NCBI GenBank assembly: GCA_964247055.1 | Contig: OZ176050.1 | Coordinates: 9,734,001 to 9,798,000, forward strand | Reading direction: 5' to 3' | Origin: Paragordius varius | Lineage: Eukaryota; Animalia; Nematomorpha | Length of the DNA: 64,000 nt | In this document: positions 1-64,000 of the stretch, in pieces | How positions within the stretch are numbered: the stretch's first letter is position 1 | Layout: every line of letters begins with the position of its first letter | The notes under the pieces: generated by a model | Seen by the model: the letters and a program-made list of their open reading frames with translations, nothing else | Databases searched by the model: none | What the model was told of the DNA's origin: nothing | Made by a program: the position numbers and the translations under genes

Positions 1-905
1 ATGTAGTTTTTCCACATCTCCGTACTCTTTTGGATTCCAAACTAATTTGTAATCGAACCATTCCTAAATACAAATACATATATATAATATATATATATAT
101 ATTTGACTAAAATGGACATGTATAAAAAAATCGAACAAAAAAATTGGTCCTAACAATGGTTAAAAATAATATTTATATTTTATTGCCGATATATATAAAC
201 GATTTAGTTGTAGTGTAAGACTAGTAAAATGACTTTATAAAATGTAGCTATTCAATAGATTGCGATTTATGTGTAAAATTAATTTGAAATATTAGTCTAT
301 ACCGGACAACCCGTTTCTCGCATCAAAATATTATTACAAATAATAGTAGTCCTGATACATTGTTATTTGATCAAATTGTCTATATTTTTACCAAATAATT
401 TATATTAAATGAATAAATAACCGAAAGATAAAATACATTTAATGAGTAAACATGTTTGGAAAAGATTTTTTTTGAGTTTGGATATATATATATATGTGGC
501 TTCTTTAAAACATTGTTAATTAAAATTCAAAAAGTTTTTGGAAAATTTTTAATACTTAAAAATTGTATAACAAACCTGTCGGACCCATACATTAGTGGTC
601 ATGATTTGATCCTTTTCGTGCTAGAAAGTTAAATATTATATACAATGAAAATAAGATATAAAGCGCAACAAAAAGTGAAAAAAAACTTTTTAACATTATT
701 ATTATTAATATAAAAATATTTTTACCACATCCAGAATTTGAGTTAACCGCAATCCCAGTTTAATAGTCAATTTTTCGCTGTTATTACCAACCGGTCGTAT
801 CAAACGATTATAATTACTGAGTAAATCATCATAGAGTCTTTTGGCATCGGGATTCCCAAATACCCATAAAAAATTTAAATGCAGAATTAAAAAAATGATT
901 AACAT
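1..905 (-). CDS. Nicotinic acetylcholine receptor subunit, alpha-type N-terminus (5' exons only; gene continues beyond window start). Exons 726-905, 576-620, 1-63 (partial)
   Basis: Spliced translation [60 protein letters not shown]|[15 protein letters not shown]|[21 protein letters not shown]. It shows a signal peptide, Cys-loop receptor N-terminal motifs and the typical 45-nt exon; GT-AG phase-0 introns of 105 and 512 nt. The loop-C vicinal cysteines that define alpha subunits lie outside the window. Confidence 0.93.
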
Positions 906-2325
906 TGCTTGTTGAAAATTATATTAAAAATCAATTAATATGTAGTAAAATAATAGAGCAGGCACAGAGATCTAAGAAATTTTTGTGTTGTGATTAAAAG
1001 AATAGATTGCGGGAGTAGTAATTAGGCTAAAATTAAATATCTATTGATAGTTAAAGAATAAAACACATCCTCATTTAACCGTGTATGTTACAATTGATTA
1101 TCTATGAAAAAAGAGTTTATCATTAAAAAAGAGAAATGCTTAGATGGTTTTGTGGTTGTGGTAAATGAAGGCAAAAAAATCAATTTTTGCCATTGCTCTG
1201 TATGTTTTATCTTAACATTAATATCAAATAATATTTTTTTATAATAAGAGTAATGTTATGTAACAAATAGATAAATATATAAAGTTGTTTTTCCCATTAA
1301 TCTAGTAATCAGGAATCCTATTAAATATTTGGAATTCCTATACATATACATGAAATAGTTACGAAATTTATGTGTCTATTTCATAGATTTTCTCATTATC
1401 CTTAGATTTTAATTTATAGTAAAAACGCACTTTTGCTGGTCAAAATATAACGCTTCCTGCTGAAATTTGTTATTTTTTCGACCTACATCATTGGACAATT
1501 ATAACGATAGCGCCTAAACTTAAATATTATCAAAGCTAAGAGAGGTAAAAATAATGATAGTAGATATCTAATTTTCAGTTTAAACCTTTTGGACTGTTAA
1601 GACCAGTAATCGGAACTAGAACCGTTATGGTTCTGTTATCAATTTGATTTCTTATTCAGTTCCTAGTTTTAATAATAAAATGGTTCTTGTTGGGCAAAAA
1701 TTGTTGGATGGGTATTAGAATTCTATCTATAAAGAAACCAATGTCAACAGGGATCATAAAATGCATAATTTTTTAACTCATTAAAACACATAGGTATTTG
1801 AGTTTGAAAAACGCTGATTATGTAGACCTTCTAAGAGTCCAAAAACCAAAAACTTATTTTAGAATCCATGTAAGTGGTTCCGGTTCCAAAAACAATTTTT
1901 TAATCAAAATGGTTCCGAAGAGCAACAATAATAACGGTAAAATAATATTGTTTACCAAATGTTTTCAATACCTTTTTCCATAAAACAGGTAGTTTTTTAA
2001 TAGTCATGCCATTTTAACCGTCCTAAAAGCGTTAAAGTGCTTAATAAACAAGTTATGTGATGTAGGAAAATATGTCTCGCGATATTTTAAATTTTGTCTA
2101 TATACAAATTAAAAAAACTGATCCTTTTATGTAAATTTTTCATTATTTAGCGCCAAATCAATTAAATATTCAGACGATTATAATAGATAATTATTTTTAA
2201 TATTTTAAAATTCGGAAAATCGCAAAAAATAGTTTCAAATCAACATTTTTGGAGTTAAAATTATAGTTATAATATCTAACAATAGATTTATAATTAATGG
2301 CACCTACTGAGTTAATTTTAAAATA

Positions 2326-3293
2326 TCCAGGAGCAATCGTAATTACAGTTTTTTTGGTAAAAAACACGTATTTTTGATATTGAAATTATTTTTTTATTTT
2401 ATTCAAAATATTGTCCATTGACATCTACACATTCTCGCAGGTAAAATATTAATGTCATTCTGGAAAAACTGAATGTCTTTTTCCGGCAAACCATTCCTCA
2501 AGCAACTTTCAAACGACTTCGAAAGCTCTGCGAATGTGTGCCATATTGATGCGAAGGGTAATATTGAAATGGCGCTATGTTAAGAGAGTACAGCGGATGC
2601 GGAAGAATATTTCATTGAAGCATTTTAAGTTTCATTTATTGGTTTGCTGTGTGAGACGGAGCCTTGTATAGCAACTTTGTCTGCCAGACCATTCCAATCG
2701 TTTTTCTATTAATGCAGGGTTTAAATTAATCATTTGCTTACACATCCTGATCTGGTCCCACTAGATACAAAGCATGGTCTTATTGTAATTCGAATCGGTG
2801 CTCAAAGACCGGCTTCCAAGGTAGTCACAATTTTTCCGTCTCGTATTTACAAAATAAAACCACTTCTCATCACCCGTCACAATTCGATACTAACATGGTT
2901 TCCTTTCCTAACGTTGAAGCAGAAAATCATAATTGGTTTTTCTATTCAACGTTTGTTCAAGTTAAGGGGGCCCATTTACCGAAATTAAAGGTCCTTCCGA
3001 TTGCTAAGACGTCACATTGTTTTTTTGTGAAACATGTGTAATGCTTCTGCTAATTGCCGTTGAGTTTGAGTTGGATCATCACCTAATATTTCTTGCACTT
3101 TATTCGCTGTTGTGTGGTGCACTAGAGGGCCTACTTTCCTCCGAAGCCAACTTTTAGATCTTATAAACCATGCATTCGTGTGGGAGCATGTTATCATATG
3201 TTTCTACCAGAAACGATGATTTTCGATAGCTTTTTTTTCCAGATTTAATAATAATGAATGCTACAAATGTTCTTTTGGCATAAAGTTCCACAT
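2326..3293 (-). mobile_element. Decayed mariner (Mos1-like, DD34D) transposon with internal deletion, stops and frameshifts
   Basis: Fragments on - strand: MWNFMPKEHL*HSLL..KKAIENHRFLVETY (ATG at 3293), ILGDDPTQTQRQLAEAL, KAPSHTA, PHPLYSLNIAP, EEWFAGKD..CVDVNGQYFE* (stop 2399-2401). TIR-like TA|tccaggagcaatcg at about 2326. Confidence 0.88.
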
Positions 3294-4550
3294 GATTACT
3301 GATTAATAAAAATAAGCTTAAAGTCAACTTCTGAGTCTTTGTCGATTAATTTCGGATGGACATGTCATCTGTAAAATTAATGGGCTGCGTTTCGCCTACG
3401 CCTTCTCTTAGTTAAACCGATAATGTATATAATATATATTCAAATACCAGAAATATAATTTTAACTGTTTACACTTAAATGAAACATACGCATTTTAAAT
3501 TATGTATTTTATATATATTTATTGGCACATTAAATGTATTTTAATTTTTAAGTATTTATAATATTAAATTTTGGGCTTATCTTATTTTTAACATTCTCCA
3601 ATCTTTTAGATTCCCATAGCTGGTGAATTTTTTACAGTCTATTGTACGTTTGGGAGGGCTAATTTTTAATGTTAAAATTTCGTTAATCCAAAGGAACGGC
3701 TCCATACAAGAAAAATAATGGCCAACAATGCCAAGCTAATTATAGTATTTCCGTAAATAATAATAACAGTTGTACAACTAAAATTTTTATCATATATTTG
3801 CAATAAAGGTTAAAAGACTCATAGAAGTTTCAATAATTTTAAATTTTTACAAAAATTTTGAGGTTTTTCTAAATTTTAACAGGTTTTAGCAAAAGCTCTG
3901 TTAATTTAAAATTTATTGTAATTATTTTAAATGTATTGGAGATAATCTCGTCCAAAATCTTTGTGCATACACCAGGGGGATCGTGCTAATTTACTAGTTA
4001 AATTTATCAGCTAATTATATAATATTTAGGGAAAACATAGAAATTATGGTTTATCTAAAATACTAACATTGAAAAATTTATGAAGAACGACAGCAAAACC
4101 TTTTTTATCCAGTTCGATGCAGGGATGGGGGGGCAAAAGGTTTATTTAATATAGTCTACATTAAAAATTAATACCCTTTTTAAACATAATTTAGTTTAAA
4201 ATATTAACCAAATCTTTTGTTATACAGTATGCATATTTATATTAGCCTATTCACATTATTGTAGACCAATTGGTAACACATTAGCTTGTGTTAAAAATAA
4301 TGTTGTAAAGAAAAAAATTGTTTAATTTCACCATTTTGTTGTTTTTACCCATACACTACTCTTTTGCCGATTGGCCAACAATAATGTGAGGCCAGCATAA
4401 ATGTGAATACTGTAAATTTAACATTTTAGAATTAGCAACCCAAAAACGTTTAAAAAATCTAAAAATATATATGTGCTTCAATAGGAGATTCACCCATTTT
4501 ATTCTTTTATTATTATTGGTAAAAGTATAGGATATAATATAATTATATAC

Positions 4551-5565
4551 CAGGGCTTGGAACCGGTTAAAAAAAAGTGTAACCAGAACCGGGTCGGTTC
4601 CTAAACAAGTAGAACCGGAACCGCGTTGGTTCTTAAGAATTTAAAAATACAACCGGGCGGTTCTTGAAATTTTAGAACCGGAACCAGGCTGGTTACTTAA
4701 CAAATGGAACAGGAACCGCGTGGGCTCCTAAAAATTTAGCGGTTCCGGATCCGGTTCTAAATTTAAAGAACCAGTTCAATTTTCGGTTCCTGACTTTGAC
4801 TAAATGATTTTCTTACAAAATTATCATAATAATAATAATACAATCAAAATATTAACAATTATAAATCAAACAATTTATTATAAATTTTCAAATTTATAGT
4901 GAAAGAAATATATAGTGTAGCATAATAAATGAAGCAAATTATAAAAATATAATAGGAAATGTATAAGTACAAAGGTATATAATGAGTGTTAAATTAAGTA
5001 TGCCATAAAAAAATCTTCATTTAGTTTTAAAAAATTATTGCACCAAGCAATTCGTTGGTAATCTGCTTCTCATTTGAAAATATAAAACTAAGGGTGAAAA
5101 AACTCCTTTCAACGGAGACCTATATATACGAACATATGTATAACATATAACCTTGAGTTATGACTATTAGTTTATTTAGAAGAGCCGAATCTCCCAAAAT
5201 TGAGAGAGTATCGCTAATATAATATTAGGCGCTTAGTTTTAGGTTTGAGGTTTAAAGTATGTAATTTGTAGTGATAAAATAAAATTTAAATAATAAAATA
5301 AAATTTTTAAAATAAAAATCATATGGGAACCAGTAATTAAGGGGGTGGAACCGAAACCGGGTTGGTTCCTGAACGGTTGGAACCGGAACCGGATTGGTTC
5401 CTTAAAATTTATGAATAAAGCCGGGGTAGTTCCTGTATTGGAATCAGTACCTGGGTGGTTCCCGGGAAAGTGAAACCGAAACCGCGTTGGTTCCATCCAA
5501 ATGGAACCGGTTCTTGTTAAAATCCCAGAAACCGAGTTTCCATGCGGTTCCGGTTCCAAGCCCTG
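4551..5565. mobile_element. Non-autonomous hAT element (1,015 bp) with subterminal GAACCGGAACCG arrays
   Basis: TIR CAGGGCTTGGAACCGG at 4551 and CCGGTTCCAAGCCCTG ending 5565; perfect 8-bp TSD TTATATAC (4543-4550 and 5566-5573). ORFs 5239-5559 and 5501-5809 are translations of these repeats. Confidence 0.9.
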
Positions 5566-6825
5566 TTATATACCATTTACACTTCAAACCTTGAACAATT
5601 TAAACCCTCGAATAATTCAAGTTCATCCTAAAATAAATTATGTGTTTTGTAAGATTAAAAATTATATATTTTTTTGTATTTTTAAAAAAATGATATGTCG
5701 TTTAAAATTAAAATATACTGAAAAAATAATAAACTATGCCATAAAGATATATTTCATAATAATGATGAGTTATATTAGCCCGAAAATTCATAATTTATTT
5801 TTAGGGTGAATTTAAATTGTTTGAGGGTGAATTTGAATTGTAAATGGTATATTTATAACTTACAGCCAATAGCTATTCAGCTGTTTAAAATAATCGTTTA
5901 TGTATGATGAAATTCTGCCTATATTCTAACTAAAAATTTAGTTTTTGGAAAATGTATTTTTACATTAATTATTAAATAGGCTCAGTTTTTCACAACGTGT
6001 AATCCTATTTAAATTGAAAATTGGTTTTGATCTCATTTTATGCGCAAAAACTATGTAAAGTTAATTTTGTTCCGGGTTGCCTTCCCTAAAAATGGAATTT
6101 TAACAATTGTGCAAAAATCTTTTAAACCAATTTTTGAAAAACGTTTAACCCATTTAAACCCTTTGATGATTACCTGGGTGTAGTGTGACTCATAAAAGGA
6201 ACATGCAAAAATCCAGAATAGCATTTTTTTAATATTGGTGTATAATTAATCAAAAAGAACCTAATAATTCTTTGTTTGCCTATAATGTAACGAAAAATTA
6301 ATTAAAATAGGCGCCTGGATTTTACACTTAAAAATAAAGTTTACCATTATTTTAAATTTATATCACATTCTCGATAAACATATTAAAATATCATGATTGG
6401 ATATTTTTATGAGCGAGAAGAACAAATATGATTGAATTCCCTTGTAATTTTCCAGTTACATTCAATCTAAAATATCCAATGAATTTGCTCAACACAATAA
6501 TGCTATGATAGGAAATATAAAACCGGATATTCGGTTGTTAAATGCAGTCATTAACGATAATCAGTAGCCACAAATGTGAACAAATGAATAAGAAAATAGT
6601 GTTAATAAAGTAAAAAATATAAATTATATGATGATTTTGACTGTTTTGAAAGGGGTCTCAGACAATCATCATGAATTTTATTCGATTAAATACATTCCTA
6701 ACCACAACATTACTTGTTTCTACATAAAGGCAAATATTTGGAAGAGTAATCAGGCAAACGTAAAAATATTTATTTATATTTTTGGATAGGAAAAAATATA
6801 TAGCTATTAGTATATTAATTCAAAT

Positions 6826-7172
6826 TTAATAATTAGTTGCTTGGTACACATGGAAAACAAGACGATGACTCTTATTGGACCGCTTTTGTCGAGACTTAAC
6901 GAATTGTTCATCCTCCTTACTATCATTACGTATCCGATTAATATCTGGAATAAATGTAGAATTCGCATCCTGTGAATTGGACAAAGTATTTGGTGCATTT
7001 TCCACTTCGTTTCCCTCCTTTTGTGGATGAATATAGGCGGAACAATCATTTGATCGGGTAAGTTTTCGCGGCAGATTTTGAATGCATAGATGTTTTTGTA
7101 TAAGATGTAGAAATTGATTATAGGTCATTTCTGGGATTGGGTCCAGCGAGCGCCTATAAAAAAATAATTTAC

Positions 7173-7222
<50 letters not shown>

Positions 7223-8853
7223 GGTTATTGTAGGTGGGTTTTATTTAATTTTTTTATTAATATTTCATGTGGTGGGTTTTATTTTTTTATAGATTACTAA
7301 ATTAAATTTATATTTTTTTGAATTGTATCTTCGTTATTTATTAAACTCGGACGCAATTGACTCTTGGGAAAAACTACAAATTTTAATGTATGATTACTCA
7401 AAGAATACATCATTTAACTATAAAATTATTTTCCCATATTTATGTTTTTAGGCGAAACAGCTGTTTTGCGCTTGTTTTATATGTATACCGCTACTTCACA
7501 TGTTGAATCTAAAAGTGTTTTAGCATCGAGATAAGAAAAACATTAAACCAGGCCCAAATTTTTATAAGCTAAACCAAACTATTTATAAAATGATATAATG
7601 CTTATACGAGTTTATGACGACTAAAGCATGGCTAGGATGGCAACGTTTCCCACTATCATCGTATTTATAACAGGAGTAGATGATTGAATAGTTATAATCT
7701 GTGTAAATGACACGAAATGTTACATTCCTATAATTTTTTCCATCTTCATCCATGTAATAAGTGTTGATGTTTCCTGGTATCTTGGCATCTATATAAGCGA
7801 GTACGACAGAGGGACCAACACATCGTTCAAATCTACCAAGCCGATCAATGTTAAATTTATGAAAATTTTATTGTAATAATATAAAAATTAGTGCACACGA
7901 AAACTTGCATTCAAAAGCGTTTTTTTAGTTAATTGCAATCAGTTACAATACATGCATGCAAGTATGATGTTAGTGCAACAATTTAAATAGCAGCGCATAT
8001 ATATTTGTGTAATAATAAACATATCATTCCAATATATATATATTTGCAGGCTGATGAGGTTCTCATTCACAAATAATAATTTCTTAGATGTTGTATCACG
8101 TAACATGCCTGTTTACATACATATATATATTGGAAAAATATGTTTATTATACTGCTTATTTTCCTCTTCATACATGTATCCGGCATGATGAATCCTAAAA
8201 GCATTCTCTTGTTCTTCCAGAGGAATGTGTTCGGTTATTGAACTCTCAAAATTGTATTCGCTAATAGGAACTGTTTCTGCATAAGCATACCATGTGCCCA
8301 TGAACTATGTAGGATACAGTGTGGGTAATGAAATAGAAAAAAATATATTAGAGTATTACAAATAAAACTCTTACTACCCATACAATTTATTCATTATAAT
8401 CGTGATAAATACTGAAAAATGATTTTATCCATTTTATATTAATTATGTGCCAACATATTTTTTTTAAATTTTCTTATCAGACAACACGATGCAGTCGAAA
8501 CGATATTCAAGAATATCTGTCATATCATTCGCTTAACTAAAGATTACAAAAAAATTCTTTTAAAGAGTCCAATAAAATTGTCTTACTAGAGTCATATTAA
8601 TATCAAGATGATTTTGGATTTCAGTTTCTATGCATTTTTCATTGTGTGGCTTCAGTGTTTGCATAGTGGGTCTTTGTTGTGACCTTGGCATCAGTGTTCT
8701 CGGCCTTCTCCTTTCATAACTTCTTGCTAACAATTAATTTATAAATTACATCAAAAATATAGGTAAAGATGTATTTTTTGTAAAAACGAATTTACCAGTC
8801 GCTTTCCAAATTAACGGAATAAATATTAGGATAATTATATAATATTTATACAT
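6826..8853 (-). CDS. Secreted lipocalin, RBP4/purpurin-like, 293 aa. Exons 8796-8853, 8587-8726, 8174-8304, 7608-7832, 6826-7153
   Basis: Exon phases join without stops (882 nt). Signal peptide MYKYYIIILIFIPLIWKATA; SCR1 FMGTWYAYA; SCR2 RVIYTDYNYSIIYSC; SCR3 INSRSLDP; six Cys in the RBP4 pattern. Introns 69, 282, 341 and 454 nt, all GT-AG. Confidence 0.88.
7177..7220. repeat. (AT)n microsatellite
   Basis: Visible dinucleotide run in the last lipocalin intron. Similar (AT)n tracts occur at about 26488-26535, 31360-31382 and 31945-31976. Confidence 0.9.
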
Positions 8854-11527
8854 GTTTTTTTTAAAAAATGTTATTAAGAATATCTTGATTAGCTTTAGAA
8901 AAATGAATGTGGAGCGAAAAAATAAGCAAATGACAATATTTAAATTCAACAGTATGTTATGGAATCGGCGTTGAGAAATTGAACTTTGTGACAAATTTTA
9001 TAATTTATGATTCCATTATTTTCGTGTTTTCATTTATTTCAAAAATTAGGCATTTTTAGTGATGTTGATTTCGTATATAATTTGCAAAATAAATTTCCCC
9101 AATAAATAAATAATTCTATAGTTCAAATTTTATTTATATATTTGTAAAAAATATGAAAAATTGTGCAGTTTTTCAATATTTAAGTTTCGTATATGGACAG
9201 ACAAAGTATGATGCGTATAATACTTGTTTTGGTTGTTTTGCAAATTTTTGAGGTAATTTTAAAATTTTGCCTTCGGAATTATAAAGTACAAACATGAATT
9301 CACATTAATGATGTAGTGTTGTACTTGTTTCGTATTTATGTCAAGATGACAAAATAAATTCTAGATTTGACAATCTTTTTTCTAAATATTTCCAAGTTGC
9401 AAGTCATTATGTTATGTGTAAACAGCACTATTAGGATAGATAAAATTGTGGACAGATTTTTTGAATAATATAAATGATGAAACATTTTATTTCTATGATA
9501 TATTGTCATGCATGGTATATAATTTGGTTTTAGGCTCATTAAAAATGGCAAAATTTAGGTTGTTTTTTGTGGTCTGAAATTAGGTATCTATTATTGTTTA
9601 AAAAATATTCCAAAATTTATAGTTATATTACAATTGCAAAATAAATTTACGGATAAACTTATTACACAAGTGTATTCTTCAATTTTCTATTTTAGTATTA
9701 TGCCTTACAAAAAATGTCTAACCAGTTTCGGAGGCGAATGGCAAAAACTACCATGATAATGATATATATAATGGGATTTTCCAAAAAAGTGTGTATACGA
9801 TAAAAACAATGTCACACTAAATACGTTACTTCTTAAATTATAATATATTCATAAAATAGCCTTTAAATTTAAATTAATTCTTTTTTTGGTTATAAAGGAC
9901 AAGCGAATTTTGAAAATTAAGGTTAATATCAATGCAGTTTGTTCAATTTTTAAAAGAATAAATTGAAATTTTAGTAAAAGAAATATTTTAACATATTTTA
10001 TGATAATTTTTGTATAATGCAATTAGATACTAAATCTATATTCTCATTACAAAATATAAAATATTTGTGCCAGAACTCTCAACTGCGTATGCAGCGAATA
10101 AAACAATTTTAATATTTTCTATTTTATACATTAAGCTTTGATGCAAATTGAACTCTCGATTTTTAATCTAGATGCAGATTTTAACAAAAAATCATTGTTG
10201 AATAAAATAAATATACTAGGAATATAATACGTTCAAAAAGATTGCTTCATTTCTGAAAAGATAGATATTTTGATTTTACTTAAACAAACACTCATACTCA
10301 CCATATGATAAAAGTATAAAATATGTCTTAAATTAATATCCACAATACTTAGTATATCTGTATCATTAAATTTGGATTATCATTTACTTAACCCATTACA
10401 GTAAAAAAACTGCGGGATCACCTAGTGGTTCATTCCAATGGAGGGCTAAAAGGCGTTCTTTTTGTTTTTTTGCTCTGAGTTAATAATTTCAAAGGAGGGG
10501 TAGCATTAATAACATTCCTGTAACATTTTTAGCATTTTACAATAAAAAATGTTTTTTCATATATTATTTGAAAACTAAAAGCCTTAGCAATGAATATGGA
10601 AATGAAGAATTGGATAAAATAATTAATATATTTATTTTTCTGCTATTAGCCATAATAAAAAAATCGCATCTTTTTACACATTAGGTCGAATAATATAAAA
10701 TAAAGCATTAGCTTATTTTTTAATTAATATGTATCAAGTTTTCACAGGGTAGTTGAAAGCTCACAAGAATCAATTACTTTGACGTGATATTTAAATCAAA
10801 AATTGCGACTATTATATAAATTTAATTTTTACTAAAACTATCAGAATTAAAAAATAATGTCCAAGCCGCCTTAAAAGGCGAATTAAGATTATGAGTATTT
10901 GTTAAGTAATTTTTACATAGCAGAAGTGGCATATAATGTTCCTTATAACCTTTAGTATATGTGACACTTTATCTATACAAATCGATGAAAGATAATTCAG
11001 TTTTTTATTTAGAAAGTTTTTTATCAGATCAAATAATTAAATATTCATTTGAACAGGCTTATTTACAACGCTCATTAATATGGGCAAAATTAAGTCGGCT
11101 AAACGGCTCATTAATATGGCCCTGAATAAGGGGATAATTTCAAAACATGGCTGAAATTTTAATGGTTATGAGTCTTTATTTTATGTGATTACATGAAAAA
11201 CACCTCTATCCGAGCACTCATGGCTAGCATTTAGGAATTAAGTTAAATTATAATTAGTATTGTTTGTTACTGCAATCATTAACGGTGTCATATGTACATA
11301 ACACCATAGAAATTTGGCTGACAAAATCTTTTAGAGTTGTCAACTAAATAAAAAATGGATAAATTTTCAAAATCAATTTTGCATATAAATGATATAGCAT
11401 TAATACCATTGTTTAATTTTGTTATATCACCTTATGAACATCTATTTAATTTATAACAATCAAAGTCATTTATCAACCCCTATTAGAAATATGTTTAGCA
11501 AAATACGATACTATACAAAAGTTAAAG

Positions 11528-11899
11528 CAGGGGCGTACCGATGGGGGGGCAAGGGGGTGCATCATGCCCCGGGCGCCGTTATTTAGGGGCGATGATTTTT
11601 AATTAAACTTTAATTATGCACTAAGAACTTTCAAATGAGATTTTTCAGCAATTTAGGTAATCCCTATAATATATACTCTATTATTCACCTAATTAGTACC
11701 ACTGAGTAAATTTAGTATCATATAAATATATATATATTTAATAGATTTAAAATTTACATGACTGTGCTGTCTTATCTATGGTGTTTAGGCTACAACGTTT
11801 GTATTTTTTTCTAAATTATTTTATTGGCTTGGGGGGGGGGGGGGGGGGCGCCATAAAAGTCATATGCCCCGGGCGCCGCAAATGCTCGGTACGCCACTG
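11528..11899. mobile_element. hAT-type MITE (372 bp)
   Basis: TIR CAGGGGCGTACCGA / TCGGTACGCCACTG; perfect 8-bp TSD AGTTAAAG (11520-11527 and 11900-11907); internal repeated ATGCCCCGGGCGCCG and a G-run. Confidence 0.88.
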
Positions 11900-12306
11900 A
11901 GTTAAAGCACACAATAACTTAATTTATAGTTTTAGTATCCCTTCAAAAACATACTATTAAACCCAATTGTATCCTTCACTATTCTTAAATCTATGATAAG
12001 ATAATTTATCACCATATTCTATCAAAGTTATAGACAATATACTTTTTTTTATCTTTACTCATATATATGGCGTATGATAGGTAAGATAAGTTGAAATATC
12101 ACAACAAATGCTCCTTATCCATTTCAATTCGATAAAAATGGAATAATCAATCTAAAAATATTTTTATTCCAAAAATATGATATCTTGTATGCGTTATTTA
12201 TTAGGATATTTTAGAATGTCCAAGGGCTCATAAGGTTTTTAAGAATATTGATGTAAACTTTACTACAATATTTTTAAATATTTTAATATTTGCATGCGCA
12301 AAAATG

Positions 12307-12510
12307 TTATGGATAAATATAATAAAATGAAGTAGCAAAGAATGCTGTATGATCTTTATTTCTTTTATGATTGCTGCCAAACACTATGTCATCAGTCATG
12401 TTATTTGCATTCTCAGTTGTCATATTTTTATAATTTGCTCTACTTTGATTACTACATTTCCAAATATCTAGTAAATGTAATTGCAATAATACTTCAACTC
12501 TTGTTATCAA
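12307..12510 (-). mobile_element. Possible decayed hAT transposase fragment
   Basis: NMTTENANNM...NHKRNKDHTAF loosely resembles the hAT TTDNAxNM...HxxCxAH region. No termini were found. Confidence 0.3.
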
Positions 12511-13968
12511 ATGTTTTTAATGAACTTCTTTCGCACATAATACAGTGCATTGAAAGTAATTATTGTTATAAAAAATCCATCAAGATTCCATGATGCTTTT
12601 TTGGTTATTAGGATAAATGGCATAATTACAAATTAGCTAAATAATTTTTTTGGTAGAAACTTATGCTTTATTCCAAAAAATTTTATTAATATATTTTTTG
12701 CCTAAATTTGAAGGCAAACATATCTATATATTAAATTTTAATTTTATATGGGCTCCGAAAGTTACACATTTTAAGACTTGGCTATGAGCTAGTTTATTAA
12801 AAAACGCAAAAGATCCGATATTGCTCGATAAGAATTTTTAATGTATGTTGGATTAAATTGAAAATAAATTGTTTTTAAAAGGAAGCATACTTTGCTTCAA
12901 TTATAAAATTTTATTGAAGCGCGTTGGTATCTTGAAGCATGATGAAAATGGTTCAATAAACGGTTACTACATATATGCTGCTGACTACCACCTCAAAATT
13001 GTGATTAAATGATACATTTTTATCAATTTGATTTTTTAAAGAACACGTAATTTTTATTTAACATTAATTTTGAAAGCGCAAAATTTTTATTAAAAATTTG
13101 AGATAAAAATATTTATAATCTTGGAATTATGTCAAAAAGCGTTTATATAATATCTTATGTTTTTATACCGTTTCTATCTTGATTTAAAATACAATAAAAA
13201 ATTGGTCTTACAAAATTAAGCCATAATCTTAATTTAAAACAAATGTTTTTAAAAAAATTATTTTGATGCCAAAATTTATCATATATCAATAAAATTTCAT
13301 CACGTATCAGCTCTTTTGTCTTCATTCAAAAAAGCCTAATTTGGCGAGTCTTAAAATGTTATACTTTCAGAGCTCATATACAAACAATATTAGTGGTTTT
13401 TTTTTATAAAAAACCAATTTACATCATCTTATATTTTTTACCGCTCCAGACGGTCAATTTATCTAAGATAGTTGTCCGAAACTTCCAGTTGTAGAGTCCT
13501 GTTTTTATTATGACACTTTTAAATAAAATTATATATCTCTTGGTAAAGATCATAAATTAAAAATTATATGAAATATGTAAATTTAATATTTTATATTTAT
13601 TGAATTTTTATATAGGTTAAGTATTATTAAAAATTTATTTTTTAAGCAAGTTATCTTTGAAGATTTAAAATTGGTATAATTTTTATCCCCTTGAATTAAA
13701 AAACCTTCCTAAAACTGTCATCGATCGCATAATGATCGAAAACATTTACATGATAACTTTGGCCTGAAATTAAAATATACCACAGTACTCCTATTATTTA
13801 CCAACAATGAATGCGACAATGTTTACGCTATTAATAAGTTGTGTCACTTGGCGTAAACCAGCTTACTATATCTAATAATTGATATGAACAAATGTCATAT
13901 GTCTATATTTCCTTAACCAGTTGTACCTTTAAGTTCTTTTATATGTAAAAATTATTAAAGCATTTTGA

Positions 13969-16900
13969 ATGGCTGCACCACCGCCACCACCACCCTCTAT
14001 TCGGGCACCACCCCCTTTACTTGGAAAAAATGCCAAAGTTGCCACAAATCTTGGTATAACAAAATATATTCTTTCCGTAACTATTTATTTTTTTTATCAA
14101 TATATTTCATAAATATTTCAGATTATAAACAAGATATATGTATTTAATATATGGCTAACTTATATTCAGCGGGATATTATTATATATTTTTATGTCTTAA
14201 TTAATTATAACCTAAATACAAGAGATAATATACCACTTAGACCTCGGTTACCCTTGGATAAAATCACCCTTGACCGTTTCAAAATTCTATCACTTTTTAA
14301 TTATTTTAAACAAAGTTTTCTTATAAAAATATAGCTAATTTTTAATTTTTAAAAACATAATTTATTTTTAGAATACTAGGTAATGTTTAATTGTCAATTC
14401 GAATAATTTAAGGGTAAATTTAAAATGTTCATATTAAAAAGAGTGAAATGGAGGAGTAAATAATATATTAAATTTTTCAAAATTTGAAGTTAAAAAAATA
14501 AAAAGATAAATGATAGTATGTTTCAAACAGAAAGCACTTAATATCATGTAAAAATATTGAAATCAGGACTCAAAGAGCCCATGGTTAATTATTTAATAGG
14601 AAAAGGCTCGCATAAATATGCGACCAAGTCCTGGTTTATTTTATCAAAATCCCCCTAATAACCAATACGATATCGATTATAAATAGCGATTATATGGACC
14701 AAATATACAGTTTTTTCCTAAATAATTGATATAAAATTTAAATAATTGCTATTATTAAAATTTATAGTTCTTCTATATCAATGAAATGTCAGTAAAAATG
14801 GAAATGATAATCGACGTTGTGATTAAACGGTGAGATATAAAGAATGTTTTATAAATAATAGTTTTCAAACAACTTAAAATAAATTCATGCTTTTGATGAT
14901 GATAATCTTTCCTCTAAGGATCTTTGACCTGTAATTATAAATCGTCAAACCTCATATAAATGCAGTTTAAGAGTCAAAACCAGTCAAAAATGCCAGAAAA
15001 GCACACCTTTTTGTAAACAACTATATTTTACCAACTAATTTTAATTTTAATATATATTTAATATCTTCTTTGGTGGATCGTTTTTATATATTTTATTATT
15101 TTATTAACATATCATAGCGTGTTAAATTTCCAGTTAATACAACTTAAGGAAACTTAATGGTTTTCTGAATCCGAAAATAGGGGTTAAATTTTTCTAAAAG
15201 AATTAAAATGCACGTAGCGGCTGATCTGTATTTTAGCTATCAAACGATAAAATATGGATTAGAGACCATGTATTTGCAACAGTTTTAACATATATTTAAA
15301 CAATCAGCCAAGCTACAATATTTTTTAAATTTTTAAAAAGCGTTTTTGTGGTTTGATCTTGAAACATCGAAAAAGCTTTTGGTTAAAAGAACTAATAATG
15401 TTTCAATAGTTTGTGTGCAAATGGTTAAATGTTACCCTTTAAAGCCTATACAAGATTTTCGCACATGATTGTATCGGGTAAAATTAATAATCTAGTAAAC
15501 TTTGATTTACTAGTAAAATGATTATTAAACATAAAAAGTAGGATTGTTAATAAAATTTAATTTTAAGGATGTTTTATACTTAAAGGGTATAATCAATATT
15601 TAGAGTGGTTTTAGGGAAACATAGCCCAAAAGTTAAAATAGTTCGAACAAGGTTGCAGATGCAATCATTTTGGACAGATAGATTCTAAGAAGTGCGGTTT
15701 TCGAATTGTGCACTATATTAAAACACTATAAAGGACAAACCATGATTGTGCCACCTGACATTGATATATAAACACTAAATTATAGCTATTAATTAATCAT
15801 TATATGATGGATACAACGTAAATTCTTATGTGGCATGGGCAAAAATAAAATTATACGCACAAAACGTAAGATGAGGACAAATATTTTTTTCTAAAACACA
15901 ACCATACTTTTTATATCTTTATTTTTTTAAATATAACTAATTGTTTAAAACTGTAAAATTTAAATAGAGATATTTATTGGTAACAATCACATATCTATTT
16001 TTCGATTGCAATTGAATCATTTTTATAGGATAAGTTAAACTATAAAAGTATGGTTGTCTTTTAAAAAATTGTCTTTATATTTTTACGTTTTTTTTCGTAT
16101 AATTTCAATTCACACTGTAATAAACAAATTCAATAAAATCATTTATTAGCTCTAAGCGTGAAACACCACAGTTGGTGGTAGATTAACATTATAATCAATG
16201 GGCCCGAATCAGGAAATATTTAATTGTTAATTGATAATTAAATCTTTCCCCCTAGTTTAAAGTTAACATATTTTGTAATGTTTTTAATAGAAATCAAATG
16301 CCTAAAGCCGGTTGTGGTATCTCGTAAACCAATGAAAAACGTTTTTTGGACCCGGATACAATCGACCGATATGGCACACAAAGCAAACTTTGATAAAACC
16401 GTGTGGGCTAAAATTGAAAAAGAAGGAACATATCTAAGCAATAAATTGGAACCTATTCAGGAGGATTTATTAGTAGATTTGTTTGGTCAGGAGAGTGTAC
16501 TTAAAGATTCATCTTCCAACTTAACCGGCAACAAAGGACTCAGTGATAGTGGAAAGATATCTGGCTCAAACACTGCACTCACCAATACATCAAGTTGCAA
16601 CAGTAAAGAGGCCGTCATTACTGTTTTGGAATCAAAGCGCTCTTTGGACATTAACGTAACGCTAAAAAGTTTCAAACTTGAAGTGGGAGACATAAAAATA
16701 GCACTAGCAACGTTAAATTTTAAATTATTAACGGATGATTTAATTAAAAAACTGTACGTTATAAAGCCGACGGCTGAAGAAACCAAAGGTATCAAAGATG
16801 CCGTCAATGCAATGATAGAATCAAATCCCGATAAACCCTATACGATGAATGTTCCAGAAAAATTTTGTTTGGAAATGTCTACCATACCTTGCTTGGAAGA

Positions 16901-19514
16901 AAAACTATGGTGCCTACTGTTCAAAAATAATTTTCATGAAGTTGTGAGCAGTCTCAAAAATATTATCAGATTGTTTCAGTCATATGTCGAAGTATAAGTA
17001 TAATTATATTTGATATTTAATGGCTTAAGAGGTTTATAAAAGATGCCAAAACATTTTTGTTAGCATTCAAATAAAAAAGGTATTTCGACTAAACATAATC
17101 ATCAAACACTATATAAATCCAGTTTAAAAAAGAGCTGATTCTAATAATACATATATTAACGCTTTCAATACATAATAATCTAATAATTAATTTCAAATTT
17201 TTATCATAATATGTTATTTTAGTAAAAAAATCCTGAAAAAATGGCGGCAAGCTTTTAAAGAAAATTTTTTGCTATATATTTTTTAACATTTTCACAATAA
17301 TACTTAAAATGATAAAATGAAAATTCATATGCCTACATGCATAAAAATTTTTCTCAATTGAGCTAATAATATTTACCTTACTGTAAAAAAGGAATTAATT
17401 TTTGAATAAATCAGGAAAGTTAACTATCCGTAAATATATTCTTTACTTATTAGAATAAATACATATAATTTGATTTAATATAAAATATAAGTTTACTCAA
17501 ATTCAGTTATTTGATTTTCACATAAATAGATTCTACTAACAAACAAAGATATCAATATCTTTTTATCCATATTACTTAATTTGGGTAATTATATGAACGC
17601 CTCAAACAAATCTCGATCTCAAGCTGATGGATTCAATCTGGAAACATTGAATAACATAAGGGGTATTAAGTCTAACACACAAAATATGAATCTTTTGCAA
17701 TTTGCCGTCAATTTTCAAATCCAACGGTTGCTCAAACAATCCTTCTACAAAAATTTGGCAAATGGCCATCAGCTTAAAGAGATTGATGGAAATTTTGGAA
17801 ACAATGGGGACGCTGATAAATCATTAACATTTTTTGAATCAAAAACACTCCCTGTTCTTGTGTTGGACAGTTTATTGCCAGTATGTACAGAGTGTCCAAT
17901 GCCAGAACCAACAGCTTTTCGCGATTTGTGTCATGTCAATTTCGATGAAATAAATCAAAGCATTGAAGAAATCGCACAATCCTTAAAAAGTATATTAAAG
18001 AATTGAATTGCAAAAAAGATAATTTGAGAGTGTAAAGTTAGGCTAAATGAGATATTTTAAAATATTTGGGAATTATATACAAATTCTCATCAAGGGTAAG
18101 TATTTATTTGTGAACCGACAATGACTCTTTTAAAATTCGAGAAAATTATTACTCGCATAAAGTATAAATATAATAGTGTATGATGATGATCGTAATGTGC
18201 TCAGGTTGGCAATAGGCTACAGTACTATCGAAAAAACTTATATAATTCGGTATCATCCCCCCTCATATAGCCTAAAAACCTTGAATAATTTTTTAAATTT
18301 ATACAAGGCAATAATAAGATATCTAGAATAATTTTTTGTTAAATCATAATACACAATAAAAATACAAATCAATTGGAACTGTTCCCGTTCTTTTTGTGGA
18401 ATTGGAATCAGGAACATTTTTATGGAACTTGTTATGCTGGAGGCACGGCTTAAAGAGCTCCAAAATATTGATTCAACTTTTTTCTTTTGTATTAATTTTA
18501 AGAAGAATAAATTTGAGTTATAAAATATATTTTTAAGGTTTTCACATAAAAATAACTGATAAATTTAAGCCAATATGACTTATTGTGACATTTTGTTGAC
18601 ACATCAAAAGAAAGGCATCAGTAATAATTTAAAATGAACCGGATCAAAATCATTTGTCCCTATGAAGTAGTATCTGAACAATAAATAAATTGAATCTTAA
18701 ATCATTTTTGTTTGTCGGTTCCAATTCCATCTTATTTTGTCTTAACATATTTCGTTTGTAAAAAATTTGTTTTTAACCTTATAGAATTTGATCAAAAATA
18801 TGGTGTGATATGCGATTCGTCTTTAGAGGATGATGCAAAAAGCTATGTAATTTACTTAAAGGAGTTGCAAAATAATGGTATTATCCAATTTATCCAATTA
18901 AATCGTAGTCTGAAAAATATTTTACCATTTTAATGTTAAATTCATATCGAAAATATTCGATATTTACATTATTAATCCATTCTATTTACACTTGAAGAGA
19001 TAGTTACTATAGAGTTTTCCTACAAAAGCGCTCTTGGCATTTTTTAATTACATATTAAATTAGCTAAAAATTTAAATATGTGGAAAATTATTTAACATTA
19101 AAATATTTTTTCATAAACTGTTAGAGCTAACCACTAACGACCAACATGATTTTCTTTCATCTATGACTAATTTATCAACAAACTGGTGTTTTTTATCTTA
19201 AATAAAAAATCAGATTCAAAACAGAATTTTGGGCATTTATATTATTATTATTATCAATTTATAACAATTAACTTTTGTTACTTACAAATGTTAATAGTTA
19301 CTATTGAATTCGAATCTCTGAAAAAATCATTTGAGGAGATGAAAAACAAGTAACTTTTTACCTAAAGTGTAAAAGGTATACTCAGGTAACGCAATACTTT
19401 TGTTGGAAAACTACTAAGATGGACAAAGCGGGAGAATTTTTTAAAGTATGGCAAGATTTTTTCCAAGATTATCGTGATATGTGGAATTTGGAAATACAAA
19501 AGCTTAATAAGTAA
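13969..19514 (+). CDS. Formin, FMN/cappuccino-type FH2 with a very short FH1, about 509 aa. Exons 13969-14053, 16291-16991, 17530-17989, 18785-18877, 19298-19349, 19376-19514
   Basis: MAAPPPPPPSIRAPPPLL..; PMKNVFWTRIQ (FMN-type PMKPLYWTRIQ); LGNYMNASNKSRSQADGF; TQYF..FFKVWQDFFQDYRDMW. Exon phases are consistent. Introns 2,237, 538, 795, 420 and 26 nt. An extra terminal exon from 20810 (via donor AA|gtaata at 19511) is possible but unproven. Confidence 0.88.
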
Positions 19515-22500
19515 TATACTTTTATTAGAAATTGTGGTTTTAAATAAAATTTGATACAAACTATAGTAAAATATCCCCAACTTTTATAAATACCATACTC
19601 TTACAATCGGGCAAATCTCACGTTAAATAGCATTGACAGTGGGGCTTTTCCATTGATAACATTGTGCACCACCATATACCGCTAATTTGATAAACTATCC
19701 CTTTCAAAACTATTTATATTTGAAAAATAGCAGGAATACGTTCACTTATTATCCACCCTTTAACCATCTCCCAAAATGCTTTTGTCGTATAATGTTTGGT
19801 AAAAATCATAGTTGTATTTGATTTGCTCTTAAAATAAAATTTGAGGCAAAGAAATTGCTGTATTTGCTTAACAGGTTATTTATACTGCGAATGTCGATTT
19901 TAACCAGCTACTAGCAACCAGGTGTGAAATCTTGCTATAAACCTTTAGTTTAAGTTATATGTCTAATATAAACAAGCCCATATATGAATTGCTATTTACT
20001 GAAATTTTACCTGATCTCGTGGCATATTGCCATCCCAAAAATCGATCGATTTAAATAAAAGTTTTATTTATCTAAAAGCCTGGCCAGAGGTGTATCTTGC
20101 ATTTCTGGCGCCCGGTGCATGAATTCGTGATGGCGCCTTCCTCCTCTCCATGCAGCCCCATGCATTTTAAAAAATAATCAAATTCAAACCGTAGTCATGA
20201 CCATTCATAAGTGGGTGATTGTTTTATGTATTCTTTAAAATGAAAACATTTAAATACCTATTTTTTAAAATAAAATTATAATTTTGTAAAATCCGACCCC
20301 CCTTTAACTATACCGCCGGGTGCATCAGTCCCCTTACCCCTCACCATATGTTAAAATTGTCAGCTGTTGGTTTTCACAGTCACGGTATAATCAAAATATA
20401 GTTAAGTTTAGAGCCAAGACCCTAACTATTTCGTAAACATTATTTTAAAAATTTAAATATTTTTTCATTCTAAAACTAGTTTTTTTCGTTACAGACAGCG
20501 TTTTTCAAAGTTTTTTTACATATCACAGGCTAAAAATATCCTTTCGTTAGCCTTTTAGGCGAATGACAAACTTTTTTTTCTGAAAACTGTAAAATGTAAA
20601 AAATACTTATATCAACCCTAACTGCTATTTTTTTAATTTTATTTATAAATGAATATGATTGTTGAAAAATATAAAGTATAACTTTGTAAAGCTTTCAATA
20701 CAATTTACCACCAAGCTGCTCGTTTCAATCGTGTTTCAAAGCTATCTGACAATCCGGAAATCTAAAAGTTAAAAATTGTAAAAATTCTAATTTTTTTTAT
20801 CTCATACAGGAGAAGAGGGTTTGGTAATGAAATAACCAAAACTTTTAAACAATACTATAATTGTTAAACTATCCCAAAATGTCATCGCTTACAAAAATTT
20901 GAAAATGTAATGAAGTCTTAAAATTATGTGATTTGTATGAAAATACTGTTTGATACAAAAGTGTTGTTTCTGAATGAAAAAAATGTATAACAAATTTATT
21001 CTTTAACTAGATCTGCGAAATCACGAAATAACGCATGCCAAAGTGATAACGCCAAAATAAAACGCTTGGTAAATATATCCTCATTTTATTTTAATTGACT
21101 CCTTTAATTAGGTAGAACTTCTGTATATAAAAACCGTTGTATTAAAATTCATTTTTTTTTCAAAAATATTTTACTTGTGCTATTTTTAAACCAAAAAATC
21201 AGACGTTAACAATTTAAAAACAAACCCATTTTTTAAATAATCAAATAGGGTATTCTTCCGATTTCATTGAACTTAACTACTGATCCTTTTTGATATCATT
21301 AGTTTTTTAAAGTGGCTCATAGATATTATAGTTTAACTATTTATTAATAATAACAATATATTTAATTTATATTTGCAAGATTAAACTTTGCACAAATCGA
21401 AAAATGGCAATCGATAAGATTTTCACATTTTAACATGTTAAAATATCCTGATTAATAATACACTTATAGCAAAGGTGTCCAACCCAAATAACTTCGCAGC
21501 CCGTTTTTTGACTCAAAAGCCCAGACCGGCTGCATTTTGATAATAAATGGCCATTCGTGATTATTTATTAAATTCATATATAAAACTGTAAAATGCAAAA
21601 ACAATTTTACAATTTTTTTATAGTTCTTGCCAATAGAATAGATTTACATAGTTAAAAAAAACCATTTTTTAGATAGATTTTGTGGGATATATCAGTTTTA
21701 TGGATTTTCAAATATTTCACGGGCCGAACATTAAGAAGAACTCTTGACTTATAGGGAACATGTTCCATATTATTAATTAATTATAAAATCGTTTTGGCAG
21801 CAACCACCCAAAAGATAATTAAATGTATTAATTGTTTAATCTGCTTTATATAACAATCTCAAAATCGATAAGATATCATGAAATAATTGAACCTTCTTTT
21901 AATGATTTGGTATATTAAGAGTTGCTTTTAAATTTCTAAAACTTTGTTTTTTTAAAAAATTTTATCTATAAAGCCAATTCATACATCGTCTCTTAAAATA
22001 TAAATATGGAAATTGAAAAGTTGGGAATATTGTATTTTTTTTTTAGTTTTATTGCAATTTGAAGTTGGTAAAGTGTAAATTATCAATTTTAGTTTTACTC
22101 GTAAAAGTGTGCCTTATATAAAATGTTTTTATGAGACTTTAACGATTATGAAAACACAATTTTCCTATAAAATATATATTTTAATAGAATACAGTGTTGC
22201 GGAAAAAATAGTCGGATAGCGGATGAATAGTGTGAAGCACTTTAAAAATCAAGGATCAGAAGTGATGGTAAACCAAATTTGTAATTTGATAATAATTAAT
22301 TGGATGTAATAAATGATTATTCAAATATTATATTTTTATGTTAATATATGCTAAAAATTTATAACGCTCCAGTACCAAAATTATGGTACTCTATTTTTTA
22401 ATTACATATAAAATACCTAATCCGTAAACTTTAAACCCTCAATGTGGGTGAATTTCTTTTACGTTTGAAATAATTGGGTCTGTACTAGCTTTTATATTGG

Positions 22501-25432
22501 TTTTTGGAGCGATACACTGACTTGTAGTCTGCTACCTGGTAATAATTTATGTATGAACTTTGTAAAATGTAAAAAATAATTTAATTTACTTTGTATTCGA
22601 TAATCCACTAATTTACAATCAAATAGATATATTATATTGTGCATTTTAAAATAAATGTTTTATTAAATTAATAGATTAGGAGCTTTACAATGAATCTTTA
22701 ACGATCATAAAATTAAAAAACTATAAATTGTAGGTTTAATAAATTTCTCTTTCTGTTTTGATATTATGTAAACTAAGAGAGCTTAGCATAAATTTTCCCT
22801 TAGAATTCCGTGTCATCTATTGTTGACCAGTTGATAGGCCTGAAATATTACTTTATCATTTATGTTGGCCCCGAGTGTTTTCTAAATTAGCGCTATAGCC
22901 TGAACAAATATAAATATGAACAAAACAAAGATAAAGTTGGACTTGCAAATTATGTAATTTATAATTATTGGTTTCTAATCCGAGATTCCCGGCGCATTGG
23001 ATATAAATGGCCTTATAATATTTTTCCAATATAATCGGTTTTTGAGGTTTTAACCTTGAACCTAAACCTTATTAGGAGCGACGAAAGTCAAAGTTCCACA
23101 AAAATATCGTAAACACGACAATGGTTGATTCGAAACTCTAATTCTTATAAGAGGTATTTTTTGGACATTTTTATAATTAAATCAACAAATATTTTTAATA
23201 AAATCGAATGTTAACTTTTTTGAATATATATATATAAAAATATCTGTATATTTTAAAAATGCAAAATAATGGCTTTGAGACAATTTCTCCAAAAAATGTC
23301 CCATTTAAATTGAATAGTTGTCCTAAATATTTGATTTACGAAAGCGCAATTATATTTCTCCTGATTTAAGCGCCATCCTGTATAAATGGTTTAGGTTAAA
23401 AAATACCCCCAAATTAAGGTTCTTGAATAGTTTTTCGCAAAACAAAGGCTTCTTTTATTATTACATAATGGCCAATTTTCAACGAATGTGCGAACAACGG
23501 AGCGCTTTTATTTAGGACTTGGCCCTATACAACGGTAAGAAAGCACTGAACAGACCATTAAATACGGGTCTCACCGTTATAACAACTTAGCTCGCAAGTT
23601 TAAGTCAAAACAAAAAGTCATGTATGAAGTTATGAGCGCCGTTTTAAAATAAAATATTCTCTATATAGGGTGGAACAATATATAATCAATAATGATTGAC
23701 TAATTGACAGCGAGTTTGAAAGGGCACAGATAATAATCATATCAATTTTACCTCAAATTACTGATGGATTTTTTTCAAATGCTAAACTGTTTAGTAAATA
23801 GGTATTCAGTTCCAAAGCGGATATTTACAGTACGATACACCTTGTACACTTATATTGAATTGAGTGTAGTGATAAAAAATAAGTCTAAACTTCAATATAT
23901 TATTTTACTATGGTTTTACAATAAAAACATTGATAAATATAATTACACTACCGATTTTCTAGTTTAACTTTTTAAAATTAATTACAAAATATATTATTTT
24001 AATATGATATATGGTTGTTGTAATTTCCGAGTTGAATTAAACTGTCCTGAACAGATTATCCTATGTAATAATGAAGAAGCGTTAGCACCACTAAATTATC
24101 TCACATTAATTGACCTCATTCATTATATCAATAGAATTATAATATATGCAAGATATTTTATCATAACATAACACTTTATTGCACACAATATGTTTTTTAA
24201 CCTAAAATGTAAAATTACCATATTTCTTATTGAATTAAAGAGTTGCTTACGCTTTCTTTAGATAATTTCAAATATATAACGAATTTTATAATATACCTAA
24301 TAAATAATAGCCAATCTATTTGACCGTACTCCTTACCACCGATTAGTCTGTTTGTTTTATCATTTCCATGCATCAAAATAGCATTTGATAGTGTCAAACT
24401 GTTATAAAATACAATCTTGAGAAATTCGATAAAAAAATTTACATAAATATAGCTTTAATTTTAGTGAGGCATCTCACTTTATCAAGTTTTTTATCATACA
24501 ATTTGATGCAATGTATGATAAAATATGTCTGTCTATGAATCATAAAATAATTTTTATCTAATAAGGAGGATGATTAATGATAAAAACAAACAAATCGTTT
24601 AAAATTTAATTCTATCTATACCATTGTTTTATTCGCTGGATAACTTGTCAAACATTTTAATCCTTATAATTTTAAAATAGGTATAAACAAAATATTTTTA
24701 TCCAAATCCATCCATAGATAGATGTCAATACATGTTGGGAAAAATATATTTTTTCTATTGTGAAAAATCCCCCCCCCCTCCCCCCCAAAAAAAACATCGC
24801 ATTTTAAAAATGTGGTTTAAGAGCAATCAGTGTTATTTTATTTATTAATATTCCCTTTCTTTTTAATTATTAATATAGCCATATGCTAACTAGAATGCTA
24901 AATTTGTAAATTACAAACACTTTACGAAAAAGTTGCTAGCTGGCAATTATGAAATTTGCAGGTATGCACTTTCTAAATGACCCTGATATGTAAAAAATTC
25001 AAAGATGAATAAATTTGATGAACTCTTCAAATATTGACCTGTTATTTATGTTCATCTATTAGGACACACAATAAAAAACGTGATAAATTTATCTGATCGA
25101 ATTTTTTTCACATCAGAAAAGGTGAGAAGGAAATGAATATTTCATGGCAAGTTTCATGTTAGGCACGGATAAAAGGTCCATGTTATAAGGATAAACATTT
25201 CAACTATTTTAAACTTAATTAAGTTTAGTCAGTATCACCTGTGATTGTGATCTCATTTAAATCACAAAACTATGATCAAGCGTTCTGGTTATTTTTATAT
25301 CCTAAAAATATACTTATTAAAAATCTGATTTTATCATTTGCATATTCTTAAATATGTGGAAATAAAATTCGTATATGCCCAAAAAAACAACCAACTTTAA
25401 AAGTTTAGTGGCCAAACTAACTTACTATTGAA

Positions 25433-25732
25433 AAGGGGTGGCCAACACGCGGCCCTATGAGACTTTATATGCGACCCGCACGCAAAAAATTTGGGATCCA
25501 AATTTGCAAAAATGTTTACAAAAAATTGGTAGATGTTCTTTAAACATTTTTTTTTAAATAAGTATATCCAAATAGCAAGAACAAGAAAATTTTTTACATT
25601 CCGGTTCTTTTTAAACTCTTTTGTTTAAATTTTTATATAAGATTATCAATGCCTATAGTATATTTCGAATGCTACCCGTCGTAATTTTTGAGTTATAAAT
25701 ACGGCTGGCAAAGCCATTGTTGGATACCCCTG
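25433..25732. mobile_element. hAT/Charlie-like MITE remnant; related remnants at about 21471-21730, 51301-51636 and 56010-56570
   Basis: Ends AAGGGGTGGCCAAC / GTTGGATACCCCTG with subterminal GCGGCCC-like motifs. TSD not recognisable. Confidence 0.65.
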
Positions 25733-26485
25733 CTTTATAAATAATTTCAATTTCATTTAAATATTTAGCAGTTAATTATATTGGTTTATTAATATGCACT
25801 TAACACATATGATATTATATATATTCATAAAGTTGTGTATTTAGGTATTAGTATTCTAGCGTAATATGGCCTTGGTATCTAATTGCAGAGTAATGCTAGT
25901 TGGTTATGACTTTGTTTAAAACTTTTTTTTAATCGTTACAATTGCCCAGCCTTACACTGGCTAATGGGATTATGGATTCTCAATTTATATACAATAAGTG
26001 AAATTAAACCAAGTTCTTTCTCATTTTAATGTAAGATGTTAAAATATTGAAAGTCAGTAAGGATTTACAAGGTTTAATATACTATTTGATAGTTGTAATA
26101 TTTTGACTCATTTCGATTTTAGGTCCACTTTAAATAAAGTTTGAAATAAATGAAACATAAAGATATTTATAAAATTGAATCCATTATTTTAGAAAAATAA
26201 TTGAATAATTCCTTTAATAATCCATGGAATCACAATGTTAAGACAAGTTGTCACCTACAATTCATATATTCACGAATATTTCTAAGTATTTTTACTAAAA
26301 CCCTACAAGAAGCAAAGATAGTTCAATGACCAAAATATAATTTGAGAGACGCTTATGCGTATTAACAATTAATTTAAAATTCTTTGTGCCAATTAGGGAT
26401 ATAATTGAATTACTAAATTTGAATTTAAATTCACTGTATAAACTGATTTATTCTTGTTTATATGCCCAAAATTTAAAAATTAATT

Positions 26486-26527
<42 letters not shown>

Positions 26528-27651
26528 TATATATAATAAAATAAATGTTTTACAAAAAATTGAAAAGTTTTTTTTTATTTTTAATGGCAAATAAAACGTT
26601 TTTTTACGACTTTGTAATTGCTTGCATTGAGTGTACTACCATTTTATGACCATATTAGCTTGGGTTTCTAACATTTTTTGCAAAATAAAAACTATTCATT
26701 AATTTTTATTGTTTAATTGTTAAATGCCCATAAAATTTTAAATGAAATAATTATATTTGCTTTCATTCCATCATAGGAACTCAAAAACTGTGAGATTATG
26801 CTTGTCTTGTAAAAAATTTTTTGTTATGTGACAAATAGAAGCGATAATTAGTAGATGTATAATTAAAAACCAAATTTTTATAATTGTGTTAAAAAAGCTT
26901 CTCAATATTCTTGAATGATAAAATTTAAGTACTTAAATAAACTTAACAATCATAATTATCTTATTTAGAGAACCAAGTAGTACAATAACCTATTTTAGCG
27001 TTTAAAAAGAAGAAAATAATTAAAATGTTTTATGGGAAAAATAAGAATAGCAGGTCCCATAATTGTCTACTATTGTGCAATATTCCCAAATTTTTTAACC
27101 TCTAACTTACCATAATAAGGGAAAATTATAATAATTATTAATAACACATTATACATATCAATGATAATAATTACATTTTAAATTTTTGATGCGTTGTTAA
27201 CTGATAATTTTAAATATAAAATGATAATTTTAATGATTATTACTCAATAAATATATATTTAAAGGTTTTATTAGAAATCTTAAGATAACAACAATTTTTC
27301 CGTGCTAGAAAACAGTTTATTTTATGGTGTTTTTATAAAAAAGTATGTGGCAAATTGTAAAGTAAATTTTCTTCCATGCGTTATAATTTTTCAACTTTTA
27401 TTTTAAAAGATATTTTCTCAAAAACCTTTATATTTTATTTTCAAAGTTTGAAATTCAAGCTGAAATTTAATATTAAACAGCTAAAAAATATTACTGCCAA
27501 ATAAATACATTATTGTATAATTAAACTTTGAATCATATATTAATAACAGTTGTTAAAATCCGTAATATAACGATAATGGATAATTAAATAGAATTAAATG
27601 AAACTACAAATAGAAATTATAAACGATATGTGAAACCCTTCATCAATAGTA

Positions 27652-27694
27652 ATCGCAGACTAGTTTCGTGCTTGTTAGCACTCATCAGTACGAC
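27652..27694 (-). ncRNA. Minimal type I hammerhead ribozyme (structurally intact)
   Basis: - strand reads GUCGUA-CUGAUGA-GUGCU(AACA)AGCAC-GAAA-C(UA)G-UC^UGCGAU: complete core, perfect 5-bp stem II, 5-6 bp stem I, minimal stem III containing the palindrome ACUAGU. Confidence 0.82.
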
Positions 27695-27872
27695 ACAACT
27701 ATTTGACTTGGGGTTTTCACATATCGATTTCGTATATATATCCAACTTTGGTATAAATGCAGTTGGTTATACGAATTTAAATTAAATTTAATAACCAACT
27801 GCATTTATACCAAAATTGCAAAGTTGGATATATACGAAATCGATATGTGACAACCCCAAGTCAAATAGTTGT

Positions 27873-27915
27873 GTCGTACTGATGAGTGCTAACAATCACG
27901 AAACTAGTCTGCTAT
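27873..27915 (+). ncRNA. Second hammerhead copy, partly degraded
   Basis: GUCGUA-CUGAUGA-GUGCU(AACA)AUCAC-GAAACUAGUC^UGCUA: core intact, one mismatch in stem II, stem I shortened. Confidence 0.6.
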
Positions 27916-30900
27916 TGACTAAGGGTTTCACATATCGTTTATAATTTCTATTTGTAGTTTCATTTAATTCTATTTAATTATCCATTATCGTTATATTACG
28001 GATTTAAACAACTGTTATTACAAAACATAACCAATCCGTTATTTACCATTACATAAAATATTAAACCCAACAAATATAAGGTGATAAAAAAGGAGTTTTT
28101 TTAGATGTTAATAAAAAATTGGGCCCGAAAGACCAATGAATCCATATTAGATTTGGCCTATTATCATAAGTATTTTTGATTACGGTATGAGTATCGTTGC
28201 TAGTAGGTTATTAATGATTGCCAATTAGTAAATACAACAAAGGGCATTATTATCGGTTAATAATATCAAAAAGTGAAAAAAATACTTATAAGCCAATAAT
28301 ACTGTCCTTTGTTGTATTTGCTATTTGGCAATAATTAATAACTTTCTAGCAAAGTAAATTTACTCATGTATTTAAAAATGCCTTGTGTAATATATACTCC
28401 AAAAAGTAATAAAGTGTTAATAGATGTAATAATAACCATATTTAATATAATTTATGAATTGTTTCAGTAATAGAAAATTATTATTTTAACCTATTTGATT
28501 GTTACAATTTAATAAAAAAAATTAAAACCATTTAATATTAATTATGTTAAATTATTTAAATTATTTTTTTAAGTTACATTTAGCAAAAAATATTAAAACC
28601 TATATTATAAAAATATTCGTCTTAAAGAATATATAGAAAATGATGAAATTTTAAATTCAAATCGGTTATTTCGGGCTCGCGGCAGGATTATAATATAATC
28701 CATAATTATAATAGAGAAATTATTAACAATTTAATTTCAACACTCTATTCACCTTATAAAATGATTAAAATAAATTATTTCTGTTCAACAATCAAAATTA
28801 TACATTTATATTAGCTTGTGATCTGTATATCCTTTATTAAAATCTATTAACGTAATATGCTATAATATCACAATGTGGATAACTTAGCTTTATTTTTCAT
28901 TGCAAAAACCAAAAAACCAAATCGTACCTGTTTTATTTATATATTTCTGAAAAAAATCTATTAAACCAGGATATTTTTTACCATGAGAAAAATCTTTTAG
29001 AATATTTATATCATATCCATATCAAAAAATTTAATTTAATAAATTGAATGGTTGAGAATCAATAAACATTTTTGCAAGGAAGCATAAAAGTAAGGATCAT
29101 TTTCACACGCAATAGAAAAAAAGGTGGTTAGTTCCAAGCTATTGATTGCATTGATTATTATATTATGATAACAACCAGCATTCACGAAATTATTAATAGA
29201 TAAGGGAAATTTAAAAATTAAATTCGCACAATATAATTTCATATTAAACTGTTTTTATAACAAATCTATCACTCACTATTTAATTTATAAATAATTATTA
29301 TCAATTTTTTATCATTTTTTTACATGGTATGAGAGACGCTTATCAAATACCAGCAATCTTGATTGTTTTCCATCAGTATTATTTATTTAATTTAACAGTA
29401 TCAATCGTAATGTTACATAACCATTTTAACATTTTTCTGCCTGAGAATTGAAACCATTGAAGTATAAATTCCACCAAAAATAAATTATCACACATACATT
29501 AGATTTTATATTCGATATTTTTCACACGTTGCTAATTTTTAAGATTCATTTCATTTTAAATTAAAAGATAACCGTTGATTTTATAATTCCGAATCGACAT
29601 TTTCCAGTGATACATGGTATGTTTATGTTTTTTTTGTATTAACATTAATTTAATTCTCAAAAAAAGATTGAGGACTAAATTTGGATTAAAATTTTAATAT
29701 CTTATATATATGAATACTTTCATAATAAGCATGAAAACTTAAATTTAATAACACAAAGTTTTTAATTAAAAAATTACTTTGAAATCATCAGTACAACAAA
29801 ATGATATTTACAATGCCTCCACCCCCTTTATAATGAGATAAATTTTGCCTTACAATAAAACCATTTTTATGAAACATCAAATATGAAAATATGTATTCAA
29901 ACTTTATATTTCACGTTAAAAAATGTGCCTTGGTAAAAAACGGTAGGGTGCAAGGTAATTTGAGCAAGAGTTAATTTTATAGGCGCTTAATTCGAAATAA
30001 TTGTTATGAGGCGGTTCGCAATAAATACACCGTAAACTGCATTTACTCTAGGCCTTTAATTTTATAAATTCAGGTTAACAGACAACCTAAGGCCAATTAG
30101 TTTGTACAAAATTTATCATGTATTTGTGAAGAACTATATTATCATTATGCATCCATAGCCATAGTTTTAAGGTAAAAAACACACTTTAAACTGCATCGCC
30201 TTAATTATTTACTACATGATAGATATTATTTTAATTTAGCTTTAACTCCATTTTATACATAAATTATATTAAATATCACATAAGGAAAATAATTACTGCC
30301 CTCCCCCTGAGTTTCACAAAATTTGTTTCAAAAAATACTGATAGTATTAAAGTCTTAATTAATAATGGAATATAATTACAAAAATTCAAGCCATTATGGC
30401 GCGAAATAGTTTGATATGGTAGTATTTGCTAAAATATGCCAATTATATAATTTAATAAATGAAAAATTAAAATTATAATACTAAACACTAATTTTTTGTA
30501 CAAACTTCATTTTAAAGAAAACCTATTCTTTTCTTAAATTATATTTAAATATATATTACAATTTTTATTACATATAAAAAGGGGCCATCTAAATATTAAA
30601 AATGTCGTTAAAAATGATAATTTTGGATGTCTTTTTTTAACAATCAAGATTGAATGCATAATAAACGGTACGTTTTGCCTTGAAACATAAAAGTACCATA
30701 TTTAGAATAATTTGATAAGCTCATTAAAATTTTTTATTTTTACCATCTGTTGGTATTTCATTTTAATTATTCCCCCTATTTTTTAAAAGGGATGCAGGCT
30801 TATAGGAGCAAAAAATACGTTTTTGTGTTTAATTTTTATTATTTTTCAAAATAAAACGGTTAAATTCTAACAGTCTCTTCTATATGATAAAGAGAAGCGC

Positions 30901-31939
30901 TTTTTAAAATCTCCTGGTGAGAATATATATTATTGTGTTCAGTATATATAGCAATTAACCAATAATAAATGTGTTTCTATATATTTCAAAATAAAAATTA
31001 ATTTCGATAAAAAATTATTCGATTGCATTTCTAAAATGCGCAAATTTACACTACCAATCACTAATTTCTTCCTAAAATCCTATTAGTTTGGGTTAGCAGT
31101 TCAAAAATTCTTTAAAACTTTCGTATTATCAATCTCTATATTCCTCCATGTGTTAGGTATCAAATTAATTTTTTAATTATTATTTTAATCAATATGTGGT
31201 GGAAACGCTTTAATCGGAATTCTTTACATAAAATATTTGATGCCATGAAAAAGGAATTTGCCAGAATGTAGTAGAATATTAATGATTTTATAATCTTTAA
31301 TAATTATAAATTTAATTATTATTGTATCGAATTACATGAAATATATATTTAGTAGATATATATATATATATATATATATAATTTTTATATAGAATATTCT
31401 CAAAGTTTTTTAAAGTTACGTGAACTATAGTAGAGAGTATGTGAATTTTAACATATTTTTTCTATCATTTTTTACGATGAAATAGTAAAGTAGCATTAAA
31501 TATATACTTATTGAAAATTAATAGTTATTAATAAATACTATCAAAATTTAAAACATGGATTTGGTCGATGACTTATCGTCTGAACTTTAATTGAAAGATT
31601 TTTCCCGGAACTCTTTTTTTATTAAAAATTTATCTCAATAATTAAAAACATCTCCGGACATTCAAATATTTTCATTTTGTGTTTGACATTACTTGTTGTG
31701 TCTTGTTAAAGCAATTTGTTGAGTTAACCTTTTGACATTGATCAAAACAGTCATTTTATATTGTTTTTTGCTGATTTTAAGCTTTTTGGGGCTAATTTGA
31801 CATTTTATCATGGTATTGACTAATTTTTATTATTAATATATATATAATTGTTAATATGTCCCCCAATAATAGGAAGGAATGATCTTTGTACTTATATTTC
31901 TGCACAAACTAGCCATTACATCTCTATTTCAATAATTTT

Positions 31940-31979
<40 letters not shown>

Positions 31980-33117
31980 CTGCCTATGGTTGTTTAATGA
32001 AAATTTATGGCGCGTGTCTATATAGATAAAATTATATCATTTGACAATGTTAATGACATTTCGTGGTATAGCATATAAGATAAATATTTCTGGTCGAAAA
32101 ATCTAATAATTAAATGCATACTACTGCCATTTAAGACTAAATATAAAAATGGTAATCGAAATTGTTTTTTAAAATATAATTTCCTTTTATATATATATTA
32201 ATGTTACGATATAACTTTTAGATTATTTAAATATTAATAATATCTGGACATTTTAAACGTGGATTTAATTATATATGTATGTATTTTTTTCTCTGATAAT
32301 AATTTTATCTAATTAATATCATTTTTTATAGTTATAGAAGCTTTCTCAGCTTCCGTTTAAACCTTTTCAATGTGATTAATATGTTTAAAAGCACTAAAGT
32401 AGTTTAATACCAACAATATTAAGTAGGAGCCATACAGAGAGGTGTAAAGGAAGGAAGAATCAAAATATAAAATTTTAATAATTAAAATTTTCCTTTTTTA
32501 TTAAATTGTGAAGAGGTGCCACCGCATAATATTGCAAGTTTTTGATTCTTTCTTTAAGGATTTATGCATGAATAATTAAAAAAGAAAAAAAAGAGTCAAT
32601 TATGTATTTTGTTAATACAAAATATATATACTAGGTAATAATCAAAAGAAAGATAGGTTTGTCGGTCAAACTTTAAAATATATAAGAAGAAAAAGGAAAA
32701 GATTAGTAGACAGGCACATTTAGTTATTCTCTTTATTTAATTTTTTGAGGTGCGCATTGCTACCTAAATTCCTGTTGAATTATATTGAATATAAATTAAG
32801 TCCCTTTTAATATCCCAACAGTTAAGTCAAATACTCATTTTTTCTTTAATCACAACCAATGATACTCTATCTTAAACGATAAGTTTTTTTACGCTATAAT
32901 GACTTATCTGTATAACAATGTCATATATCTTTGTTTCTATGATTTTTGTGATTGGATATACTGTCCACATCCTTCAAATAAATCAATAAGCTTAGTGCGC
33001 ACACCTTTAAATACTTTAAATTTAAATGCTTTGAAAAGGAAGTTTACTTATTATACATAAAATGGATTTAAAAGAAAATTATAATTTTTATTTGTAAAGT
33101 TTATACAATAGTGATTT

Positions 33118-33418
33118 ATGGATCTTACATCGAATGGAACGTGGACATTAACATGTATAATCATATTTTTGAGTATTTATATGAACTATCCGGTAGAATC
33201 TTTTGTTGAAAAGGTAGGTTTATTATGACAATATCTTTGTAAAATGATTATATATATTTTTTATATTAAAATGTTACAATTTTTTGTCATTTTTTGCCAT
33301 AATTAAGAGAACATACTAATTCAAATTCATATCCATCCATCTGTTAGGCTCCAAAAAAATTAATGAACTTTTTCTTTTTGGCTCCTTCCTATCTTGATTT
33401 TTATTTTCCTATATCCAG
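33118..33418 (+). CDS. Candidate 5' exons of an unidentified secreted protein (33118-33213, 33348-33418)
   Basis: MDLTSNGTWTLTCIIIFLSIYMNYPVESFVEK (signal-peptide-like) ends at a strong donor AAG|gtaggt. An in-frame second exon APKKLMNFFFLAPSYLDFYFPIS ends CAG|gtatgt. No recognisable homology or downstream body. Confidence 0.3.
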
Positions 33419-36400
33419 GTATGTTCATACATAAAAACTTAGAAAAATAAGGTAAACACACACACACACACACATGTTAACAAAGTTTAAATTTTAATTG
33501 TCTTTTTTTGTAAAGTTTTATTAAATATGGAGGAGATAATATAGATTTAATTAAAAGATATTAATAAGAACAATGTTGTCATTATATTATCATTAGCAAT
33601 AAAATTTGATTAGATAAATATTGAAAAATAATTAAAAATTTTCACCTTTAGAGTAAAAAATTAAAGATAAATTTTAATACATGGATGGCATTATGTTTAT
33701 TTTCTTAAATTATATTTACCCAGTAGCCTAACATTTGTTAATCTCAAAATGTTTTTTTTATTCAATTTTAATTGTTAAAATAATAAACGTACGATGATTT
33801 AAATCAATATTTGATTTGTGATAAAGTTTTTAGCAATCAAAAAAGTTTTTATGAAATTATTTATTTTTTTATCAAGGAGCCAATTTTTGGGCAAATTTTT
33901 TTTATTTTAAATGAATACACGGTTTAAAATTTTAAGTGCTTTAATTTTAATTTTTATTTTATAATAATTGTAGGTTAAAATTGGAATAAACTCTTCTTCA
34001 TAAATAAATCCCTTTGATGATTTGCCGACTGGCATTTTGTAACGGGGTTACTGTTTTTTTTGTTATATAAAGTTTAAGTTATTGGTGGGGTTTTTTTACT
34101 TTTACTGATTAAATTTTGGTTGAATATAAATAAGTGTAAGTACTTATAAATATACTACTTCAAGCCTTTGCAAATGTAATAATTGAATTATTTTTTGTTT
34201 TGACTGTTAGTTTATAACATAAAAATTAATTATTATAAAACGCGATTAATAAAATTAAATTATTTTTTTTAAAAAAAAAAATAAAATTAAGTATTCATTG
34301 TTTTGATATACCGCCAGTTTATTATAAAGAGGAAAATGTACTTAATATTTTTAAATGAATCTTATTAGCGAATAATATTAATGAATAAGATTTGTTTGAG
34401 AGGCCCTTAAAAATTTTAATTTTCATTTAATTTTTAATAATTAAAAAAAATAAATTATACTTTCTTTGAAGTGTTAATTTTTTACTGTAAAAAATACCGA
34501 TATCATTTTAATTTCACCTATTATATATATGTATACATATACAGGTGTCAACATAATTAATTAATAAATGATAAATAATTTAAGCAAAATATTATATTAA
34601 TTAAATACTTGTGCAGAGCCCTTTTTACCTTATAGTATATATAAATTTTTATAAAATAACTATAAAAACTATAATATAAAATATAAAATAATTTATATAT
34701 ATAATATATATATTAATTATTTTGTGTTGTTTATAACATAAATGCGACTGGAGATTTGTTTAAGCGAAAATAAAAATAAGATTACTTACAGAAAATTTCA
34801 ATATACCGCACACCTTTTATTTTAATTATTATCATTATCATTATCGTTGCATAATAAAAGCAAAATAATACATGCAGTAACATATGTCATCAAAAAAGGT
34901 TTGTCCATAATTATATATAAAAAATTACTGTTAAAACATAGGAAATGATTAGTTTAATTTCAACCATTTGTTGCATGTTGTTATACGCCACTGTAAAAGG
35001 TGTGTGTGGTGTGGACAGACATCAAAAATGACACAAAAAACGCAAAAATCGGCGGCAAGTTCAAAGTGAAATTTCTTTTGCGAACAAATTATTTTATTTT
35101 TTATATAATTACATAGTAAGTATAATAATTATTTTTATTATTTTGTGTTTAAGCTTAGTACAAATAATATTAATTTGTTATTTGATATATTATGTATATT
35201 ACAATTACATAATGAGATTTAATTTCCTTTAGTGTTTTTTGCTTGTAAGGTGTCTGCAATATAAGACGAACGCGAAAGGTGTACTTACTTTCTATGATTA
35301 TAAGTAATTAATTTTTTTTAAACTAATAATATTAATTAAAAATGTAATTATATATATTTAAAACTTTTAATAATATTTATGAATGAAATTCAATCATGTT
35401 CCAGTCAAAAAATATGTGAATATTTACTTACTGACAATATTTTTTAAATATTTTTTCGTTTTGATTAGCTATTTTTTATCTATTTATTACTTGAAAACTT
35501 TAAAATAAAGGTTGAATAGTCAAAAGATTAGCCAATCTGGCTGCTTATATATGCACCCTTTTACCGTTTTAACCAGTAAAAAACCGAAAGTTAGACAATT
35601 ATTTTAAATGTAATTGATACCACGGATCTAAATTCTTGACACGATTTAATATTAATTTATTTGAAACCATAATATATTTTGGTTAAGAAATAATTATATT
35701 GTCAAAGAAAATTATAAATGTAATTTATTTGGGGCCTGGTGAAGCAAAATGAATTTATTACAGAAAAAATATTTATTTAATAATATTTATTATTGATATT
35801 TATCCACTGAACCGTAAAAATGTTAAAGCGTAGGGGGGGGGTCAAATTAGCCATGCTTCCCTATTCTTTAAGTATTATATATAATTCTAACATTTATTAA
35901 TATTTATAAAATTTAGCTTTTCTGACTATTAAATATAAATATCATTTAAATCAAATTTATTATAATACATTTTAAAAAATTGTTAATTTTAGCACCTAAG
36001 TGTTATCCACACTTTTAAGTTTTAAAAATGTTTTACAAAATGACATTATTATATAATATCAATAGGTTTAAATAATGTTAGGAATTTCGCGTGAATAACT
36101 TATTTGTAACAATAATCTTACCACCTTAACAATTTTTTAAAATATTTGAACCTTTAAATTTTATCTAAAAATGTGACAAATAAATATTCCTTTAATCAAT
36201 AGTAATTTAGAATATAAAGATATATAAAAAACACTTACTATATGAAAAATTTTAAGTTCTTAAAAATTATTGGGGTTTCAAGTGTATAAAATTTTAAAAC
36301 CATAGATATTTTTGATGTGTTTTGGACAACGCAATATATAAAAATTATGTTAAAGAGATTTTATTTAATAAATATATTATATTTTAAAATTAAGTATTCT

Positions 36401-37329
36401 TAATTTTTTCATTAAAGAAAGAAAATGATAAAACATCTTTTTCCGTAAAGGTGGGACTACTTTTATATTACAACACTCTTTTTAAACTTGACAGACACAA
36501 TTTTTTTTGATAAAATTCATATTTGCTCATTGAGATTATTTTAATTACATTATATATATTTTTCATCATTATAGATTATTTAACATTTTTTAAAGTAAGC
36601 AAAAAGTGGTGGTCGTCATTTACATATATTAGTAATATTTTATTATTAATCCTTTATTTAAACAAAGCCAGAGTAATTTTATTATGCGACATTGTTATAC
36701 ACACATATATATACTAAAGAATAAAAAAACTCTTCTAGACTAACATATACATATAATTTTTTTCTTCCTTGAAGGTCCAAGAATATAATTATATTTTTAC
36801 TAATAATTTATTTCTCGAAACTATTACACGTAATTTTTTTGAAAGTCATCGGTTACTAAAATTATCATTTTTCGACACGCAGCTTTTGGATCATTTTGTT
36901 ATTAAATTCGATTAGAGAACATTTGATTTTAGATTTTCTAAAACGCGTTTTATGTAAAAAAAATTAATTATAACAACAAAAATATATTGTATTTAACAGA
37001 AAAATCTTTTATACACACCGCATCAATCTTGAAGAGTGACACCATTTTTTTCGTGAAAATTTCCCACATCCCATGTTATGTATTGATTACTTTTTATAAA
37101 TCAAATCAAACAGGATTAAAAACGCGTTTTCAAAAAAAAAATCATACATTTGTGTTTATGCATCTTGCAAAACTTTTTTAACGGTTTTCACCATATTTAT
37201 AATTCATTAAATAATTTATTTCCCTAGAATTCTTACTGAATAATTGCTGGCACACATTGATATACAATTCTATAATCCGAAACAAAAATATCATTAGTAT
37301 TCCAACAAATTCTTACGTCTAATTCCATA

Positions 37330-39940
37330 ATGAAAAAAGAAAAGTATACGACTAATTCCATCACTGAGAAGTCTGGACCAAACGTGTTAGACATTCAAAA
37401 ATGTATTTTTAATTATCTTTCCATCATTAACCGGAGAAAAAAGAATACATTTTCTCAAAAACCCACCACGTACGATTCAGAAAAATTTGTTCAAAACGCA
37501 AACGATGATTTTAATTCCAATGTGAATGCAGATCCACAAACCAGCATTCAACATAATCCATTTTTAATTTATTGCGATGACACCCAAAATTATTATGGTA
37601 CTCAACTAGAAGCGCAGATGAGCTTGGGGGATTGTAGCCCCTATCAAATCGAAAATCTTAATATAAAGGTATTTCTATTGTATGTTTTTAGACGAGTTCT
37701 AAAATATATAATGAAATTACGTTTAAATAAAAGATTCAAATTAAGCTTATAATTAGGATTAGTTAGTTGGTATGTTTTGAACTATGAATGACTCTTCGCC
37801 TTTTATATAATAGAGATTGCGCATTTTTAAAAAACATACGTCTTTAAATATATATAGTTAAATTATATTTTGCTATTTGCTCCAGTATAATTAGTAATAT
37901 GATGATAATAAGTCCCGATTTTTGTGATATTTTAATGATAATTTGTACTTGTAGAAAATAATGATCGAAAGGACCGAAATGGAAGAAATAATTGATTATC
38001 TCTATTTTCAAGTTGAGAAATTACCATCAGTGTCGGAATGTCAAAGCAAACGCGTCTACATAAACAAGTGCGATCCAACCCCACCGGGATTTGAGACACA
38101 CCTAAAGCCTGGAGATTTGATCCTTAAGGTATTTTACTAAGAAAATTGATATTTTAGAGTTAAATTTTTATGCATATCAATTACACTTCAAATTCACCCT
38201 CAAACATTTACTGACCCTAAAATAAATTATACGTGTTTTTTAAGATTAAAAATTACCTATATTTTTAATATTTTTAACTAATGTTGGTTAATATTAAAAT
38301 AATATAGAAAAATAATAAACTAAGCCATAGATATATATTTCATATTAATAATGAGTCACATTAACCCGAAAACACATTACGGTGAATTTGAATCGTGAAT
38401 AATATTAAGATGACACAATATAAAATTTTATATTTTTTAGATCAATAACATCCCAATCTTGTCGATTGAAGCTATCTCAGAAATTTTGAACGACCCCGAG
38501 TACACATCTTACGAATGGGAAGTATTGCCAAATACGTATGTCATTCAAGCGCCTTCAACAAACATAAATGTTGTTTCAGGTTATCAAAACAACAATCTTG
38601 AAGTTGATCTTGGCTCCAATCTCCCATTTGCTGAATTTTATGAATACGCTCTTTTACCACCCGTTGTGAGCCCAATTATTAACACCAAACACAGTAATGA
38701 TAGTCCATGTTTGAAACAGAACCATATCAATTTTACGCTTGATTCTCGCCCAGAAAAAGATAGTGGTCTAGATTTTAACATGGGCAGCAGCGTAGAATCC
38801 TTAAATTCATTTTCTCTGGAAGAAATCAATAACTTCCAAGAGAATCAACACAAACACTCGTTCTCATCCAACATGGATATTAAGGAGTTTAAAACAGCGC
38901 TAAATATATCGCATGAAAGCGGAAACTATTCATTATTGATGCGTGAACATGCTTTTGTAAAAAAATCAAAACAAGATAATTATGATAATACAAATACTCA
39001 AAATTATTTAAATAATGCTTCCTCCTATGAAAACACTGAAAACATTTATGAAGATTTGTTGGATTTTAAGGCCGCCTCTCTATCACTTTCATCTTCTCCT
39101 AAATCCAATTGCAACCATTCTCTCAAAGTTAACATTAATTCTGATACTTATCACAATCAACAGCATTTCAATGAAATAGATGAACTCAAAAACTGTGGCG
39201 CCCAATTAGGCGCCATTAGACAACAAATATTAGTGACAGATGGTGTTGTTAATGATAATAAAGGATCCATAAAAACTACCAATCAAAATAATTATGATGC
39301 AAAATACCATGGAGATAGCAAAGGAGAAGTACATGACGAATCTATTAATAAAAATTATAATGGAATTATAAACCAAATTCCTGACACTCATCGGAACATA
39401 CATAATTATGTAACACAAAATAATATTAATGTCTCAATTAATTACCATCAAAATGAAATCATAGATAAAAAGAGTGAGTTAGAGATTCCTAATACTCCTC
39501 CAGTACGAATTGATACAAATAATTATCCTGATATCATGTACACTAATAGGCAATACTTGTCACATACTATATCACTTCAACAGAAATTGTTTCAACAAGC
39601 ACATAAGGCAAACCATACTGTTGAAATTAATGAATCGATTAAAAATAACGCGAACTCACCTAATGTTGATCTCAAACTCCACGGCGCAAAATATCCAGCT
39701 AAAAATTATCTTCTAGCCCAAAGTCTAAGGCCTGTCCTAGGAGGTTCAGAAAAAATTCGTGTGAAAATAAAAAGGAAAAAAGATGGTTCTCGTTACATCA
39801 TACGTGATACTTTAGCTAATGAGGAAGTAGATTCAGCAATTCCTGCAAAAAACTTAAATTTCATACAGAATGATAAAAATTCTCATTCAATAAAAACCAA
39901 CAATCATCACAAAAATCTCATTAGTGTTATAACAATATAA
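37330..39940 (+). CDS. PDZ-domain protein resembling the PDZRN3/4-PDZD4/Slip1 family, about 670 aa. Exons 37330-37668, 37955-38128, 38441-39940
   Basis: Phase-0 splices join LKPGDLILK|INNIPILSIEAISEIL (PDZ). A long Asn-rich region follows, then MYTNRQYLSHTISLQQKLFQQA, VKIKRKKDGSRYI (cf. PDZRN3 WKVKVRSDGTRYI) and C-terminal NLISVITI* (cf. FLSVTTV*). The start codon is uncertain. Confidence 0.75.
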
Positions 39941-41714
39941 AATTCAACACAAAATTTAAAATTGATATCGATACATTTTATATCTATCGTATTTTAAGCC
40001 CTTCTTGTCTTCTAAGCATTTTATATAGTACTTATGATCCTAGATATATATACATAGAAGTTGCAATAACACTAATACCCTCCTCTCATCATTTATACAT
40101 AAGTATAGATAACAAATTTTCCGTAAAATATAATCCTATTATATTCTGTAAAAATTTTTTATATATTTAATTTATCTGTATTGTACATCATCATCACATC
40201 ATACAATTTGTCTTCGAAATTATATATATACTATTATCGATAAATTAACAATCTGTCATTTTTTGACCTTTGCAATAAATGGTGACATATTGTCAAACAT
40301 TTCTCATGTTGACTTTTTTCTTTTTCTCTACACTAAAAAAATATAATTAAAATGTGCATAAAATATGTATTGGGTTTAAAGTTTGTCCTCAAGGGAAACT
40401 TAATGAAATAGTGTGAATATGCTTATCCCTTGTAATTTGGTTATAATCCGTACTAATCTTATTTTGTGGCGAAAAGTCATTTAAGCGCCCTTTGAGCTTA
40501 GAAATAACTAATTATATCAGTTCCATTGCCTAAATACCAAAATATTCTCACAATATACTAAACTTTTTTCTAATGTTTGTTATTATGCAATTTTTATAAT
40601 CCCTTTAAATAGGTTGTGCTCTCGTAGTCTTAACAGATCCTATATTTAAGATAACTAACTATCAGGTTTTTTTATAGCTAAGATTGGAAAATAGGTTTGG
40701 TTTTGTGAAAAAATGAATAAAAATTCCATTTATTTAGATTGAAAATTATCTTAACCCAAATCAAATATCATATTTGGTTAGCTCTAATTAGAAGATTAGC
40801 AAGTAAAAATATAATTATAGTATAATAAAGGCTTTTTCTTACCCTATTTTCCTCTAGCAATTAATAAAAAACTATTTATGAAGGGATATATTAAAATTTT
40901 TGTTATTAATCTTTCCTTTTACCTTAAACTATCCCGTAATAGTACCCAAGGTATACTCATCTGGTTCAATATTTTTGTTTGACAACTGACAACTTCCCTT
41001 TCTTGCATGTTAGATTGTGGTAGCTATGTGTCCATACCACTCATGTGGATTTGACAATTTTGTTGTTTTATCAGCTGAATTGGATATTGATTCCATATAG
41101 AGTGTTAAAAAATTTTTCTTGCAACACCGTAGCCTCATTTACTCAACCATGAGTTTTACCATCAATGTTTGTCATGTACTGATTAGATTGTTTAACAATC
41201 AGATTTTTACATATAAAACCATAAAGACAAACAGAAAAACAATAAGGCCGAATCCACAAAACACATTTTGAGATGAAATGCTGTTTATGATTATGCGACT
41301 AAAAATATTGATGACGACAAAAATGAAATAAGAAAATCTCATATATTATGCAATATATTAGCTGATTGGGGATTTAATAACTACATTCAGGCAACACCTC
41401 TTCTGAACCATCATTGGATGATGTGATATTTAACTGCTATTAAATTATAGATTTCTATTGCTTACCGACAAAAAGTTCGATTATATAGCTTGTTACCCAT
41501 AACAATTTTGCAGGCATTTATAAATGGTTATGGTGATTTGAATTTAATGTAATCAAAACCTTGGATAATCCACCACTAAGCCGTTAGTTAGATGATTATA
41601 TTATATTTTTTCACCTAAAAAACTTTTCTATATATGATTTTATACATAATCATAATTTGTCGTACATAGCATAGGAAGGTAGATTGGCATTTGCTTAAGT
41701 AGAATTCGACTCCT

Positions 41715-41875
41715 TATAAATTAAATAGATCCCGACACTTGTCTTTTTCCCATGCTATTTCGTTTAACTTGCTTATACATTACCTGACCCTTTCTTAATA
41801 GTTCCAGCCATCTTACCATATGGCTTCATTTCTTACTTTTCTCTTCAACTTTCCCAAAAATCAATTCCTTTTCAA
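41715..41875 (-). mobile_element. 3' fragment of an RTE-clade LINE (decayed)
   Basis: ELIFGKVEEKSKK*SHMVRWLELLRK...KLNEIAWEKDKCRDL matches the RTE/BovB C-terminal pattern GKIEGxRxRGRxRxRWLD...LxExxxDRxxWR. Confidence 0.6.
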
Positions 41876-42185
41876 AAGATTACTCCTTAAAATGTTCCCT
41901 ATGTGATTGGTGTATTAAAATTATGGGCAGTTTCATACGTTTTATATTTTTGAGTTAGAGAAATGTATGGCTTTTATAGTCAGAAAAAAGGGGAGGTCAA
42001 ACTTCATATAAGAGAACAAAAAATTTTATATCAGCTGTTTACATTTGGCTATAACATTTTAGTAATTGGAAAATAGATAAAATGTTAAATTACAAAGTAG
42101 TTTAATATAACTTATAAAAAAGCGATTTTAAGGTTGTCAAATTTGAAATTAGCTTATAAATTTTCGGACAAATTAAATATTTAAA

Positions 42186-43120
42186 CTAGGTGTGCCATCT
42201 CACGTCGCTGTTAGTCGATATCAGTAGGAAAAACAATTAAAAATGAACAGATAAATCCACTATATTCAATAAAGTGGCATATTTATAGGACGCGGCCTTG
42301 ATCAAAAAAGGGATCTGGACTAATTTTGCTTTTAAATGGAATATATAGCATTTATATTGTGTTATAAGTTTTGAGAAAAACACTTCCAAGCAGGTTAGTT
42401 TTATTTAGCGACGTGCATAATATAGTTACCCATGGGTTAATTTAAAAAAGCGCTTACTATATTCACCTTTGATATTACAATTACTTGAAGCCATTTTAAA
42501 TTTTAAATAATCTCTTAAATTGAACAAAAAATTGCTTCCAAGTTAGGTAGTCGTGTATTGAGAGATGTAGCTCTGTCCAGCGGCTATTTTAAAAACGCTG
42601 GATTAATTTTGCTTTTATAATACGTAGGCCCATGATTGAATTACATGGTCATATAACTTATCAGTGACTTATTCTCAGGTGCTATAACGAGGAGCTTATT
42701 AAAAAAGCCAAATTATAATTTGTCTTTATACGGAAAATAACCAAACTATTTAATCTTTATGGTGTAATATGTTTTCTAAAAATTTGGTTCAAAACCATAT
42801 TTTTATATGGTGGCGCATTTTATCGAGGGTGGAGCCGTACCCAGCGGCTAATATAAAAAAGCGCTAGGTTAAAATATTTGCCTTTATACTAGGAATAACT
42901 ATTAAAGTTATATGGTCCTGTAAGGTGAATTTACGGGACTAAAAGAACTAAATTTAAAAATAGCTGGTTATGTTCGGCGTTATCATTGAATATGATGCCT
43001 ACATGTTTTCAGGAAAAATGTCCCAAAGACACATTACGGATTTACCCTTTTTAAAAACCCCTATTTTCAAACAAATGGGCTAAACTGAGGAGTTATATCA
43101 AAAAATAGGCCGATAGTCGG
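42186..43120. repeat. Degenerate tandem repeat, period about 265-285 bp, probably internal to a MITE
   Basis: Recurrent (g)ctgga(c/t)taattttgcttt-like and cagcggcta...aaaa(a)cgct motifs near 42311, 42597 and 42862. Confidence 0.5.
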
Positions 43121-44091
43121 TGCGGTTGAATAAAAATCTTAATTTTTAATGCGCCTACACATTTAATTGTTTTAAAGTGAGCATTCCACATTTTTATAAA
43201 TTATATAGATTTGTACATATTCTAATTTAAATATGACCTATAAAGCTCGTCAAAAATTTTAGCCGTACAAGTTCACCAGGAAAACCATCTAATTTATTAA
43301 ATTCCAAAAATTCATCAACAAATATATAGAGTATAGGTAAAATATAAAAACAATTATATTCAACGGAATTCAACCGTTCATTGACTTAATTTTGAAAAAC
43401 AACCAATTGTTTTACTAATATAGGTCAATGTTTTGCAATACCACTATAAACGGTACTATGGCTACTTTAACAATTCCTTAAAAATATTAACTACATTTGG
43501 GAAAATTAAATTATTTATATGCGTTTAAGCTTATTACTTAGTAAATATTTTTTTAAAAAAATTTAAAATTATTTTAGCATTGAATACATAAGATAGATAT
43601 AAATTTAATATAATTTTTAGCGTTTTACCAAGTTTAGAAAATGTATTGCGAAAATACAGAATCAGGTTTTGGGCGCATTTTTTGCAATCATTTATGTTAT
43701 ATGACATTAGACCTCCAATTTTTTCTGAAAGTTTATCTATAAATATATCTAAAAAAACGAGACTCCCAAAGCTCAAAAGTTTAAAATGTAACAATAGTGT
43801 TTATTTAAAAAAATGTTGGCCAATATTAATTGCTCTTTTTATTTATAAATAAATTAAAATATAAATTAATGTAATAGAAATGAAAATATTTATAATCAAT
43901 GCAATATATTAAATTGTGTAACTAAACCAATAAAACCCCAAGTTATCTCAAAGTTGTTTAATGTATTTAACCCTTTTATTTGCTTGAAAAGCGTTTATAC
44001 ATTACTGATATAAAATACGTTGCGTTGCGCCTGTTAAGAGGTCAAAAAAAGGCCCTTAAATCACCATAAAAACATAAATTAATTAACAACA

Positions 44092-47000
44092 CTATAAGGT
44101 ATTTATTGCACTGTATTGCTTTAAAAATTCAAGCGTCTCTCCAATCTCATCCTTTTCCACGGGTATTAGGGGATATGGATTCTTGATTTTTTCCAAAGCA
44201 CCCAATAAATTAGCAAGAAAATTGTTTTGGATGTTAGCACCATTCTCAATCATTGTGCTTGATAACAAAGTTCGAAATGTGGAATTCTTGGGTAAACCTA
44301 TCATCCATCATACGATAAGGTTATTATATGATTGTTAATATTTATTTTCGTATCCAATATATTAAATTTTTAATTAACTCTGAAAAACATAATAAATATG
44401 GTTACAATTTGCTATAAAATATTATAATCTACCATTTCCGAGCCAAAAAAAAACGTTTTTTCATCGAAACGATGTCCATGTCAATCGAAACATTTTCCCA
44501 GTGAATAAAAACAATGTCCCAATCAATATAACCGTTTTCCCGATCAATGAAAACGATTTAATTTTTGATGATAAATAACAAAACAAGACATGAAAATAAC
44601 TTTAAACCATTAAAAGCATATCAATAGATATTATTTTTTAATTAAACACAATTAAATGACAATTTTTTCTATGTATGCCAATACACAATCATTGATAACT
44701 TATTCTTTAAAAGTTGTATTTATAACTGAATGATTATTATGGTTTATGAGCTAAAAATATTTTGCAATTCAAACTGATTTTTAAACATTCGATGTTTGAC
44801 CCTGATAAAAATATTGGAAAAAAATTTCCTAAATAAAAAATATTTTTAAAATGTTAAATTTCAATGAAAAATATTTAATAAAAAAGATATTTGACCAAAA
44901 GATACATTATATAAATTATGCCTAAGTTTCAAATGTTAAAAAAATGTAAAGTGTTAAACGACCGACTTGAAATGTCAATGGTGTTTTTTTTATTATAATT
45001 TCATCCGAAACTATAGATATTTAAAGGTTAGCCCGAATATTAAGGCGAACCATTGATCTCGAAATAAAAAAGTTTATGAAAAATTTTCTAAAAAATATTT
45101 TTTATATGATTATTTCAAAACAATAAAATACTCATTCCGTTAATAAAAAGCTTTTGGAGAATAAATCATAAAGGATTGTGTATTGGCATATAATAAAAAA
45201 ATTGTCATTCAATTATTCTGATTCTCTATAAAATAAATCCATATAGTATCATTAAAATAAAACCGTTTTTATTGACTGGGAAAATTTTGTTATTGACTGA
45301 AAAAATGTTTCGATTGAGTGGGAAAACGTTCCGGTATATTTAAAAAGATAAAATTATAGCATTCATTTTAAAAAAACCTGTTTGATATGAAGGTGGGAAA
45401 TTAAATATCCAAGGATATAATGGCGAAAGTTCTATACGTTTCGGGTTTGTGTATGATTCTACAATGGCTTGTTGTTTCTTACTAGAAAATATAAGTAAGT
45501 TAAGCTTAAAACCACTGATAATAGAAAAATATACATTGCTCAACATCCGTATCATAACTCTTTTTCAAAAAATATTAATATTTTCTTAGATTTTTTAGAA
45601 AAATATTTAGTATCATTCGACAGATATAACAAAAATGATTTTTTTTTATTTTTGGCTCATACGATGAGGAGATAATTAATATAAAAGGATTCGACTGTAT
45701 ATAATAATGTTATTAAATCCTATATATATCTTTTATAGAAAACTTTTCAATTTGGGCATCCATATTAAATGATTCAAAACCACGCATGATAGTGAAAATA
45801 GGACGACGTTTTTGGTTATCATCTAACTTATTTGAAGCGTAGGGTGTAAGAGCAAATGGTTTGGTTTGATCAGATATATCACATGTATGCGTGTCAGGAA
45901 AAAATAATTGTGTTGTAATCTTTCGAATCTTAATATATTCAACAGATTTTTAGGTGCAGTAATTTTTATTCGGATAAAAAAATTATAATATGCTTTATCA
46001 TGTAAAAAAAATAATTATTTTGTACTAAAAGATAGTTTACTGGCATTCACTTAATATTGATGGATTTTATGTCATTTAAATCATTATAAAAACACTAAAA
46101 ATGAAATAATCGATGTGTATACTAAGAATATTGTCTGCTTTCATGAGTAATACAATTTTATAAAAAAAATCGTTCCGTAAATATGTGTTCATTATTTAAA
46201 TAAAATGATTGAGGTATATAAGTTTACCAAAATAAAATGTAAAAAATATACCCATACCTTATCATTGGAGGGCTGACTTTGATTTAAAAACTGATTTAAT
46301 GAAACCATATCCCATTTATTGGAATGACTATATAGATCATCCATAGAACCTAGGATCAAACTGAACAATGCTGCCTTATTTTCCATGGATGTCATCTGAG
46401 AATATAACAATTATTTAAAAAAATGTGGTAAATATATGTATTTTTTATACAACCAGAATAGAGCCTAATTCATCAAATTTTTCGCGGAAAAGGCTTCTAA
46501 AATTATTTTAATTTGAAAGAAAAAATCAAGCGAAAAAAAAATCTTAAACAAAGAAAATATTTGAACCACTGCCAAAAATAAATAGCAACCTATATTAACA
46601 GGTAGGTACCCTGATAACATTTACCATTATTGTTCATTCCTTCGCCTTGTTCGTCTATTAACACTTCGATTTAAATTGGGGTATCGAAATACCCCAGACA
46701 TAAATTTGAGTTAGGATTTATAAAAAACTACTGAATGAAACGGTCACAATTTAAATTTATGCTTATATCCTAATAAAAATTATATAAATATCCCAAAATA
46801 TCTAAATAAAACTTTGTTTTGAAAAAAAAGTTCCATGTCAAACTTCTTCGACGCCATTTTTATTTTACAAAATTTTTGCAAAATATCGTCTTCATTTAAT
46901 TTTAAGGGTAATATTAAAGCTAATTTTTTATATAAATTACATCTAACATTGATAAAAATAGAAAAAATGGTTTATTTTGTATTATATTTTAATTTTACTA

Positions 47001-50000
47001 TTGCAAACATGTCACGTTGATCAATTTTTACCTTTCGGTTTTAGCTTAAAATAAGTAATATCAAGTATTTCTGAATAAATTTTTATATATTTCGATTTAT
47101 TAATGTATTATGAGTGCAAAATTTTGCCATGGTTTTGATTTCTTTCATATTTTTTAAAGAATTTAATATTAAACAAGCCTGGGGTATTCTACCCCAATTT
47201 GAATCGAAGGACTAAAATGAATGTGTTGTATCCAAGTGTTAAATCAATATTAAATTAAGGCTAAAACCATAATTTTTTTTAAAATGACTCAAATATAAAT
47301 CAAACCCTATGAAGTGTATATATAGAAAAAAAATTTAAAAAACATTTTCACAGGGGCAATTAAATTGTAATGTTATAGTATTATGACTATTTAGAGAAAT
47401 GGAATTAATGCATTTCTCAAGAAATATAAAAACTGGTACATTCTTTGGATATCCCAAAATGACAAAATCCCTGGACTATACGATTCTGTTTTGATGTTAA
47501 TAATCACAAGGACAAAATTATTGAAGAATATTTAACAAATAAAATACTAATTAACAACCGACTGTGAGGATATACATTGTAGTCATCGCATGAAACAATA
47601 TTTCAATCATTATGCACATCATTTATAGTTATCTGCATTTAAATATATACTATTAGCATTAACATGCACATCTCATTTTTGTTCATTGCTATATCAATTC
47701 CCCTATTGGATAAAAATTATTTATATTTAAACCATTTTATTTTAATTATTATTTTAATAAGTAAACATTATATATATATATTTGGTTTAAAAAAAATTAT
47801 AAAAAGAAGATAATTAGTGATAATGTTGTGAGAAGAAAAAAGTTTCGTTTTAACTACTTGTAAATTTGTAAAAAATTAACACTATCGTATTAAAACTTTA
47901 GCGGCACCAAATTCTTTAAAATTAAATAAAGTACTCTCTCTTTTGATAATTGATCAAAACTTAAATTGTGTTATTGGAACCATTAAGTTTTCAAAATTTG
48001 CTTCCCCAAAAGGCTAAGAGATAAGGTAAAATTGTGCAATTGTTAAGTTATGATGCTAAAGTCCTGATTGTGACAGCTAAAATTATTACGTGATTGAAAA
48101 ATATTTTCTAATAATGGTTTACAACCTATAAAATATATAAATTACATAGCTGTGGAAAACAAAAATTTAAAATTATCTGTTTTCAACTATTTTCAGTTTT
48201 GTAAACGCGATGTGATGAAATTGAAGACAGTACATATACGATTAAACTGGTATTTGTGGACGAAACGATAATCAAATAAGAAAACACGTAGTAAAGACTG
48301 CATACGAATTTTGAGTCTATTATCACCGATTTTTAAAGTGTTTTAAATCTGATTCAATATATGATAGTCACCTGCTAGCGATATTCAACTCTTAAAACTT
48401 ATTTATTTGAGTGATTTTGCTTTATTCAATTTAAACATATATCATTGTGGTACTAATTGACTAGTTATGACCATGATTAGTAAGCATTCAGACCGATTAT
48501 TTTTGAAGGGTAAAAACATAACCCTAATTGTAACAATACGTATGACAAAATGTATACGTGAAACCTAAATTATTTAGTTATCATACATTCAATGGAGTAA
48601 AAACTAGGGTTGTGCTGACCAAGTCATGACCCGGTCAATTGACCTGGTCTTCAGGTCAGTGACTATTTATTTTTTAGCCATCATTTAAAAAACAGCTGTT
48701 TTTTGAAAAATTGCCGGTACATTTTTTAAAAGAGAAATAATTGTTTTTTAATATATTTATAAATTAAATATTTATATATGCTTATTTAACAATATAAAAT
48801 TGTTAAACATGCATCATAATACATTAGCATTCCAGCTAATTCGAAAACAAAATCAAACATGCAAAATATGTAATTATTACATATATGTAAACCAATATTT
48901 TTACAAAACATTTTATAATTGAATGTTTGATGAAAAAATGTTTAAAACAAACTAGTTAAAATTTTATTTGAATCCAGTTTAAAAAGCTATGTATTTGAAG
49001 ATTCAGAAGGCCACAAACATGTGGCAAAATTTATTTGAAAACAAAATTGATTATATTTGATTTATAATATTTGCAAATAATAAATATCAAAATGTAAACT
49101 TTTTATGACATTATTAGTAAAACGCAAATGTCGTACAAACATTATTTTCACAATCAAATACCACATGCTATTTACTTTAGTAAAAAGTGGTCATGACCGT
49201 GGTCTGACTGGGTCTGACCGGACTTTTTCAAAAAAGCAGTCAAATGCACAACCCTAATTAAAACATATGAGATTTAATTATTTATTACCATGTCAGATTT
49301 TATGAGGTGATCATTGATAAGCCGATCATGGTTAAATGCATTAAAAGGTGTTGCCGACACGGATAATGGGTAAATATTAAAAATATTTAAATCCACAATG
49401 ACAGATTCCAACAACATTGAGATATTTAATAAATGTGAGTATGAAAGTGCAAAAGGCTTTCCATATTTCAATTCTTTATTAATAACATTTTTCCGTACAA
49501 TCTACACATAAGAAAACATATTCAACCATTTCTATATGTTCCAAAAACAAAAATGTTTCACACGATTTAGAATGGTATTCATCTTTTAGTATGTTTAATA
49601 TGCAATTTTGAGTGCTGAAATTTTCATATTGGGGATCCACTAAAATTTCAAAACCCTGCAACTTAAATTAATTATTACTTTAAATGTATCACTCGTTTCC
49701 AAAAAGGTTTGGATGTTGTCAGTGAAACATTGAGATAATTGTAAACTAAATTATACCATATTTTACTTGTTAATCGTATTAATATTAATTATACTAGGGT
49801 CAACTAGCATATTATACCATTGCCTAGGCAAATCTTTTTCATCATTCAATTCTTTTATATTTTCCTCATTATATTCACAAATTGATGGGTTCCTAAAATA
49901 CAAGAATCACTATACCCAAGAATTCGATTTATAAATAATTGGCCATGATCATCCAACTAAAAATCAAAATACTTATGTACTTTAGATAAATTATTTAATT

Positions 50001-50055
50001 TGCAAAGCGCTAAGGTCCAACAAGCCAAATCCCCAAGACTTACCACAAAAGACAT
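44092..50055 (-). CDS. MSTO1: Misato/MSTO1 (DML1) tubulin-like protein, divergent, 427 aa. Exons 49981-50055, 49916-49956, 49767-49892, 49679-49745, 49527-49655, 49289-49501, 46258-46395, 45744-45928, 45378-45481, 44092-44297
   Basis: Spliced frame of 1,284 nt with no internal stop. FLETSDTFKGFEILVD..FS..ILKDEYHSK (cf. YVEECDYLQGFQILCD..FS..LQDEYSGR); AALFSLIL..LY..DMVSLNQFL; IMRG; SPLYPWIF; VEKDEIGETLEFL. Introns 24, 23, 21, 23, 25, 2,893, 329, 262 and 1,080 nt. Confidence 0.82.
44451..45334. mobile_element. Foldback/MITE with long degenerate inverted termini inside MSTO1 intron 9; related remnant near 55200-55300
   Basis: aaacgttttttcatcgaaac..ttttcccagtgaataaaaac at the left is mirrored by gtttttattgactgggaaaa..tgtttcgattgagtgggaaaacgtt at the right. 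Confidence 0.6.
46662..47211. mobile_element. piggyBac-type MITE, copy 1 (in MSTO1 intron 6)
   Basis: TTAA|CACTTCGATTTAAATTGGGGTA left end and an inverted right end. The body is homologous, in opposite orientation, to 57536-58084. Confidence 0.7.
48605..49256. mobile_element. hAT-type MITE (in MSTO1 intron 6)
   Basis: TIR TAGGGTTGTGC / GCACAACCCTA; degenerate 8-bp TSD GTAAAAAC / ATTAAAAC; subterminal GACC(C)GGTC-like repeats. Confidence 0.72.
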
Positions 50056-51941
50056 GTGTAAATTTAAATTTAAAAACCTTACGCTTCAATGTTCAGTTAT
50101 GTTGATATTCAAGCATTTATTTTTAAATCCACAATTGTTACGGTTCTACACTAGTCCTTTGCCAGTTTTAAGAGTTAATAAATCTTCATTAAAATTTCAA
50201 AATAAAAAGGTAACTTAGATATATAATTTTAGATTGATGGAACAATTAAAGCATATGCCTCGGCCGATTTTTTCAATTTAAATCAAGTTTATTCGTATTT
50301 TATGAATAATAATTATCTTATACAAGAATCGCCTGAAGGTATTTTACTTTTATACTTAAGATTTAAAATCCGATGTGTTGTTTATTAAGTCACCAAAACA
50401 ACCCTCTTACGTTTTTGTCTTTCAAGAAGGCGTGTCTGTTTTTTGGAATAGCTCCGATATTCAAGCATATACCGACCTAATTATAGATTAAAACAATATT
50501 AAATGATCTCAGACCCTTTACACAAAATGCATATAACCAAGATCTAATTGAGGAAGAAAGTGATTCATTGGATACAATTTATCACGAGTAATATTTAACT
50601 AATTATAAAGACATCAAACAAATTTTCATGATGGTGATATATATTTAGGCAAAAATTCTCCAAATATATTGGAAATGTACACATTTTCAAATTCCCTTGC
50701 GCAATCTGGTAAATTTATTTTTATATTTAAGTCAAATTGGGTATATGGGAGCATATGTTGGATAATTGTGCTGATTCTTTGGAAAAAATTGTTGAAGTAA
50801 TTGTTTTATGAATTGGTTAAAAAATTATATTCGATGTAGGTTTTTAAGTTATTTTAAATTTTATATTAATTTTTTAAAATATTACTTTTATGTTTTATAT
50901 TTATGTAGGATATGAAACATCGATCAATGATAGATATGACGGAAGATCAGGCCTTGCAAAAAGCCGGTGAACTTTTTAAATTACGCCATCAAATTAACAT
51001 TGCATCCGATCTTTTAGATTCTCCCGATTTTTATTGGGATCGGGATGATTTGGAACAATTATTTGATAAAACTAGCAAATATCTCAACATCCCTCGACGA
51101 ACAAAAGTAAGGGTACATTTATTTAAAATAACGATTATACATATCTATGAGTTAATTAATTTTATTTACTCTATTAAACTATAATATGGGTAATTACAAT
51201 CGAAAAACGATTACCTAGATTCAGTTTAAAATTATTTGTAAAAATCATCTTAACATATCGTAATCTAATAATATAACGAATAACTTAGAGTGATATTCTA
51301 AAGGGTGTCCAACCCAAATGGCTTTGCGGGCCGCATTTGAAATATATATGGACATTCATAGATAATTTATTAGTTAAGCATAAGATTGAAAATACAAATG
51401 CAATTTAACATTTTTTCAGTTGTTGTTAATTTAAATGACTTTATTTTTTTTATTTAAAAAGAGTGAACTATATCATTCGAAAATTAATAAATTTAATTAA
51501 TTTTAAAGAAATCCATTTAGTCTTTACTATTTTATTATTAGAAAAATTGTATAAAAAATATCAATTTTACTAAGTGTTGACATAGTTTTTCTATAGATTT
51601 CGAAATTTTTTGCAGACCGCATACTGCCCACCCCTGTTCTAAGTTCTGATTCTTTTCTTAGGTTAACTTACGGTTTCCTCCCGAAAAAATACTCAAAGAG
51701 TTGTACTCATTTATTTTAAATATTTTATATTTTTAGATAATGAATGAAAAGCTAAATCATTGCTTTGAACTTGTAACCCTGATAAAAAGTTATTTGAATG
51801 ATAAACACCATGTTCGATTAGAATGGATGATAATTATTTTGATATGTGTTGAGGTAAATAAATTTTTTATTATATCAGGTGATTCTTGGCCTAATATCGA
51901 CATTCAAAACATTATACACTCCCAATACTCAAGAATCATAA
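50054..51941 (+). CDS. RMND1: RMND1 (mitochondrial translation factor), about 335 aa from ATG 50054 (alternative ATG 50099). Exons 50054-50209, 50233-50338, 50361-50464, 50487-50587, 50611-50708, 50732-50796, 50909-51106, 51737-51853, 51879-51941
   Basis: [10 protein letters not shown]; [13 protein letters not shown]; [20 protein letters not shown]; [28 protein letters not shown]; [24 protein letters not shown]|VIL. The 1,008-nt spliced frame is colinear with RMND1. Introns 23, 22, 22 (GC-AG), 23, 23, 112, 630 and 25 nt. Confidence 0.93.
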
Positions 51942-52427
51942 ATTTGAATTATACACTTGTGATATACCTTTATTTATATATCAATTATATATCACTAATA
52001 AATTCTAAATGTTGGAACTGGTAATATAAAGCGATTAGAAATGATTTCTAGACTTTAATAATCTATATTTTGTATTTGCATTATTAAGATTTACTCACTG
52101 TTAAAATTTATCATATCTCTATATAATAAAATATATTGTTCTATTTTCCAATTAATGAAATTTTTTATTAATTACCCATAATAACTTTTCAATTATATGT
52201 GCTGTCAACAAGGTTTTTTTTTATTTTTGGTTTATTTGAACTTTTATAGATATATAAATAAAATTTGTTTGTATCAATAAATTATCGTTTTTAGCATGTA
52301 AAAGCGTAGAGCAAAAACCGCTTTTTCTATAAATGCGTTAAAAAGCGCTCTAAATGGCATCGCAAAAGCTAAATTTAATTAAAAGGGTGTTAAACTGTGT
52401 GTTACCATTTGGAATGCAAACTTTCTA

Positions 52428-54190
52428 TTGGAAAATTCTGCCAATGAGATCGAAGATATTACTAATGTAGCTAAACAAATTGCAGACTGTATTAGACTAA
52501 AATGTCAACAGTTCTTGCAACATGATAATTTAGAATTTAAGCCTGAAATTGCTATTACATGTGGATCTGGGCTTGGAAACATCGTTAAAGAGTTAATATC
52601 TGCTCCTACTGTTAATTATAATAATCATAACTATCTCATTATACCTTATGCAAGTATACCTCACATGCCAATATCACAAGGTATTTTTGCTGCATATTAT
52701 GTTTTTACCACCAAGTAATTTATAAAAAGTTATTTGAAATTTTATGTTTGGTTTTTTTATCATTACAGTAGAAGGCCATTTGAATCAAATGGTTTTTGGT
52801 ATTCACAATGGTGTTCAGTTCCTATGTTTCCAAGGACGAGTTCATATATATGAGGGCCTTCCTGACTCAAAAGTATAAAATTATAATGTTAATTTGTATT
52901 GGTGTAGGTTATAACTGAAACTTAAATTTAATGCAGTTTTTTATGATATATATGTACTAAAATACCCGTTTCAAAAAAAATATATTCCTATTAGTTGACA
53001 TTAATCATAAGAGCCTTGCACATGCTTGGGATTGGGTGCCTTTTCCTTACAAACGTGTCTGGTTGCATTTCACCCCGTTTTAAAATGGGCGATATAATGG
53101 TTATAAGAGATCATGTAGACTTGCCAAGTCTGTTTGGCTATTCGAACAATGGATATTACAGGTTATATGTCATATGTAAAATTGACTGTTACACCTAATT
53201 ATGTACTTTTGGCATCGATCCTTTATCATACCCTTAAAAACCTTATAAATAGCAACGTTTGTTGGTAGTGTGACATATTGATGTAGTTTTGGTTTTAAAT
53301 TATATTTTTACGACTGTTTCTGTTCTGTAAATAAATATTAAAGGTTACACTGCCTTCTTGTAATATTTTATAATCCATTTTAGATGTTTTTATTATTATT
53401 ACATTAAAAGTAATCAGTTATCGGTAATATTGTGTATCATAGTTTTCTATCCATGGCATCTACACATTCTTCATTAGTTTTTCCAATAATTTACTTTTAC
53501 TATGAATTTTTGTAGATACTTAATTTGGTGTTTTATTATAAATATTTAACCCATCTTACATATAATAGGAGCTAAATCTTATTATTTTAGATCTAATAAA
53601 TCTAATGGTTCAACTTATTCGGAGGATCTCATAAGTTTAGCCTTACAATCGGCCAATGATTTACATTTAGGGGATATTTGTCGCCAGGGAGTATATATTA
53701 GAGCCAGTGGACCCAATTATGAAACTTGTTCTGAACGAGCCTTCTTTCAACGAAGTGGAATGGGAGACGCGATAGGTTATATAATAAATTAAATTAATTT
53801 TCATTTAATTGAAATATATTTTTAATGTTATCCCCTTTTCTATTTTATTTTCTTCATGAGGTATAATACCATATAATTAAAAAATAACTTTTTAAATTTA
53901 AAACGATTAATTTATACGCTTTATTTTCATAATTGACTTACGATGCATTTTTAGGGGCCAGTACTGCTAATGAAGCTACACTAGCCCATAACTTAGGCAT
54001 GAAAGTGTGTGGATTTAGTTTGATAACCACTAATTATGAAAATGCTGATAATTTATTAAATGAAACCGGAAATCAGGGAAAATCTACTTTTATAGATCAT
54101 AATCAATTAATTAATTTTTCAATGGATGATGGAGCTAAAAAATTGGGACAAATTTTGAAAAGAATGATTGAGATGCTTGCGCAAAATTAA
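52428..54190 (+). CDS. PNP: Purine nucleoside phosphorylase paralog 1 (divergent; start unresolved). Exons (52428)-52680, 52769-52872, 52995-53161, 53591-53775, 53955-54190
   Basis: IAITCGSGLG, VEGH, FQGRVHIYEG, LTNVSGC, GDIMVIRDHVDLP, SGPNYET, GDAIGASTANE, GFSLITTN. Introns 88, 122, 429 and 179 nt. Confidence 0.88.
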
Positions 54191-57100
54191 ATATTTAACA
54201 AAATATTTAAAATGGAACAAATATTATTACACAAAATAAATGCTTAATATATGATGTATATAGAGTTTTATTCGTTTGTTCATCAATATACATTGATTAA
54301 TTAAAAAATTGTATTATTTATATTATCCACATATTTTATCGTAAATTGGTCTAATTTTTATCTTTGCAAACATGTTTTTGAGGCCTTTCAGATTTGGCTA
54401 AAGGATAATATTTTTTAACCCTTTTTTCGATTGTTAAAACAATCACTTTTTGATTATGTAAAAACGCAACTCTATCACCCTTTTTAAATTTATAGTGAAT
54501 ATGGATTTAAAATACTTCCAATTATGGATATTAATAATGAGAAAAAAAGTATAAAATGGTTTTTCGGCCCTTTCAGCTCTTGTAAAACAGCCTTATTAAT
54601 TAATAGTTTCAAAATATTTGGGTAAACCTAATTAAGTATGGTTTTATTTTTTTTAACGTTTAAAGTTAAAAAGATTTTCCTCCTAAGATATCATGAAAGG
54701 ATAAATTTTTTTTGCCAATTTCCATATATACCATTTACAGCTAATTCCCTTGAACGATTCAAACTCACGCTAAAATAAGTGTTTTTACCTATTATATTTT
54801 CAAAAAATGAAATTTCGTATAACATAATACTGAATAAATAATAAACCTGCCTTAAAGAAATAATTCATATTAATGATGAATGATAGCCTGATAGGCATAA
54901 TTTAAGGGTGAATTTGAAGTGTGCTATAGGTGCGGATAAAAAATACACACCGAAATTGTTATAATTATTAATGTTTGATCGCTTATACAATTATCATCAC
55001 TGCCGCCAAAGTTAATACACAATTTCATAAAATTTTGCTCATGGCTAAATACAAGCCCTAAGCCTTTAATTTGTCTACTTTAACTAATTTTTAATAGCCA
55101 ATCTTCGACCTCTCCATAACTTTGTTAATGACCCCTAAAACCAAAACCATCGTCTTTATTTTCTTATCAGCATATCTATCATTCCCCAGTCTAAAAGAAA
55201 TATATTCCCAATTAATCGGAACGTTTTTTTTGTCAATCAAACGATTTCTCAATCAAATTAATTTCTCAATAAAACATTTTTCCAATTAAAAACGCTTTTG
55301 TTTGTTACTATTAAATATTAGATTAACCTTTTGCCATTATATACATATTATTGTTTTTATCAACACTATTCTTCAACAATTTTTTATTATTTTTGACTTT
55401 ATGCGATATCATTAAATAACTTACTCTTATGAATTATTTTTATTTATTATCCTATAACTCGAATTTAAGTTCAATTTCTTCAACTTAAAAGTCTAAAACC
55501 GTCTTTATTCTGTTTCTGAGCTATTATAATACAGATATACATTTGATAGTTTACCATTTTTATGCTCTGTAGCTAACAATATATTAAAAATCAAAAATAT
55601 GTAAATTTAATGGCGGTTTAAATATTTTTTAAACAAACCACTAAAAAAATTATCACACTTGCGTAATGGAATTATAACCTCCAAAAAATTGAGTGAATTG
55701 AATTATTCAAAGGGGAATTTTGAATGCTTAGGATTGAATCCGGAATATTTGAGGTTGAAACATCTAAATGAATTACTTAAAAAATTTATTAAGAATAAAT
55801 ATTTTAATAATTCCGCAATTTTAAATTGAAAATATAAAATGTAAATAAATAATTGTGGTTAAAAACTAACTTTTACGTTCAAAAAATTAAATAATTTTAT
55901 TTCTAGTTTTAATATCATAAAAATGTTTTTATTTTTGAAAATGTTTACATTGATTGGAAAACTTTAGGATTTTGTTTAATTTGGAAATTGTAGGGAAAAT
56001 ATATTCAAGAGTTACCACGCGCGGCCCGCGATGCTTTATATGCGGCCTTCAAAAAAATTGAGAATCCATAATTCGAAATTGGTATTTAATTTCTTTATAT
56101 AGTCTATTAAATTGGCAAAAACTAGGAAAAATTATTGTATTGGGTTGTTGAATTCTTCGATCTTATATTTGAAATCTAAATTATTTATGATACCTAGATA
56201 TATTTTCAGTCCACTAAACCATTTGTTTTGGACACCCCTGATATAACCTGCTTTGCTGAATCTCATATTTCAGTATATTAATATAAATAACTAGGGCAGT
56301 GAGTCCAACACATATGGCTTCGCGCGCATTTTTGACTTTAAAACTCTGGCGGCTGTCGAAATATATATGGGCATTCATAAGGAATTTAGTGGATTTTAAG
56401 CATAACCCTGTAAAATGCAAACTCAATATGGCAATTATTTCTAATTTTGCCAATTGGAGAGAGTTATTTAAAAAAAATTGTTTAGGAAATATCATTTTTA
56501 TTTAGATTTTGTGAGCATGATTATGTAATTTAAGGATTGACAAATTTTTCGCGGGCCGCACAAAAAATCTCGGAGTCCCTTGATCTAAGGGGTAAAACTC
56601 CATCCCAAATAACATTAACACAAAAAGTAGTTTGGGATGAGGTATTAGAAATGCTTTATCTATATATTAAAAAAAATAAGAGATGTGAGCTTTGAGCGAG
56701 GCTTGGAAAACGGATAATCCCACCGATTTTAAATTAAAAATCATTTCAGTTATTGATACGCTGACAGTGACTAAGACCTTTCTTGAATTGGGCCCTGAGT
56801 TTAGCCCCACCGCGTGTAAAAATCGCATTTATTCAGTTTCAATAATGTACAATTTATAATGTTCAGTAAATGCGCCGAGACAAAACGCTTTTTTTATTTA
56901 GCCTCCACAATTAAATAAGTTTTTTTTGGTTTGGCGCACGTTACCAAAAATTTGAGGGTACAGTCAGTTTTAATGTACTTTTGTAGTTTTACAATTGCGC
57001 CGAAAATGAATAAGCTCTTTTTTTAAATTAGCCCCTTAATTACAAGTGTAAAAGTATGGGGTTTTAGATCACATTCGCTTTGAAGGAGGTTTTTTGGAAA

Positions 57101-57535
57101 GCGTTTAGGTCCATGCACATTCAATAGTGTTTTTTAAGCCTTTTATTGAAAATTAACCCATCAGTTTCGTCCCGCCAATATAAAAATAGTTTTTTGAACA
57201 ATTTTTGGTTTTGTAACACGATCCTGGAAAAAGTGTAGGAGTCAGTCTGGAGAAAGACTTTTTTTATTGTTTTACAGTGGGGTTGATGGTAACTAAGACC
57301 GTTTTTTAAGTATCGCCTCATTAACCCCCACTTAGCGTAAAAATAGGAGAATCAAAATATTTCTGGCGTTGAAGCAAATTTTTGGAAAGCGTGTAAGCCC
57401 CATATTTAAAATTAGTGTTTTTTTTATTATACCGTCGAGGGTGAATAAGCTTTTCTTAGAATTTGCCTGTCTCAGTCCAGTCCTATCCGTGGAAAAATGG
57501 GTTTTTAACACTTGGATACAACACATTTATTATAT

Positions 57536-58084
57536 TCTTTCGATTCAAATTGGGGTAGTTAAATACCCCAGGCCTGTTTAAAATGTAATTCTTTAAAAAT
57601 ATGGAAGGAATCGAAACCATTGCGATATTTTCCACTTAAACATTAATAAACCGAAATATATAAAATCTTTTATTCAAAAATACTTAATATTACTTATTTT
57701 AAGCTAAAACAAAGGGTAAAAATTTAGTCAACGTGACATCTGTGCAATGGTAAAATTGAAAAAGAATACAATATTAATCGCTTTTTCTATTTCTATCAAT
57801 GTTAGAAGTAATTGAAATAAAAAATTAGCTTTAATTTTACCCTTAAAATTCAAAGAAGACGATATTTTGCAAAAATTTTGCAAAATAAAAATGGCGTCGA
57901 AGTAGTTTGACATGGAATTTTTTTTCAAAACAAAATTATATTTAGATATTTTGGCATATTTATATAAATTTTATTAGGATAGAGGCATAAATTTAAATTG
58001 GGACCGTTTCATTCAGTAGTTTTTTAAAAATCTTAACTCAATTTTAGTCTGGTGTGTTTAGATACCCCAATTTGAATCGAAGTG
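57536..58084. mobile_element. piggyBac-type MITE, copy 2 (inverted relative to copy 1)
   Basis: Right end AATTTGAATCGAAGTG|TTAA. ORFs 57728-57928 (-) and 46835-47020 (+) are near-identical translations of the shared body. Confidence 0.7.
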
Positions 58085-59062
58085 TTAAAAAACGTATGAG
58101 AGCTGTCAGTTTCAAGATTTAATTTTTGATTTTGTAGAATGGCGCCAAAACTAAGTAGGCTAGCTCTTCAATACAGCCCCTTTTTAAAAAAAAAATTGAC
58201 TTAATATATTTTAAAAGGGCACGTCCATGTACAAATTAGAAATATTTATTTAAATAAATGCGTCTTTGGCGTCTAAACCACATATTTTTCTATATTTACC
58301 CCAACCGTGTATAGATTAGATTTTCTTTAAAATATTTACTTTGAAGCCTTTTCCTGAAAAAAATATAAGACTATTAACATTAATTAATATTTAAAGAAAA
58401 AAGATGATATTCAGCTGGACAGACTCTATCAAATTTGTCCTTGTAGTTAGCTGGAAAATTAAGTATTTTGCAACATTTAACCAACAAATTCTAAAGTTCT
58501 AGTATATATAAAAGCATAAATTTACACAACTTATCATTAGGGTAAAAATTATTAAGCGCTTTTGTAAATACGCCACTAAGTAAATTCTAAAACACATTAT
58601 TTATATAGTCATATTCATATACTTCATTATAATGGGATCATTTTCATTAAGGGACCGTTTTAATATGGCCAATTTGGTGTTACAGATAAAATATTTAATT
58701 TTATGTAAAATTCCCAAAAAATCACTTAATAGCAGTATTTATTGCTAAAATTTTACAAAAATAATTATCGGTCAGAGTACGTTACAGCGAAGCGTGACAG
58801 GGCCAGCTAATATTATTTAAATTTCCACAAATATATATTTTGTAAAATCAAAAGTAATGTTATTAATATTTAATGTGTATTTTAATATTAAACCGTGATG
58901 TATGCCATATAATCTTAAGGCACCCAAAAATATTTCGAAGCATTATAATAAATTTTGTCTGTTATGCGTAACCAATTTTTTTGTTGAATTTTACTTATTG
59001 TGGTTAAGCATCATATGATCATGTAACCACCTAAAAATCGATATCTTTTGGGTGGCTTATTT

Positions 59063-61189
59063 ATGGAAGCTATGGATAAGGAATTTATGTGGAAATCCGC
59101 CAACGAAATTTCCAATTATATTAAATTAAGATGTGAAGAAACGTTGAATTCTGACCCTTTTAAACCATGTATTGCAATTATATGTGGCTCTGGATTAGCC
59201 GATGTATCGGATATTTTAGATGGTGATGACGAAAAAATGAGTTATAAACGATTATCAGTGCCATATTCTGAAATTCCACATATGCCAATATCTCAAGGTA
59301 TATTAATAAAATATTTTAGTGGATGGTCATTTGAATAAATTAGTGTTTGGTACTATTAATAATCAGTATCAAGTATTATGTTTTCAGGGAAGATCTCATT
59401 TTTATGAAGGTATCCCGTATTGGAAAGTATGAATTTTTTTTATGCATAGTTAATTTTGCCACTGCGAGCGCTTAAAATTATGGGCATAAAAATTGTATTT
59501 TTGACCAATGTTGCTTCGTGTCTATCAGATGAATTTAAAACAGGAGATATTATGTTAATTAAAAGCCATATTGATTTACCATCATTAATTGGATTAAATC
59601 CATTGCTTGGACCAAATGATGATAGGTACTAAATCATTATATTTTGGATATTAATTATTATATATAAATATTTTGGCATAGTTTCGCCAACTTAAAATTA
59701 ATTTATATACATAACTATTGTAGAACCTATTTATGAAAAGGTTTAGTAATATATACCTCGAAGCTTCCACCATCTTTGCTTGAAATTTTTTATTAGATGC
59801 TTTTGAAAACTCAAAAGAAAAAAATATATATAACTTGTAATAATTTAACTGAAAAAATTATTGATTTTTGGTAATTAATTTGTTAGAGAAAGGTGTCACT
59901 ATAAGCCGATTCATACATTTTTTCCCTAAATCCATTATTTTTAGCAACTTTTAAAAACTAATATTAATTTATACTGGTCCTTATGAAAAGTTAAAAATTA
60001 CATTGTATGCTTTACGAAAATACTACACATAACCTGGCTTAATATGTCGTAAAATAATTATCAATTGAATTTTTAGATTATTATATTATTGCTCGCTTGT
60101 GTAATTAATTTTTTTTATTGCCTAATATTTTAACAAATATATTGTATTGTTATATCCATTATTTAGATTTGGGATCAGATTTCCAGATTGTTCTCAAATT
60201 TATTCAAAGAAATTGATTGAAAAAGCACAGGAAGCCGTTAAAGAATTAAATTTGGGTGCGTTTTGTCGAGCCGGCGTTTATATCCGTTGTAGTGGACCAA
60301 ATTATTCGACTTTGGCTGAAACTCAATTTCTTCAAAATTGTTTGAAGGGTGATGCTGTCGGTAATTATTGAGAGATATTTTTTATAATCCTAAATTTTTA
60401 CGAAATTATCTTAAAATAAAAAAAAACATGTGCAATAAAAAATTGTAAACAAGTGGAGAAAACATTTTATCCTTTTATAATTAATTTTACACCCGATTTC
60501 TATCATTCAACCGTATCCATATGTATTAGAAAAATTAGGGATATAATGCAATTATTTTTATAAAAAAGCATCCTTTTAATTTTTTTATTTAATACAGGGG
60601 ATTCCAACACAAATATCTTCGCGGCTGCTTTGATGATTTTTGTTTTTTTACTTTAAATAATAGTAATTTTTGATTAACCAATTTTTTAACATTTTTAGAG
60701 CACTTTTGCACATAAAAACACCTGCTGGACATCCATGATTTAGAACATAAAATTATATTTTAAATCTAATAACAGTCTAACTCTGACATAATGCGATTTA
60801 AATTATTTATATTAAGTCTTTTATTCTTATTATCACACTCACTAGGCTCAAGTTTATCGGACGAAGCTCTTGTTTTATACCATTCATCTTTGGCTGTTTG
60901 TGGTTTGAGTCTCATAGCCGATGATTATATTTGTGCAACGGATGAATTAAGTGATATGTTGGAACAAGAAATACCAATCACCTATAAACATCCCGAAATA
61001 ATGTCTATGCATGATGAATCGATAACTATCACTGCCATTCAACAGCAAGAAAAACGCAAAAGTTTAAGGGAACAAGAGGCTGTACTAGCCTTATCAGTAG
61101 ATGATGGTTCCCGTAGGATTGGACAAATCATAAAGAATGTCGTACTCAGGCTTATCAAAGAAAATGCACTTGAAAATTACAGTGAATAA
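59063..61189 (+). CDS. PNP: Purine nucleoside phosphorylase paralog 2, 351 aa. Exons 59063-59297, 59320-59426, 59450-59625, 60167-60360, 60846-61189
   Basis: IAIICGSGLA, VDGH, FQGRSHFYEG, LTNVASC, NPLLGPNDDRFGIRFP, SGPNYSTLAE, GDAVGSSLSDE, GLSLIADD. Introns 22, 23, 541 and 485 nt. Confidence 0.9.
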
Positions 61190-62233
61190 TTGTTTGTTTG
61201 TATGTCTCTTATATATACCTTTAGTTACGTTTATGTTTCAATATGAGTAAAATTACATTGCTAGTTGTTCGTTAAATATTGCTAGATAGTGAATACAGCA
61301 GAGAGCATTATTAATTGCACAACGAAAAAAATAACTTAAGCCAATAATAATTCCTTTCCTGTTTATACTATCTGGCAATTCTAATTGAAAGCCTAGCAAT
61401 GCATTCTTACTCACCACATATATTTTTTATATTTATATAAAGCTTATCCATTGTATGCCAAATATAACAATTACATTTATTTTCACTCTATTTTATTTAT
61501 TTATATTTACCTGCAGATATATTATTATTATTAGATAAGGTGAGCTATTATCGAGAGCCAGTAAAGATATGTTTTAATCAGGTTAAGTGTTTAAAAATTG
61601 TACAGTACTAAAATTCTTTCGTTTACTTTGGGTAATAATCTACGGGTAAAATATAGAGCGCCTAATTATGCAATTTTTCTGTATTTTTATATATTAATTA
61701 TGATTGAAATGCGTTATTGACAATCACATTATATCATCACTTTTCAAACTATGCACAGTCTAAACAATTAAAATTATATATTATATATTTAACCATTATA
61801 TTTTGTGTATTTATTTTATCATATTATAAATGTTGTTAGACAACTCAGGGAAGATTTTTGGGGATCTTAATTGTCAACCTTTTTTTGTCTAAAAAAAATT
61901 GGCAATTCAGTACCTGGTATATTTAGGATAATCAACATTACACATTTAATTTTATATTAAATCAAGCATAATTTTATAATTATGCCAATTTTTTTATAAA
62001 ATTTTGCATGTAATGCAAATCCTATCCAAATTACCATCAAAATACTCATATTTTGAACTATATATACTCATACATATTTTTATATATTTTTGGTATTGAA
62101 AATTTAATATATATATTATTATATCATTGCATAGATAATTATATATGTACACCTATTTTAATATATATGATGTCTATTTATTAATTAAAAAAGAGTTAAA
62201 ATAAATGTATTAATGTTGTAAAATATCTCAATA

Positions 62234-62302
<69 letters not shown>
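62234..62302. repeat. Long (TA)n microsatellite between the convergent PNP paralogs 2 and 3
   Basis: About 70 nt of alternating TA; it produces the YIYI ORF 62228-62410. Confidence 0.95.
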
Positions 62303-62307
<5 letters not shown>

Positions 62308-62522
62308 ATTTTATTGATTGTAAGCGGTGATATACATAATAGGGTTTTTTAAAATAAATTATTGCATATTTATATCCTGAGTGTTTTTTAGCGTGATAAT
62401 TTTTTTGCAAATCACATGTAATGTAATATATTTTTAAAACAATAGACTAATCAAATTTTGCTTATAATGATAATAATTTACAATATACATTGCTAGAATA
62501 TATGGCCTATTGTAGCCTTAAA

Positions 62523-63235
62523 TTAATCTAAACGAATCATTTCGCGTATTAGATTGGCTAAATCCTTTCCGCCTTTATCAGCGATTTCCAGGACATACTC
62601 ATGACAAATTTTATCTTTTTCGGGGTCGGTGTAATTGTCATAATTTACGAGAGTTGTGATTAGACTTAATGCGCAAACTCGGATATCACAATGTCGAGCT
62701 GTTATAACCTCCGGAATAGTGCTCATTCCTAAAAATACACATGAATGGTTAAATATACAATAAAGAGCATTATATCACGAAAGCAATTGCTTACAGCCAT
62801 CGATGAAATCGAGGAACCGTATCGTTTGTAATTTTTTTAAAAAAGAACTACTTTATTATTTATTATTTTGATCATTGAATTTAAAATATTTTTTCTATTT
62901 GATAAAATGGTAAAATAAAACCGGGCTGGTTCTTAGGAGCGGCACAATTCCCACCTATTAACACCGGTTTCTGCTCAAATATTTGGGAATCTACAGCGCA
63001 GAATTTAAAATCCTGATTTTTTTGATGAATTAATATATGTATACCAACAGCATCTCCTCCCATTCTGTGTACAGCCTTGCTTTCAGCCTTTGTTTCATAG
63101 CTTGGCCCAACCAGCATGAAATAAATGCCCTCTTTAACATGATTCTTTATATTTAATTCTTGGGCAATTTGTAGGCATCGATTTCGGAGTTCGAGATCAT
63201 AGGCGTTGTTTAAATCGGGAAATCGAGTGCCCCAC
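62523..63235 (-). CDS. PNP: Purine nucleoside phosphorylase paralog 3 (last two exons 63045-63235 and 62523-62728; 5' exons beyond window end)
   Basis: WGTRFPDLNNAYD..GIYFMLVGPSYETKAE..GGDAVG|MSTIPEVITARHCDIRVCALSLITTLV..CHEYVL. This is the most canonical of the three copies. Confidence 0.9.
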
Positions 63236-63565
63236 CTGGAAGATATAATCCAAATTAGTCAGAAGAATCATTGTTTTAAATACAATTATAGTAAAATATG
63301 TAAAGCCGACCAACTATAGTAAAATATGTAAAATCGACATGACGTTATAAGCATTTAAACAATTATTAAGATAACTTTATTAATATTATATAGAATAAAA
63401 ATATTTTCTTTAATACGTATAATTGCGGTTCCTACTCGCTAATCCATATATTAAGGAGTAACCCCTTTGTGGTTAATTTTTAATCATTATGATATAAAAA
63501 AAATTTAATTAGAATAATTCAAACAAATTATAAACCCCATAATGTAATAAATAAGGCTATATATA

Positions 63566-63900
63566 CCAGGTGTAACCATAAGTTATTACCGGTTTAACTA
63601 AGAAGAGACGACAGCGAAAAATATGCAGACGATTAATTTGGTACATACCCGATTTTTTGTTTATCTGACATTACGCGAAAAACACACACAAGGTGAGTTC
63701 GCAAAATCTAGCGTCTATATTCTATCATTCAGTAATTACGAAAAAAAAATTTGCTGCAGCCATTGCCATTAGAAGAAAGAGACTGTTGTATCGGTTGCTG
63801 GCAGAACACATATGAAACATGGTCTCTAAATATCAAAAGTTGTGATTTTATTGGAAAGAGAGTGGGCGCTAGGGTAAACCACACAAATGCGAAGACGACC
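63566..63900 (+). mobile_element. Decayed mariner 5' end within a PNP3 intron
   Basis: TA|CCAGGTGTAACCATAAGTTATTACCGGTT resembles the Mos1 TIR; downstream YRLLAE and TYETWSLNIKSCDF resemble mariner HRMLVE and TCERWFQRFKSGDF. Confidence 0.55.
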
Positions 63901-64000
63901 AATAAGAGTTATACAATTATGGTACAACAAACGATTAGGGTACAACAAACGATTAGCAGAAGATTTCATGTTTCATAAAAATCAATCAGTTAAAGTCCAT

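What the first reader, a model, noticed from the sequence alone, without database searches (positions are those of the whole stretch)
49502..50731. A class of 21-26 nt spliceosomal micro-introns in a repeat-rich animal genome
Seen: 14 introns of 21-26 nt (21 x1, 22 x3, 23 x6, 24 x1, 25 x2, 26 x1). MSTO1: 49957-49980, 49893-49915, 49746-49766, 49656-49678, 49502-49526. RMND1: 50210-50232, 50339-50360, 50465-50486, 50588-50610, 50709-50731, 51854-51878. PNP2: 59298-59319, 59427-59449. Formin: 19350-19375. Each is needed to avoid a stop or frameshift. Removal restores gap-free family alignments at the well-conserved junctions (e.g. LAQS-V|KLGIWE, ISQ-V|DGH, YHE|[10 protein letters not shown]). 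The next size in the window is 69 nt and others reach 2.9 kb, so the distribution is bimodal. Established: introns this small characterise Paramecium, chlorarachniophyte nucleomorphs, microsporidia and dicyemids, lineages whose introns are generally tiny; they are well below the usual minimum for animal U2 spliceosomes. Inference: this animal's spliceosome handles both roughly 23-nt introns (AT-rich, no room for a separate branch point plus polypyrimidine tract) and kb-long introns. Default gene predictors would miss these genes.
Basis: partly seen in the sequence, partly recalled or inferred. Interest (0 to 1): 0.92.

Follow-up and report, generated by a model that had tools for sequence, protein, structure and literature searches.

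The report
Tiny 21-26-base introns, horsehair worm
Genes in this AT-rich animal DNA, most likely from a horsehair worm, carry introns of only 21-26 bases at sites where a related worm, a spider and a chiton have ordinary introns; this would be a third animal group with introns under 30 bases, though no RNA data showed the splicing directly.

Summary
All 14 listed segments exist at the stated coordinates and sizes. Thirteen are GT..AG and one is GC..AG. Retaining any of them would give a premature stop or a frameshift.

Eight are firmly supported as introns:
- **RMND1 (six micro-introns):** the spliced model is a clean 335-aa DUF155 protein. All eight of its introns lie at the position and phase of introns in the horsehair worm Gordionus, where they measure 36-48, 171, 284 and 1674 nt. 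Most also match spider or chiton introns of 85-2292 nt. The rare GC donor is shared with Gordionus.
- **PNP2 (two micro-introns):** the exons map to consecutive residues of solved PNP structures.

The other six are weaker. The five in the "MSTO1" gene and the one in the formin rest on splice dinucleotides, reading frame and polymorphism pattern. No tool confirmed the MSTO1 name.

Independent DNA-like runs carry the segments at unchanged length, so they are not assembly errors. No RNA data covered the locus, so splicing itself is inferred.

Introns under 30 nt are published for dicyemids and myxobolid cnidarians (Mol Biol Evol 2026), but I found no report for Nematomorpha. This scan has already noted the same class on many other windows of this genome, also without RNA evidence. 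Verdict: a new member of a known kind.

The parts
50054..51941 (+). RMND1 (DUF155) gene. Nine exons: 50054-50209, 50233-50338, 50361-50464, 50487-50587, 50611-50708, 50732-50796, 50909-51106, 51737-51853, 51879-51941. Product 335 aa.
   Evidence: The spliced model translates without stops. Exons hit Pfam DUF155 in colinear order, exon 7 at E 1e-19. It aligns without gaps at the conserved junctions to 16 homologues. It is 57-59% identical to Gordionus RMND1; the next best is 49%.
50210..50232 (+). RMND1 micro-intron 1, 23 nt, GT..AG, phase 0
   Evidence: Gordionus has a 36-nt phase-0 intron two alignment columns away, in a weakly aligned N-terminal stretch; spider 1208 nt and chiton 655 nt introns sit there too. 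Two polymorphic sites at +4 and +5.
50339..50360 (+). RMND1 micro-intron 2, 22 nt, GT..AG, phase 1
   Evidence: Same column and phase as a 48-nt Gordionus intron and a 2292-nt chiton intron.
50465..50486 (+). RMND1 micro-intron 3, 22 nt, GC..AG, phase 0
   Evidence: Same column and phase as a 42-nt Gordionus intron that also has a GC donor; spider 85 nt, chiton 1100 nt.
50588..50610 (+). RMND1 micro-intron 4, 23 nt, GT..AG, phase 2
   Evidence: Same column and phase as introns in Gordionus (41 nt), spider (1392 nt) and chiton (1538 nt). In-frame TAA if retained.
50709..50731 (+). RMND1 micro-intron 5, 23 nt, GT..AG, phase 1
   Evidence: Same column and phase as introns in Gordionus (47 nt) and spider (2149 nt). 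The junction LAQS-V|KLGIWE is gap-free in 16 homologues.
50797..50908 (+). RMND1 intron 6, 112 nt, GT..AG, phase 0
   Evidence: Orthologous to introns in Gordionus (1674 nt), spider (931 nt) and chiton (1328 nt).
51107..51736 (+). RMND1 intron 7, 630 nt, GT..AG, phase 0. Holds a high-copy repeat at about 51303-51640.
   Evidence: Gordionus 171 nt. Contig depth rises about 50-fold at 51306-51501, with many deletion-type joints and loose ends at 51303 and 51338.
51854..51878 (+). RMND1 micro-intron 8 (the last intron), 25 nt, GT..AG, phase 0
   Evidence: Same column and phase as introns in Gordionus (284 nt), spider (1196 nt) and chiton (1094 nt). The junction ILICVE|VILG is gap-free.
49277..50055 (-). 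Exons: 50055-49981, 49956-49916, 49892-49767, 49745-49679, 49655-49527, 49501-about 49277. Open for about 221 codons.
   Evidence: The spliced model is open. There was no Pfam, PDB or Atlas support for the name, and no further exons were recognised downstream. Differences in other individuals' contigs: 4 of 8 exonic ones are synonymous or at the third codon position.
49957..49980 (-). Micro-intron, 24 nt, GT..AG, phase 0, in the MSTO1-labelled gene
   Evidence: the 3' TAG is in frame, so retention gives a stop. Four polymorphic sites within 24 nt, none in GT or AG.
49893..49915 (-). Micro-intron, 23 nt, GT..AG, phase 2, in the MSTO1-labelled gene
   Evidence: Frame and boundaries only.
49746..49766 (-). 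Micro-intron, 21 nt, GT..AG, phase 2, in the MSTO1-labelled gene
   Evidence: In-frame TAA if retained.
49656..49678 (-). Micro-intron, 23 nt, GT..AG, phase 0, in the MSTO1-labelled gene
   Evidence: From memory only, the joined peptide resembles the tubulin/Misato 'GF.I' motif; not tool-tested.
49502..49526 (-). Micro-intron, 25 nt, GT..AG, phase 0, in the MSTO1-labelled gene
59051..59626 (+). PNP paralogue 2, first three coding exons: 59051-59297, 59320-59426, 59450-59626
   Evidence: The three pieces match solved purine nucleoside phosphorylases at residues up to about 60, 63-95 and 98-154 of the 289-residue human chain, which is contiguous. Pfam PNP_UDP_1. Exons 1 and 2 are 55-63% identical to the Gordionus PNP.
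59298..59319 (+). PNP2 micro-intron, 22 nt, GT..AG, phase 1
   Evidence: The same site holds an intron of about 38 nt in Gordionus and an 88-nt intron in paralogue PNP1 (52681-52768).
59427..59449 (+). PNP2 micro-intron, 23 nt, GT..AG, phase 0
   Evidence: The same site holds a 122-nt intron in PNP1 (52873-52994) and an intron of roughly 1.2 kb in Gordionus.
19350..19375 (+). Formin micro-intron, 26 nt, GT..AG, phase 2
   Evidence: The downstream piece matches the end of Pfam FH2 (positions 338-371) only weakly, E 0.08. The upstream short exon has no hit. Larger FH2 exons lie at 16278-16997 and 17530-18003.

Best explanation
These are genuine U2-type spliceosomal introns that have shrunk to 21-26 nt. 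The genome is most likely that of a horsehair worm (Nematomorpha).

They are orthologues of ordinary ancestral introns. The same sites hold introns of 85-2292 nt in a spider and a chiton, and a class of about 36-48 nt in the hairworm Gordionus. In this lineage the minimal-intron class has roughly halved.

The splicing signals are reduced to GTA at the 5' end, a T-run of about four bases followed by AG at the 3' end, and usually an A at position -7 or -8 that could serve as the branch point. The micro-introns sit next to each other between exons of about 100 nt. That arrangement fits recognition across the intron (intron definition), while other introns of the same genes are 0.1-0.6 kb or longer, one of them swollen by a repeat.

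- **Shown:** boundaries, frames, orthologous positions, and presence in independent DNA.
- **Inferred:** removal from the mRNA, the branch point, and the mode of recognition.
For: - 14 of 14 segments have canonical boundaries: 13 GT-AG and 1 GC-AG.
- The spliced RMND1 is a clean 335-aa DUF155 protein and aligns without gaps at the conserved junctions to 16 homologues.
- All 8 RMND1 introns share column and phase with Gordionus introns, mapped exactly from XP_065314084.1 onto its locus. The GC donor is shared. Seven also match spider and/or chiton introns.
- PNP2 exons map to consecutive residues of solved PNP structures. Both PNP2 sites hold introns in Gordionus and in paralogue PNP1.
- Contigs of three independent DNA-like runs cover the segments colinearly with no length change.
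- Of the listed differences, 7 fall inside micro-introns and none in GT or AG. The 20 exonic ones are biased to third positions (12) and synonymous changes (11).
- Retention always gives a premature stop or a frameshift.
- Signals: GTA in 13 of 14, T-rich at -6 to -3, A at -7 or -8 in 12 of 14. This is like the published ultra-short animal introns (PMC13644364).
Against: - There is no RNA evidence. The only RNA-labelled run laid had no coverage, and the protein collections hold no transcript-derived product of this species.
- The kind of runs X1, X3 and X5 is not on record. I read them as DNA because depth is even across introns and intergenic DNA.
- Six of the 14 (the MSTO1-labelled gene and the formin) lack homology support. 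A decoy scan shows that frame-joining GT..AG segments are common by chance.
- The branch-point hint rests on 14 sequences in a genome that is 73% A+T.
- The organism is inferred from one orthologue at 57-59% identity, a PNP at 55-63% and shared gene structure, not from a marker gene.
Confidence: 0.85

Rival explanations
1. Some of the 14 are chance GT..AG segments placed by eye, specifically the five in the MSTO1-labelled gene and the one in the formin. The true structure of those two genes would then differ. The RMND1 and PNP2 micro-introns would still be real.
For: The decoy scan gave 299 frame-joining GT..AG segments against 261-414 for scrambled dinucleotides. There is no Pfam, PDB or Atlas support for the MSTO1 pieces. 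The formin upstream exon has no hit and the downstream hit is weak.
Against: Five consecutive segments of 21-25 nt with GTA/GTT..AG keep one frame open for about 221 codons. Four polymorphisms cluster in one of them while exonic ones lean towards synonymous changes. Their size and signals match the eight verified introns.
Confidence: 0.15
2. The segments are small insertions in decaying genes (pseudogenes), or errors of assembly or polishing, and are not removed from any RNA.
For: No RNA evidence was obtained.
Against: Random indels would not all carry GT/GC..AG ends, and would not fall exactly at ancestral intron positions and phases in two genes. The exons show a bias towards synonymous change. 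The segments are present with the same length in contigs of three other runs.
Confidence: 0.02
3. The segments are germline-limited DNA that is cut out of somatic genomes, like the internal eliminated sequences of ciliates, rather than out of RNA.
For: The size range resembles the shortest Paramecium eliminated sequences (my own knowledge). Programmed DNA elimination exists in some nematodes.
Against: The boundaries are GT..AG, not TA..TA. No contig in three whole-animal runs shows the excised form (joints table). The positions are those of spliceosomal introns in animals that lack such elimination.
Confidence: 0.01

Closest known systems
Ultra-short introns of myxobolid myxozoans: Henneguya salminicola (median 27 bp), Thelohanellus kitauei and Myxobolus rasmusseni (median 22 bp). 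Hadjez et al., Mol Biol Evol 2026, PMC13644364.
   Same: Animal GT-AG introns under 30 nt at conserved intron positions. The 5' signal is reduced to GTa and the 3' signal to AG. There are weakly conserved A residues a few bases upstream of AG. Short introns neighbour other short introns.
   Different: These are cnidarian parasites with compact genomes in which the tiny class is the median intron. Here the lineage is an ecdysozoan worm, the DNA is repeat-rich, and introns of 0.1-0.6 kb or more sit in the same genes. That paper found such introns outside Myxozoa only in Dicyema among 51 genomes.
Dicyemid introns (Dicyema japonicum; Lu et al. 2019, PMC6736024; cited in PMC13644364)
   Same: A bilaterian parasite with introns of about 20-30 nt and reduced splice signals.
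   Different: A spiralian with a strongly reduced genome of about 68 Mb. The origin is independent.
Flatworm 'microintrons' (Opisthorchis felineus and other flatworms; PMC6530080)
   Same: A bimodal length distribution with kb-long introns. Microintrons cluster next to each other and towards the 5' end, lose the polypyrimidine tract, and are missed by default annotation thresholds.
   Different: The mode is 37 nt with a second peak at 90 nt, which is above the 30-nt mark. Here the mode is 23 nt.
Short-intron class of the hairworm Gordionus (RefSeq model XP_065314084.1 on OX940784.2)
   Same: Same genes, and the same intron positions and phases, including the GC-AG donor of RMND1 intron 3. GC content is about 26-27%.
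   Different: Gordionus short introns are 36-48 nt, against 22-25 nt here. Its last RMND1 intron is 284 nt against 25 nt here, and it keeps one intron that this species has lost.
Tiny introns of ciliates (Paramecium about 25 nt, Stentor 15-16 nt) and chlorarachniophyte nucleomorphs
   Same: Similar size range. Few introns have a length divisible by three without an in-frame stop: here 2 of 14 are multiples of three and both carry a stop.
   Different: These are protists in which all introns are tiny. There is no coexisting long class.

Membership tests
U2-type spliceosomal intron | GT (or GC) at the 5' end and AG at the 3' end | tested here: met
   13 GT..AG and 1 GC..AG out of 14.
U2-type spliceosomal intron | Removal restores an open frame that encodes the conserved protein without gaps at the junction | tested here: met
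   Met for RMND1 and PNP2. For the MSTO1-labelled gene and the formin only the frame is restored; homology was not confirmed.
U2-type spliceosomal intron | Position and phase shared with introns of orthologues | tested here: met
   All 8 RMND1 introns match Gordionus and 7 match spider and/or chiton. Both PNP2 sites hold introns in Gordionus and in PNP1. Not testable for the other six.
U2-type spliceosomal intron | Absent from mature mRNA | not testable with these tools
   The RNA-labelled run X8 had no coverage. X1, X3 and X5 behave as DNA. No transcript-derived protein of this species is in the collections.
U2-type spliceosomal intron | Branch-point adenosine and lariat formation | tested here: inconclusive
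   An A is present at -7 or -8 in 12 of 14 introns. About 8 would be expected from base composition, and no lariat data exist.
Ultra-short (30 nt or less) animal intron class as described in PMC13644364 | Length of 30 nt or less at conserved intron positions, with the 5' signal reduced to GTa | tested here: met
   Lengths are 21-26 nt and GTA occurs in 13 of 14. Positions are conserved.
Ultra-short (30 nt or less) animal intron class as described in PMC13644364 | Short introns flanked by other short introns | tested here: met
   Five consecutive micro-introns in RMND1, five in the MSTO1-labelled gene and two in PNP2.
U12-type (minor) intron | Extended 5' consensus (A/G)TATCCTT and a TCCTTAAC branch site | tested here: not met
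   None of the 14 sequences carries either motif.
Ciliate-type internal eliminated sequence | TA dinucleotide at both boundaries and an excised form in somatic DNA | tested here: not met
   The boundaries are GT..AG. No excised joints appear in the contigs of three runs.
Nematomorpha (assignment of the organism) | Closest orthologues and gene structures are nematomorph | tested here: met
   RMND1 is 57-59% identical to Gordionus against 49% or less for all others fetched. PNP exons are 55-63% identical. RMND1 and PNP are neighbours in both genomes. GC content is 26-27% in both. No marker gene such as rRNA or COI was available in the window.

The most novel reading that the evidence does not exclude
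A hairworm lineage is a third, independent animal origin of spliceosomal introns under 30 nt. It arose within the phylum by roughly halving a minimal-intron class of about 40 nt that is still seen in Gordionus. It did so in a large, transposon-rich genome of a macroscopic worm. If true, ultra-short introns are not tied to genome compaction or body miniaturisation. It also gives a close species pair for asking what sets the lower size limit of the animal spliceosome.

A corollary to test: gene-finding and BUSCO-type tools that cannot model introns of 21-26 nt may overstate gene loss in such genomes.
Probability: 0.75. Interest if true: 0.72.

Novelty: new member of a known kind. Interest (0 to 1): 0.62.

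Why it matters
The recent survey of 51 animal genomes (PMC13644364) found introns under 30 nt only in myxobolid cnidarians and a dicyemid. It linked them to parasitic genome reduction.

A hairworm with 21-26-nt introns at ancestral intron sites would add an ecdysozoan lineage, next to 0.1-0.6-kb introns in the same genes and in repeat-rich DNA. That weakens the compaction explanation.

It also offers a natural comparison (about 23 nt here against about 42 nt in Gordionus at the same sites) for studying the minimal requirements of U2-type splicing.

In practice, annotation and read-mapping defaults with a minimum intron near 20-40 nt (my own knowledge of common tools) would break such genes. 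This could inflate reports of missing conserved genes in Nematomorpha.

Tried and rejected
- **RNA evidence.** Both run searches gave only runs of unrecorded kind that behave as DNA, plus small RNA-labelled runs with no shared words. Laying X1, X3, X5 and X8 gave colinear contigs and no spliced joints.
- **Transcript-derived proteins of this species.** Searches with the Gordionus RMND1, the formin ORF and the PNP2 first-exon ORF found none. An exact look-up of P0001 also failed.
- **Confirming MSTO1.** Pfam on five exon pieces, PDB on exon 5, Atlas on exon 6 and Pfam on eight downstream minus-strand ORFs gave nothing relevant. I did not type the spliced protein into any tool, so it was never searched as a whole.
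- **Statistical scan.** A window-wide count of frame-joining GT..AG segments did not exceed the decoys, so I dropped it as evidence.
- **Rfam** found no snRNA or other RNA gene in the window, so the splicing machinery could not be examined.
- **My first guess** (dicyemid or myxozoan) was rejected once the nearest orthologue proved to be Gordionus.
- **Inverted-repeat search** in the 630-nt intron found no clear terminal repeats.
- **Supplements of PMC13644364** are not held, so I could not see whether hairworms were among its 51 genomes.


Full report
**What is in the sequence**

The window is 21-31% GC throughout. All 14 segments lie at the stated coordinates and have the stated lengths. Thirteen begin with GT and end with AG. 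One, 50465-50486, is GC..AG.

Joining the exons on the + strand from 50054 to 51941 gives an uninterrupted 335-codon frame. It has six micro-introns (23, 22, 22, 23, 23 and 25 nt) and two larger introns (112 and 630 nt). Joining the minus-strand exons from 50055 down to about 49277 gives about 221 open codons across five micro-introns.

If any of the 14 were retained, the frame would meet a stop inside the segment (six cases) or shift (eight cases). The two segments whose length is a multiple of three both carry an in-frame stop.

A scan of the whole window counted segments of 18-32 nt that join two open stretches of at least 20 codons. It found 299 with GT..AG ends and 261-414 with scrambled dinucleotide pairs. 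In this sequence, 'needed to avoid a stop or frameshift' is therefore expected by chance. It counts for nothing without homology.

**RMND1**

- Exon pieces hit Pfam DUF155 in colinear order: profile positions 1-15, 55-83 and 108-171, the last at E 1e-19.
- A search of 1.8 billion representative proteins with exon 7 gave RMND1 homologues.
- In a MAFFT alignment of the spliced model with 16 of them, the conserved junctions show no gap: FWNSSDIQ|IKTIL, IYHE|HQTNFH, LAQS-V|KLGIWE and ILICVE|VILG.
- The best hit is a protein of Gordionus sp. m RMFG-2023, a horsehair worm. Identity is 57-59% overall, against 49% or less for every other sequence fetched.

**Intron positions in RMND1**

I fetched the Gordionus locus and mapped its RefSeq protein exactly onto the DNA. 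Its introns are 36, 48, 42 (GC..AG), 41, 47, 1674, 42, 171 and 284 nt. I did the same for a spider (Parasteatoda) and a chiton (Liolophura).

In a four-way alignment, seven of the eight window introns share column and phase with a Gordionus intron. The first lies two columns from one, also in phase 0, in a weakly aligned N-terminal stretch. The GC donor of intron 3 is shared. Sizes at each site, in nt:

| Window | Gordionus | Spider | Chiton |
|---|---|---|---|
| 23 (two columns off) | 36 | 1208 | 655 |
| 22 | 48 | none | 2292 |
| 22 (GC donor) | 42 | 85 | 1100 |
| 23 | 41 | 1392 | 1538 |
| 23 | 47 | 2149 | none |
| 112 | 1674 | 931 | 1328 |
| lost | 42 | 86 | 206 |
| 630 | 171 | 1945 | 998 |
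| 25 | 284 | 1196 | 1094 |

One intron present in all three other species has been lost here. These micro-introns are therefore shrunken orthologues of ancient bilaterian introns.

**PNP2**

The three exon pieces match solved purine nucleoside phosphorylases at residues up to about 60, 63-95 and 98-154 of the 289-residue human chain. Once the split codon and two terminal residues are counted, nothing is missing or extra at either junction.

- The first site holds an intron of about 38 nt in the Gordionus PNP and 88 nt in paralogue PNP1 of this window.
- The second site holds about 1.2 kb in Gordionus and 122 nt in PNP1.

**The less secure six**

- **MSTO1-labelled gene.** No tool recognised any exon piece or any downstream open frame. 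Its five micro-introns are supported by canonical ends, one continuous frame, the same size and signals as the verified ones, and the polymorphism pattern.
- **Formin.** The exon after the 26-nt segment matches the end of FH2 only weakly (E 0.08), and the short exon before it has no match.

**Independent DNA and polymorphism**

Contigs of three runs from three samples, labelled as two organisms, cover the region colinearly with no gaps at any micro-intron and no joint that skips one. Depth is even across exons, introns and intergenic DNA, so I read these runs as genomic DNA, although their kind is not on record. This removes assembly error as an explanation.

Of the 27 best-supported differences between 49292 and 50544:

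- Seven lie inside three micro-introns, and none touches GT or AG.
- Twenty are exonic. Twelve of those are at third codon positions and eleven are synonymous.

The list is truncated by the tool, so this is supporting evidence only.

**Signals**

Position +3 is A in 13 of 14 introns. Positions -6 to -3 are mostly T. An A stands at -7 or -8 in 12 of 14. None shows U12-type motifs. This matches the description of published ultra-short animal introns: a 'GTa' 5' site, a bare AG, and a few weakly conserved A residues upstream.

**What could not be done**

No RNA evidence was obtained. The only RNA-labelled run that could be laid had no coverage. The protein collections hold no product of this species. 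Splicing itself, the branch point and the recognition mode are inferences.

**Comparison with what is known**

- Introns under 30 nt in animals were reported in September 2026 for myxobolid myxozoans (medians 22-27 bp) and Dicyema japonicum. These were the only such cases among 51 genomes.
- Flatworms have clustered, 5'-biased 'microintrons' with a 37-nt mode next to kb-long introns.
- The Gordionus genome paper and a comparative preprint on hairworm genomes do not mention introns. Searches for hairworm short introns found nothing. The Cunha et al. 2023 paper is not in the library.

This is a known kind of feature in a lineage where I found no report of it.

This scan has already noted the same class on many other windows of this genome. 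Follow-up agents reached the same hairworm reading, also without RNA. I reached the Gordionus link independently. New in this report are the four-species positional orthology, the shared GC donor, the PDB-numbered PNP junctions, the decoy control and the polymorphism classification.

**Verdict**

Eight of the 14 are firmly introns and six are probable. Novelty: a new member of a known kind. Confidence in the intron reading is 0.85.

Noticed in passing
window 50053-50056: The start codons of the two head-to-head genes overlap in the palindrome CATG: RMND1 ATG at 50054-50056 on the + strand, and the MSTO1-labelled gene's ATG at 50055-50053 on the - strand. The RMND1 N-terminus from 50054 resembles the Gordionus N-terminus, so each gene's 5' leader would lie inside the other gene's first exon.
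   Followed up: partly
window about 51303-51640, inside the 630-nt RMND1 intron: A very high-copy repeat. Contig depth rises about 50-fold, and there are many deletion-type joints (166-213 nt skipped) and loose ends at 51303 and 51338. It accounts for more than half of this intron's length. No clean terminal inverted repeat was found.
   Followed up: partly
window 49150-49256: An extremely high-copy repeat ends at about 49234-49256, with summed depth about 3x10^5 in X1. It lies just downstream of the apparent end of the MSTO1-labelled reading frame, so the gene may continue beyond an intron that holds this repeat.
   Followed up: no
window 50909-51106 (RMND1 exon 7): An intron present in Gordionus (42 nt), spider (86 nt) and chiton (206 nt), phase 2, is absent here. 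This is an intron loss in the window species.
   Followed up: yes
window 52681-52768 and 52873-52994 compared with 59298-59319 and 59427-59449: The two PNP paralogues carry the same two introns in different size classes: 88 and 122 nt in PNP1, 22 and 23 nt in PNP2. Gordionus has about 38 nt and about 1.2 kb at these sites. PNP2 rather than PNP1 shares the ILDGDDEKM stretch with the Gordionus gene.
   Followed up: partly
runs X1, X3 (organism A) and X5 (organism B): Contigs labelled organism B are nearly identical to the window at low depth (0-3 differences per 250-390 nt). Those labelled organism A differ by about 1-3% at high depth. Possible explanations are inconsistent species labels or a second organism's sample that contains this worm.
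   Followed up: no
window 45716-45949, minus strand: An open frame with a weak Pfam match to Nuf2 (E 0.064). It may be an exon of a further gene downstream of the MSTO1-labelled one.
   Followed up: no
window 38459-39940, plus strand: The longest open frame of the window (493 aa, TTG start) has no Pfam match. It lies in the most GC-skewed part of the window and may belong to a mobile element.
   Followed up: no
L001 3001-6450 (Gordionus RMND1): Gordionus itself has a tight class of 36-48-nt introns (six in this one gene) next to introns of 171-1674 nt. This bimodal pattern resembles flatworm microintrons and is not mentioned in its genome paper.
   Followed up: partly
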